From positions 1-64,000 of the forward strand of contig KZ538371.1 in the NCBI GenBank assembly GCA_000934665.2: a stretch of DNA of 64,000 nt, read 5' to 3'. The first letter of the stretch is position 1. Each line of letters opens with the position of its first letter. Below are positions 1-64,000 of this stretch, piece after piece. The notes below the pieces were generated by a model. That model saw nothing but the letters and a program-made list of their open reading frames with translations. It did not search any database and had not been told where the DNA came from. The translations under genes and the position numbers were made by a program. The DNA is from Catajapyx aquilonaris (Eukaryota).

Positions 1-1115
1 GGCGGAACACGGGCACCGCGCCGAAGGCGCGTACGTGGGGCGCAGCCCCACGGGGGGGTGTGGGGGGGCGGAGCCCCCCCACCTCGCAAAGCGAGTCTAA
101 TATATATAAAGCCCCAATCCGAGGAGGATATAGGATGGAAAAGATCTCCCACTTCCCGAGGTCGTACAGACCTCGGACTTACACCGTTGGATTCCTTGCA
201 CCAGGTTTCCTATTTTCAAAAATCCTCATAATCGCAAAATTCCCAGCCGTTTTCGAGATCGCCAAATTAAATGTAGACGCAAACCCGACATCGCGAAATT
301 AATGTATATCCGCCAACTCCCCGGGTTCCCCGGGCGGCCAACAGACGAGCAGCACTATCGCATTGCCTCCACCACCCACAATAACCTCCCGCTTCCCCCG
401 GCGGCCACCCCGCCCCTCGAATCCTCCTCCCCTACTCAACGCCTCCACTACGTCATCTGTTATTGCGTCATGTTGCCTTTTACTCGCACCTTTAGTGGTG
501 ACGTCACGGGTGTCCTGTGAACATAGATGCCGCATTGCCTCCTCGCTCCGACCAATTTTTGCGGAGTGTCGGAGGAAGTGTGTGGCGGCCGGCTGCACTT
601 GCACTGTTGTTTGTGGGGCGCGCTCATTGTTGTTGGTTGATTGGCTGGTTGGTAGGTTGGTTGATTGTTGCAGGTGTGGTATTTGTCATGCTTCATTGGT
701 CACTCCGTTGTCGACATACTCCAGGTTATTGTTGCCAGCCCTGTCGTGGTGGTCCTGGTATTTGTCATGCTTCACTGGTCAGTCCGTTGACGACATACTC
801 CAGGTTATTGTTGCCAGCCCTGTAGTGGTGGTCCTGGAATTTGTCTTGCTTCATTGGTGACTCCGTTGACGACATACTCCAGGTCATTGTTGCCAGCCCT
901 GTAGTGGTGATCCTGGTATTTGTCATGCTTCATTGGTCACTCGTCCGTTGACGACGAACTCCAGGTTATTATTTCCAGCTCTCTAGCGGTACTGGGTAAG
1001 TGGGTAGGCCCGGGCGGGAACGCGTAGCGCCGAAGGCGCGCCTATTGGGGCGCAGCCCCAAGGGGGGGTGTGGGGGGGCGGAGCCCCCCCCGCCTCGCAA
1101 AGCGAGTATACAGTA
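1..1115 (+). mobile_element. Putative non-autonomous Helitron-like element(s); two copies of a GC-rich multi-hairpin terminal cassette (~17-100 and ~1027-1110)
   Basis: Both copies carry the same four hairpins (GCGCC-GAA-GGCGC, GGGGC-GCA-GCCCC, G7C-GGA-GC7, CTCGC-AAA-GCGAG). Copy 1 is followed by TCTAATATATATAAA (CTRR-like end/TC-type start). Internal minisatellite; no TIR or TSD seen. Confidence 0.5.
679..985 (+). repeat. 79-bp minisatellite, ~3.9 copies
   Basis: Units start at 679, 758, 837 and 916 (GTATTTGTCATGCTTCATTGGTCACTCCGTTG...GGTCCTG) with few substitutions. Confidence 0.95.
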
Positions 1116-2042
1116 TATATCAACGTAAATGCATTTATTTCATACACTGCAGTATATGGAAACTGCATAGTGCACTAATGTACAACCAAGAGCTTGGTAC
1201 AACAAGTGCGATTTTAAATTCTCTTTTGTCGAACCATTTAACTCCTGGCAACGACAGGTAGTACCTAAGGCGAAATGACGTCCGTCAGATGACTGCCTCC
1301 ACTTAATGGTATGGTATGAAGAGGCCAATTCCTAAGGAAAATGTAAATTGTCGTGAACCTTTCCAAGGCGCCCAAGAGGTAGTCCGAGAGGTAGTAGGTT
1401 GTTAACGGGGATCCTCGCCAAGAGCCATATATACCCCGGACTTTAACTCTAGTTCATATGTATATACAATGGACGGTAACGTCGGTAAGGTATATACAAA
1501 CATAAAGAGTCAGAGCTACTATAACGTTCAAAGAGATAAGATGAGATTTTGCATTTGGTGTCAATGCAAAATGGCCTCAATCTTATCAGGTCTGGCAACT
1601 TGCCCTCTTATCGCGTGGATCTTTCAAGGGTCTGGCCACAATAGGCGGAATCTCCGCGACGGAAATTCCGTCGCGGATTGATTTTGCAACGTTTTGTCAC
1701 GCGGAATTTCAGTCGACCGTGCTGCCGCCTTGCGGCCCTTTCAGCTACCAATCCTCCTGGTTTCAATGCCAGCGAACCCGCTTTTTCCGTTTTTCCTACT
1801 CATCAGCCTTGGCAGAAAATAGGCTGAGTATTTTTTCCGCTGTGTCTTCCGCTGGTGCTCGACGGAACGACGGAAAAACCGTCGTGTGTGTTTCATCCCG
1901 TGTGTTTGACATTTTTGAACTGACCGCGCCGGAAATACCGTCGCGGGCGTACCGCCTAGTGTGGCAAGCCCCAAGACACGTGCCCCAAGCCCTAGTGAAA
2001 AGGAACGAACGGACCATGCGTCCATGCCGGTATGCCCATGGT

Positions 2043-2773
2043 ATGCCGCTCTATTGTGTTCTGTGCGGATGTGCTAAGCCTGCATCGGTATCCTCATTTC
2101 GTATGCCATCTGATCCTGTCAGACGTCAGCTGTGGCAGGATGAGCTACCCACCGGATGGGACATCCGAGTTAAAAGCGAGTCGTGATCGGCTGTGCGAGA
2201 TCCATTTTCAAGAAGACAGAGGACAAAACTTCAGAATGCGGAAGACGATGGTGTGGCCGAGCTTCCCCACTTCCGACCTCTACTTATACGTATATGACAC
2301 AGTGCCCCGGCTACAGCTGGAGAGGTGTCTCTCATCTGGCAATAAGAATAGTAAGCGACGCAACACCAGTGATCACGCCTATGTCAAGAGGCCAAAACGA
2401 GACGAAGAGCTAACAAGTGCATCAGCATCAACAAACGAAGGAGAGGAGGAGTAGGAAGAGGATGAAAATAATAATTGTCAAGCACACGATGTCGTGAGTA
2501 ATCCTGTTACATTTCCATGCCGTGTCTGAAAATAACGAAATTACCCAACAATTTCAGCCCAACCATCCCCCAAGAGATACTGCAGCAGGTGCTGCTGTGC
2601 CCCGGCTACAGCTGGAGTGTTGTGTCTCATCAGGCAATAAGAACAATAAGCGACGCAACACCAGCCAAGGCTTCCTTGATCACACCTATGACAAGAGGCC
2701 AAAACGAGACGAAGAGCTAAGTCCATCAGCATCAACAAAAAAAAGGCAAGCAGTTTTCTCAAGTTTTTTATAA
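2043..2773 (+). pseudogene. Disrupted THAP-domain (C2CH zinc finger) gene or transposon-derived ORF
   Basis: MPLYCVLCGC...FRMPSDPVRRQLW, then a frameshift in the AAAA run (~2172-2176) into RDRLCEIHF, followed by a (T/A)VP motif and DHAY. In-frame TAG at 2452 inside an acidic run. A possible intron 2494-2557 rejoins the frame to a duplicated AVP...DHTY segment. Confidence 0.7.
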
Positions 2774-3226
2774 CACAACTCATACTTGCGGAAAATTATT
2801 ATAACTGTATTTGAAGTTGTTTAGCTCCCAAGTAAAATCCGCTAGAATGGCTAGATCCAACTAGGAAAAAAGTAGTTTGAAGTGGCATTGGATTCTCCCT
2901 GTTGTCATCTGCCCAAAGATTGGCACAGTCACATAAAAATGGGTGTCAAGTGGCTCCAAAAATTAGCGTCCCAAGCAAAAACAGTTGATCATATAGAGAC
3001 CTAGACAAAAATAATAATAATAATAATAATAATACGTTTTGTTCATGCAAAAGCAGCTAGTTCCAAGTTTGCGTGCAAAACGAGGGAGATCTAATGCGAT
3101 TATGGTCGGTAATAGTGTAATGCAATAAGACAGTGGTGCCATGATGGTATACACACTGATGTTCATGTAATGCCATTAATGGCCCATAAAATATTCATAT
3201 TATGGGGATTTAATTTATCATATTAA

Positions 3227-3931
3227 CCCCTTGTTGGCTACCAGATCTAGGCGCTGGGATTAGTTTCTGTTCACGTACTCTGAAGATACGGACAAGATAT
3301 TTTACAAATAATAACAGCTATACTTACACGGTCATGCTGTACACTATGAATATGTTTGGAACAATTTTCCACTTCTAGAAGTCGCAAAATTAATTTCCAA
3401 AAAAATCGCTGTAACAACTCGAAATTAAATTACTACCGGCCAACTGTTAGGCTGATTTAATTATGAAATACATGACAATATGCGGAATAACAGCCTTGAG
3501 AATCGTGTTATGACGAATATGCTGAAATCGCCGTACTTCGTGAGAATTAAATTAATACTTACTGCGGCTTGCCTCCCACTTCGGAAGACTCCAAAATTGA
3601 TTTAATTTTCGCAAAGTACGACTGTTTCAGCAGATTCATCATAGCACAATTCTCAAGGTTGTTATTCCGTATACTTTAACGTATTTCATAATTAAATCCG
3701 CCTAACAGTTGGCCGGAAGTAATTTAATTTCGTGTTGTTTCGGGGATCTTTTTGGAAATTAATTTTGCAACTTCTAGAAGTGGAAAATTGTTCCAAACAT
3801 ATTCATAGTGTACAGCATGACCGTGTAAGTATAACGGTTATTACTTGTAAAATATCTTGTCCGTACCGTCAGAGTACTACGTGCAAGTTAACAGAAACTA
3901 ATCTCAGCGCCTAGATCTGGTAGCCAAGGGG
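3227..3931. mobile_element. piggyBac-type foldback MITE
   Basis: TTAA on both sides (3223-3226, 3932-3935), CCCC...GGGG termini, imperfect inverted arms of ~330 bp. Confidence 0.85.
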
Positions 3932-5794
3932 TTAATCATGTTTAATAATTCACTTAATCACCGCTAGTCAAATCACATTTTAGTAAATAAATTATTCGGC
4001 TGGGCATATATTACCATGACATGACCCTGAAGGTGCGGCAAATTATTGCGCAAGTAATGAGCTAATAAATTATGGCCAATTGGTACAATTTTGCGCCATC
4101 TCAGATACAGGCCTGTGCTGAAGGGCATGAACCCCATTTGACATCCATATAAACCTCTGTAATTATGGTTCAAATTGTAATCGTAATTATACCACTGGCA
4201 CCATTTTAAAAATTAAAATTAAAAATTTTTGTCCTATCAACACTTGCAGCTAGATGAAAACGGTCAAATGTTTGGTGTCGTAACCGGTCGTAACGCCTCA
4301 ACCTCCACCGATGACTCTCATTAATCGCCGAAATTAAGTCGCTCATACAGCAGTCTCTTAATCACGACTGGGATAATGTGCTTACCTTATTGCAATGAGG
4401 TGTACCGCACTTGACGCTGATGCGATAGCAGCCCGACTCTCACCCGATTCACCGCGATTCACTCAACTATTCGCGAGAAACTGACTGCAGTGGTAGAATG
4501 ACCTTCCCTCCAAAGCGCTCTTTCCCCATGACATATATGTGAATTCTCAGAGGTGGTGCGCAATAAGCCTATATACTTTTACAAAATCAAATGCGCCACC
4601 AACAAAAAATGAACCTGTTAACCTTTGTAAATTATTGCATCTTATCATGCTCCCATATCGAGTGACTCGGATGAAATGACAAGTGACACAAAAAGGGTGA
4701 GCAAATTGTTCCTTTTTGACAAGGCCCAACATTACCTTTACCACGGGAATGACGAAAATGTCGTCATTCCTATTTCGTAATTCCCGTGAATGAGTGATGC
4801 GCTAATTAATAGTATGAAATATTGCACGATGTTCGGATTTGTCGCCCTATGAAACGCCAGCAATAAGCCTCGAGGTGTATAAAGCAGGATTTTTCGAATT
4901 TTGGAGTAGGCTCGTGGATTTGTCGGCATTACAAGAAGAAAAAAACATTACGTCTTTTCGCGTTGGATTTGTCGGGTTTTGCAAGAGAGTCCAGTTTTCT
5001 TCCCCCAATATACGGTGCATTTGTCGTGTTTTGAAAAAGAAAAGTGTGTTATCATATAGAGTGTGTCCCAAAGAATGCATTGTCACCTCCATCTCTCTCT
5101 TCTTCTTTTTTGAAAAGTGGATTTGTCGGCTGTTGAACTGAGCTCCTCTTATGTATCTATGTCTAGGTGCCATTAACTTCAACAACCTTATTTCTGAGAT
5201 AATAATTAGCATTAGCAAAAAGTGCATTTCATACAATTTCCTACGCCAAGGACTTTTCCAGTCTCAGTCACTGCCTGAGAGCTATGAGATCTCATTTTAA
5301 ATTTTTAAGCAAAACTGGCAATGTTGCAAGGAGGGGGGAGAGGGAAAAACCTACCAGGACATTTCATGACCTTACATTTGAAGCACATTATCTACTGTAT
5401 GAATCTTTAGGACTAAATGGACTTTACCAGATGATAGAGCAGAAAAAAGCTACTAACTTGTAAGTGCTGTAAATAACTCAAAACTGCCAAATTTTGACGG
5501 TAGATTTCTCCTGTATGCCCACAATATTAGCATTTTATGCTTACCCACATGAATAATACAGAGACCAAATTGTTACCAAGCAAGGAGATTTATTTTCAGA
5601 GAGATTCTGATTTAGATATATATATTGTCAGATTGATTTGAGATCACTTCAAATAGTGCGTGAGTAGAATTATGTTTTTGCTGGAAATCGGTGCTTTGAA
5701 TGTCATATGAAAAACTTTAGAATTTTGCAGCATCTTAAAATTTTGGTGACTTCCTAGGTAAGTGACTGCACTTATTAATTTTATTTAGGCCTTT

Positions 5795-8700
5795 TCAGCC
5801 TTCTTGCCACAGCTGCGTGTTCAGACATGCGAGTTGAATCAATCGATCCTCATCCTCTGCCCCTGGAATAAAGACAAAATGTCACATTGAATTGCCCATT
5901 ATTATAGGCTACACAGTCCAAGGTATTTAACTTATGCACGTACCGAAGTTTGTAGGATGAACGTATCGTCTTCCATCTTGTACGTCTTCCACTATATCTT
6001 CACTCAAACTTATACACACGGGCCCGTCATTCCAGAGAAGATCAAATCTGCCCACCCAACTGATATTATCATTGAGCCTGGAATGAGCTTAATAAATTAC
6101 TCATGGGAATCAGGTTGGTAAGGACATACTTTACTTGACGACCCATGTACTATGTTACACTATATACTGCAAAACGCAACCGTCAGCAGGGAGATGATTA
6201 TTTATTAAAATAAATAATCGGAGGAGCTACCTAGTCCAACTAATTTCTTATGGTTGTACTCCCATTCGTCAACCCAAATGCAATAGTTTAGGTCCAAAAA
6301 AAACCTAACGAAGACGTGGACTCGCAATGTCATGCATGTGATAATATTCCAGGAAACTTATAACAATACGTTAAAGTACGACAAGGAAATCACACTTCTT
6401 CGCAGGCACCTACTCGCCCTGTATTATAACGTTTGGGTTGGGGAATAGGATAGGATCAAGCTATAAGATTGTGTTCCAGAACCACAAAATATTGGCTGGG
6501 CCATAGATATCTATGGGATGGGCCATGCCACTCTGACCGGTCAAAACCTAACCTTGGATATTGAGTGCAGTAACTATGTTAGAAAGGTCGTTAAGTAAAA
6601 AGTAGACGTTATTAATAAATATTATTCCGTACTCATAGCGTTTGTCGTAGTTAAGAACTGTTAGTACGTCCTCCACAAGATTCTTATGTATGACCTCGAT
6701 ACTCTTATCAGGGACGGGGAGAACGGGTACACCGGTAACCTTTAGCAACCATCTGTAATGTAATGCAAGAGTAAGTAAAGCAGCTCTTCTGCACTGCATT
6801 AAACCTGTAAATACAATCTGTGTTCAGACATCATCAACAATATATTACGTACGGCTTCAGTGATGAATCGATCATCATATCAAAACCATAGAATCCAAAC
6901 GAGTGCTTGGACGGGCGAATGACAGGGTCGACACTCAGGAGGGTGTTCAGAATGACGGATTTTATCATCTGGAAGATCAGTTCTACTTTTCTAGGCGGCA
7001 GTTGTTTAGCAAGTCCGCGTCGGATGAAGCTCAAGGGGATCCCATGTTTCTACAAATACGAAGCATTGTGCCATGTTAGTGGTGGGCTCAGTATTTACAA
7101 ATAATTCTGCTCTTCTTCTACCATCATTCCTGACAGCCGAGCGAAGTTACGCCTTGTAAAGCGAGCATGACATTCCTGTGACAGTTCATACTTCTCAGAG
7201 GTTATCTTGGAGTATCCTTCCCGATAAATCCATACCTTTAGTGGACGGAACTTGGGAGGCAAAGAAGATTAGTTAGTTCGCATAGTGAGCAGTGAAAATT
7301 AGTTAGATCAAGGATCGTTACTAACCGACTCGACCAAGACATACATGCGTATGACAAACTTCTGCCCGTGTAGCAGGTATGGATCATCTATATATTGCTG
7401 AATTAGGCAGCTCTGCTTTCGAGAGTACCTAGGACCTGTCATCGTCCCGTCAATCAATCCACGCAGATATTTGTAATGGAGTGCCAGAACCTCCAGGCTG
7501 AAACATAAGGCAAGTTATCACTGGGTAACAGCCGAAAGTATAGAACATCCCAAAGTCAGCACAGATCCGGAGTAGTGAAAATGTCGTGACCAGCACCTCC
7601 GACTAAGAGGCAGGCAAAATGTTACACTGAACGCGTGGGCATATTCATCAGCAATTAATAGCGCGCAAGCCACTACTATATATGTGGAAAGGAAGTGAAT
7701 TGTGAGCCAGAAAAGCTCCGAATTATCATTTTTTAAATAGACTTCTTAATATTCTGGAAAGCTGGGCAAGCTGTTATTTGACCGATGAATACCAAGCAAC
7801 CTAGCTTAATCACAGGAACTGGCCAGTGCAATTTATTCTCGTGGCAAGCAATGTTACGTTATTCGAAACTATAAATCACAAGGAAAAGCCAAGGAAGCTT
7901 CATTTAGGACATGCTTGATTAGCAGCCATTCTTGAGTTCAGAGATTGTCCAGGAATGCATGGTGCAAATGTCTTTCCAAACAACAACAGGCTTTTAGATG
8001 CCATGAAGAAGAGTCGCAGAATTAAGTCCTCGCTGATAACACCAAGACAATAATATTATTTCAGAGCAAGATTCGCGGATTTCTATTAGCTCACTCTTGG
8101 TTCAGTGATTTCGCACAGCTTCTGATTTTTGTTAGGTATTCAATAATTGAGTTTGTTGAATTTCCTCAGTATTGTTGCGCTCAAAGGGGAGAAAACACGA
8201 GGAGTTGTACAGTACTGTACGCACTCGACGCTTGAAGTGATTGTTGACACTCACAACAGGTTTTTTCCGAAGTCGCCCTATCCTGTAACTGATTTCTACC
8301 CTGGTATGAGCTTGACATTATTCCATCGTACGATACAAGAACCTTGATGTAGTAAGAAAACATTCACCTTACCTACGGAATATGGTCGTTCCCTTCTTCA
8401 TTCCAAGCAAAGGCTTTAAAATCCAAGTCCCATCATCACCGTGTTCATTCAAGTACTGCTGGAACCTCTCATATTCTTGCTGCATATAATGATGTGAAAA
8501 CTTTTATTACTTATTCAATTCATGTACCCCGTAGGTCTCAAATACCCGCGCCTTTTAACAGTCGATAAATGTTGATTATAAAGGACTGAGATTTGTCATG
8601 GCATTAGCCTGCATACTGTACTGTATATTGAGGAGAGTTCTTGTACAATATAACTCGAAGAATTTTATTACCGCCTGACTTGAATTCATCATTATATTCT

Positions 8701-11700
8701 TGACTATACGGCGTGGGAACATTATTTTGAACAATTTGAGTGGACAGCATGGTTAAATACTTACGGGAAGCTTGAATGTTAGTGGCACGAAGTTGAAGCG
8801 TTCAAGATCCCCATTCCCAAATCCTATTTGCTTCATCACTGCCCTGAAAGATACATGTGTTTGTATGCTATAAACTGCTACATCATGTGCGCTCGTGCTG
8901 AAATAATTGATTGTCATGTATATGGTACAGAATACTACTCACTGATAGCAACTAATATTTTTTTGGAGTAAATGCATCTCCAGAAGCTCTTGATTATTTG
9001 GGAAGTGCGGTATGTACTGGTCCTTCAAAAACAGATGATTTTTGAACAACTCCTTGACACTACTAAATGGTCCCCACACCATATTCCATTCATCATGCTT
9101 TGCGTGTACCTGAAAGTAACAAATCCAACATCTTTATCTCGAATGTTTAATTTACACCTGACATCAAATATTGCGCCAGTATTATACTAGGGATTTTTGA
9201 GGGTCCGCAGATTTTGATTGGTATCCCAGGGACGTCCTGGAACCAATCTCCCGCGGATACGCTGAGTCCACTGTACAGTACAACCAAGTACAACCAGGTC
9301 TTGGTATAACAAACAAGCATGTAGATGCTGCGTAGAGATTAATACCCCTGATATTAAGTGTACTGCACTTATATTTTCTGTAGCATGACATTTTTCGCAC
9401 CCACCCCCTCTTTGTCCAGCTTCTGAATTATTCGTAATTTTCATTTACAGTATCTGGATATAGACTCCTCGAGGCATTTTTATTGAGCCGATAATAGACA
9501 CAGTACTTGTTTCAAAACTCTCCATGACGGAGCTGTTACGTAAGGTACTTTCTGATTGGTGGTAACTCCATATACAGCACCGCATTTTTTGTTCTTAAAT
9601 GTCACATTTTAAAATATAAACGAGCCCAATAATGACAGTAAAAGTAATTATTTGATACACTGTACTTAAATCACCTGAAATGTAGGCTCTGGAGTGTTTT
9701 GGTAGTTATAGGAGAGGGATTGGACACTACAGTGTATGGCTGTTTCAAAGCCCCATAACTTGATTCGCTAACACCTGACATTTTGGCTCTAAACCTAACA
9801 ATTTGGTGTCACAAGGTTAGGCTTCCATGCCTAGAGTTAGTCACTCGACTAGGAAGTGTACTCTACACTGGAAGTCGGAGCTACCCCGGAGCTACCTCGG
9901 AGGCCCATGAGAAATGTACACTGAAGGTACCAATCAAGTAAATACCCTCTCGTTCCATGCCCTACCAAATGCCACATGTCTCGACACGTACATGACTTAA
10001 CGTTTTGTCCCATTCCCCCACAAAAAAGAGATGTAATTAAACATGACTCACTCTCCTCCATCCAAGGCACTGCATAGCATAATGAATCAAGCTGCTCTTG
10101 TCGAAGCACTTGTAGCTTCGAGGCATGCCACTTCTCTGCGCCAGCTGCGAATGCTTCCTCTTCCTACGGCTAAAGTGGAGTGCCAGCCTGGGCAATTTAC
10201 TCCTGAGCTTCCTGATGCGCCTGGACAGAGAGCACATTCTTTTTTTCTCACAGGTTGTAAGTGTTCCCCTGGAAGCGAAGGATGACCACTCTGTACTGTC
10301 TCCCACATCTGATGAGTTGCAGATCTTTGCAGAGGGCAGTGGAGACCGATAAGTCCATATAACATCCGGAACTCGATATAAGGCATTCTCGAATGGGGTA
10401 TGGACTTGCCACTCTCCTTCGTCGTCCTGATAGATTGCTGTGGGATAAGGATTGTCCTTGGCGTGTTTGGGCGATTCCCACGCTAAGCCAAACGCATCGT
10501 GCCCGATCTCGGAAATACTGCACAGACGCTTTGACATCCGCTTAAGAGTGAGATTAATATAGAAACATTCCGAGACTTTTAATTCACGATGTCCGTGTTT
10601 CTTGCTGTATGGCTTGTATGACTTGGGACATCCAGCATGTTTCAAAGGCCGAGTTAAATGCATTGACGAGGCTAAGAGGTGATGACTTGCCTTGAATCTC
10701 TTGACGTAGCGCTCGGTTAACATGGCTGCACGCATAAAAGTGCAAGAGACAACAGATGACACAAAAGTTGGTTTCCACCTCACGGCATGATCCACTTCTT
10801 CCCAAATACTCGGATTAGTTTCCCTGAGTCTTTCTCTGGAGACTTCCTCAAGCCTCCCAACTATTTCATTGTAGTCAAATTGTGGCATATAAGTCGGGCC
10901 AAGTCGGGGAAGCACCTGAGGAATCACACATGGCAAGAGAGAGAGTTCCACACTAGCTTCTTGCGCCACCAATAGTTCTGGTTCACCTACGTCTAGTGGG
11001 GGTACTAGAGGGGGCGGGGGAGCACAGAGCCACCATGATAAAAATCCGTTTGACCATAAAACCCTCATACGAATTCTCACAATTAAATATTATGATTAAT
11101 ATACATACCCTCTTGCGTACTTTGTTCCGAAATACATGAGGTTTTATCTGAATCGCTACATATCCGGCTATCCCGATTGTGCTCTTCTCTCACATTCTGC
11201 TCATACATCCCATAACCAGAATGTGGCCTAGATGGTGGACCATATGCAGTTGGAGTTGGTGTTCGACTCACTTGGGGTGGTAGGTCACTTTGAAATGGTA
11301 GGAAGATTCGTCGGGGTTCGTCCATACACCATCCCACCTCATCTACTGCTAATGTCACTTTACTTGGCGTGCTGGACCCAGACTCCAAGTCAGTTATACT
11401 TGAATCCGACATATCTTTCGCGTAATTCTCACAAATCTGTGGGACATTACCTGACAGGGCATATTTATCGTAGCGTTCCATCGGTGACCGGTAATTCTTA
11501 GCATCTGGTTCTGTGATATATAAGCCAGTCTTATGTTGTAATATCGAACTGATTGAAATGCAGGTTGCGGGATGGGCCTGAACAGCGACCTGTTTCGGCT
11601 GTTTGTCTGACAGCGAGTCAGTTTCATCAATGTCTGAACACTGCGCAGAAATGCAATCCTGGGTTCTTACACTGGGACGGAAAGTGTTGTCATTAAACTT

Positions 11701-13441
11701 TGCAGTATGTTTCGCAAGTTGTGGCCCATGCACGGTACGTGACCTATTGGGAGCACTGGCAGGGATTTCTCGGCTAACATTGCAACAAAGTCGTCGGGCC
11801 TCCCGAGTTTGGCTACGAGCAGTCTTGGATCGACCTCGTGAGGGATTCCTTCTCCTTTGAAGTACATGTAGTGATTTTTTTTGAGTATGCGATCCAGTTC
11901 GTGCGAATCTCGGTCCAGATTTTGAAACTGCGGAAGTTGTCTGTATTGGATCCATCTTGTCCTTCGCAAGTGGTTTTCGCTCTATGGTGGTGTCTAGATT
12001 GAAATTTTTGGGTTGGCTAAACCATGAATTTGACGCCGCGAGCAGTTCATTTATGCCTTTTGACGGGACTCTCTTGCCATATATTACTTCGTGGTCCATC
12101 CACGAACTACCGGAAACGAAGCCGCTGCAACCCACTTTCCAAGGCTTGTTGCACTCGGCATGTACTCCAGTTTGTCCGCGAGACATAGACGTAATTCGTC
12201 CTGCGGTTGTCTTTCGTACCCGTGCTCCGCCAGACTTCACTTGAGTACGACGTGATTCTAGAAGAGTGTCACATAATTATATATGGCATCCTAAAATGTC
12301 AAAAACTAATTCGATTAATGGACTCCAAAACAAAAAGATTCAACTTCGCATCGGCAGGAATCTCTTAGCTCATCCCACAATAACACACTTAATTTATAAT
12401 AATTATGCACTCCACAATTTAATGTCAATTTGGAATCAATGGCATTAGAGGTCATGCACCAAATCAAAATTAAACCAATGTTCATGATTGAACCCCCTCT
12501 TTTTGCAATCTATAATGAAATTCCCTGTCTAATGTTGTTTTTTAAATCTGCCATGTCTGGTAGACCCAATTTCGCAGTTAAGTTTTTATGACCTCCACAA
12601 GTACCTGTTGAAAAGTAACTGCTAGGTACAGTAAATAAATAAATAATCTACTGGTTGGCCCTTCGACATTATTTTCTCTCCCGCACATTTTCGACTTGTT
12701 TTGGGCCAATCATTACACTAACGACCAGATTGTAAGATTGTAAGAAATACCTTGAATATACGTACAGGGTGTTTCGTAAAAATACCAACAAATTTCTAGA
12801 GTGAACTCAAGGGTACCAGTGGGTCCGTTTATGAGGCAGTACCGTTTGGTTTCTGAAGCATTGTTACCAAGACAATGGACTGCAAATACATAGTGTAGCA
12901 TAATATCATGGTAGCCTTTCCTCCATGTGGCCTTACCATTCTAGTTTAAATTTTAGGTGTAACTCTGAAACTTTAATTCAAACTGACATCTCATTATGTG
13001 TGCAGGGCAGCTGATGGAGTTGTCGCATGATGCATTAGCCACATACGAGCAGAAAAATGCACTCTTCATTCAGACCAATTATTCCAGTAACAAAGCTTCA
13101 GAACCAAAATTACACCTCCAAACAAAGTGACCCTCTTGCCTACACCTTCATGTCTGACTCCTCAGTGCAACCATCATACCCCTATCTTGTAATTCAAACT
13201 TTCTAAGTGTAAATAGGCTTAAATTACGAGTATAACTCTGTGGATAATTAGAACAATAATTCTTTGACTTACCTACAACACGCTTAGTTGCCTCAGTCAC
13301 TTTCGGTCGGGGAAGACGGGGAGGCAAGCCAGTTGCCATGACTGGATGCCTTGCTTTTCTGATGTTGTACGTTGATAGCCGATTGTACCTACGCAATTCT
13401 TCATAGTTATACAAAATGGGGTCTACTTTCGTGGAATCCAT
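5795..13441 (-). CDS. TTLL9/TTLL1-like tubulin-tyrosine-ligase-family protein with long N-terminal extension and degenerate active site (~1172 aa)
   Basis: Phase-consistent GT-AG exons: 13180-13441, 11109-12257, 10052-10986 (or 10992), 8943-9109, 8765-8843, 8373-8479, 7326-7497, 7122-7250 (donor less certain), 6853-7049, 6633-6752, 5944-6077, 5795-5862. Motifs: LGWRRV..EWNMVW, HFPNNQEL, FVPLTFKLP, WILKP, IQQYIDDPYLL.GQKF.IR.YVLV, YGFDMMID..LKPWLL, and VGRFDLLWNDGPV (TTLL9-like GFDLMWNDGPV). AATAAA follows the stop. Confidence 0.85.
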
Positions 13442-16400
13442 AGCTGGCTCTCTCCTTGAATAATGGCCTATTTTCCCAACAAAATTTTAGTCTCGGGCTG
13501 TCTTCACTAGAAGTAATCAAATTAGTTGCTCCAGGTCGATAAATAGACTCCGTCACCTGAGAAAACAAATATTCCTTACAATTATTAGTGTGTGCAGACT
13601 TCCATGTTGATTGTAGATGGTGGTCAATTTTTGCCAATTTGTCAGTAGAAGTCAAAGGCACTTGCAGTGAGATCAAATATTTAGGAAAAGTGGCCAATTA
13701 TATTGTAGTTTTAAAAATTTATGGTGAGAAAAGCAAGCAGAAAAAAACAGTGCAATTTTACCGGACACGATTATTTTAGATTGATATGTAAGCCTACATA
13801 GGATGTGAATATGCCTTCCTGCAGAAGGAACTTTCAAAGAAACTACGCCGGTTGCATTATTGTGCTGGGAAAAATGGTATAAGCTTAATATGCAAACATA
13901 TCAAACCGGGTTTTAAAACTTTCCTGGGAAACTATAGAGATCACCGAAAGGGTTTACTTTCCAAATGTTCGTTTCCAGAATTGTCTTTTAAGTTTTACCT
14001 GCATCAAAAGGCCCCCTCAAGTCCAGGACTCAAACACTTTTTGCTTGTGACCCCTTAAATTACGAAAGGGAGTGACTAGTGCAACAATGTTCCTAAATCT
14101 GTCATGTGTTGATATGTGGAATCATTACTCTGGGATGTGGAGGCATGTGAACTATATATTGCAGATATATTGTATCTCCTTAGCTTCTGCTCATGATAGT
14201 CTAGTGCAGTATAGTGCTGCATTAGTCGCTCTAGCAGAAATGTATAAATCTCAACAATGCAATGCTTTAAAGGCTCACAATAACACACTCACCTGGACCA
14301 CACACAATCAGCCAAATACCACTGGAAAGCCTAGGTATGGCAAAACCAGCAGTTAGAGGAAAAGAACCTCGCTTCCGTCGCCTGTCGACTGATCTAGGCA
14401 GGATATAAAGAGTAGCTGTTGTAGGCGAGTAGTAGTGAAGACTGTAGAAGAGATCTGGGGAGAAAATATTTTGAAATATTAACGTTTTCCATAATATTAG
14501 TGACCCTTGCGTTCACCAGTTTTTAAAATTCCCACTTCTTTCGCTCACTTTGCGCATGAAATTATCAGTACAGAAATGTAATCCATATAGTCTCTTCGCC
14601 ACAAATTTTCTCCTGCAAGATAGGTAGGGCACAAGCCTTATAGACTATAGTTTCTTATAATAGCAGCAATATGTTAATCGAGATAAAAATGTCAGTTTCC
14701 TCAGCTCTCTTTGCTTGCTATAATGTTGATGAACCCAGCATAATAATTATGTCGAATATCCCAAAATTCTCATCCTACAAGACTGACAGTAGGCTATGCC
14801 CAATTATTTTAGTCCTTACATTCTCACATTTTCCACCTGCACAGTAGCATCACAAAATCCTGGGTGGTGGCTTGTCGAACTACCGGTATTCCGAGAATTC
14901 TTTCCGTCAATGTGTGTTCCATTCTCCAGCCTGTAACATCTCTCACCCTCCCTGTGTGTACCAGGCTCTCGCATTGTGCGATGTCAGTATCTGTCAATAT
15001 ATACTCGGAAAGCACCGGATCGCAAGACAATAGATAATCCGAATGCTTCCAGGTATAAGACTCGCAGTCACGCGCCCAGCTCGAGCCCGAAGAGCAGAGG
15101 CAGGTAGACAGCGATACCATGACAGTACACCCGAGTCCATATGTGCTGGTGAGCAACTTCGACGCTACTGTCAGCTGCTAACTATCCTCGCCAGTTTCGT
15201 AAGCATCCATATCCGTTCAATTTCTCCGGAACTTTTTCTAGTATTTTGTGTAATCAATTCGAGCCATTTGGAAATACAAATAGGAGTTATATGAGTGAGG
15301 TCACCTGTGGTCAAGTGCGGACAAAGGGATGATGCAAATCATCATGACTGCTGTGCACTCGGTTTAGGTCCTACTAGTAGGCCCTATATACGTTCCTGAC
15401 TCAATTATGGCACCCAGATTGAGAGCCAAGGTGAAATACGTGCGTCCTCATGGAATCGGCACGATACTTTTTCCGAAGGTGCCAACACAGGAGAGAACGC
15501 GAAATTTCCTCTTACATCACGGGCGGAACCGCGGGTAATTCAGTCGGTTCAGTGGAACCACGCAAGGACCCCGTAAAGAAAGTAATGCAAAACTTGCAAA
15601 TAAAATTAGGAGAAATGCCGAGCTTTCTGCAGGGAACGAGGGTGCGGCATTTTCGAACTCCGGCTGCGAGACGCCATATCTCTACACGAAATGTTCAACA
15701 AAATTTCCTTAACATGATGCAATTTACCTTACGGTGTTCCGCGTGCACGAATCGTGTTAATTTTTATACAAAATAAGTGTTTTTTTTTCTGATATCTAAT
15801 ATTTCTTCCCATGACGATAACCCGCTCAATGCAGTTGACACCAATTTATGGGTTTTTGAGCTAGAAGTATTTTGCAAATATGTTCCAGAAACACATACTG
15901 TACTCCGTCATACACTGCCACCTGACGGCACACTTCTTAGGAAAAGCTTATATCTTCGTCCGCTACGGAGCGTGCAGTGCTCACGGTGCTCACCACTTCT
16001 TGGCTGCTGATAATGCAAGACTGTGTCGAAAGAGAGAGCCATTGTTCTTAAGGCACATAGTTCAAAACCACAGGCTTCGTTACGATTTTACAGAATAGGA
16101 TCACAAACCATGTTCTGGTAAAATTACACCTGCTGAGAAGCATTGAAAAATTAATTGTCGAGACAAACATGAGTAACGGTACCACTGAGAAAATTACGCC
16201 ACGAAGTAAATTATTGATGATAAGAATTAGCTTATTCTATCAAATTTAACTCATACAAAAGTCGCTGTTGAGATCATACACGGAAACACATGTCCATGGC
16301 ATGATCAAAACCTCTCTCTAATAATTCCAGGGTGCGAGTAATAAGCGCCGCAAGAATTACTCCTGATAAATAGCCTTTGCAGTAAATGAAGGCCACATGA

Positions 16401-19400
16401 TTTATCTGAGAGTATATGTTCGGCGCCAGTTAGTTCAGTAAATTTCGGTCCAATGACTTCACACAACAGAAACAGGATGTAAGCGGGCACATTGTGGAGG
16501 AATGACAAATTCTAGAATACTTTCGCCGCCTTCCAAAGACACCAATAATGTGTCAATGCCAAAAATGAATATTACCTCACTTTATAATAATTCTGTATAG
16601 GGATGAGTTATTAGTCGTGAAATCAAATTCTAGTCACGAAACCAAATGTAGATCGGTCACGGTGCCCCCCATTTTTGGGACTTTTGACGTGCCCACGCTG
16701 CAGAGTAACTTCATTTTTTTTCTACACGACTAGATTTAGTTCAGAGAGCCTCTTGCTCAAGTGTCACACATCTGATTGGTTGAGGAGCCCACAGTCTAAA
16801 TTACCCCTTCCACCCCACCCAATAACCTATTTTATACTGATTCACGCAGTACAGTGCAATAAAGCAGGTCATGGCTAATTTATAATTTCACTTTTATTAG
16901 CCCGTACCCACTCCGCATGCAATAGCTTTTCAGGTAAGTCAGGTCGTGATCTTGTGGCATCGTTGTTTCCACAGTAGCCGAGTCTCCCTCATGTTACTTT
17001 GTTTGGCATCAATCGCAACGTACCGTTACTAGGCTGGTGAAATAAGTGGAAAACCACTGTGAAGGCGTAAAATTGAAAACAATAATAGTCAGAAGTAAAC
17101 ATCGCAATTATAGTTTGTACCGTCGTGTCAGCACTCACGTGACCGACTACACCCAGTACAGAAATTGTTTCTTGTTTATCCGTGTCATACTTGTCATCGC
17201 CCTACACCTACTTTTTTTTTCTCACAACAGAACCGTAACTGTGCCTAGAATCTTTCTCAGACACTGCCTCCCCCACCGTAAATAACAACAAACACCTCAG
17301 ATTAGCTGCGATGAGAAGGGGCCGCTTCAGAAAAATGACATTGATGACATGGTGCCAGACTCCCATGACATGCTTATTCGCCAAAAAAAATATGCCAAAT
17401 CATTGCTCCAACATCTTGAACACCATACAACCGGCAATAAACGAAACTCCAAACACAAAGCAGGTTAGCCAATCCCGGATCTAGATACCCATCAAAGATA
17501 TCACGTAAATCGCACCCATATCAAAATGTGTAACCAGCTATAAAAGTTGAGAGCAATAAAGCTAGGAAGTGAAGTTGACTGAAGAGAAACTGTCATCCGC
17601 AAGAAAAGCTTGGGGGGCCCCGCGAATTACTCCCATGCGACAAAAGTGTGGTGAGAGAGCTGCCTGACCCACTCCAAGCTTCTTCTTCTTAGAAAGCGGA
17701 TGCTGACCACTTCCTCTCCCCCTCTCCTGCCCCATCCATACCCTATTTTTTTTTTTTTCGAGACCCACGCTCCTCATCAACAAGAGCTGGTTTTATGTGC
17801 AAAGGGAGAGGCTTCAGCGAGTCTTCTTTGCCACTTTTGCAAAGCCAGCCAGCCCAGCTTTCTCTTCTTTTTGTCCAAGCTCAAAGTAGGTGTGGGACAT
17901 GGACAGGGAGGAGGGAAATGGACATAATCACTCGTAATCATCTGCTTGGCGCCTCAATTGGCGAATGTGCCAGGAAAAAGTGTGTGAACTTTTTATTTTA
18001 TTTTCGATAACAGTGCTTGAAGAATGGAAAATAATTCGTGGATCTTTCTAAACGTATTTGCCTACATTGTTGATACATCCAATGTAACTTCACTATGATA
18101 TTTATGCAAATATTGCGTTGAACGAAAACTCATTTCTACGCACTGATAACAATAAAAAATTTTCCTCTGATTGTTCCGTGGAAGAGCATGCGCCAACCTC
18201 CCCTTTGATGCCCATTTTGCACGCCATGGTTATGCGAAATGCACAACTCGCATGTACGATCCCAATGACTCCATACGTTATTAACACTGTACAAAACGCG
18301 TTATTTTTTCCGCAAGCCCACTACCAAATGCTGTAAAATCCGCAAAAAAAAAAGGGTCGACACTGTCCTTGACCCAACAGCGGAACACTTGTCTGCGTCG
18401 TTTTAATGAGCCCCCCAGAACAAGGACCGCGCTGTGCTCCTCACAGACACCAAGTCAAGCTACGTACACTTGCGCGCCACATGTCGAGTACACCGCAAAA
18501 AAAAGGTCCTCAAATGAATTTTCCTGGTTACGGTCACCGATCCAGCAGCCCAAATCACTTTACCTTGGAAATTGCAAGAAAAGCCATTGTCGCAGGAACA
18601 GAATTGACACACCCTCGTCATACATTGATGCATGTTGCGTCACCATACATCCGCAGGAACAATGGTGCACAAAAATGGTGTCCAGTGGGGGTACGTAAGG
18701 ATCGTGCTCTCGTTTCTCTCATGTGGTAGCAGCATGAGAGAAAGCGAGGGATGGATGAGAAGTAAGCGGTCCAGCTGCAACCGACGTGAGGGTAATTACA
18801 TTGTCGCCATTTATCTGTTCCGCTCATCGGCGACTACTACTTGAGAAATGTTGTTCACGCAGCGGGGGAGGGGCTGGTTCACATCATTAAGAACACCGCA
18901 CTGGTTGATGATGACCGCGTAGGGAGGTAGTAGTCTCGGCATAGTTTTTCGCCATGTTTCGTATCCAGGAGCGACGATCGCGGGTGAATGTGGGCAATTA
19001 TAAGTTGCAGGCCCTCGCGTAATATGTACAGTCGCCAGCAAAAAGATTGGGACGGATCACTGCAGAATTCGCGACAGATAAACAAAGATGGCACTGTTTT
19101 ACCATCACATCAGCAGCCTGGTACCATCTGTCCTGCAAAAAAATCTAAATGTGTTTGATGAGCAAACTGGTGTAAACCTTATCTCATCATTTCATTTATG
19201 GTGCGTAAAGGAGCACCATAAATTATTTTGGCTCATTTAGTAACGAGCAAAAAATTTGCTTGAAGCAGACTCTAATGGCAAATAAGGTACCCAGAAGTCA
19301 GACCCAGACGACAGAAATGAATCTTGGATATGGAAAATATGCAAGGCCAGTATTGTTTCGGATCCTCAACAATTTGTAGAACAATGCTTTGCGCAGAGCA

Positions 19401-22400
19401 GCAACATGTTTTCTTCAAACAGACATACCTTCGATCCTTATAACTCCAGGAAATAACCCCCGTTGTAGAGCCATACCGTACTGTACCTGCACCTTTTTTT
19501 GACTCGCAATTATTCTCATATCTTCAAAAGCAATAGCAATTATGTACATTTGTTCCACGTATTAGAGCAATAACGGTCTAGATCATTGTTCTCAATCTTA
19601 GCAAAAGAATTCCAATTATTACACTTCCAGGTAGGCAACCGTGCGTCACTAACTGCATTTAATTATCGCTAAAAAAGATTGACTAGCCCCTAGTAAAAAT
19701 CTGAAATATAGACAAACACACGATTTAACATAGCCGACATACTAACCTGAAGCAATGACCAAATGGTACGTCAAAAAGCTATGCATCTTTGCCCCTTTCA
19801 TATTTTCAGATATATTCTTTTCGTCGTCATTTTCCGCTTAGAAATGCCATGCGTAAAAAATGACACTTTGTTGCCTCAGAACGATTTCAGTCAAGCTAAA
19901 GCGCCCATTGTATTTGTTGGTGGGCTCTTGTCACGACAGCTATTTTCACTCGAGCCAATACACAACGAGAATTTCACATAGACACGGACACTCGAAAATA
20001 ATGGGAAAGAAATATGTCGGTTTGAAAAAGTTTGCAAGTACTCTCCCAGCACCTTTACCTGCAACTAAAGCAGACCTGATGACGACACGTGAAACCATAA
20101 GTACATGTAGGCATATATTTTCACCACTGACTTATTGCCAGGATTTACATAATTTCTAATCATCAGTCCTGCATTCCGACACCCCTCCTTTTGCGGTATG
20201 ACGTCCGTTATTCCCTGGCGTGATGTAGGCGGTCGTCCGACGTCGTACCCTTCGATAATTACCACTCGGGGTTGTCAGCTTGACCACAACTTTCCTCCAA
20301 GAGGTCACTATCGCTCCCATTGAGGTATCAGTGGTGGAAATTTTCCGGCTTTTTATGGGGTGAACGCCTGGTCGGTCTGTCCGATGGAAAGCAGTTGAAA
20401 AACTTTCTTTTCCGTTATTCACCTCGACTCGAACAGGCGAAGAGATGCTGGAGAAACTAAAGGTCAATGCTGGACCATATCGCACATTCCTGCCTCCACC
20501 ATTATTAGTCCTCATTCGAGGGGACGGACCAATCAGACTCGACAATTTGCTCCGAAAATTTGGCTGTCAACTTATTGTTGGAGGTGACAGGAAGCGGTTT
20601 TTATGGTGGCACCCCCATTTTTTTCCCCCCACCCTAAAAATAGCCATGTTATACAATGGCCGTACTGTGCAACTTCTGCAAACTGGGGCTTTCTACAAGT
20701 CATGCCTCTCTATTTGAACGGAGTTCAATTTACCGGTATGGCCATAGCGCGGAAAAAAAAATAATTCCATGTGATACACTGGATCCGTTCTTCCTCTCAG
20801 GAAGCAGAAATTTCTCCGTGGATTGGTAGGAAATGGCGTGATTGGCCTAGAAAACCCGTGGCCATTGCCCATGAATCATTCGGAAAGGGTTAGCAGGGCG
20901 GAAAATAATTATTCTTCGCCATGACTGATAGACCACACCTTATCACACTGGTTTGCAAATCGTGTCCCTCTTTTTTCTCTCTCTCTCTCTCTTATTCGCT
21001 TTATGATTATATTGGAAGAATCGCATTTCGCATGTCCTGGAGGGGAAAGTGAATTGGTCTGCATTGTTCGAAACCTACTTCCTGTGCGGTCACGCACTGC
21101 CGCGTATTCGGACTGACGCATGGTATATCTCGACAAGATGTACTTACAGTGTTTCACCTACATCTCATTTCCCCCCCGAATCATAACCAGCGATGCAAAG
21201 AGGCACAAAATGCAGTATTGTGTTGCGTTGTACTTGACATAACTCGAAACTATAGTGGGGGTCACGAGGTTCTAGAATCACACGAAAGTCACGCCTGACC
21301 TGATCTTGTTAATAAGAGATTTTTTAAAAAACAACCATTCGAAGACCCCCGGGACGCCATGCTGGGGATGGCATAATGCGTGTAATGTGGGCATTTCGCA
21401 ATAACCGGATTTGTGGGAACAGAGAGAGAAAGGCAACAATCCACGCGTATCTACATAATGATTTAAGTGGCTTCCAATTAAGTACATTATTTTGTGCTGT
21501 AGAGATATATGCGCCCATTGTTGCTTCTGAGATGTTTTCACATGAAACAGGTAAATCGACTTACCTGGTTATTGCGTCAAATGATTGAAGACCAACAATT
21601 ATGAAGCAAGATGGCATAGTTACATCAGCAAATTAATTATACCTACTAAGGTAAAAGCAGACGATGCCCTACTTCGGATTTTTTATACAAAAATTTGACA
21701 ACTTTTCCTATAGCAGCACATAAACATCAGCCACACTCTCAAATCATATGTGTATATTACACACTACAACCGCAATAAAGTATCAGTGTGGGTGACCTAT
21801 CCCCATGAGGGAAAATGTGTGGTTTACATGTCAGTTGTCGTAATGGCCGTTGGTAATATATCGTGGGCATACAAAAGAAACCCCCTAAATCCAATTTTGG
21901 TGGTTTTGAGTTTTTTTTAAATATCCTCGCTTTTCCCTGCTATATCGCGTATTTAAAGCCATTTAGTCCAATTCCCAATGAGCCAGCAAGCCAGATTTTC
22001 TGTATTCACTAGCAAGTATAGTCTACAAATCGTTGACTTGGACTATCTCGAAACTGGGTTTTTGGACTTCGAGTGGGTTTCTCTTGTAAGCCCACGTTAT
22101 ACTCTGTAACTTCACAATTACTACGCTACACTAGGCATATAATGATTGTACCGTATGCGAGAAACGGGAGTAAATACATGACTACCTTTTGAACATCCAC
22201 TAATGGATGAACCTTAAAAATGCACTTCTTCTCCTCAAGCCGCACAAATTGCCCTGTACTTACCATTTCTCAAAAGTGCATAATGGTACCGTACTGTACA
22301 AACTGAAGTTGCACCGCAAAACCGGATTTGCCGTCCTAAAAATCCTTACGGGTGTTTCAAAGCGAAGTTTCCCAAATTTTTGTTAATAGTATTTGACTTT

Positions 22401-25155
22401 GATCAGGTCATGCTTGCCTAATTTAGCAGCGTCGAGATGAATTCGACCGGAATCGTGGTGTCATTCTATATATTGTTCCCTCTCCACCAAGGCCGTTCAG
22501 ATGCAATCAACTAACAATTCATTGTCCTATTCGGCGTCACCCTATGACTTCTGGTCCTCATATCGCACGCATTCCATACGGATTGTAAAAATCAATCATG
22601 CGTGGTATAAGCACATTAACACTTTCACAAAGGTGCAAAGGCAGATTAGCCACTATGAAGTTGATGGAAGTGTCAAACACGCGATTCAAGATTACCTTTA
22701 CTTGGCTGACAGTAATCCCTGTAATGGCACGTAACTATATTGATTCGTATATCCAACAGCATGATACGCACTTTGCAAAAGAGGAATTTGAAATATCTTG
22801 CAATCATGGGGAGGTATGTGCCTCAAGGTGAGATCCTTTTTTTTTTCAAAAATTGTCGTCATTGAGAGATGGCCTACTTTAACATGTGTATTGAGGTTTC
22901 AGTGTATTCGACACGGTGGTGTAAAAGCAAATCATTCTTCTTATTGATATCCTTCCGTCCATAAAGGCTTTCAGGGCAGATGTCAGGCAAGTATTTCTCG
23001 TGTCCTAGAGCTTTCCAAATCCGCGGAATTTCGTGATTATTCCCAATTCGATCGTAACTATCAGCTAGACTGCACATTGGCTACTCTTCGTGGGTTGTGG
23101 CAATTTTTTTACGATGTAACCGCCCATACTCTCAACAAACCAAATAAACGAGCAATAATTACTTTCATATATCAAAGTGAATGCCGCCTGAACCGTCAAT
23201 TAACACTTGAACTTTTGAAAGTTTTAAGTGAACTTCAAGTTTAAAAAGGCGATACCGGTATGTCAGGCCGTATTATTGCCAAAACATATCATCAATTGGC
23301 TACGCTGTATTAGAAAAAGTTTGGCAATTAATATAAATTCGCAAACATTTAATGGACACAGATTCTTCAGACATAAAAATGACATGAAAAATTGGAACAG
23401 CTCTGCAGTTTAGTTTCCTGTGAAGCTAGTCTTACTGGAATTGGGAATCGTTGCTTTCACACAATAAAAGCCACTGACCAGATACTTTGATCCTATTCCC
23501 CTAACCCCCCCGTGGAGCACTGGAAATAATGGAACATGTTCTATGGCATACTGAGAGTGGAGGCAAACATGCGAAGCTAGGCTAACCGGTGAAAAGTCAA
23601 GAGTCCCCATTCTTGATTTAACAATTTTGAAAACTGCGGCCTTGGCAGGGCCGACTTTCCTCCTAGAGCGCAACAATAGATGGGAATTTCTGGTGTCCTT
23701 TTAATCTTGTGGTCAGCTACAGATAGCGTGAAGGGTGATGTTCCATGGGAAGTCGTGTGGATACCGCCGCAATTTTCATCTAGGATGGTCTACAAGAGCC
23801 TCCTTTCACCGAGACCACCACAGGACACCCTTTTTTTCTTCTCCCTGCCCTTTTAGAAATAGTATAAGCACACTGGTGCGCTTGTTCACTCGATTTAACA
23901 ATAGGAGGTTGGTTAGCTACAAGTGGAGCAAGTCGCTCCATTTCCTCCAGCAAGAACGGGGGACTGTATATTCTCCATACATATTTCCCATACACGCGAC
24001 CAATAATATATTGACCCCTATCGGCATCTGTGTTACCTCGTTACTGTTAGAAAATTTCTAACAGAACTTTAAGTTTTCTTAACGGGAATAAGCGATGTTT
24101 TCAGTTTCTCTCGTCTAAGATGATGCATTAGAGTCAGCGTCCAGGAAGACTGAAATGTTCGACAAATCATGTGACAAGTCGTGTTGTCAAATCCTGCATG
24201 GATCACCATGGGGTGAAACCTGCTGGCGAAAGTGCTTTCTTTAGAGCAGAAGACACCGGTCAGCGAAAATTCAGAATAGCAAAAAAAGATGCACTATATA
24301 GGGGGACAAAAATAGGTCAAACCATAGTCTTGCTTTCTACAAACTAGTTTATTCCTTTCTTTCCTTGTCATCATCACAAGAGGTTTGGAAACCTCCCTAA
24401 CCTGAATTGACAGCTAGGGCAGACTGCAACAAACGATCTAACTCCTCCTTGAGCGTGATACCAGGCGTAACAAAAGTTCCCATATCAAACTTCTTTTTTT
24501 ATAATGTTCATATGACAAGCTACGGAAGTTGGTTGGCAGCCACGAAACCATTTTATTAGCCGCTGATTGGGGTGAAGAATCTGCCCAAGTTCCCATCATT
24601 ATAATGTTACTGGGAAAGGCAGGAAGCGCAGAGTGCAAGGTCTTCTCACGTGCGGACAGGGCAAATCTGATCGCCAAATCAGGGTCCTTGCAGGTGATGT
24701 GCAATCAGATCCTACTATTAACGGCAATAAGTTATTGCACTCTGGTCTCATATAGGTCGAGGACCACCGGGACATTGAAGATCGGATTGTATTGAGTTAA
24801 AAAACTGTTTCTACAAAGTTCGATAAACGGTTCATTGCGGAATTTCTACTGGTCCACTGCATTGCCACTGAAGGACATGTACCGTCACACTATACCATAA
24901 AAATGGGAGTCTTAATTCTTGGTTTCCTGCCCCTTAAAATGTGTGCCATCATTGCTTGACCTGATAAGGTTTCGATACAGCCAGTATCAACAGAAAAAGA
25001 CACGGACTGCCGCCCATGGCATTGCCAACGCGACCTTTCTCCAGTTACCGCCGAAACCAGTTTGGCGTAACGGCCTCTACTTTGGCGACTACAGCTTCTC
25101 ACAGTTATATCCACATAACCACACCTACCCCGAAAGCTCCGGTCCAAAAAAAAAA

Positions 25156-25240
25156 ATGCGACGTACGTGGACTTGTTCCGGACTTGAATGCAATAATTAC
25201 CAACATCTTGGTTCGCCCCGGGGCGTGACTTTTGTTAGAT
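25156..25240 (+). pseudogene. THAP N-terminal fragment
   Basis: MRRTWTCSGLECNNYQHLGSPRGVTFVR matches the CxxxxCxN...GVTF start of THAP domains. The C-terminal W/CxxHF part was not found. Confidence 0.35.
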
Positions 25241-26142
25241 ATGCTCGGACGTGTTGTATATGTCAAGATGGTGATGACAACGACCTGCGGACAGGGACGT
25301 TGATTCCGGTTGGGGTCAAATGTCACGTGTAGATCGGGTTAGTGCAAAACAGGTTCCAGACAAGTCTTATCGTCGAGCTACTTCATTTTGCAGCGACCAA
25401 GACGAAATGTGATGATTTAATTTGGCCGCGATGTCAATTCCCGGGGCAGAACAACAATCTCGTTTCCACGAAGAGGTCATGACCCGCATGCAATGAAATG
25501 TAACCTCGATTATGTATGCAGTGCACAAAGTGCATTACAAGCGTGAGGCTCTCACATTATAACGACACAAAGGTAGACACGTCGCGTCGCTCAGACTTAT
25601 GAATAGTCCAGGGTTTTTGTTTGTTTGTTTGTTTGTAATATGACGCGTAAAATACAGTGTAAATAAAGCCATAATTTAATGCAAATAATGTCACGGCAAA
25701 GGACGACTAATAAATTTAACTCATTCACTCAGGTATCCCCGAGGTGCATGCGGAAGTTCGTCATCAGTATATTACCACACAGCTTCATTATATGTTTAAT
25801 TGGCAAGCATATGGCTGCATCCTCAACTCTATCTAAGAAATTAATTTAATGACGTTCGCAGGCCACTGATTACATATTACATCCGACAGCCGCATATGCC
25901 ATATTATTAGACGGTGTTTATCAGGACGCAAAATCAGTGGTGCACATAAGTACGTGAAACACAAAAAGTTCCATTTTAGAAAGCACGTCGCTGTCCGCCC
26001 AAAAAATTCTCACCCCCGCTATTTTATTCCCAGCCCACAAGATTATTCACCTTGTGGTCATCGAATCGAGACTTCAAAATTTGGTGCTTCCGCAATTTTT
26101 TGGGCGACGCGACGTCTCTTCCCCATTTTAATCGCCCCCCCC

Positions 26143-26707
26143 NNNNNNNNNNAAAAAAAAAAAAAACTGGGAGGGTCAGGTGCTCAGATTTTACCGACCT
26201 TCAAAGCTGAGTTAAGGGCCGGTGACGAGATTTTCAAGTTCATGGCCGCCAACATCAACACTATAAAAAACAGTCTTGGCGGTCAAAGCTGTATACTAAG
26301 CGAGTGGCGGTTCGTTGGGAGCGACTAACCCTTACGATGCTATCTGGATAACGGGAATTTGGAAGGTGGGCGGGATGAGGAACCAGTTGCATGGTCAGAG
26401 GCCCCTTCCTGGACTCTTCTTCACATACAGTATGCTTCGTTTTTCTTTAGGACTTTTTTTTTTGCCAGCAATCCATTAACAACATGGTGTGTGACTGCTA
26501 GACTCTCATGCAACATTGGCACGTTATGTAACGCGTTTATTGCCTGTTTCTACGGATCATAGATCCTCATTTCCTGGGCAATGTACAAGTCCATGTACCG
26601 TATTCTCTCCAGTGGTGCTTCACCATTGTTCTCAATTAGCAAAAATGGCGTAACAATGCTGATCAGCATCTAAAACCTTATTGGGGGGGGGGGGGGGNNN
26701 NNNNNNN
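26143..26707. other. Assembly gaps (N runs at 26143-26152 and 26698-26707; also a single N at 29497)
   Basis: N runs sit next to poly-C/poly-G tracts. Confidence 0.95.
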
Positions 26708-29700
26708 NGATAATTTTAATCCAAAGTGTTAAGAAATGTTCCCAGCCTCGTAAAAATTACACGAGCATTTTCATGAGAAAATGAAAATTCATTTTGTAAC
26801 CTAAACTGCCTAGAGGGTACCAGCAATATTTACATGGATCGTGATGAATACTGCAATCACTTCAAAATGCTTATTACCCGGACCTAGGATCATGTATTAT
26901 AAACATCTTGGTTCCTGAACGGTCAAGTAGAGCACCGGTTTCAGACGGACCTGATTCAAAATGTAACTAGATCGCATAAAATCTGCACACATTTTCTGGG
27001 GTGAGATCCTCCACTTACCATCTTAAGACGATTTTAAAATTTAACGCCCATTTTTTAAAACATTAAGCAGGGTGGTGCACAACCCATGTCACCAGTTCAA
27101 GAGAGGATTCCAGACAATCACAACCAACGTGGAAAGATGCAAACAAATATTACGCTAACACTAATTGACGACATAAAAATAACACAGACAGTCCCTCTAC
27201 TTTCCCGGGGAATTTGGATGACAAACGAAGAAAGTTCTGTGTACAATTCAGATCCCTCGGAAACTGAAAAAAAAAGGAAAGGTAAAAACGGAAGGGTTTA
27301 AAAAGTAGCGTGCTAAATACACGTTTGGCACGTCCTATTCGATTAGTCCTGGCTCTACAAACCCTTTTTTTGAATGAGACTCTCACTTTTTTCCCCAATT
27401 TATATCGGCCTATCGTCACGTCTAGTAAGGATAGTAGCCCAGCAGCATATCGGCTGATTATCCTTTGTCTAGAACCAAGTTTCACTTGTGAGAAGTCTGA
27501 GATTTTTCTCCGCGATTGTAAACGAATTCACAGCACGAGAGAAAATTCCTTTCAATAATTTATAATATGCAAATATTTTGTAACGTGTAAATGGTGAGTA
27601 TTAACGTTTCAAACCACGCAATTTCATCGCCTTACCCTTAATATAGCGCAGGACTGCAATTTTTCGCGATTGCTGATGAGAATATGTCGGACCGGATGTT
27701 TCTAAAATTTGATATCATTTTACACTGACCTTATGACATTAGTTGTGTCGAAAGTGTGTCTCCGATTTATGTGTAGTTAGTCCACATTTCAGGGCTCATC
27801 AAACTTAAACCGGTCTACATTATATATAAAAAAAGAACAAATGAACCAGCAAATAATAGTAATTACTCCTACTCATAATTCGCCTTGAACTACTTTTGCA
27901 TACTATTGACTTCTATCTCTCATCAAGCGGAAATTATAAATACCAACCACCCTTATTCTCGAAACAAAGTTAGCCTTCTCTCGACACGAAATGTGCAGCA
28001 ATCACATTTCCTATGCCATGAGATAGCTCCGATTGGGCAAAGATGGAGTCCAGAAACCACACCCTGAACTTTCACAAAAGCCAAGGCAGATCGGCAATTA
28101 GGCCACATGAACAGAATATGGAGGAAATGGGATGAGTAGTGTTAAGGGGGGTGGATGAAATAAAATAAAAAAATGAGAGAAAAAAAAGGAGCCCTGGAAG
28201 GAGCATGGAAGGAGGGTGGGGGGAGATGATGACCCTCTGCCAACATAGGCAGAACACCATTTGTCGAGTGTGTGTTGGCCAAGTAGGACGTGTTCGCTTC
28301 ATAAGGAACTCTACTTGCAAGGTATGTGCAAAATAGTTATACGAATCCGGATGTTTTATTTCCTCGATATAAATCGAAGCTAATGTATTCTGATCATTTT
28401 TATATCGATTGTTACGAGTGGGGTTAGATATTTTGCATTACAAGTGACAGTTTATTCATACTTGCAGTGTGGAGGCCATGCACGACCTATAAGTACTGCA
28501 AGGTCATGTACCAAATTTGCATGGGATGTCTGTTTGAAGTGCTATAATATCCGTGTAACATTACGTTGAATTTAATATTGCCGTATATCACTGGATTAAC
28601 TGTCGGAACGTCACATACAGGTTAATGACGTCGGAAAAGTAGCGGGTTTGTTGTATGACGTAAAGAACGGATACAGATTCTAATAATTCGCCGCAAAAAC
28701 TATTCTTCCGTTGGGATTTGTGTGCAGTTACAATGATAAACTTTTCAAAAACATTTTTGCAATGCAATATTTAAAAACCATCTTAAAATACTGGTGTCAA
28801 ATAATTTCGCAAAAATTATTTTCATCAAAACGGTGTGATTCTGCAATAATGACTAATCCGCATTAACCAAACCACAATGTTTATATCCACATCCATGCTT
28901 GTGCAGAAGTAAGACTTCCAATGCTCAGACACCAGTTGACACGTGTGTACATTAATGCGTCCTGCTGCTTAAAAAAAAGACATACACAGACCCAGAAACG
29001 ACCTTGCGTGACTGACACTGACCAACTGAAATTTCTAAGCCTTTCTGCGCAAGCACGACATGTGGACAGTATTCAAGGGCATGCTAATTATACTGAAAAT
29101 AGGAATTGTGTGCGTTTTTTTATTACGCAACAAAAACGGACAATCTCCAAATTTTGCCTTAATCGCACGTTACATCAGATATGACTAAACATTACCCTTA
29201 CTACAAGGTAACTGACCGAGATGTGCACGACAATATATAGCACCGCAATTTAGTTCCCAATAATAATTATTAAAACAATTACACTTCCAAATTATTAAAT
29301 AACAAAGGCCATTGTGCTCGTGCTAACATTTCAGCCACCCTGCATGCGAACCCAATGGCAGTAAACAACTTCCTGATCTTGTACCCGAAAAAAATATATA
29401 TGTAATTTGGCACGAGCTCTTATCCTCGATTAGGTCAGTACGCCCATACGCGTGCAAAAACTCCTTTTCCTGATTTTCACTGTCAATATGACCCCCNCCC
29501 CCCCCCACCAAAAAAAAATGCAAACAGGCGCGACATAGGTAACATCACCGTCAAAATAGTACCCGCTTCTATTCGGCACCTGTCGTAAATTCGTAGCCTC
29601 CCGCCTAGCAAAAATTTATCACTTAGCAGCTTTTACTTTTCTTGATGACAGAGCTGGAGAAACGTGGTTTTCCAATGGCGAGAGCGTGCGTTTCTCAGAG

Positions 29701-30218
29701 GAGCTGAGGTCAGGCACGTTTGCAAGATTTGAGACGACTTGGAAGAATGCGATTCGTATATAGAGATGTGGTGAAAATATTTTGTGGACAAAAATTTGTG
29801 GTGTCCGAAGAGGATTTTCAAATTGGACTTTTCGAGTGACTGATCACTTGCACTTTCGCCGGTCGACCGACAAACTCAAATGGCAGATCGATCGGCATAT
29901 CTGAATCTGATCGGTTTTCACGCGTTTGTTTTTGCATGGTGCAATGACTTCGTGCGGGGAAAAAAAATCGGATTTTTTAAATTCTCTGATGGTGCACCAA
30001 AATAGGTCACTTTTCAATTCAGATCGGATTTTTTGTGTGTGTAAGTACAGGTGCTACGGTTAATATGGCGTGTCAGGAGAAAGTAATATTGCGACCAATT
30101 TATTACAGATAAACTTGACGGCACAAAGGCTTTGTAACAACAAAGATCCTAAGTGCACTCATTAAAAGTCGCATATACTGCGGTTGTGTATTTCGCTTCG
30201 TTTTGCAGTTCTGTTTAT

Positions 30219-30596
30219 CAGTGTCATTCGCTGTGGGATTTCAATAAAACATACCTTGTGGTGGAAGAAAACTGTTGACTCAATGTGCAGATCAAGTCTC
30301 TTGAAGCAATTGGCCGCAGTTACTTGTTCAAAGACTCGTACGTCTGCAAATGTAAGATTATACTGAAGTTATGATAAGTTTTTAAATCAGTTTTTAAGAA
30401 ATTATGTTCGTCCCAGTGTCATTCGCTGTGTGATCTCAGTAAAATATACCGTGCCTTTTGGTAGAAGAAAAAAAAAAAAAGTTGGCTCAGCATGGAAGTA
30501 AAGTCTGTTGAGGTAATCGGCCGTAGTTCCTCGGCTCAATGGCTATCAAGCTCTGCCTAAGTAAGAAATACTACAGTTACTATAAGACGTTTAAAA
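30219..30596 (+). repeat. Diverged tandem duplication, ~195-bp period
   Basis: Both copies start CAGTGTCATTCGCTGTG (30219, 30414) and stay collinear to ...ATAAG..TTTAAA. Confidence 0.75.
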
Positions 30597-32468
30597 AAAA
30601 CTGACGTAACCACCCATAAACTAGTTATACTGATGTCTGTAAAACCACTGGTATAATAACTAAACATTAGAACCTGCTTTAGGCTAATTGGATCTCGTCA
30701 CAAACAACTTAATTGTTTATAGTCTCTATTATGTCATAATTTACACACCTAGAACTCAGTAAAAAATTATAAAGAATATTCCATCTGAGAGGGATAGCCG
30801 GACTATTGCCCATTTTTATTTGAAAGCCAGCTTCCACTCTGAATATTTGAACCGAATCGACCAAACACATATTGTACCTGCCCACAGCAGTACTAACAAG
30901 TTAACTGGTACAGTGAAATCTGTACACAGCTGAATCGCTTCATTCCGCAAAAATTCTCCGTGATAGTCTCCGCTAAACTCAGGGTCAGCCATATGCAGGT
31001 CTCGCTGTATTAGACATTTAAAGCAAATTATGTAAAATTATTCCGCATGATTACATGCCAATATCAAACCGTAATATTGACCAATATTACATGACTGTAA
31101 CTCCCAGCTGTCCCCTCTCCCCTGCGCGCATATTCATCATTCCCATTCAAATGGTATGTACAGCAGAACGTCTACTTAATGCACTGCAAATATGCTTCTG
31201 CGCATACCCAACCTCCTTTAAAAATATTTATCTCGTTTATCTGAGTCATCAAAGCTCAAATAAAAAAATTTAGAAGTAGGTTACACAATTCCTTCAGGTT
31301 CCTCGACCTCTTCCACTCCCATCCGAAGGTCAAAGTGCAGCACTAGTGTCTTCCTACGATCTTCCTTTCAACGCAAAACGCCCAACATAATTTCCATACA
31401 TTGCAGCACAATTTGGCAGACATACGGAAATGCAGTATGACCTTAAAAGCTGCACTGCAGACCTAATCGCCAGTCACGCGCGGCCATGTCCTCCGTCGAA
31501 GGTCATGAACGACGCCAATATTGTACCTTTCTTATCCACCACGCCCACCTTCGAGTTGCAAAGAGTACCACGAAACAATTCCCCCACCTCCCTCAAGTAC
31601 CATAGTCTTTCTTCCGTGAGTTCAACCGGAATGGCAATCAACGGCAACGGTTCTGATGCAGGCGAAATACCGGTTATTTCGACCCGGATAATCGCCCAGA
31701 AATAACATGGCTGCCACATCACTCAGGCTCTTAAGAACCTCCGCAGCAAAAACAACAAAAAAAGAGGTGTACAATATGTGACAAATGAATTTACGCATTA
31801 GAAAGTGATTTGAGACAACTTTGCCGCTGCAAATGGTCCTATTTGCATAGAAAGTCGGAGAAAGAGAGAGAAAAAAAAATGTAAACAACAATTAGGAACG
31901 ACCTGAGAGGCGGAAATGACAAGTGTGCAAGGGTAAGGAGAATCCCGTAGACAGGAATTGTCTTAGTGTCCCCTAAGTCGTATATACAGTTATGTATTTT
32001 TTTTTGTGAGTCCCTCCGGTTTATTTGTCTTCCGGCCTTGCCCTCCCTTCGCCTCGCCGCGTTTCAACTCCGCACACGTACTGCTGGTGGGATGGTTGAA
32101 CTCTTCAAGTGCAAGGACACGATCCTTCTCCATACCACGCTTGCAGTCTCCCACACAGCTTGCCATCTAGGTCAGCATCACTTTGCCTAAATAGGCGAGC
32201 ATGTGACCTACCGGTTCTAATGTGTTCAGAATTTCAGTATTTTTGGTAACAATTGCAACTAATTGAATTATTACCATTGATGCTTCTCTATAGCAGTAGT
32301 GTGCTCTTTCTTCGTGTTCGCGGGGTCATGTGAAAAGGCAACCCGGAGTAGGTATTAGGAGGGTGCAATTGAGCCCCAATAAAGTTGGGTAATGTTTTGT
32401 GCAAACGTTATGGCAGTTGCACGTGTGTGAAAAATAAGAGTGGAGCATGTTCAGCAAAAGTGGCATTT

Positions 32469-32678
32469 AGAATTTGCGACATGTCGCTGTTGAGATGTGG
32501 TAACGGACTTCCTGAACTAGATGTACTGACCAACAACCTCTCTAAATGTCAGATTTCTATGAACTATAAATTGGGTAATCATAGAAATCTGACATTTAGA
32601 GAGGTTGTTGGTCAGTACATCGAGTTCAGGAAGGTCGTGGCTCGTACCACATCTCAATAGCGACATGTCGCAAATTCT
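32469..32678. repeat. Foldback palindrome (MITE-like)
   Basis: ~95-bp near-perfect inverted arms (AGAATTTGCGACATGTCGC.../...GCGACATGTCGCAAATTCT) around an ~18-nt spacer. Confidence 0.85.
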
Positions 32679-35600
32679 CATTAGAATAACTATAAACTGG
32701 GTAATAAAGTCATTGGGTCTCTCATAAACAACGCCAATATAACTGGAACTATTGAACCAATCAATCACCCCGTCACCGCAGATTGTACGGCACCATGAAA
32801 GTCAAAGGTAATGCGTGACGCGAGCCTCCTGTCACAAATATAATGGTCTATGAACGACCTCTTCATGTGTGTTGTGGCAAAATGAGTGACACTATGTGGT
32901 GATTATCCCTCGTACCCCACGTCACACATGCCCCGAGGCCACATTTACCCCCTTTACCTCGTGTTAGACGTCTAGGCCGCCTAGACAAATGAGATGCTGA
33001 GAACCACCAGACAATATTATTACAAATACGTTGGGCCTACCCATGCAAACCGGGAAAAGCACGGCACACGCTGCGTGTACCACTTATTACGCTGAAAAAT
33101 GTTGTCTGTAATATTTGGTCGACACCTTTACTGCCCTGATATTAATCTTTTAAGATTTTCCTCGGCGGTAGGAATTTTAAAAATCTGGAGGTGCCGGAAG
33201 ATTTCTTTGCTTCAGGAAGTATTTCGATGTAATTAAACTTCGAGCATTCATCTATTACAACCATACATGCGCATACATCATGTAGACAAGTTCCGCTACC
33301 TTTGCAAAAAGAAATTCCTTCCCGACACTATTGTGATTCCCCAACAGGTTTGCCCCTAGTTCTGCAAACAAGAGGTATACCGGTACAGTCTGCATTTTTC
33401 AGACGTTCGTTCATGCAAAGCAGCATCTGGTCAGTGTGGTCTGAATACCCTGGATCGCCCTATTTCCAGGGCTCCGGATGGCACGGCAAGAGGAGGAGGG
33501 AAGGATGGTGTGTCCTCAAAACACACTCAGGATCTTGTATTCGATATCATACACGTACCCGCAAGCCGTCATGCGCGACCTCGCCCTTCACCTGCTAGGA
33601 AGATTTTCGCACAATCTGTTCGCACGTTCGGATGATTAGCATATTTTGCATATGTGCAATTAAATGTACCGCTTCTGAGGAATTCGAAGGCTCTTGGCGA
33701 CAGTGTGAGAGATATCGAGACCTTTTAAGACCTCATTTCAGATAATTCAACCCTAATTTATATTGTGGATGTACGAAGATCTGGCATATTTATTGCTTTC
33801 TCTGTGACGATGTTGGCGATGAAGGGACAGTAAAATCGTCGAAAGTGGTTTCTTCCTCATACACCAGTGCAAAAGTCTGGTCAAAGTAGACCACTCGTCC
33901 CATGACCATATTTGCAAATCATGCCTATTCACACTTCCGGTTCCAATAATAACATGGAAGTCATAGTCGTAGGCCTACTGTACAGTAGACCAACTATCCT
34001 GGCAAAACTGTCGTATTTTAAATACACATAAGTTGTCTACACCTGAAGACCCTCCCTTTTTAATAAGCAGCAGGACTTGTCAACGATATGTTGGTGAAGA
34101 ACACACTCCACATTACGCAATGAACTTTCACAAAGTGAAGCACACTCCATAGATGGAACCGATAGCGTCTCTTTGCATTATATTACGACCATCTGCTTGG
34201 GTGATTGCTAAATGACGTCCGCTTCAGTCTTGTTAGACCGATAACGACAGCAAATCTAGTTCTGCCTTGCTCTCTCTTGGAAGTTGGCTTTAATGAGAAT
34301 ACCATTATCGTGCACGTCATATACGTACAAGTCGTACTGGAAAAATACGTAGCTAAAGAATTTAATTTCCTGGATGAAGAAAATACGCCGGGGTGTAATG
34401 TCTGTAATGTGAAAAACAGTAAGGTGCTGATTTTTTCCCCCCAACTATGTCCAAATCACTGCTGCACGACCTGTCGACAATTTATTACAGCGAGTACTTC
34501 TCGTTCACAACAGACCGGGTGGGTCACATAATCTCTTACAACTGTTCAAATGAATTTTGTAACAATTGTAACTAATGGATGTCAGTAACGTGAATAACTA
34601 CAATGCACAAGATATGATTCCTATGGTTGGTACAGTAAGCCTATACAATAATTTTAAACACAATTTCTGCTGATGACCATTTACGAACAATGTGTACCTC
34701 CAACACGACATTAAGTGATGAAATTCCTACCAGTTGCGAGAAATTTCCCGATTCACTCTGCATAATGAGACTTTTAGCGTCACCATATTATGCCCTTGTC
34801 AAATTCACATGGAACGCATGCATTGTCTCACTAAGCACTTATTTATTCCCACCCAACCCAAGAAGTATGGTGAGATTTTCAGTTTGAGACAAAGGGTGCA
34901 TGATGAGAGCCTTGTCCAGCTCTCCAGTACAAGAAATATGGCTAAGCCACCTAAAAACTGTCACTTAGCGAGTAACAATCCTAATTTTGCAAACAACAGC
35001 AGAAACAAAATTGTAGCATGTCATTACGGCAACATATTATCACAGCAGTACCACACTTTCCCGTCATGACTTGTTAAAAAGTCGAAGCAAAGCACCTCAT
35101 ATCAGCTGGTGCACCGATCCGAGACTCCCCAACCGTAATTAAGTTTCAGAAAAAAAAAAGTATACACAACTCCACCCGGTAAAGGAAGCTGATCATCCGG
35201 ACACCAAACAAAACTCCACGTCATATAAGCTTCTACATTATTCAGTATGTGAAGGTGTGGGCTATTCACAAAATTTTCTAGTCATTTCCTTCAAGCATGT
35301 ACATTCGGCAGACATACCAGGAAGGTGTCAAAAATCATGACCATAACATCAGATAATCATATGCTAATATCCATCATTTCACTATTCGCAAACTGAGAGC
35401 CCACCTTTCTCCCTTTAATTTCAGAAACGTATTCTGTGGAGGATCCTTTGATCACCAAAGTTGACCAGCACCTGCATAAGAAAAACATTGGCTGTTCCAC
35501 TGACCCCATGCACGCCTCGCCGACTTTCAAATCCAGCCCGTCATCCTCCTCGCTTAGACTTGGAACAACGTGACATGGCCGGCTACTAACCACTTCTTTT

Positions 35601-35742
35601 TTTTTTTCAAGAAGAAAAAAAAAACTTTTGACGAAGTGCCTCGTGGAGGATTGCACATGTGCTGGCCAAAAGTCTAAAATAAGACGATTGTTTTGGTGAC
35701 AACGAGAGGGACCAAAACAAGAGGGACTCCGACCGCAGTTGG

Positions 35743-38700
35743 ATGGCCTACAAGAAGAGTTCCTATTTGCCCGTCATGATGCGTCACTATTTCCCCAAGC
35801 GGTAAGTGTCTTAAGTAATTTCTCGAATGAACCGCTACGAAGTTTTTTTTTCCTCTTCCTCGGCTATGTTCATAAAAATGTATACCCTGAGGAGTACAAC
35901 GGGACTGGCGTTACCACGAGTTTCACCCAGACTCGTTAATTTATTTGCTCTTTGTTCGATGCCAAATCTGGCGTAATTTCTACCCAATTTATGTTTACTA
36001 TTGCAAGGTCCATTGCAATCACCCGTAACATATATACGTGTGCCAAAAGTGTTACCGCAACAGACTTCCGGCCTAGTTTTACAATCGACCTTGACACCGG
36101 TTACTGACTCCTTCCCACCTTCCTGCATGGTGGGTTCAGCTCAAGGTGGGTACTGGCTAAGGTCACCTGTGTGTGGCCTCTGAAAGAAATCAATCCTTAC
36201 CAGTAGGATCTGGAGGGAAATTCTCGCGTGCTCTTTTCTGACACATCCTACGTGGCGTAATGGCTTACACTGAACCCATATGACCTAAGCCGGACTACTG
36301 GAACCCATGGACTACTTTGAAACTGAACGAACAAGTACAGATGGGTGGATGAGATAGCTATCATGAGCCCCCACGTGTTATTCGTCTTATTTTTGAGGAT
36401 GGTCACAGACGAAACAATAAACACTATTTTTTTAAAAAAACATTGGAGCAATAATATTATAATGTGAATAATTCTCCTGAAATATTTCTGAACATATTAC
36501 TATAACTTTCATAAAACCATGTGACGTCAGCTGAAGGGGTGTGATTTTAAAAATTAATATGTGCGCTAAATAAGCAGTTCATGAGATATTTGCAGTTCAT
36601 CTTGCAAAACCCACATCTCAATTACTAATATCTGAATTTCAGTAACAGTCACAAACAAGTACTTAAAGTTGGAAAATACATATAAAAAGTATAGAGGGAA
36701 ACGACGTAAGCTAATTAGAGGAATGACAATAATAAACTAAAAACTGTAGAGAAAGTTCACTCTTCCGTCGCGAACTTGTGCATGTCAGACTTGTTATGGA
36801 CTACCCATTCTGAATTGCCGGCTAGACTGTGGGATCACACCATTATCAACAAAACAATCAAACTCGCATAATTTTCGCACCGACCTTCTCGTCGTAAAAG
36901 ATTACATCCTTTTGTTTACAACCTAAGTCTGCGCGTTAGGGTACACTGCATCACCTAAAATTTTGCCTAGTGAGATTGCAAATATGAAATCTAAAGTCAA
37001 TAGCAATTCCCTAGTAGGTTTGTCATGCATGGTGTCAACCTCAAAAATATTACAAATGTGTGGGTTTAGGCTCCTGGTGGGTTGAAGACCCTTAATTGAT
37101 GCACTTGTTTGATCCTAGGTTTTCCGCTCTGATAAGAAAGGATGCAAAGCTCGTTTCGCCTAAAATTTCCAGAACGAAGACGTCAGAAATGTGTGTCAAA
37201 ATGGTAATGTTACACGAAACTTCCCAAGCTATTCATATATACACATTGTTACGCACTACTTCCGCCGTCACGTTCGAAACATCCCAAAAAAAGGTATCAT
37301 TTGTCAAAAATATTCATGGCCTCTGAATTTGCTGACTGCTTCCAAAAGTACATTACGTCAGTACCTCTTGATATATACATAGACTAGTTGGAGGGGACAG
37401 TCGGAGTTTCTACAAAGAATAGTCACAACCCCTTTCACTCCTCACAGTGAATCAGTTATCATCATAAACCCAGTTTTCTCTTCCTCGATTCCGATGTTCT
37501 TGTCTCCTAGGCAATCGCACAGCAGTATGGTACTAATATGCAATATTTGTTCGAGTCATATATCACCTATAGGTACGTGCACATGCAAGGAACTTTCTAT
37601 TGACAGCCTCGTTTTCACGAGCCTCACTTATAAAGTAGTTAAGATTTCAAAAGTTTGGAGGGAAATTAGAGCGTGCCCATAAAAAAAGTTCGAACGTGTT
37701 AACGCTACGAGTCCTTCCATTGTCAATCGTATCCAGCTTTTTGCGAACGAGGAACAGCTCCAATAACCTTGGCAATTAGGATGCAAATTTACAGTGCATA
37801 GAAATTTACATTTAACAACAGGATCTGCTTCTTTTTATGGTCTTTCGACCAGCTGACAATTTACTACACTACTGTAACGGTCACCAATTTGTTACCTTGG
37901 GCTGAATTCGTTGTCGTAATAACCTCTGCATTGTTCGTTATGTAAGTGGTCAGCTGCATGACAGGTCATAAAAACGGACAACTCTGCTTTCAATTTTGAT
38001 ACGATATTAAATTTACAGCTACCGGAACTGTGTCGCCAAAACATCTGTACAAAATAGCCAAAAAAAACTTATAAAATCAGAAGAAATAATATTTTGACCT
38101 AACTTACTCAGAAACACAACTTTAATTACGTTTCATAAGCGCTCGATGTCCTCCAGTCCATACTTTGTTGTCCAGTACAGGGTTGTAGATTTATGACCGG
38201 CATCTGGTACATACAGTACATAATTTTCTTATTCGCTTGCGCACTAAAGTCACACTAACTAACCACCTACTGTATGAAGTCAATTAGAAACTTGAGCGGG
38301 TCATCTAATGCTAGATTGCACTACAGGTAATAACGGCAGATACGTATTTTTAAAATCCGCTAAAATCGCCGTTTTGGTTTTTTTTATAGAAACTGGTGGC
38401 ACAGAAAAGTAAAATACCTCGCACTTGTTCCAACATCGATGAGGTAGCTAGGTAGTCGCTCATCCTGATGAGGCAGTGCAACCCGCACGTCTTTGCGTAC
38501 ATCGTCAGTCTATTATTCAGGATGCAGCATATAATACATGTCCAAGAAAAAAATCTGACAAGATTATAACTTCCGTATGGTTTTCGGTGATAGTCACGTC
38601 GGAGATGCACGAGTGCTTTACTACTCCCACCAAAGATGTGTCGCCAGGTTAGGGGACGGAGGATAAAATACATCCGACCCAGTTGACATCACTTCAAACC

Positions 38701-41700
38701 AATATTTCGGATCAGACACTTATCAATCCAACATCCTTAATAATGATGGAAGTGTTTTTGGAGCAGGGCAACTGCCTAGGGGCCGGCCATCATGCACAAT
38801 CCCCACACCCACCCACTCACACCATTCTGTCATTAGAAGTCTGCTCTTTGCGGAACCCCGACACTTCCTAGCGGAACACACTTTGTAAACCGCTGGTGTG
38901 CATGATGGAACTGATCTCCCACCTGAGTTAATTGCACCGCTGAGGATTTGTGCCTGCATGGCTGGAAGGGATGTTCTGATACACGACATGTTCCTTACAT
39001 GCAAAAGCCAGCCACCAGCAGGCATCCCATGTTCAACTATGCCGTACAGTACATAGTAACTTCCTGTCTCCTTCCTTCCTTCCTTCCTGCAATGTGCAAG
39101 ATTCTCAAAAAAAAAAAACAATCTTGCGTGCTGATCTAGCAATTTAGCTTCAAACAACAACTGACAGGAGAGATTGCCTCGAAATAGTTGTGTTAGCTGC
39201 CTCTATCATCCGTCATTAAAATATTATTTGTATACACCCCTCCTTCCTGGAATGCTGAGGTGAAACTGACTTATGCGAAACAGGATTAGACCAAACGGGA
39301 ATTGGCAGAGAAAGCCCTGCTCTACTACTCGAATGGACCAGACTGGGCAAAAGAGAGGCCGTTGCACCTTGCACTTGCATAACTACGGTGCACATGAGGA
39401 AGCAAATTGAACGGCCTTGTGGTTACACCCACTCAAAAAAGATTCTGCCTCCCTTCCTCCCCAGTCCCTCTTTTCCCTTAGTCATACCTAGTGAGTTCTC
39501 AGTTTCCGACAAGCATGGCGAGTAGCCCTGAACTTCGCCCGCCCTTGTTGCTGACTACGCCATTTAAAATGAAAATGGCCAACTGTTGTTGTTTTTTTCT
39601 CGTCCCGCCTGAAGATGCGAGACTTCTGCCTGGTCACGTCACAATTTGAACGAAACATGAGGACACTTTAATTTTGGCATGCACGGCCTGCACAAGTCAA
39701 CTATTTTGACGCCTCGCGTCCAACTAACCCACATGGTGACAACTTAGAGGTGAATATCCTGCTTATTTTTAAACCTTGTCCTCAGAACTTGTAATGCATC
39801 CGGGCCTTTTGTTCTGTCCTATGCAATTCCGGTGTCAGCAGAATAAGTGGCACTACGAGGTGACACAAGAGAGCAAATCATGACCGGCCAGTGGTTATTC
39901 TTACCTACTTTTATTTTAACAGCTATGCCATTCAAGGTGTAACAGATGCGTCGTGCTTATCTATAACACATTCCATTTACGTTATAATTAGCGCTTTTGT
40001 TTTCCAACATGCATTGCTCCAAAACCACGCAATTTAATAACAAGTTCGTAGGAGGCCAAGGAAATAAGGGGATCGAAGTGCTCCTGTTGCATACACCCAA
40101 CGAATTCAATCAAAAATGACATAGGATAGTGGTGTGATTTATTGCCAGTGCATAGTTCCGTTATACTGCTCTCACGATTTCCTTTCATCCAGTTATGTCC
40201 CGGTGCATGAATTGCAGGATCTGATATGCTGGAGCTCATGCTCGAGCAGGCCTAATCGAACAAATATACCCAGTGGAAAGTGCAGTAAAACTGTAATATT
40301 GATAATATTGATTGAACAAGTAGCCTGTACACAACAAACCTTCACATCGCAAAATCATTCGACTTTGACTCCGATCGTTCTACGTGTCATGTCTTCAAAT
40401 ATAAAAGCCAGAATCAATTCCTTTTTAGCACATATACCTATTAATTTCAATATTTCTTTGCAGAGTGAGCGAAATCGTCGCCCTTCTATCACTGTCCACA
40501 ACTTTATTTCTCTTCATTCACACGAGGGATCTCAACGCCAGAATCCAGGAGATCGAAGAAAAGGCCTACACTGGTTACAGTTTCACAGGTGCAGTACCGC
40601 TATCTTGTTCCACACTACCATAACTGCGGTTGCTACTAACAGCCTTCGCAGGAGTAAGAATGGCGCGAAATTTTGACATTTAACAACAGGTGGTCGGACC
40701 AATTGGCTAGCAGAAACAATCCCACCATCTCTCGTTGAATGATATAACTTCAAAATACAGTAAAATAGAACCCGTAAACCATGATATACCTAACAATGCT
40801 TGTGAAGTTGGGTAAATTGGAAGCATGAGATGAAGGGTATATCATAACATTTCCAGTAGCTGTTTCACGAACCATTAATTTCAGGCACAAACAAAAATGA
40901 ACCTCAGGAAGACTGGTTGGTACGGAAGGCGTCACCTAGGTTGGCTTCCACTACCGCCAAATCTGTCCCGGTCGTTCGAGTAAGTCATTACTGATACCGT
41001 AGTGTCGACCAAAGCTCATGTCATACCACTTGCCACTTTGTGCTCTCATAGCTCAGCTGGTAGAGCAACAGCTACTTAAAAAGCTGGAGGTCCCGGGTTC
41101 GATTCCTGGTGAGAGCATTTGCTGGTTAAATGACGTGGAGGTCACAATTCAAGCTAAATAACTGCTTCCAAAAGCAGCCTAGGATAAAGCTACTTTGAAT
41201 CTGCCCTCATTTTCCTTGCCTCAGTTCTTAAAACCCGGCCGCCTTGAGTGATACATTTTTTTGATAACCCCCTTCGTTGTGGCAGCTGAGTGCATGGGAG
41301 TTGAACAACACCAGAAAGGCGGGCAAGGAGGTGCTCTTCTTCAACAGGGTGCCCAAAGTGGGCAGTCAGACAGCCATGGCCCTCCTCAAGTTCCTAGCCC
41401 AGAACAACGACTTCGCCTTCCATCGAGATCGTACTCAGAAAGTCGAGTACATCAAGCTCTCCTATGTCGAGCAGGTAAAGGTCGAGGCTACCAAGGTCAG
41501 CACTTTCTCCCTATTTTGTATTTGAACTCCTCTCTTCCTCATACCACCCCTTATGTGCAATTTACACGCGCGACTGATTCCGCGAGAACATGCTACTTCG
41601 ATCCCCGCCACACCCTTGACATTGTACTCGGATTACGTGCCATGCTGACGGTACTTACCGACATTTCGATACGACTTTGATTGCAGCAATATTATTAACG

Positions 41701-44700
41701 AAATTGCTGCACTTTCAGTTGCAAGTTGCATGAGTCGATGCATTTACTAAAATCAGTTCGTAAGTCCAGGCAGTACAGGGTGTACCAGTTAGTCCCCCCC
41801 AATCAACTGCCCTTTAGTGAGAACACGCTGACAGGGTCTAAAGGCTAGATTTCCCATCCCATAAAAATGTGAGACGACTTGTACCAGTATGGGGAACACA
41901 ACCATTTTTGATCCCGAGTTATTTCCATTCATGATAAGAGTGCGAACCAGTTAACTTGCTGGGTATTTGCGAGGCCAGGAGCAGCCAGTGGGTAATGAAA
42001 GGGTTTGTATCCCAGTAATTTCCGGGTGAAAGACGGAAATTGCACCCACAATGGACACTTCCCCAAAAGGATGACCATGGGCCATTACTGCAGGGAAGTA
42101 TGTGCATAGTGAGTGAGTGAGAGAGAGAGAGAAAGAGCTGGGATAATTTCCTGTACTCTGTGAAGCAAAATATATATCATCGCACACAATAAAACATGCA
42201 CACGCGCCGCATGCTTTTCATGACGTGAAGTGATGACAACAATATGAGCATGTGCACTATAATTATGGCACTTCATGATATATGAACTTCAAAATGCACT
42301 GTAGGCTGGTCAGTTTGGAAAAAGTGGTGTTGTACATTGCACATCACAGGTTAGTGAAGTCAGTAAAGTTTTCCTGGCAAATGACAATTTAACTACGGAG
42401 CATCCAAGCTGGGCCATGTGATCTTTATTGTCCCTCACAGTCCTTAGAGCACAGCAAAGCATACCATGAGAAAAAAAGGATTATTTATATCTGAAAAAAG
42501 CTTGTCCTACATAAAAATCTACATAAAAAATAATAATCTAACATCAGGACAAAAGTAATATCTAGAATTAACACACCCCAAGTTTCTGTCAAGTATATAT
42601 CTCGAGATATGGATTGCCCCATCCCAACCCACCCCCACCTGCTAACTCAGTGGCTCTCAAAGTGCAGTCCTCAACCTGATCAAAAAGTCAGATTCTTGAT
42701 TGGAACTGTACTGGAGATTGGCAATTGGCTTATGGGCATAAGTGGCCAAAGTAGGTTGCAGGATCTCTTGTACTGTACCCCTAAGTGAGCCATGATCAAA
42801 TAGGTTTGAGAATCACTGCTGGAGCTGGCTGCACCATATCCTTCCCCATGTCTAATTTCCCTTCCTTGTAAGGTACCCTTAGCTGGCTTATGCAGGTACC
42901 ACGTACCACCAATCATGCAACTCTTCCAATGTCAAGGGTATCACTTCTTGACAGGCCGTACTCAGAGTTCTACATATTCACATTTTTCTCGCACTGTTTC
43001 AGCGCCGCCTCACCACCATGATTGACATGTTTGAGCCACCATCAGTCTATGTGAAGCATGTCTGCTTCTGCAACTTCACCAAGTAAGGAAAATGCATAAT
43101 GGGTCAAGGGAATAGTTAAGTTTGGTCATTGATCATTTGCTCCAACATCTTACACTATCATGCCATGTGTATTGGGTCACCCACTCTTCCAAAGTAAATT
43201 TTAACAAATTGTCAGTAATTGTACCCATTCAGGGTGTTCCAACTGAATTGTTTTGGTGCCAAGATGCTTGTTAATAACAACTACCCTAAATACAGTAGTT
43301 TCTTATACAACCTGCAAAAAAAAAAAAAAAAAAAAGCGGGTAATTTTACATTGAATACTAGTTGAACACTACATGGCACCCGCTGAAGTTTTTCACCCAT
43401 TAACCCTGGATGCCAAACATATTGTGTGCCTGTGTGGTCATTCCCAAAAGCTTGATCTTCCTTTCTTGAAATTCTGAGCTTTAAAATGTGCTGTCTGCTC
43501 AACCTAATATCACCAACATTACTTTTTGTGTCACTTACGCTACACTGCAATATTACTGTTGCTGATCTTAAAGTAAATATTGGAAAGCTGCCACAAAATT
43601 AAAAGCAGCGTAATACCAAGTACAAAGTGTCCCAAAAGTAACTTTTCACTGGAATAGATAGCCCAAAGTTACTGTGCAGCAAATTACCTCGTACACCGTT
43701 TCTGTTGTTCCTGCAGCAGATGTTGGAAGACATGTCTGGACGAGCTTTCAGTGCACCCCACTGTCCCCACATATAACATTTTGAAGGAGTCAGGTCAGGT
43801 GAACTAGTATGCAAGATTCCACACCAGATTATGCAATTGCCAAGATGTCCTCCAAGAACTAGACTACTAGAGTATATTGAGGAAGCCTGGCTCGTCCAGC
43901 AAGATGGTGCACACACAACTTCCTCATCACTCTAGTTCTTGGAAGACATCTTTAGTAATAACATAATATAGCATGAAATCTGGCCTGCTTGGTCCTGACC
44001 TGACTGCTACAGAATATTATCTGTGGGGTGCTCTGAAAGAGTGTCCACACATGTCTTCAGGCACATGGGGAGCATTTCCAGCATCTGCTGTAGGAAGAAC
44101 TGCAACTTGGTATGTGGTGTTATAAATAATAATAATAATGGATACCCCGTGATAGGCCTCCTTGGGCCTCTTAGGGAATCATCTTTTGAATACCCGACTT
44201 TAATCATTGCCTGCTCTATGATGGATTTTGATTGTTTGAGGAAATGGGAGAACCCCGAGAAAACCCATGCGAACACAGAGAGAACCCATCGAAACTCTAT
44301 CCACATAAGTATCCTCCGTCTGACCCGGGGATCGAACTCGGGACCTTAGAGGTGGAAGGCTGGGGCGCTAACCACTACGCCACCGTGTCGCCCATGGTAT
44401 GTGGTGTTTTACTGCACATGAACTTTTGGGGCATACATTCCAGTGCAGTTACTTTTGGGACACCCACCTGTGGAACAAAAATTTCAATAACTAGTACAAT
44501 TTAGTTGGAACATCCTGTATATTAAATTGGCATCATTATAACGCTCACTACATGAAAACTTGCCAGTATACTAAGGAAGAATATGTTATTATTATTACCC
44601 CAAGTCTTACTAATTCTTTAAACTATGTTTCATTTAATAGTGATAACTGTGATAACTGGATTGCCTATCAGGGAACACTGATTTTTTAAACCCCTGGAAC

Positions 44701-47700
44701 TGTGACGTGGGGTCTTATAGGACCCCAAAGGAATTAAAATGGATTAAAATGATAATTACAATGAACTGTTGTCATTTAAAAAAGTACATAACAGGGAGTG
44801 CATGTTTATTTTGAATTAGTGATCATTTTAGGCGATTTTAGGCATTGTTCAAAGAATGATTGCATATAGTCAATACATTGAAAAGTATTATATAAAAATT
44901 AATAAAAATTAAAATATAGATGGGGTCCTAAAAGACCCCACGTCACGGTTAACATAACTTTCAGGCATGTCATGGTTCCAGGGTTAAAATTAATCTGGCA
45001 GCTAATACAAAAAAATATCATGTTGCCCCTAGCACTGGAATGGAACTTCTGTAAGGTGCATGACTTCTGCTTGATGCAATACCCAAGATGTAAAGACCGA
45101 TGTTTTGATTGTATTGTTATAGTAACTTGACAATCATTTCTTGAAACACCTGCTGCAAGCAGTGTCCAACTGGAGCACCTGATTATAATAAGGCACTATC
45201 TTCCTGAACATATTTTTTCAAGACCAGTACGAGTCAGTTATTAGACATCCAAGACCACTGGAGACAAAATAATTCTATACTGGACACTTTTGCATTACCA
45301 CTATGTTCTGATTCCTCCTTTTCTGCTAAAAAACATATTTGAAATGTATGTAACCTTACACTGGTGGCGTGCCACAGGCATTTTTATTCATTTAATACCA
45401 GCCAATTTTAAGGATATTGCATCATAAAAGTAATTTCCTGCCCCAGGAGTCTTGCATAGGGCAGTCGGAGTACCACTACACTTAGGAAAACGTAGTGCTG
45501 TGGAGTACTTGCATGCTGAGTGTTCTCTAGTCACACCAGAAGTACAGTACTGTGCATTAGTCGTAGTGGAATCACACAAGATATGTTGGTCATTTTCTTC
45601 TCATTCATAATGGTGGCATCCTCCAATCAGCTTCATGCACATTATTGACAGTCATTGCCAATGTCAACAAGCACTGAATTGTGAATGAAACAATCTTGCC
45701 AGCATCATGTGAATCCACAGCAACTAATAGCCAAAACTTAATTTTTTGTGCATCAGCTACCAGATAAAAGCATTTTTACTAACTGCAGTGTTCCTTCCTT
45801 TCTGGACCATTCTGTATAGGCCTATTTTTAATGCTTTATGCTCTGAAAACATACACTATTATGAACTCAACATCAAATCCCAGCGAGCAAAGACATTACC
45901 ATATACCCAGTTCAACAAAATGTCATCTTCCTATATTTGTTTTTTATGTGCAACAGAAACGTATGTTAACTGCATCAAACTACTTGGCATACTTTTTACT
46001 TCTTTTCCCATCTGGGTTAGCACGTAATAATGAGATGATTTATGGCCCGATGTATGAACATGAGTTAAGGTTAACTACGTAGTTAGTGCGTACGATCGTA
46101 TATATCATTTACATACAAAACTCGCTATTGGAAAAAACCAGTCTCAAGATAATTGAAGGCAAAGATTTAATCGTGCATATGTTTACGTGCTAGTGATGAC
46201 AGAATATACTGGCTCCTTATGAAACTTTAGGTCAAAATAGACTTAACCAGGTGATAGATCAGAAAAGATACTACTTAGTGGTGTAAATGACTCAAATCCA
46301 ACAAAACTGGACTTAGTGCATTTCACTTGCATGTAGACAACACAATAACTTCATAGTTAACATTAATTTGTGTTCATACAACCAGCTCTTAGGTGTTAAC
46401 ATTTTAAAATGCATATGACCAGTATGTTAAAAATGACACTATTGTTCAAATATCTTGACACACTGTCAAGATATTTATGGCACATCCAAAAATAGCCCCC
46501 AGGCTTCAATCTTAACATACTGAACCTTATGTTGGTCGCACCTATTTTCTCCAAATGTGACTGATGCAACGCAAACACATCACTAATTGTTGAGGTCACA
46601 ATTCTTGGGCATGTGACTGAGCAAGTGGCCAATAAAATGCTACAAAAAATTTATTTTTACATTTGAGAGGAAAACTAATTCCATAGACGCATTCTGATGG
46701 CGTTTCTCTTTCTTTTGATGTACCGTAGCCTATATGTTCATTGGGTTCTGATCACTTCCACTAACCGAAAAAAAATCTCCCAAAAAGGCCTCATTTTCAG
46801 CCATTTCCAGATTTCCAGATTCATGCATAGTTGAGTAGGCTACATCTGCGATTATTTTCACCAAGATCCGAGATGGTCTAGCAACATTTAGGCCCATTTG
46901 ATTCGGAAAGACCCCTAGTAAATCGTTCAAAGTTTTAACACGATATATCTCAAAAACTGTGGGTGACAGAAGATTTTGGTTAACGTATTTGAAATCAGCG
47001 CAAAAAATACAATAGGAATCGCACATTCATGTACATGGGCCAAAAAGCAAGTTCAATTTTGTTCCCTATAGTACAATTGTCCAACCTTGGTCTCACATGA
47101 TGGGTGTGAGTGACATCAGAACTCCCATTAAAAGAAGGTTGTGTTTCTCAGGGTCCTGATGTCACTTATTCTCGTGATGTCAAAGGTTAGAAAAGTCTAC
47201 CAAAACACTAATAAAATGGTCTGTAAGCACTGTTCCAGAAAATTATTCAGAAATAGTTCCCAAGTACCTAGGATAGTCAATAAACTCGTATTAGTTCCCA
47301 AGTACCTATCAGTGACACTGCACTTGCACTTTGCACATCCCCTCCTAGTCACCCTGCCCTGGGACCAGGGCGCTTCTCCAAAAGGTTCCCCCAAAAGGGC
47401 CAAAGATGGCCCAGCATGGGGTAATTTAAAAATATAAATTTAATGGCACGCTGTAGAAAAGTTTTCACCGCACATATCATAATATAATATCTTACATTAA
47501 TCGTATTCTTATAGGTTTGGATACCAGCCACCCATTTACATCAACCTTGTACGTGACCCAGTAGAACGAGTAATATCATGGTACTATTATGTAAGAGCTC
47601 CATGGTACTTCGTGGAACGCAAGAAAACTTTCCCAGAACTTCCTCTCCCAGATCCACTCTGGCTCCGGAAGGTAAGTATCAACAATGTTCCACTGATTTA

Positions 47701-47954
47701 CATTTACTGACTAACTTGTGCTTATGCATGCAGGATTATGAGACGTGTGTTCTGTCTGGTGATCCTGAATGCCAGTATATTGAAGGGGACACACGGAATG
47801 GAATATCAGATCATCGCCGACAAACCATGTTTTTCTGTGGACATGATGACCGCTGCACGTACGTACATCATTGCACATTTATATGAATTACGGTGTATGT
47901 ATAATTAAAAAACAAAGTGAATCTGTCAGCTCATTTTACAATATAATTTTAATT

Positions 47955-47995
<41 letters not shown>

Positions 47996-50900
47996 TTTAA
48001 TTTTAATTAATATAACAATATGGCATAGTCATGAGTGCATCAAAAAGTAAATAGAGAATGTCACCAGTGCGTGAATCTGAACAGACATTACATGGAAGCT
48101 ATTTATTAATACAATTCAACCGAAGTAAATTGGTTTAATTCTCCAGTTGATGTCATAATGAAGACCAAAGAAAATAATGTGTTCCATACAGACTCAGTCT
48201 CTCTGATCTTAATATTACTATCTATCACCCTGTGGTGTATACGCAAAGAAGAACCAGATGAAATGAGACTCTTGGCTAAACCAAGCTCTTGGCTAAACTG
48301 ATTCATATTTCGAAACCTCTATGGCCTATGCAGTAGGAACATTCCCTTTCCATCAATTTCACAGGCTGGTGTGTAATGAAACAAATTAAGAAAACTGGTG
48401 CCTATGTCCTCCTGAGACCTGATGTCCAATATATTGGACATCAGCAGAAAAAAAAACTTGGCGTCAATTTCAGTTGACGCCTTTTTTTCTTTTTTTTGCT
48501 GATGTCCAATATATTGGACATCAGGTCTCAGGAGGATATACCACAGAAACACTGGGTTGCTTGCTGCTAGTGTATTCAAGCTGAGGCAGGCAAAACCTGA
48601 ACTTATTGATCCGAAAATTCAATTTGTCATCATCTGAACTCAAGGTGTTCAAAGAGGAAAGTCATGCCAATGAGTTTGTATGAAGCAATATCAAATGGTA
48701 CCTGCATTAAAACTTCACAAATTGTGTGGAGTACTGACACAAATCAGAAACTTGCTCCTTTCTGACACTCTGAGTTACTGCTGAGTACAGAAAAGTTATT
48801 ACCAGCATTTCCTAGAAAAATCATCACATGGAACACACATTATTTGTACATTTACAATACCAATAAGAACACTGCCAGGTAGTGACAATTCTGTGCCCAA
48901 CTCACATGACCACAGGCCACATTCTGCCATAAGATTTTCTGTTTTTTTATCATTAGGGTAGAGTTTGTCCACAAAATATTATGGTCTGTCTAGCAGGGGT
49001 TCTTAACCTGGGGTGCCCGCACCCCCAGGGGGTGCGAGTAAGGTGCACCCCTGGACTTAGTCTAACTATGAACTTAATCACCCCTGGTATAGGGGGTGCG
49101 ACAAGAACCAACTGTCTTCAAAGACGTGCGGAGGCCCAAAAAGGTTAAGAACCTCTGCTAGACCGAGATTGCAGCAGCGTAACCATTATCATTGTAACTC
49201 ACCATGTACCCAACCATGAAGGTTTCAATAAATTACAATGGTAAAGGCCAACCAGCCACTGCAACCTTGCCCTAAACAGTCCAGACCACCACATCATAGC
49301 AAAATCTGCCTCTGGAAGAAAAATTGTGTCAGCAATGAATGGGTTCCAAACGCACTTGATATTCTGGGATCTTGGTTCTCATCAGCAACTGTAGTCACCC
49401 CTAGTAGTGGCTAGTTGGCTGAAAAGGCCTCTCAAGTGAAGGTTGGAAGCTGAAAGTAACCAGGCCCAGTGTTAAGACACTTAGTTAAAAAATCGAACAT
49501 CCCAAATATTACCTGGATCCCTAAGCACCTAGGAAGTCGCGTGATATGGCCTGATAAAATGGGGGTTTTCGTTTAACACTTAATCAATGTATATGTGGAA
49601 GGCTTAATACACTCTATTGCGGCGTTTTAAATGTAAACTAAACGACGTAGTGAATGCAAATAGGCGGAATAGTCTGAAGAACGCGGGAATAAATCGCGGC
49701 ACGTCCTTCCGAATGTCCGCCGATCATGAAACTGATTCGGAATGTTCTGGAACCTTTGTCCCCAGTTTTATTTACTAATTTTAAAACTATAAATACTTTT
49801 ATCACGATGAATAAAATAAATTAGAATTTTTAATTCTACCAAATTGTTAAAATTTAAAGTGTCAGAAATTACAAATTAATGGCTCAGTTGACAAGAGTGG
49901 TGGCGCGCTTTTTAAAATCGGCCTTATCTTACTCTGTTGAGTCGAATGAACAATTGACGCACATACGCTTACGAATAAGTCCAGGAACAAAATTGACACA
50001 ATTTTGACGACTCATTTACCTATAGGACATTTGAGGGGTATGGTGGAAAAACATGATAACTGACAAAAGTGTAATTTTCCAGGAGAGCGAATTGAAGTTT
50101 GCATTTTCTTAACAAATCATGCTGGCAAATGCTGGGAAATCATGCTGGTTTGAATCTGGTTCATGTGCCCGTCTCGTGCATGATACGTGAACTTCGAGTA
50201 TACCAAACTGTTTGTCATGTCTTATACATAGTTGCTAGGTGTTTAGGTCAAAAATGACAAAGATGTCAGTTATCATGTTTTTCCACCACACCCCTCATTT
50301 GGTTTGGGATCAGAGTGACAGTAGAGCCTGAAGATATCCCCAAAATGACCCCACATCATTCTGACTTCTTTGGGCTAACAGCCATATGGGCGAGTGCAAG
50401 GGCGAGTGATAGCAGAGATACGGGATAGGGGAGGAAGGAGAAAGAGTCAGCCATTACTTGTAGTGCAAGACTTATTCATTTTAAGATACTTCCCAAGGAC
50501 ATTGATGCCTGGTTGCACCAACAAAATTACTGGTCCGATAGCTCCTAATGGACAGACAGGTAGACCTTTTAACATGTGCTATCGGACCGGTAATTTTGTT
50601 GGTGCAACCTTTCCCACTTATGGTCCAAACGCCCAACACACCTGCCAAAAATCCTGATCACAACCGGTTGTTCTGCACTAGTTCTGCACTCTTTGCTTCC
50701 ATACCTTCTTCTGCTCTGGGATATTCCCATGTTTGACCTCCTATGCACACTATAATGCCACTTTTGCCCTATCAACCAAAATTTTCTGTCATATAGAAGA
50801 GACCTAGTCAAATCATCCAGAGTATATTATACTCTGGATGATTTGACTAGGTCTCTTCTATATGACAGAAAATTTATGTAAACCTCAGTTTTATTCTGAC

Positions 50901-52684
50901 ATTGGCCAACTTTGTTTGACTGGTACTTTTCATTTTAAAGCATCAAAGGGGGAGAGAACTTTTAACTGACTCTCCAGATTCACTAGCAAATAATTATATA
51001 ACTTAATAAAGGTAAATGAAGGTAAATAAAGCATAAAGATGTGGATGTAGACCAGAGCTCGTTCTCAGCCCTGGGGCTCCTTGCATGACCACCAACAGCA
51101 CCAGGGTAGGCCTACTAGTCTAGGAAATGCTGAGAACACCATAATTATGTTGATTGTGTAATGACGGCACAGGCTGCTCCTCTACTAGAAAGGGAAGAAC
51201 TATTATCCACATCTTTATGCTTGCGAGTTGCGAATGTACATTCTCACTAACATAAGTGGTGGGCAACCGAAGCAGGTTGGCATAATGGATAAGGCGTCCG
51301 ACTGCTAATCGGGAGGTCCTGGGTTCGAATCCCGGGGCCGGCAACTCTGACCGTGGTTTTCTGTGGTTTCCCACGGTCCATCCAGGAAAATTCCGGAGTT
51401 GTTTCCGTAACTAACAGGCCACAGCCGCTTCCTTCCGTCCCTATCCCATCCCAAAAAGTGCAGTAAAATGAAAGCAAACAGTTCCAGACAAAAGAAAACT
51501 TCCCCCCTAAAGAGCCGAAAAAGGCTGATAACGGGGTATGAATTATTATTATTATTATTACATATAAGTGGTGGGCTCATCCACTTGTGCATGGAAACAC
51601 CCTGTATAAATTGAGGGGTGTAGTGGAAAAACTTCATAACCCTAATTTTTGTCAATTTTTTACCTGAACATGTAGCAACTAATATAAAATACATGACAAC
51701 AGTTTGGTATGCTCCAAGTTCAAGTATCATGCACGAGATGGCAACACAGACTAGATCAAAACCCACATGCCCTATGATTTGTGAAGAGAGTGCAAACTTC
51801 AATCCGCTCTCCTGAAAAGTTACACTTTTGAGGGATATGAAGTTTTTCCACCACACCACCTCATTTCTATACTGCAAATTTCAAATGAGCAGCTCACATA
51901 CCACAACTTCTCAACACATTAACTATCATAATTTCAGGGGATTCAACACAGATTATGCCCTTCAGAAAGCAAAAGAAAATGTTGAAAGGTACTACTCAGT
52001 GGTTGGTGTGCTGGATGACCTCAACAAGACTCTCACAGTTTTTGAACATTACATCCCCCGTTTCTTCCGTGGTGCCAAACAGCTCTATTATGGTGAGTTG
52101 CATTTAAAATAATGTAAGGTAATTGATCTGGGAAACATTGGGAGATCTCAGAATGCATCCCCCACTGCAAGAAGATCAGAACAGCTGCATGATTTGGTGC
52201 ATAAGAATCATAATGCACAAGCCCATCCAACTATCTGTGTGCCTCAAACAGAACTTCTGTAGAACTTTGAGTGGGCTTTGGCCATTAACTCTTGCCTTTT
52301 CACCCCATAGGACCAGAATGCAGTAATTACTTGTCTCACAATAAAGTTGGACTGGCAAGGCTACAAATATGATGCATGCATTCTTAATGGAATCCAAATC
52401 TTCTTATATTTTGATAGACTATCTTCAAAATCATAATTCACAAACATTATTCATGATACAATAAAAAGAAAAGTCACATTAACTTCAATGTCTTATAAGC
52501 TTCATTCTTAATTTCAGATCAAGTTTACCATTTCTCCCGGATCAACAAGAACATTTACAAGCCCCCAGTGTCTCCTGAAGTGAAAAACCTGGTTCGAAGG
52601 AACTTCACCCGTGAAGTGGAGTTTTACGAGTTTTGTAAGCAGCGCCTGCACATGCAGTACATGGCGCTCAACCTTGACAACTGA
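35743..52684 (+). CDS. pip: Pipe, heparan sulfate 2-O-sulfotransferase-like Golgi type II membrane protein (~383 aa)
   Basis: Phase-consistent exons: 35743-35801 (start tentative), 40464-40588, 40885-40979, 41286-41474, 43003-43082, 47515-47671, 47734-47858, 51938-52092, 52518-52684. Pipe-type signal anchor PKRVSEIVALLSLSTTLFLFIHT; 5'-PSB FFNRVPKVGSQT; 3'-PB RDPVERVISWYYY; FFCGH; EVEFYEFCKQRL. AATAAA at 52927. Confidence 0.93.
41042..41117 (+). pseudogene. tRNA-like cloverleaf (pseudo-tRNA or SINE head) with aberrant anticodon loop, in a pipe intron
   Basis: Perfect acceptor GCTCTCA/TGAGAGC, D-arm GCTC/GAGC with A box, T-arm GGTTCGATTCC. The anticodon loop is 8-10 nt rather than 7. Confidence 0.7.
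43230..44517. mobile_element. Tc1/mariner-type element holding a second Tc1-like foldback remnant (~43623-44467)
   Basis: Outer TIR CAGGGTGTTCCAACT/AGTTGGAACATCCTG; inner TIR GTGTCCCAAAAGTAAC. Transposase remnants QQDGAH, WPAWS.PD and LWGALKE on +, and SPDLTP..YMWG on -. Confidence 0.7.
44122..44394 (-). mobile_element. tRNA-derived SINE (V-domain-like body, (TTA)n tail)
   Basis: A box TGGCGTAGTGG, B box GTTCGATCC, (TTA)n tail, 14-bp TSD TGGTATGTGGTGTT at 44108-44121 and 44395-44408. Confidence 0.9.
44691..44983. mobile_element. piggyBac-type MITE
   Basis: CCCTGGAAC/GTTCCAGGG termini, TTAA on the right, internal GGGGTC..GACCCC palindromic subterminal repeats. Confidence 0.65.
47958..47993. 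repeat. (AAT)n microsatellite (another at ~3010-3033)
   Basis: Read directly from the sequence. Confidence 0.9.
48403..48540. repeat. Foldback element whose arms each contain the palindrome CTGATGTCCAATATATTGGACATCAG
   Basis: Inverted arms TCCTCCTGAGACCTGATG.../...CATCAGGTCTCAGGAGGA. Confidence 0.85.
48994..49157. mobile_element. hAT (Charlie-like) MITE
   Basis: TIR CAGGGGTTCTTAACCT/AGGTTAAGAACCTCTG; no clean 8-bp TSD. Confidence 0.6.
50033..50296. mobile_element. Sola-like MITE, copy 1 of 4
   Basis: TIR GAGGGGT(G/A)TGGTGGAAAAA, 4-bp TSD ATTT; interior shared with the copies at 51613, 54971 and 59768. Confidence 0.8.
50511..50609. repeat. Short foldback element
   Basis: 32-bp inverted arms GGTTGCACCAACAAAATTAC(T/C)GGTCCGATAGC. 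Confidence 0.75.
50779..50875. repeat. Perfect 97-bp palindrome
   Basis: 47-bp perfectly complementary arms around an ATT loop. Confidence 0.9.
51265..51563 (+). mobile_element. tRNA-derived SINE (second family)
   Basis: A box TGGCATAATGG, B box GGTTCGAATCC, (TTA)n tail, 13-bp TSD ATAAGTGGTGGGC (51252-51264, 51564-51576). Confidence 0.9.
51613..51862. mobile_element. Sola-like MITE, copy 2 (inverted relative to copy 1)
   Basis: GAGGGGTGTAGTGGAAAAA TIR; flanks AATT/ATTT. Confidence 0.75.
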
Positions 52685-53114
52685 GAGTGGGAAGACTGTA
52701 TTTTGCATCCACAGATCTCGATGAAACAAGAACTCGATACGAGTGAGATAAAATTTTTGGACTGGACCCTACCACCAGTGTCAACAGCAACTTTTTAAAA
52801 GTTACCGTGAATCAAATCATTTTCAGGAGTGAAAAACAGGGATTTTTACTTTACTTGCCTTAGGCGTCTAAGACTCTGCATTCAATGGCGCTGACAAAAT
52901 TTGTTGAAATCGTCACCTTTATTTATAATAAACGTGCTTAATGGATTTGGGATATGTTGAAGTTTGAATTTTTATGGAAGTCAGCATCACTCAATTGCTG
53001 AAATTTTATTTCATACAAAATGTTGGTTGGATTAGTTGAAGAAACATCCTCCGCTTAGGAAAAATAACAAAGGCAAACAAAAATGTTAAGCGCACACCAT
53101 AGCCAAGGTCCCCT

Positions 53115-54912
53115 TCAGAAGTCGTCATCGTCATCAAAGTTTCCCCGACGACGCACAAACTGAAACGGGTATAAATATAAATGCCATGGGGTAAGAAAAT
53201 TAGCCTTCACTTCTTACCTTGACCTTTGTGCTGGCCTTCTGCGTTTTCTCATTGACCTGCTCCAGCATTTCTATCAAGTTTGGCTCCGAGAGTCGTCCTT
53301 GAATTTGTCCAAACTGTGCCATTCGCATTAGCATGGCCTCTATCATCTGCGCCTTCTCTGGTTTGACTGCCATCAATGTGTTCACTGAAAATAATCAATC
53401 AGAAATGCACAATTATAAATACAAGGGCTGTAAATAAAATGGCGGCAACACATCTCTAGAAAATCAGTGAATTGTAGGAAATTTACACCGCTTATGTAAC
53501 AGATAGGTTGGGTCTTGATCTAACTTCAGGGCATAATGCGAACGTCCCACCTCTACATCGCTTGCGCAGTAAATTGTATAATGTGAGATGTTGCGATCAA
53601 CGGGTCTAAAGGCGATGTTGTCCAAATTCGAGCAAAGGTGCTGGTTAAAAATTGATAATTTGTCAGGAAGGGCTTTTAGAGGCTTGTGGGGAACATGCAT
53701 TGCCATATAGAACAGTTGCGCGGTGAGCAAAAGCCTTCCATCAGGGAAGGCAAAACGTGACAGATGAGCCCCGCCCCGGAAGTCCACATGCAAGTGAGAA
53801 ACAAGTGGCTGCTGTTTCCGCATTGATGGAGAACGATCTGAAGTGGACAATCGTTTAGTTAGCCAGTGAGACAGGCACCATCTCTGGCCAGCTTTGAGGA
53901 AGAAGCGACATCATTGTCTGCAAAATCCGCCCATCATTTTGCACAGCAACACTTGACTGCATGTTGCAGAAGTTGTGAATCAGTTATTCACTCGTTGGGG
54001 TTGGGAAACCCACCATACTCCCCTTACACTAAGCCACTGTGACTTTGACTTGAGTCTGAAAATGAAGGAACTGCTTTGCAGCATTCGTTTCAAGACTATC
54101 CCAGAATTTCTTTAGACCACTCTATACGAAACATCAACCAAACCGGGGCGGCCGATGGCATCCTTCGACTTCCACATCGCTAATGACGGGTGTTACACAT
54201 TGCTGGTGACTACATTGAAGGACTCTGAAAGTTTGAAGATGGCGTGTATTTCCAGTCCCAAGTAATTAAATATTTGCCACTATTTTATTTACAGCCCTCG
54301 TATATTCTCTCGGACAAATGCTGAGATGTCAACATGACAAGCTCCAACTTTTTTTTACATTTGCATCCAATATTAGTGAAATTATATGGTTATGGCGAAT
54401 TGCTGAGTTGTGTACAATCCGCGCGCCACCTAGCAACTAAACGGTCCGCTCACTAATGCCGCACACCTGACGCATCTGAGCGCACCCATTCCTTGTCTAT
54501 GAACCCCCTCTAGATGGCGTTTCCGGACACGGGTTCCTCTGTGAAATAAGTTTGTCTTGGTCCCCTCCATTACCCCTAGAAGTGTGTAAAGTTGGCTCGT
54601 AAACACCCTTTATATTCAAAAACTCCTCGGCCGTGGCCCTCCCTCTCTCCCCAGTTAGTCCAAATTTTTGCCATGCTCACTGTCTTGTATCAACAGTTCA
54701 AAAATAATTGTCCCGTCGCGGCGAACTGTTGATACATAACAAACAGAGGTACAATGTTTTTTACTGCACTCTGCCTAAAATTTCCTCTGGAATGACTTAC
54801 ACCTGGCACGAGCAGCTTGGTCCAAGATCTGGCTGAGCATAATATTCTTCATATCAGTCTCCTGCTTACGCCTTTCAGCTTCAGCTGAAGCATTTGTATT
54901 CCCTGCAGCGGC
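53115..54912 (-). CDS. PDCD5: Programmed cell death protein 5 (5'-incomplete; first coding exon not securely located)
   Basis: Exons 54801-54912, 53218-53384 and 53115-53159 give ...DMKNIMLSQILDQAARARLNTLMAVKPEKAQMIEAMLMRMAQFGQIQGRLSEPNLIEMLEQVNEKTQKASTKVKFVRRRGNFDDDDDF*. Minus-strand AATAAA at 53005-53010. Confidence 0.93.
53422..54300 (+). mobile_element. Degenerate mariner transposon in a PDCD5 intron
   Basis: TA TSD; TIR C(A/G)AGGGCTGTAAATAAAAT; decayed HPPYSPDL.PCDF-like segment near 54010-54050. Confidence 0.85.
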
Positions 54913-54970
54913 CTGGAAGCAATTCAAATTCTTAAAATTGGAACAGAAAGTCCTGTGTGTACACAGAAAT

Positions 54971-55191
54971 GAGGGGTGTGGTGGAAAAAGGCGATAGCCT
55001 TCATTTTTGTCATTTTTTACCTAAACACCTAGCAACTATGTAATAGACATGACAAACAGTTTGGTATATTCCAAGTTCACGTATCATGCACGAGACAGCC
55101 ACACAGATTTGTTAAGAGAATGCAGACTTAAATTTGCTCTCCTGAAAAATTACACTTTTGTGGGTTATCACCTTTTTTCACCACACTCCTC
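54971..55191. mobile_element. Sola-like MITE, copy 3
   Basis: GAGGGGTGTGGTGGAAAAA TIR, TSD AAAT. Confidence 0.8.
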
Positions 55192-55622
55192 AAATATACT
55201 GGTAGCAGTCAGGGAGGGGGAGTGGCGCTGCAGTAACGTATGCGCCCAGGGATGTTAAGGTCCTGGGTTTGAACCCATCCCGGGGTTTCCCCCTTCATCT
55301 CATGCAGAGTTCTTGGCCATCTCTGGCTTCGTCTCGGGTGGTATCTCCGTTAAGACAAACCACCCGGGGGAGTTCACAAAATGACCACAGCAAAGACATT
55401 ACACTGCACCTTGCACATCCCCTCCTGCCCCCAGTGCCATGACAGCACTGCACTATCTGGTGTTAGAAAAATTTGCTGTAACACAACCTGGCTGGTGAAC
55501 TTCTTGAAACTGCAGCATTTGAACCTTATAATAAATTGTTAGGCAATGTCACATTGTGCCGTCCTTGACTAGTATGCATATGTGTGGATGCAGACTTTTC
55601 AGTAGTTAAATTTTCCCATGTA

Positions 55623-55763
55623 CAGTGCTGGACATTAATGGTCGATTACTGACAGGAACATGAGCTGTAGCGGTGAAAGAGCTAACCTGATCGGACCGAT
55701 GAACGATCTGTCCGACTATGGCTCATGTCGCTGTCAGTACTCGACCATTAATTTCCAGCGCTG
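55623..55763. mobile_element. TA-flanked foldback MITE (Tc1/mariner-type)
   Basis: TA|CAGTGCTGGACATTAATGGTCGA ... TCGACCATTAATTTCCAGCGCTG|TA. Confidence 0.75.
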
Positions 55764-55945
55764 TAGAACATAACTTTCATGTTGGGTGGTCTATTTGCCA
55801 CATTCTACCTCTGAGGTCCTGTGTTTGATTTCTAGAGCCAACAGTGAATTAATCCATTCCCAAACTCTAAACAATACCCATTTAGATGATCCTAAACAGT
55901 AAATACACACAATTGGTAAACATAACATGATTAAATGCCCTAAAC

Positions 55946-56377
55946 CAGCGGTTCTTAAACTGTCCTAGACCGCGGACCCCTTTCAGATATCACTCGCCCT
56001 CGAGGACCCCCAAGAATTAAGTCAAAGTTTAAAGCTCGGAATTATTTGTATTTTGTATTTCTATCATACATACATATTTCTTTCTAGTGTTTCATCCCCG
56101 ATTTTCACCATTTAAGGTCGGGGAAATTACATGAACGTACACATTTCATTTTTATTTTATTTTATTGTAATGTTAATTGTAGCAATTACATTTGATTAAC
56201 CAAAAGTGGATGGAATACATTTACTAGCTTCTCGCAAGGGGTGTTTTCATAACAACTGTAAACAACTGCATGCATATTTTTCAGAACCTTTGTGGAACAC
56301 TGGTAGGGTCTCGCGGACCCCCTGAGAGGGTCCCGCAGACCCCAAGGGGTCCGCGGACCACAGTTTAAGAACCGCTG
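55946..56377. mobile_element. hAT (Charlie-like) MITE
   Basis: TIR CAGCGGTTCTTAAACTG; 8-bp TSD CCCTAAAC/CCCTAAAT. Confidence 0.85.
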
Positions 56378-56736
56378 CCCTAAATAATAAATTAAAACAT
56401 GAAAACAATAAATAAAATACTTAAACACTGAAAAATACAATGAAAATTGCAATTACTGCAGCAGTGAGATGCTTTCACAGCGATAGTGAGAGACGACTTG
56501 GGCACACAACAGATTGTGTTTACGCAGTGAGCGCATTTTTTCATTGCACACGTAGTTCGAACTTAGGATCGAATTTCTCTCAAATTAAGCGTTCGAACTC
56601 TGTAACATTCGAAGTTAGGGGCGTTCGAAGTACGAGGCTCCACTGTATATTAAAAGATTATCCCCTAAAAGGCCCCAGTAGACCAAGCATGAAGAATGCA
56701 ATTGTTCTTATTTTTATTACTTTTATTATAAAACTT

Positions 56737-57561
56737 ACAAGGGAACCTCTCGAAGTGTCACTCGAAGTTCAAGGTGAAATATTTTTTTTTCGGGTTCCTT
56801 ATCAGCTAGAAGGACAACACCCTTCTGGAGAAATCCTCGATCTCAAGCGTTTTCGAGATACAGGGGTCAAAAGGTCAAGAATGGACCACTTTATGAAGGC
56901 CCTGAGGAAGCTATCATTAGTGTTATCGGCGAGATTTTTGGGATCTAGAGGTTTCTTGGGATGGGGAATACAGTGGCATAACCGAAAATCATGAATTATG
57001 CACATGAAGGGTACTTCTCAGGGTAGGGGGTGGGAGGTGGGGGGACAAAAATTACTATAAACAAAGTATTTTCTACTCCTTATGTCTTTAGACAGCACTG
57101 ACTGGACACCCAAGTTGGTGAATTTCATTAACTATATCACATAAACATGAATTATGTAGAATTTCTGAAGCACTCCGCTTGACGAAATTCACCAACTTGG
57201 GTGTCCAGTCAGTGCTGTCTAAAGACATAAGGAGTAGAAAATACTTTGTTTATAGTAATTTTTGTACCCCCACCTCCCACCCCCTTCCCTGAGAAGTACC
57301 CTTCATGTGCATAATTCATGATTTTCGGTTATGCCACTGTATTCCCCATCCCAAGAAACCTCTAGATCCCAAAAATCTCGCCGATAGCACTAATGATAGC
57401 TTCCTCAGGGCCTTCATAAAGTGGTCCATTCTTGACCTTTTGACCTCTGTATCTCGAATACGCTTGAGATCGAGGATTTCTCTGGAAGGGTGTTTTCCTT
57501 CTAGCTGATAAGGAACCCGGGGAAAAAAAAAATCACCTTGAACTTCGAGAGGTTCCCTTGT
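56737..57561. mobile_element. Large near-perfect foldback element (~390-bp arms)
   Basis: The arms are near-identical reverse complements, which produces the mirrored ORFs 56802-57005 and 57305-57508; ~50-nt spacer. Confidence 0.85.
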
Positions 57562-57665
57562 TAAATGACATTGTCCATATGCCTTGACAACTGTGACTTC
57601 AATGACCTCTGGCAGTGTTGCAGTTAAGGACACAACAGACCTACCATTAATTTGGCATGTAGGTG

Positions 57666-58185
57666 TCTGACAACCACAGTAACTCTTCTTACCCTCCCAA
57701 ATTTTGAAATTTTTTGGATTTTCTAATTCTTGGTCTATAGTGTTGTGCAAACATCACCTCGGCTGCTAATTTTCACGCCAAAATAAAAGCTAAATGCGAT
57801 ATTCTGAAGCCACAACACCTAGGAGCCAGTGGCGGGTCGCAGGTCCCTGGTCCCTGCGACCGTAGCGCGATCTAGGGTGGCGTGAGCAAATAAAATATGA
57901 CCGTACACGCTTTGAAATCGATTTTTGTAGCAATTTATGAATCAAGTTTAATCATCATTTACATATCACAGATATCAGTCACGACGACACGCGACCTGCC
58001 ATCCACGAGCGGATGCAGGTGTTGTGGCTTCGGAATTTCGGTCTTTTGGCTTGTGTTTTGACCCTGCTAACGTGAAAATTAGCAGCAGAAGTGATGTTTG
58101 CACAACACTATAGGTCGAGTAGAATTAGAAAATCCAAAAAATTTCAAAACTTAGGAGGGTAAGAAGAGTTAGTTCGGTTGTGAGA
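57666..58185. mobile_element. Foldback element
   Basis: Inverted arms TAACTCTTCTTACCCTCC...AAATTTTTTGGATTTTCTAATTCT and their reverse complement. Confidence 0.75.
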
Positions 58186-59767
58186 ATTATTACAGTCAAT
58201 ATTATTGGTATTGTCGATTTTTAATACAACGTTCACTTTGTCCACCATGTGTAGGAGTAGGAAGTCATAGTAGTTAATGATTTGTCAGAAAAACACTAAA
58301 ACATCTGCTGTTGCAACCTCTGTAGGTATTGTAGTTCTGGAAAAATATTACTGTTCGTTACTGTTATATTGTCAAAAGGCAAATGAATCATATGATGAGC
58401 TTGGCAGCAAAGTTGCAGTGCTTAACATTTGCCTAACCAATACTGCTACAAATGTTGGTTTATTGAGTAGTGAGTAGACACATAAGCCAGTCATGGGAGA
58501 TAAGGGGATATATGCCCACCTTGGGGCAGCCCATGTCCTAATCAGTCTTAGCACCCATTCTTCCTAGTTTTATTGAAATTTATAATAATTACTCATTAAT
58601 AAATATCCACACTGATGATTTGGAATCTTGGGGTGCCTCTCCTCTAAGGGGAGGAAGCATTCTGCGAAAATACATGACATCATTCTATGAGGGTGGGATA
58701 ATCCATGATGTCACTCCATTGGGGGTCAATGCAAAGGTGGCACCAGCCAGGCCCAGTTGCTCAGAGGGGATTCTTGATCCCCTCGAACATCCACAGCCTG
58801 CTCAGTCTCAATCATGTGACAAGGTGAGGGTAAACCCCCTTCTTGCCAATGATGTCTGTTGGTCATGGGATGCAGGAGAAGGCAGATTGTGAGGCAGATT
58901 GAACCCACTCTTCCAAGCTTGGCTCCAATAAAGAGTATCCACTTGCACACAGGGTCAACGTAAATCCATAGACAGAGCAACGAGGTTCACACTGGATCAA
59001 AGTGGTGTGTGACTGCAGTGTGTCCAAGTTTGGGTATACCAATAAAAGTGCAGGGTCCTTTTAAAAAAAATATGTTAAGAGTGTGATGGCATAATAAATT
59101 AAGCTAGCCAATCAGGAATGGGCATGTCCGCTCTCCTGAATGAGAACAGTACTGCTACTGCAGGTTAATTAAATCCTAATGTACGGAAAATGAGAGAACG
59201 ATCTGACATCATCAAGGTTTCCATGAAAATGCCCTCACAGAACAATGTGAGTAAACAGTGTCAACAAAAAGCAACAATGGAAGAAACGATGACGTCAGAT
59301 CGTTCTCTCGTTTTCCGTACATTTGTCATATTCCTTACATACAGGGTGTTGCTTACTAGTATGGCCAATGGCAATCAGGGTATTCCTTGGGCCAAGACAA
59401 GTCAAAAATGTAGGGGGGAGAAATGCTGAGGGACCAACTGTTAACACGGTAGACAACCAGAAACCTTGGCCTACCCTTAGACACATGCAGCAACACACAC
59501 AATGCCTCTTTGTAGGGAGATTGCCTGGCAGATGATTGGCTAGGGAGCAGGATACGAGAGTGATAATCACTTCTGAAAAAAAGGCGATCTTGCAAAATCC
59601 CAACAGTAATGATTATCATGCTCCCTAGCCAACCACTGTAAGACGCACGAGTCCATCTGCCAGGCAATCTCCTTACAAAGAGGCGTCATGTGTGTTCCTG
59701 CATGTGTCTAGAAGTATACCAAGGTTTCTAGTTGTCTACCTCGTTAACAGTTGGTGCCTCAACATTT

Positions 59768-60012
59768 GAGGGGTGCGGTGGGAAAAGGTGATAACCCACA
59801 AAATTGTAATATTTCAGGAGAGGGAATTTAAGTTTGCATGCTCTTAACAAATCATAGGGAATGCAAGTTTTGATCTAGTGATCTAGTCTGTGTGGCCGTC
59901 GTGCATGATACGCGAACTTGGAGTATACCAAACTGTTTGTCATGTCTATTACATAGTTGCTAGGTGTTTAGGTCAAAAATGAGGGTCATCACCTTTTTCC
60001 ACCACACCCCTA
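59768..60012. mobile_element. Sola-like MITE, copy 4 (nested)
   Basis: GAGGGGTGCGGTGGGAAAAG TIR, TSD ATTT. Confidence 0.75.
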
Positions 60013-60080
60013 ATTTCTCCTCCCTACATTTTCTACTTGTCTTGGCCCAAGGAATACGCTGACTGCTGTTGGCCATACTA

Positions 60081-61066
60081 CAAGGGCTAGTCGGAAAATA
60101 AGTTTCACGATGCTACAGTTTCAAAGCCATGTGACGGACAGGAAAAGACGAGCATGAGCAGATACGTTGATTCTTCCTCTACTTTACAGGATAGGTAGGC
60201 GCCATCTTGCAGCTTATGCGCAGGTGCGGCAGCCGTTGGACGAGACCGAGCGGCGAGCCGAGCGTGCCCACCCATATACCTTCAGGAAATGTCATGCCAG
60301 ACAGAGAGAGTTGGTCACATGGACCAAGAAAGAAGTTAGGACACTTGAGGACACTGTCAGTAATTGCCTTGGCTGGTAGTCCAGGTCTCTGGTTGTCCTT
60401 TACACTCGTGAGCTTATTCTGAAATTGCTGGCACCATATCACCGCACCATTTGCTCAGACATGACATCTCCGGACAACTCTCTCCACTAGCCAGCGATTA
60501 ATGTCATATGTCGTACGTCATAATGTCGACCACTGGTAGCAAACATATGCCCTCATTTCTGCCTTAAGGCCTCTACACAAATTCGGCGGAAGGCTGAGTG
60601 GTCGGAAAATTTGCGATTGGGGCTCGGAATGTGAGTGGTGGCAATTCACAAATTCAAGCAGTGGCGCTGCGGGCGGAAACTGGTGCGGTGGAAATGGCTC
60701 AAGTCCACCTGGATGGACTTGTGCGATTGCCACCGCTCAGTTCCGCGCCCCAAACCACGCCCCCAAACACACTCTTGCCGCCCGCTCAGCCTTCCGCCGA
60801 ATTTGTGTAGTGGCCTTTAGTCCATGTGACCAACACTCTCTGTCTGGCATGACTTTTCCTGGCAGAATGTAGGTGGGCATGCTCAGCTCACCACTCAGTA
60901 TCATCCAACAGTTGCCGCACATGCACAGAAGTTGCAAGAAGGCGCCTATCCATCCTATAAAGTAGAGGAAGGATCAATGTATCTGCCCATGCTAGTCTTT
61001 ACCCTGTCTGTCGCATGGTGTCGAAACTGTAGCATTGCGAAACTTATTTTCCGACTAGCCCGGTCG
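60081..61066 (-). mobile_element. Internally deleted mariner element (nested)
   Basis: TA TSD, TIR GGGCTAGTCGGAAAATAAGTTTC, transposase N-terminal remnant WCQQFQNKLTSVKDNQRPGLP on the minus strand. Confidence 0.8.
60567..60816. mobile_element. PIF/Harbinger-type MITE (nested in the mariner element)
   Basis: 3-bp TTA TSD; TIR AGGCC(T/A)CTACACAAATTCGGCGGAAGGCTGAG. Confidence 0.8.
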
Positions 61067-61404
61067 TAGTAAGAAACACCCTGTATATCACTGCTTTCAA
61101 AATTAAGTTTCTTATTCTAAAGTCATGAGTTCATGTTTTTGTCAGACATGCAGGAATTACATGTCTGTTGAACACACAGAAATGTTCAATTTCTCCTGGG
61201 CCCACTTTCATCAAGTATGGTGTCAAAATAATTCCACCAGCTGGCAGCCAAACTTTCAACAACACACTAGATAAACAAGCATTCTCCAACCAACTGAATG
61301 ACATCTATAAACACAGTCACACTCAGGTATAGTATCCCAACATTGATGTAATGATGACTCTCAATCAGGCTGAGTCAGCTTATGGACTAAATGGTGGCAG
61401 ACAT

Positions 61405-61475
61405 CACCCTTGCCAGGATTCGAACCTGGGTCCTCCGACTAAAAGCCGGCGCTCTTCCAACTGAGCTACAAGGGC
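61405..61475 (-). pseudogene. tRNA-like cloverleaf (probably Lys-TTT derived) with a 5-nt anticodon loop
   Basis: GCCCTTG TA GCTC AGTTGGAA GAGC G CCGGC TTTTA GTCGG AGGAC CCAGG TTCGAAT CCTGG CAAGGGT G. All four stems pair. Confidence 0.7.
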
Positions 61476-61527
61476 TAAGAGCCAACATTTTCCAAAGTCT
61501 TCTGCTGACAATGGGGCCATTAGTTAA

Positions 61528-62159
61528 CACTTAACTACCAACGTGAATCTGCCACACATTGGCTAAGACGTGGGGTATTTATATACCCCACACGGTTATC
61601 ATTTTTTAAAAAATTTGCCTTAATAGCACTAAAGCCATTCTTCCGCGCTAAATTCGGCCTGTATTCTCATCTGTATGTGTAAAAAAAAATCGATCTCCTG
61701 TGACCATTAGTTGAGTCATAAGGGACTTGAGACTCCGTTATCGCACCTTCGTAGCCTTCCAGCTCGATGGCGTAAGTAATGGCTTATAACGTAAACATTC
61801 CCAGCTGCAGGGTCTGCAAGATTTTAGTTGCGAGCAATATTTATTGCTGAATAACAACACTCACACTTTATAAAATACAATTTTGCTGTGATGCGCTGTG
61901 ATGTGTTCTCTACAAAAATTATGTGCATTGGGTACGACGTGGGGTATATCTGGACCCTGCAGGGACGCTTAGCAGCAGAAAAGTACCGGTAACTCCGCAA
62001 AAAAAAAAATCTACTGATGTCAAAAATTTTCTTTGGATCGAAGAAAGTATGTCTGAGGAATATAGGCCTGCCATTTTTCATTTCATACAAAATTTATTAA
62101 TCGCGATGGTATTAACTACATTGTGGGGTAGAAAAATACCCCACGTTGGTAGTTAAGTG
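61528..62159. mobile_element. piggyBac-type MITE
   Basis: TTAA TSD on both sides; TIR CACTTAACTACCAACGTG; TGGGGTA..TACCCCA subterminal palindromes. Confidence 0.85.
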
Positions 62160-63222
62160 TTAAGAGTAAACTGGACCTGTTCCACTATCTGGTTGCTTCT
62201 ATGGCGAAGTTACCATAGAATAGATCACCTTGGTCATTAATGAACAAATATTTAAGGTAACACACCATAAAAATGAAACTTTCAATCACAGAATGCCACT
62301 ACAGCAGCATCTATACTGGTTGTTGCCCTAGAAACCAGTGGTACAGGTCAACCCAGGTCAAGTCCTCGTAATGACCCCAAAGACACCAGCCATCACTACT
62401 TCATACCCCCCCTGACATGCCACCTGACATTTCCACGCCCATGAATCAGCCCAGGGCAGTTGGTTACTCCTACTTACAGACTGATTAGCTGGCTGCAGCC
62501 CCTCCATGAGGCGTTCAGGCTTGTCTGCGTCCATCTTGAACCTGTCTGTTCGTTGCGAAAATCGTCCATTGGATACACTGGATATCGTCAAAAAGTGGAA
62601 TAGTAGTGGGTGCGATGGTATCATTCTGCGTATACCAGCTGCCCGTGGTGAGTCTGCTTTTATCAGATGTGCTGAAATGTACTGGCAGGATTTCGAGTTG
62701 CAGGAGTGCTATCGAATGGGGAGAGGTGCAAAAACGATGATCATTGTTGCGGCGTAACATTCAGCAATCATTGAGGCTCCAAAGATGAGGGACATCTTAC
62801 TGGCAATTCTCTCCGTCTTGGTGTCTTTAGTTTTGGTCTTACTCTTTGTTTGTTTAGGTAAGTGATTGGTGTGGGTGTCGTCCAACTGTGTCAGCGTCAC
62901 TGATTCCTTCAGCCTTCGTTCAGTCCCTGTTGTGCTTTGTGGCAGTGGTGAAGCTTGCTTTTTTCAACCAGGTCCTTTTTAGTGGCACATCTGGATCCAA
63001 ACCCTGGACGACTTGGAATATGGTATAGTATTGCTCCAGTGCACACTTTCAAAGTGGAAAATTTTTGTCAGGAAAGATGTTGATATTTGAAGCAAAATGC
63101 AAGTATAAAGTATTAGGATGAGAAAGTCAGAAACTGATGGCAAATTCCAGCGGTGCAGTCTCTGTATTAGGTGTGTAAGACATTTCTTTTGTGTGACGGG
63201 TTTTCTTAATACCAGTTGCATT

Positions 63223-63383
63223 GAAATGGGTATGCATTAACCACACCTAACCGTTACCCCTAATCATTTTCTTCCATCCAACGTTCCTGCTACTGGTATT
63301 TGAAAATGCCTTATGTTATGGTTTAATTTGTCTTCAGTAGCACTGTTATTGCACCCAGCTGAACTACAGCTAATTGCATGCCA
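63223..63383 (-). pseudogene. Degenerate THAP-like fragment
   Basis: SCSSAGCNNSATEDKLNHNIRHFQIP...RK*(TGA at the expected Trp)L, then THF after a frameshift. Confidence 0.3.
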
Positions 63384-64000
63384 TAACCTGTGTCCTTGAA
63401 AGCTCTGTCACCTTTGCTTCCAATATGAACCTGTATTATTCACCTGAGAGGGCTCAAGGAAACTAAAGCCTTCCAGAAATTACACAATGTTGTTTCAGGT
63501 TGGTACATTGTTTGGAAGCTGTTTTTGTCACGGTTCAAGTTTGTGCGTGAGCTGCTTGGAACAGCCGGTGGATCAACTCTTGAAGATGATCCACTGAGCA
63601 TCAAAAGCAGAGTGAAAGTGCGACGGGATTAATGGCAGCGATGTACGTTAAGTATGGTGTGCTGTAATGATCCACAATATGTACTGTATGAGGAAGGCTT
63701 TGCTCGAGGCTTTGCTAATAATGCTTGGTGCATTGAAATGATGACTGATATTTAGTTTTCCGAATGCTTAATTGTTCATTGTGATAGGAGGAACTCTTTC
63801 GGACCAATACTGCATAAAGTTAACGTTGTTTTTAATATAGTATAACTTCTACATAGTACACTCAAACATCTTTAAGTCAAAGTGTTATATAAGTTGAAGA
63901 AGATGAAATGGTATTGGTTAGAGTCTTCATGTTAAGTACAGTACTAGAAATTAAACTGTCCCAAGTTGAATTTTTATTTCTAAAAGTTCTCCATCAGGGA

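Follow-up and report, generated by a model that had tools for sequence, protein, structure and literature searches.

The question raised by this locus is whether a tubulin tyrosine ligase-like gene with altered catalytic motifs still encodes an enzyme, a maintained protein without ligase activity, or nothing more than a decaying copy. TTLL9 is a ciliary tubulin polyglutamylase, represented in Chlamydomonas by TPG1, that forms a complex with FAP234/LRRC9. By glutamylating tubulin, TTLL9 tunes the beating of cilia and flagella, and little is understood of how the level of this mark is controlled. In the original prediction, the locus was described as an intact TTLL9-like gene of 12 exons at 6633..9109 with canonical splice sites, a systematically rewired active site, and a catalytically dead but maintained product. 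We analyzed the 64,000-nucleotide stretch of Catajapyx aquilonaris DNA that carries the gene (hereafter, the window).

Alignments of Pfam and of the PDB entries for TTLL7, TTLL6, and TTL to the exon translations revealed a multi-exon gene of the TTL family on the minus strand, where all exons described below are located. The modelled coding span runs from 12186 to 5795 and comprises 11 coding exons with a product of 1067 aa. Only seven exons, rather than 12, were found within 6633–9109, and the gene extends past both of these bounds, with two exons upstream (12186–11109 and 11004–10052) and two downstream (6077–5944 and 5862–5795). The claim of an open spliced frame was borne out over all 1067 codons, where the sole stop is the terminal one. 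All 10 introns are GT-AG, as had been claimed; however, the donor of exon 7 (GTAGAA at 7121) is weak, and the frame of the model hinges on this site, which lies beyond the end of the available RNA-like contig in exon 4. A stronger-looking donor, GTAAAT at 7098, was dropped since no acceptor gave an in-frame product.

Exon 1 (11109..12186) starts with the first ATG at 12186–12184, encodes 359 aa rich in Ser, Arg, Pro, and Lys, and ends at the donor GTATGT at 11108. A 104-nt GT-AG intron separates it from exon 2 (10052..11004, donor GTGAGT at 10051), with the frame preserved. From this junction we infer that exon 1 belongs to the gene, and an additional exon 5' of it is possible. At the other end of the gene, exon 11 (5795..5862) continues in frame after the exon 10 donor (GTACGT at 5943) and carries the TGA stop at 5797–5795, followed downstream by AATAAA at 5785–5780. 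Two further signals were rejected during model building. A small upstream exon candidate at 9808–9674, with an ATG and an RFR motif, was dropped because the RNA-like contig puts the true upstream exon end at 10052, and TTLL9 tblastn matches at 11730–11380 (E 0.06–0.9) were considered noise, as their frame is non-coding and interrupted by a stop.

Transcription was observed in run X5, from a second sample of this organism. A 452-nt RNA-like contig of this run skips precisely 942 nt and 99 nt of the window, with junctions 10052|9109 and 8943|8843 at GT..AG borders; it joins exon 2 to exon 3 (8943..9109) and crosses the 99-nt intron into exon 4 (8765..8843), of which it covers 8842–8771. The DNA run X1 follows the window without a break across both spliced introns. 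Among the X5 contig records, record 13 covers 10263–10050 and is linked to 9109, and record 14 covers 10697–10438. Thus, at least the 5' half of the gene is transcribed and spliced. The spliced contig has a low depth (2.5), and the confirmation of the exons by RNA, exact at both junctions, spans exons 2–4. The missing X5 cover on exons 1 and 5–11 is no argument on expression in either direction.

The assignment to the TTL/TTLL superfamily was based on a significant match to Pfam TTL (PF03133), which was run on single-exon translations: exon 6 (7326..7497; QQYIDDPYLL.G.KFVIRMYVLV), which also aligned with TTLL7 and TTLL6, scored 40.6 bits at a cut-off of 20.1, while exons 7 and 8 singly reached 16.5 and 20.0 bits. 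For finer placement, a TTLL9 profile was built from 62 sequences out of the 120 TTLL9 proteins listed. The spliced core matched it in one domain over HMM positions 30–419 with 206.5 bits (E 3.4e-65), compared with 34–135 bits for the non-TTLL9 TTL domains at hand (60–135 for the four usable in the tree). Exons 3, 8, and 10 also matched the profile (HMM 52–101, E 2.5e-05; 283–342, E 6.8e-11; and 376–400, E 0.0011, respectively). The core is colinear with TTLL9 from the ..FKC...GW strand at the N-terminus to the VGGFDLLWNDGPV..DR..QL tail. The TTLL9-like identity of the gene therefore holds, given this colinearity and the best profile score of the available TTL domains. Judging by the alignments, the C-terminal ~390 aa of the product are descended from TTLL9.

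The core nevertheless lies outside the range of the family. Its profile score compares with 536–819 bits for true TTLL9s, and its identity to TTLL9 proteins is 25–30%, whereas these share at least 44% among themselves. Of 77 columns invariant in TTLL9, 34 are kept and 43 are changed. A quick IQ-TREE analysis of 25 rows, which returned a long-branch warning, left the gene without a resolved position beside an outgroup and outside the TTLL9 crown, on a terminal branch of 5.99 against a family median of 0.27 (~20 times). Identical or conservative residues were retained at 39/52 hydrophobic, 13/17 Gly/Pro, and 31/54 polar conserved columns; the gap between hydrophobic and polar retention is a trend only and not significant (p = 0.067 and 0.13). 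Searches of a word-indexed protein collection with the exon 6 and exon 10 translations found no orthologue, and an exhaustive HMMER search with exon 6 gave nine matches, none of them close, although a single exon is a weak query whose result does not imply absence. The extreme divergence of the core would also fit a copy freed from constraint.

The best-kept stretch of the protein is the C-terminal tail encoded by exon 10 (5944..6077), VGRFDLLWNDGPV, which corresponds to the TTLL9 consensus VGGFDLLWNDGPV. Sliding-window identity in the tail is 0.83, the tail motif retains 12 of 13 residues, and 10 of 15 conserved columns are kept. In the available non-TTLL9 TTL sequences, the top-scoring domain of each of three ended no later than profile position 373, and a single weaker domain extended to 385; beside these, we take the tail motif to be specific to the TTLL9 subfamily.

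Alignment of the spliced model with the TTLL9 profile recovered every substitution on which the original prediction was based, the HLTN reading aside, and the codon positions given for Lys, Thr, and Val in exons 9 and 6 were correct. In exon 3, which encodes the N-domain and was the first exon of the original prediction, ELTRK is replaced by ELLEM. Exon 5 (8373..8479) retains WILKP, and the Gly loop GKGI of the QGKGI motif reads KKGT (codons 8398–8387), with K in place of the first Gly of GxGI, which is G in 106/106 TTLL9 rows. KFDxR in exon 6 has become KFVIR, where Val (7355–7353) occupies the position of an Asp found in 120/120 rows. Exon 7 (7122..7250; PLKVWIYREGYSK) shows GFAR changed to GYSK, with Lys (7208–7206) at the second essential Arg (TTL R222), and a degenerate HLTN region. 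The proposed change of HLTN to RFTR, with the Thr kept, becomes TRRN, with the Asn kept, in an ungapped alignment; the motif is broken either way. In exon 8 (6853..7049; KHSFGFYGFDMMID), aligned with TTL residues 283–326, CFELYG reads SFGFYG; the Glu of FExxGxD is Gly and the Mg-binding Asp (TTL D318) is intact. Finally, WLxEVN is WLLKVT in exon 9 (6633..6752), with Lys (6742–6740) at the TTL E331 site and Thr (6736–6734) at the N333 site, where TTLL9 rows have E in 83/85 and N in 83/85.

In total, substitutions affect 9 of 18 key positions, in columns that are invariant or near-invariant across the 120 TTLL9 rows. Among the three Mg ligands of an active ligase (TTL D318, E331, and N333), the Asp alone is kept. 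The nucleotide and phosphate motifs have lost GxGI (G to K, I to T), the Asp (to Val), the Arg (to Lys), and HLTN, and they retain the WIxK Lys, QxYI, and the Lys and Arg of KFxxR, the latter equivalent to TTL R202; together with the GxD Asp, this is the set that had been claimed as retained. A Gln is also kept at the position of TTLL6 Q180, which is reported as the elongase-type residue (bioRxiv 10.1101/2020.06.07.139295). Thus, four of the six ATP/Mg motifs of the TTL domain are broken (GxGI, the DxR Asp, the FExxGxD Glu, and both ExN ligands).

Published mutants bear on these losses. D318 and E331 of TTL are reported to hold two Mg ions, and E331Q is catalytically dead (PMC3563685); the N333 equivalent is described as a further Mg ligand (PMC7293026). 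In TTLL6, the equivalents of R202, R222, and the Mg ligands are each reported as required (bioRxiv 10.1101/2020.06.07.139295), and mutation of GxGI abolishes the activity of human TTL according to a statement cited in its source as unpublished data (PMC3520985). With four of six motifs and the second Arg lost, the acyl-phosphate intermediate is very probably not formed, and the sequence read together with these mutants indicates that the protein is very probably not a ligase. It would qualify as a pseudoenzyme, that is, a homologous sequence with catalytic residues missing. However, the notion of a systematically rewired active site found no backing: catalytic columns were changed no more often (8/17) than other TTLL9-invariant columns (35/60; Fisher p = 0.42), and the whole core has diverged.

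The maintenance of the reading frame was assessed by neutral simulation of the 417-codon core, with substitutions alone and no indels modelled. At amino-acid changes of 20%, 36%, or 55%, none of 300 runs remained free of stops, the averages being 5.5, 10.2, and 14.8 stops, respectively. Since no run was stop-free even at 20%, nearly all of the divergence built up while the frame was being held open by selection. The simulation supports a frame held open by selection, which refers to past selection and not to present function. Set against these runs, the open 1067-codon frame makes a maintained, very probably ligase-dead protein the best reading. The proposal of a catalytically dead but maintained product thus agrees with the open frame, the simulations, and the X5 contig, and its dead state is what the lost residues suggest.

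Alternatively, the gene may be a transcribed pseudogene or a dying duplicate, a TTLL9 copy freed from constraint and recently inactivated, whose transcript is noise. The changes at TTLL9-invariant columns, catalytic and non-catalytic alike, the long terminal branch, the weak donor required for the frame, and the shallow depth of the spliced contig are all in line with such a copy, which would be an ordinary pseudogene without wider interest. However, 1067 codons contain neither a premature stop nor a frameshift, all introns are GT-AG, splicing is exact at two introns, the TTLL9 tail retains 83% identity, and the neutral runs accumulated stops even at the lowest level of change. We therefore consider this explanation unlikely.

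Somewhat less likely still is that the gene represents the only TTLL9 orthologue of the organism, in a fast-evolving lineage or one with changed axonemal glutamylation; this explanation parts from the preferred one solely on whether the gene is a paralogue or an orthologue. It would agree with the end-to-end colinearity of the core and with the finding of no second TTLL9-like match within the 64-kb window. On the other hand, the catalytic columns are conserved throughout the animal, chytrid fungal, and protist TTLL9s of the set, which share at least 44% identity. In addition, other genes of the window have ordinary Pfam matches and so give no sign of genome-wide extreme divergence, which is weak evidence.

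It was also proposed that the Lys at the E331 site replaces a metal ion and allows Mg-independent ligation or transfer. The retained WIxK and KFD Lys residues, the R202-equivalent Arg, the D318-equivalent Asp, and the Gln at the Q180 position speak for such chemistry, but the Gly loop, the KFD Asp, the R222-equivalent Arg, the FExxGxD Glu, HLTN, and the N333-equivalent Asn are gone, several of the lost residues are reported as individually required in TTL or TTLL6 (PMC3563685; bioRxiv 10.1101/2020.06.07.139295; PMC3520985), and the changes are not concentrated in the active site as they would be in a redesigned one. The idea is thus without support and very improbable. An artefact of assembly errors or a wrong gene model is hardly credible: although X5 covers exons 2–4 and not the catalytic exons, and the assembly may itself have been built from X1, the window from 4977 to 13500 is matched without a difference by a 21-kb Logan contig of that run (depth 29), the exon borders are confirmed at two introns, and the dozens of differing codons are spread over eight exons, whereas sequencing errors do not yield in-frame missense changes only.

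The maintained, ligase-dead, TTLL9-derived protein preferred here differs from TTLL9 not only in its broken motifs but also in a 677-aa basic extension that precedes the colinear core; most of the 120 listed TTLL9s are shorter than 530 aa, and the longest has 685 aa. The extension carries a net charge of +26, with basic patches that reach +10 to +15 within 40 aa and a very basic segment (+15 per 40 aa) in exon 2. No stop-free stretch in the window is longer than that of exon 1 (397 aa; outside the gene, the maximum is 213 aa), and exons 1 and 2 provide the two longest open stretches among 6425 stop-to-stop pieces. The last ~25 codons of exon 2 already form the core start, ..YKC...LGW against the TTLL9 consensus ..FKC...PGW, and the profile alignment begins there. 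The extension matched no Pfam family and had no detectable relatives; the Atlas search gave no usable match for exon 2 and matches scoring only 0.76 for exon 1. An AlphaFold2 single-sequence model of exon 2 was uninformative (mean pLDDT 36.7).

Since most of the residues for ATP use are lost and a long positively charged front part is gained, the protein probably exerts its effect through binding and not through catalysis, and a maintained product with such a non-catalytic function is the explanation we favor as probable. The TTL-like fold and the retained tail could together bind tubulin tails or a TTLL9 partner of the FAP234/LRRC9 type, the basic extension may anchor the protein on acidic microtubule surfaces, and the protein could thereby control axonemal glutamylation or compete with it. 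Both its partners and its role in the cell are speculative. Only tentatively, then, do we suggest a lineage-specific dead TTLL9-derived subunit, docked by its tail and fold to a FAP234/LRRC9-type partner or to tubulin tails and by its cationic extension to microtubules, as a regulator, reader, or competitor of axonemal polyglutamylation. Such a subunit would be the first known pseudoenzyme from an autonomous-partner-dependent glutamylase. A maintained ligase-dead TTLL9 derivative, if confirmed, would become a candidate for regulating or reading the tubulin code and a natural experiment on the parts of TTLL9 that matter beyond catalysis, among which the retained tail stands out.

A precedent is TTLL12, the only TTL-family pseudoenzyme discussed in the literature searched. 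TTLL12 is a proposed pseudoenzyme with a SET-like N-terminal domain, which is reported to show no ligase activity and whose TTL domain is used to bind tubulin (PMC3520985; PMC10883266). Like TTLL12, the gene product has a TTL-like domain lacking ATP/Mg motifs behind a large unrelated N-terminal region. However, TTLL12 is old and widely conserved, lacks two of the six motifs, and keeps EVN, whereas the gene lacks four, including EVN, is TTLL9-derived, has no SET-like domain according to Pfam, and yielded no orthologue in the protein searches. A second comparison is provided by yeast Pby1, a TTL-like ATP-grasp protein reported to bind the decapping enzyme Dcp2 near its active-site cleft, which indicates that a TTL-type fold can be a protein-binding module apart from tubulin ligation (PMC7293026). 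Unlike the gene, in which the E331 and N333 equivalents are lost, Pby1 has all of the E331, D318, N333, and R202 equivalents and is regarded as an active ligase.

The TTLL9-like gene was modelled by reading the sequence and by a scripted search for exon borders. Together, these defined 11 coding exons on the minus strand (12186-11109, 11004-10052, 9109-8943, 8843-8765, 8479-8373, 7497-7326, 7250-7122, 7049-6853, 6752-6633, 6077-5944, and 5862-5795), which encode a 1067-aa product whose only stop is the terminal one. The stop codon TGA occupies 5797-5795, and an AATAAA is located downstream at 5785-5780. All 10 introns have GT-AG borders and measure 104, 942, 99, 285, 875, 75, 72, 100, 555, and 81 nt. 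One junction is weak: the GTAGAA donor at 7121 is needed to hold the frame, since the alternative donor GTAAAT at 7098 gives no in-frame product and was rejected. The original prediction of a 12-exon gene at 6633-9109 was thus partly revised, as seven exons lie in that interval and the gene overruns both of its ends.

None of the runs recorded as RNA contained the stretch. Run X5, obtained from the same organism in a different sample and study, yielded a 452-nt contig that covers 10263-10050, 9107-8942, and 8842-8771 with zero mismatches. The contig omits 942 nt and 99 nt, and the plus-strand ends of the omitted segments, CT..AC, correspond to GT..AG on the minus strand. Joints of this type were absent from the DNA run X1, in which a 21-kb contig is identical to the window across 4977-13500. 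Because the X5 joints fall at GT..AG borders and X1 has none, X5 holds spliced RNA-derived sequence. Thus, the 942-nt and 99-nt introns of the model are confirmed, and the large upstream open frame (10040-11089) and the TTL-like exons are shown to share one transcript. A second X5 contig covers 10697-10438. Cover by X5 is limited to exons 2-4, and its absence over exons 1 and 5-11 counts neither for nor against the model. At its end, exon 2 codes for the first, N-terminal strand of the TTLL9 core.

TTL-family signatures were found in minus-strand stop-free pieces from 9109 to 6633. Three exon translations matched Pfam PF03133 (40.6, 16.5, and 20.0 bits), and exon translations also aligned with the solved structures of TTLL7 and TTLL6 and with TTL residues 283-326. 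Since this last alignment covers the segment preceding WLLKVT, the motif falls opposite TTL W328-N333, with Lys at the E331 position and Thr at the N333 position. When individual exons served as direct queries, no close relative was recovered. A TTLL9-like fragment match (P0002) was then used as a query and gave 631 proteins; the named proteins among the best 120 of them were mostly TTLL9. Near-identical tandem repeats of TTL segments were seen in P0002, P0003, and P0005, and several public TTL-family entries resemble faulty gene models (P0003, P0005, P0007, P0091, P0041, and P0077).

A TTLL9 profile built from 62 sequences of 400-530 aa among the best 120 of 631 matches found eight of the core exons in order, with no comparable match elsewhere in the 64-kb window. 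The spliced core matched this profile in one piece over positions 30-419 (206.5 bits, E 3.4e-65). This score is below the range of 20 non-redundant complete TTLL9s (536-819 bits); the available non-TTLL9 TTL domains scored 34-135 bits (60-135 for the four tree outgroups). The 20 TTLL9s comprise animal, chytrid fungal, and unnamed protist-like sequences and were obtained from the 120 rows by dropping 83 that were incomplete in columns 27-400 and then 17 of the 37 others as >80% identical to a retained row. Identity of the core to these TTLL9s was 25-30%, compared with at least 44% (median 55%) among them. A quick tree of 25 rows comprised the model, the 20 TTLL9s, and four outgroup domains, two further outgroup proteins being excluded because their domains were too short. 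In this quick search, which gave long-branch warnings, the model fell outside the TTLL9 crown in an unresolved position, on a branch of 5.99 against a median of 0.27. The C-terminal tail is the best-kept region, with 10 of 15 conserved columns retained, as against 35-44% in the three ATP-grasp regions, and reaches 83% identity in one 13-residue window. Judging from colinearity and this tail motif, the gene is TTLL9-derived; its score is not that of an ordinary TTLL9, and the quick tree does not place it among them.

The core is joined to a 677-aa N-terminal extension in which Ser, Arg, Pro, and Lys are abundant and the net charge is +26. Basic patches occur near residues 81-140, 461-500, and 601-660, the third directly abutting the core. 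The extension matched no Pfam family and had no usable look-alike in the Atlas, and single-sequence structure prediction gave no confident fold (mean pLDDT 36.7).

Across the 20 TTLL9s, 77 columns were invariant, and the model keeps 34 of them. Despite the change of 56% of TTLL9-invariant residues, the gene has no premature stop. In a neutral simulation of the 417-codon core (substitutions only, intron base composition, kappa 2), the mean number of stops was 5.5, 10.2, and 14.8 when 20%, 36%, and 55% of amino acids had changed, and 0 of 300 simulated cores were stop-free at each endpoint. In addition, the two N-terminal exons are the two longest open stretches among the 6425 stop-to-stop pieces of the window, at 397 and 350 aa, well ahead of the third at 213 aa. 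Because simulated cores were never stop-free and these open stretches are so long, nearly all of the divergence is judged to have arisen under selection for an open frame. Such selection, together with exact splicing, favours a maintained protein. A very recent loss of function is the less probable alternative.

The modelled protein differs at 9 of 18 positions drawn from published motifs. Among the TTLL9 rows of the best 120 of 631 matches, the first Gly of GxGI (106/106) is replaced by Lys in the model, and its Ile (105/106) by Thr; the Asp of KFD (120/120) by Val; the Arg of GFAR (78/80) by Lys; the His (77/80) and Thr (73/79) of HLTN by Thr and Arg; the Glu of FExxGxD (85/86) by Gly; and the Glu and Asn of ExN (83/85 each) by Lys and Thr. 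The ungapped HLTN register keeps Asn, whereas the register originally proposed keeps Thr and loses Asn. Also retained are Lys in WIxK, the second Gly in GxGI, Gln and Tyr in QxYI, Lys and Arg in KFxxR, and Gly and Asp in FExxGxD. Among the TTLL9 entries, three depart from the norm at the ExN columns; these are more likely products of exon misprediction than genuinely inactive forms.

The active site had been predicted to be systematically rewired; this was not supported, as 8 of 17 key catalytic columns were changed compared with 35 of 60 other invariant columns (Fisher p=0.42), and the divergence of the core is general. Residues were kept or conservatively replaced at 39/52 hydrophobic, 13/17 Gly/Pro, and 31/54 polar conserved columns, and the hydrophobic-versus-polar contrast was not significant (p=0.067).

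In published work, TTL E331Q is catalytically dead, with the two Mg ions held by D318 and E331 (PMC3563685); TTLL6 activity requires each of the residues equivalent to TTL R202 and R222 as well as each of the two Mg ligands (bioRxiv 10.1101/2020.06.07.139295); the Mg ligands are also taken to include the N333 equivalent (PMC7293026); and GxGI mutation abolishes human TTL activity (unpublished data quoted in PMC3520985). With Mg ligands lost along with the Gly loop and a phosphate-binding Arg, formation of the acyl-phosphate intermediate is not expected. PMC3520985 lists six ATP/Mg motifs, two of which TTLL12 lacks; by that list, the present gene is without four of the six.

What the protein would retain is the scaffold and a TTLL9-type tail. 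Canonical TTLL9 functions together with FAP234/LRRC9 as a complex, and this partner stabilises TTLL9 and brings it into the flagellum (PMC3873882). A ligase-dead TTL domain that serves in tubulin binding has a precedent in TTLL12 (PMC10883266 and PMC3520985). Because of this partner complex and precedent, we propose that the protein may be a non-catalytic binder, with a TTLL9 partner or tubulin tails as candidate docking targets; the basic extension is predicted to have affinity for the acidic microtubule surface. In the full-text literature searched, which takes in few subscription journals, TTLL9 occurred with "pseudoenzyme" only in the TTLL12 paper, and related searches returned nothing on inactive TTLL9 paralogues.

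The window represents an intron-bearing, animal-type genome. Exon-sized Pfam matches to Sulfotransfer_2 (41268-41522, plus strand, 24.3 bits), a dsDNA_bind/PDCD5-type domain (54778-55020, minus strand, 23.4 bits), and DUF4750 (63429-63629, plus strand, 42.4 bits, E 5.5e-11) point to additional putative genes of such a genome. An exon-sized open piece at 4550-4801, which shares the minus strand with the TTLL9-like gene and lies downstream of it, weakly matched Mob_synth_C (molybdenum cofactor synthesis C domain, MOCS1/MoaA type; 21.9 bits, E 1.7e-4, under the cut-off of 37.4). The region 1-2000 is GC-richer (52% vs. ~41% elsewhere) and carries several plus-strand open stretches of 150-213 aa matching no Pfam family. 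Assembly gaps (N runs) of 10, 11, and 1 bases occur at 26143-26152, 26698-26708, and 29497. A high-copy repeat occupies 3500-4167, with summed X1 contig depths of ~13,000 (3500-3833) and ~2,300 (3834-4167) vs. ~29 in single-copy flank, and shows numerous variant letters and inverted joints in X1. Lesser X1 depth peaks were observed at 5170-5503 (175) and 12518-12851 (134).
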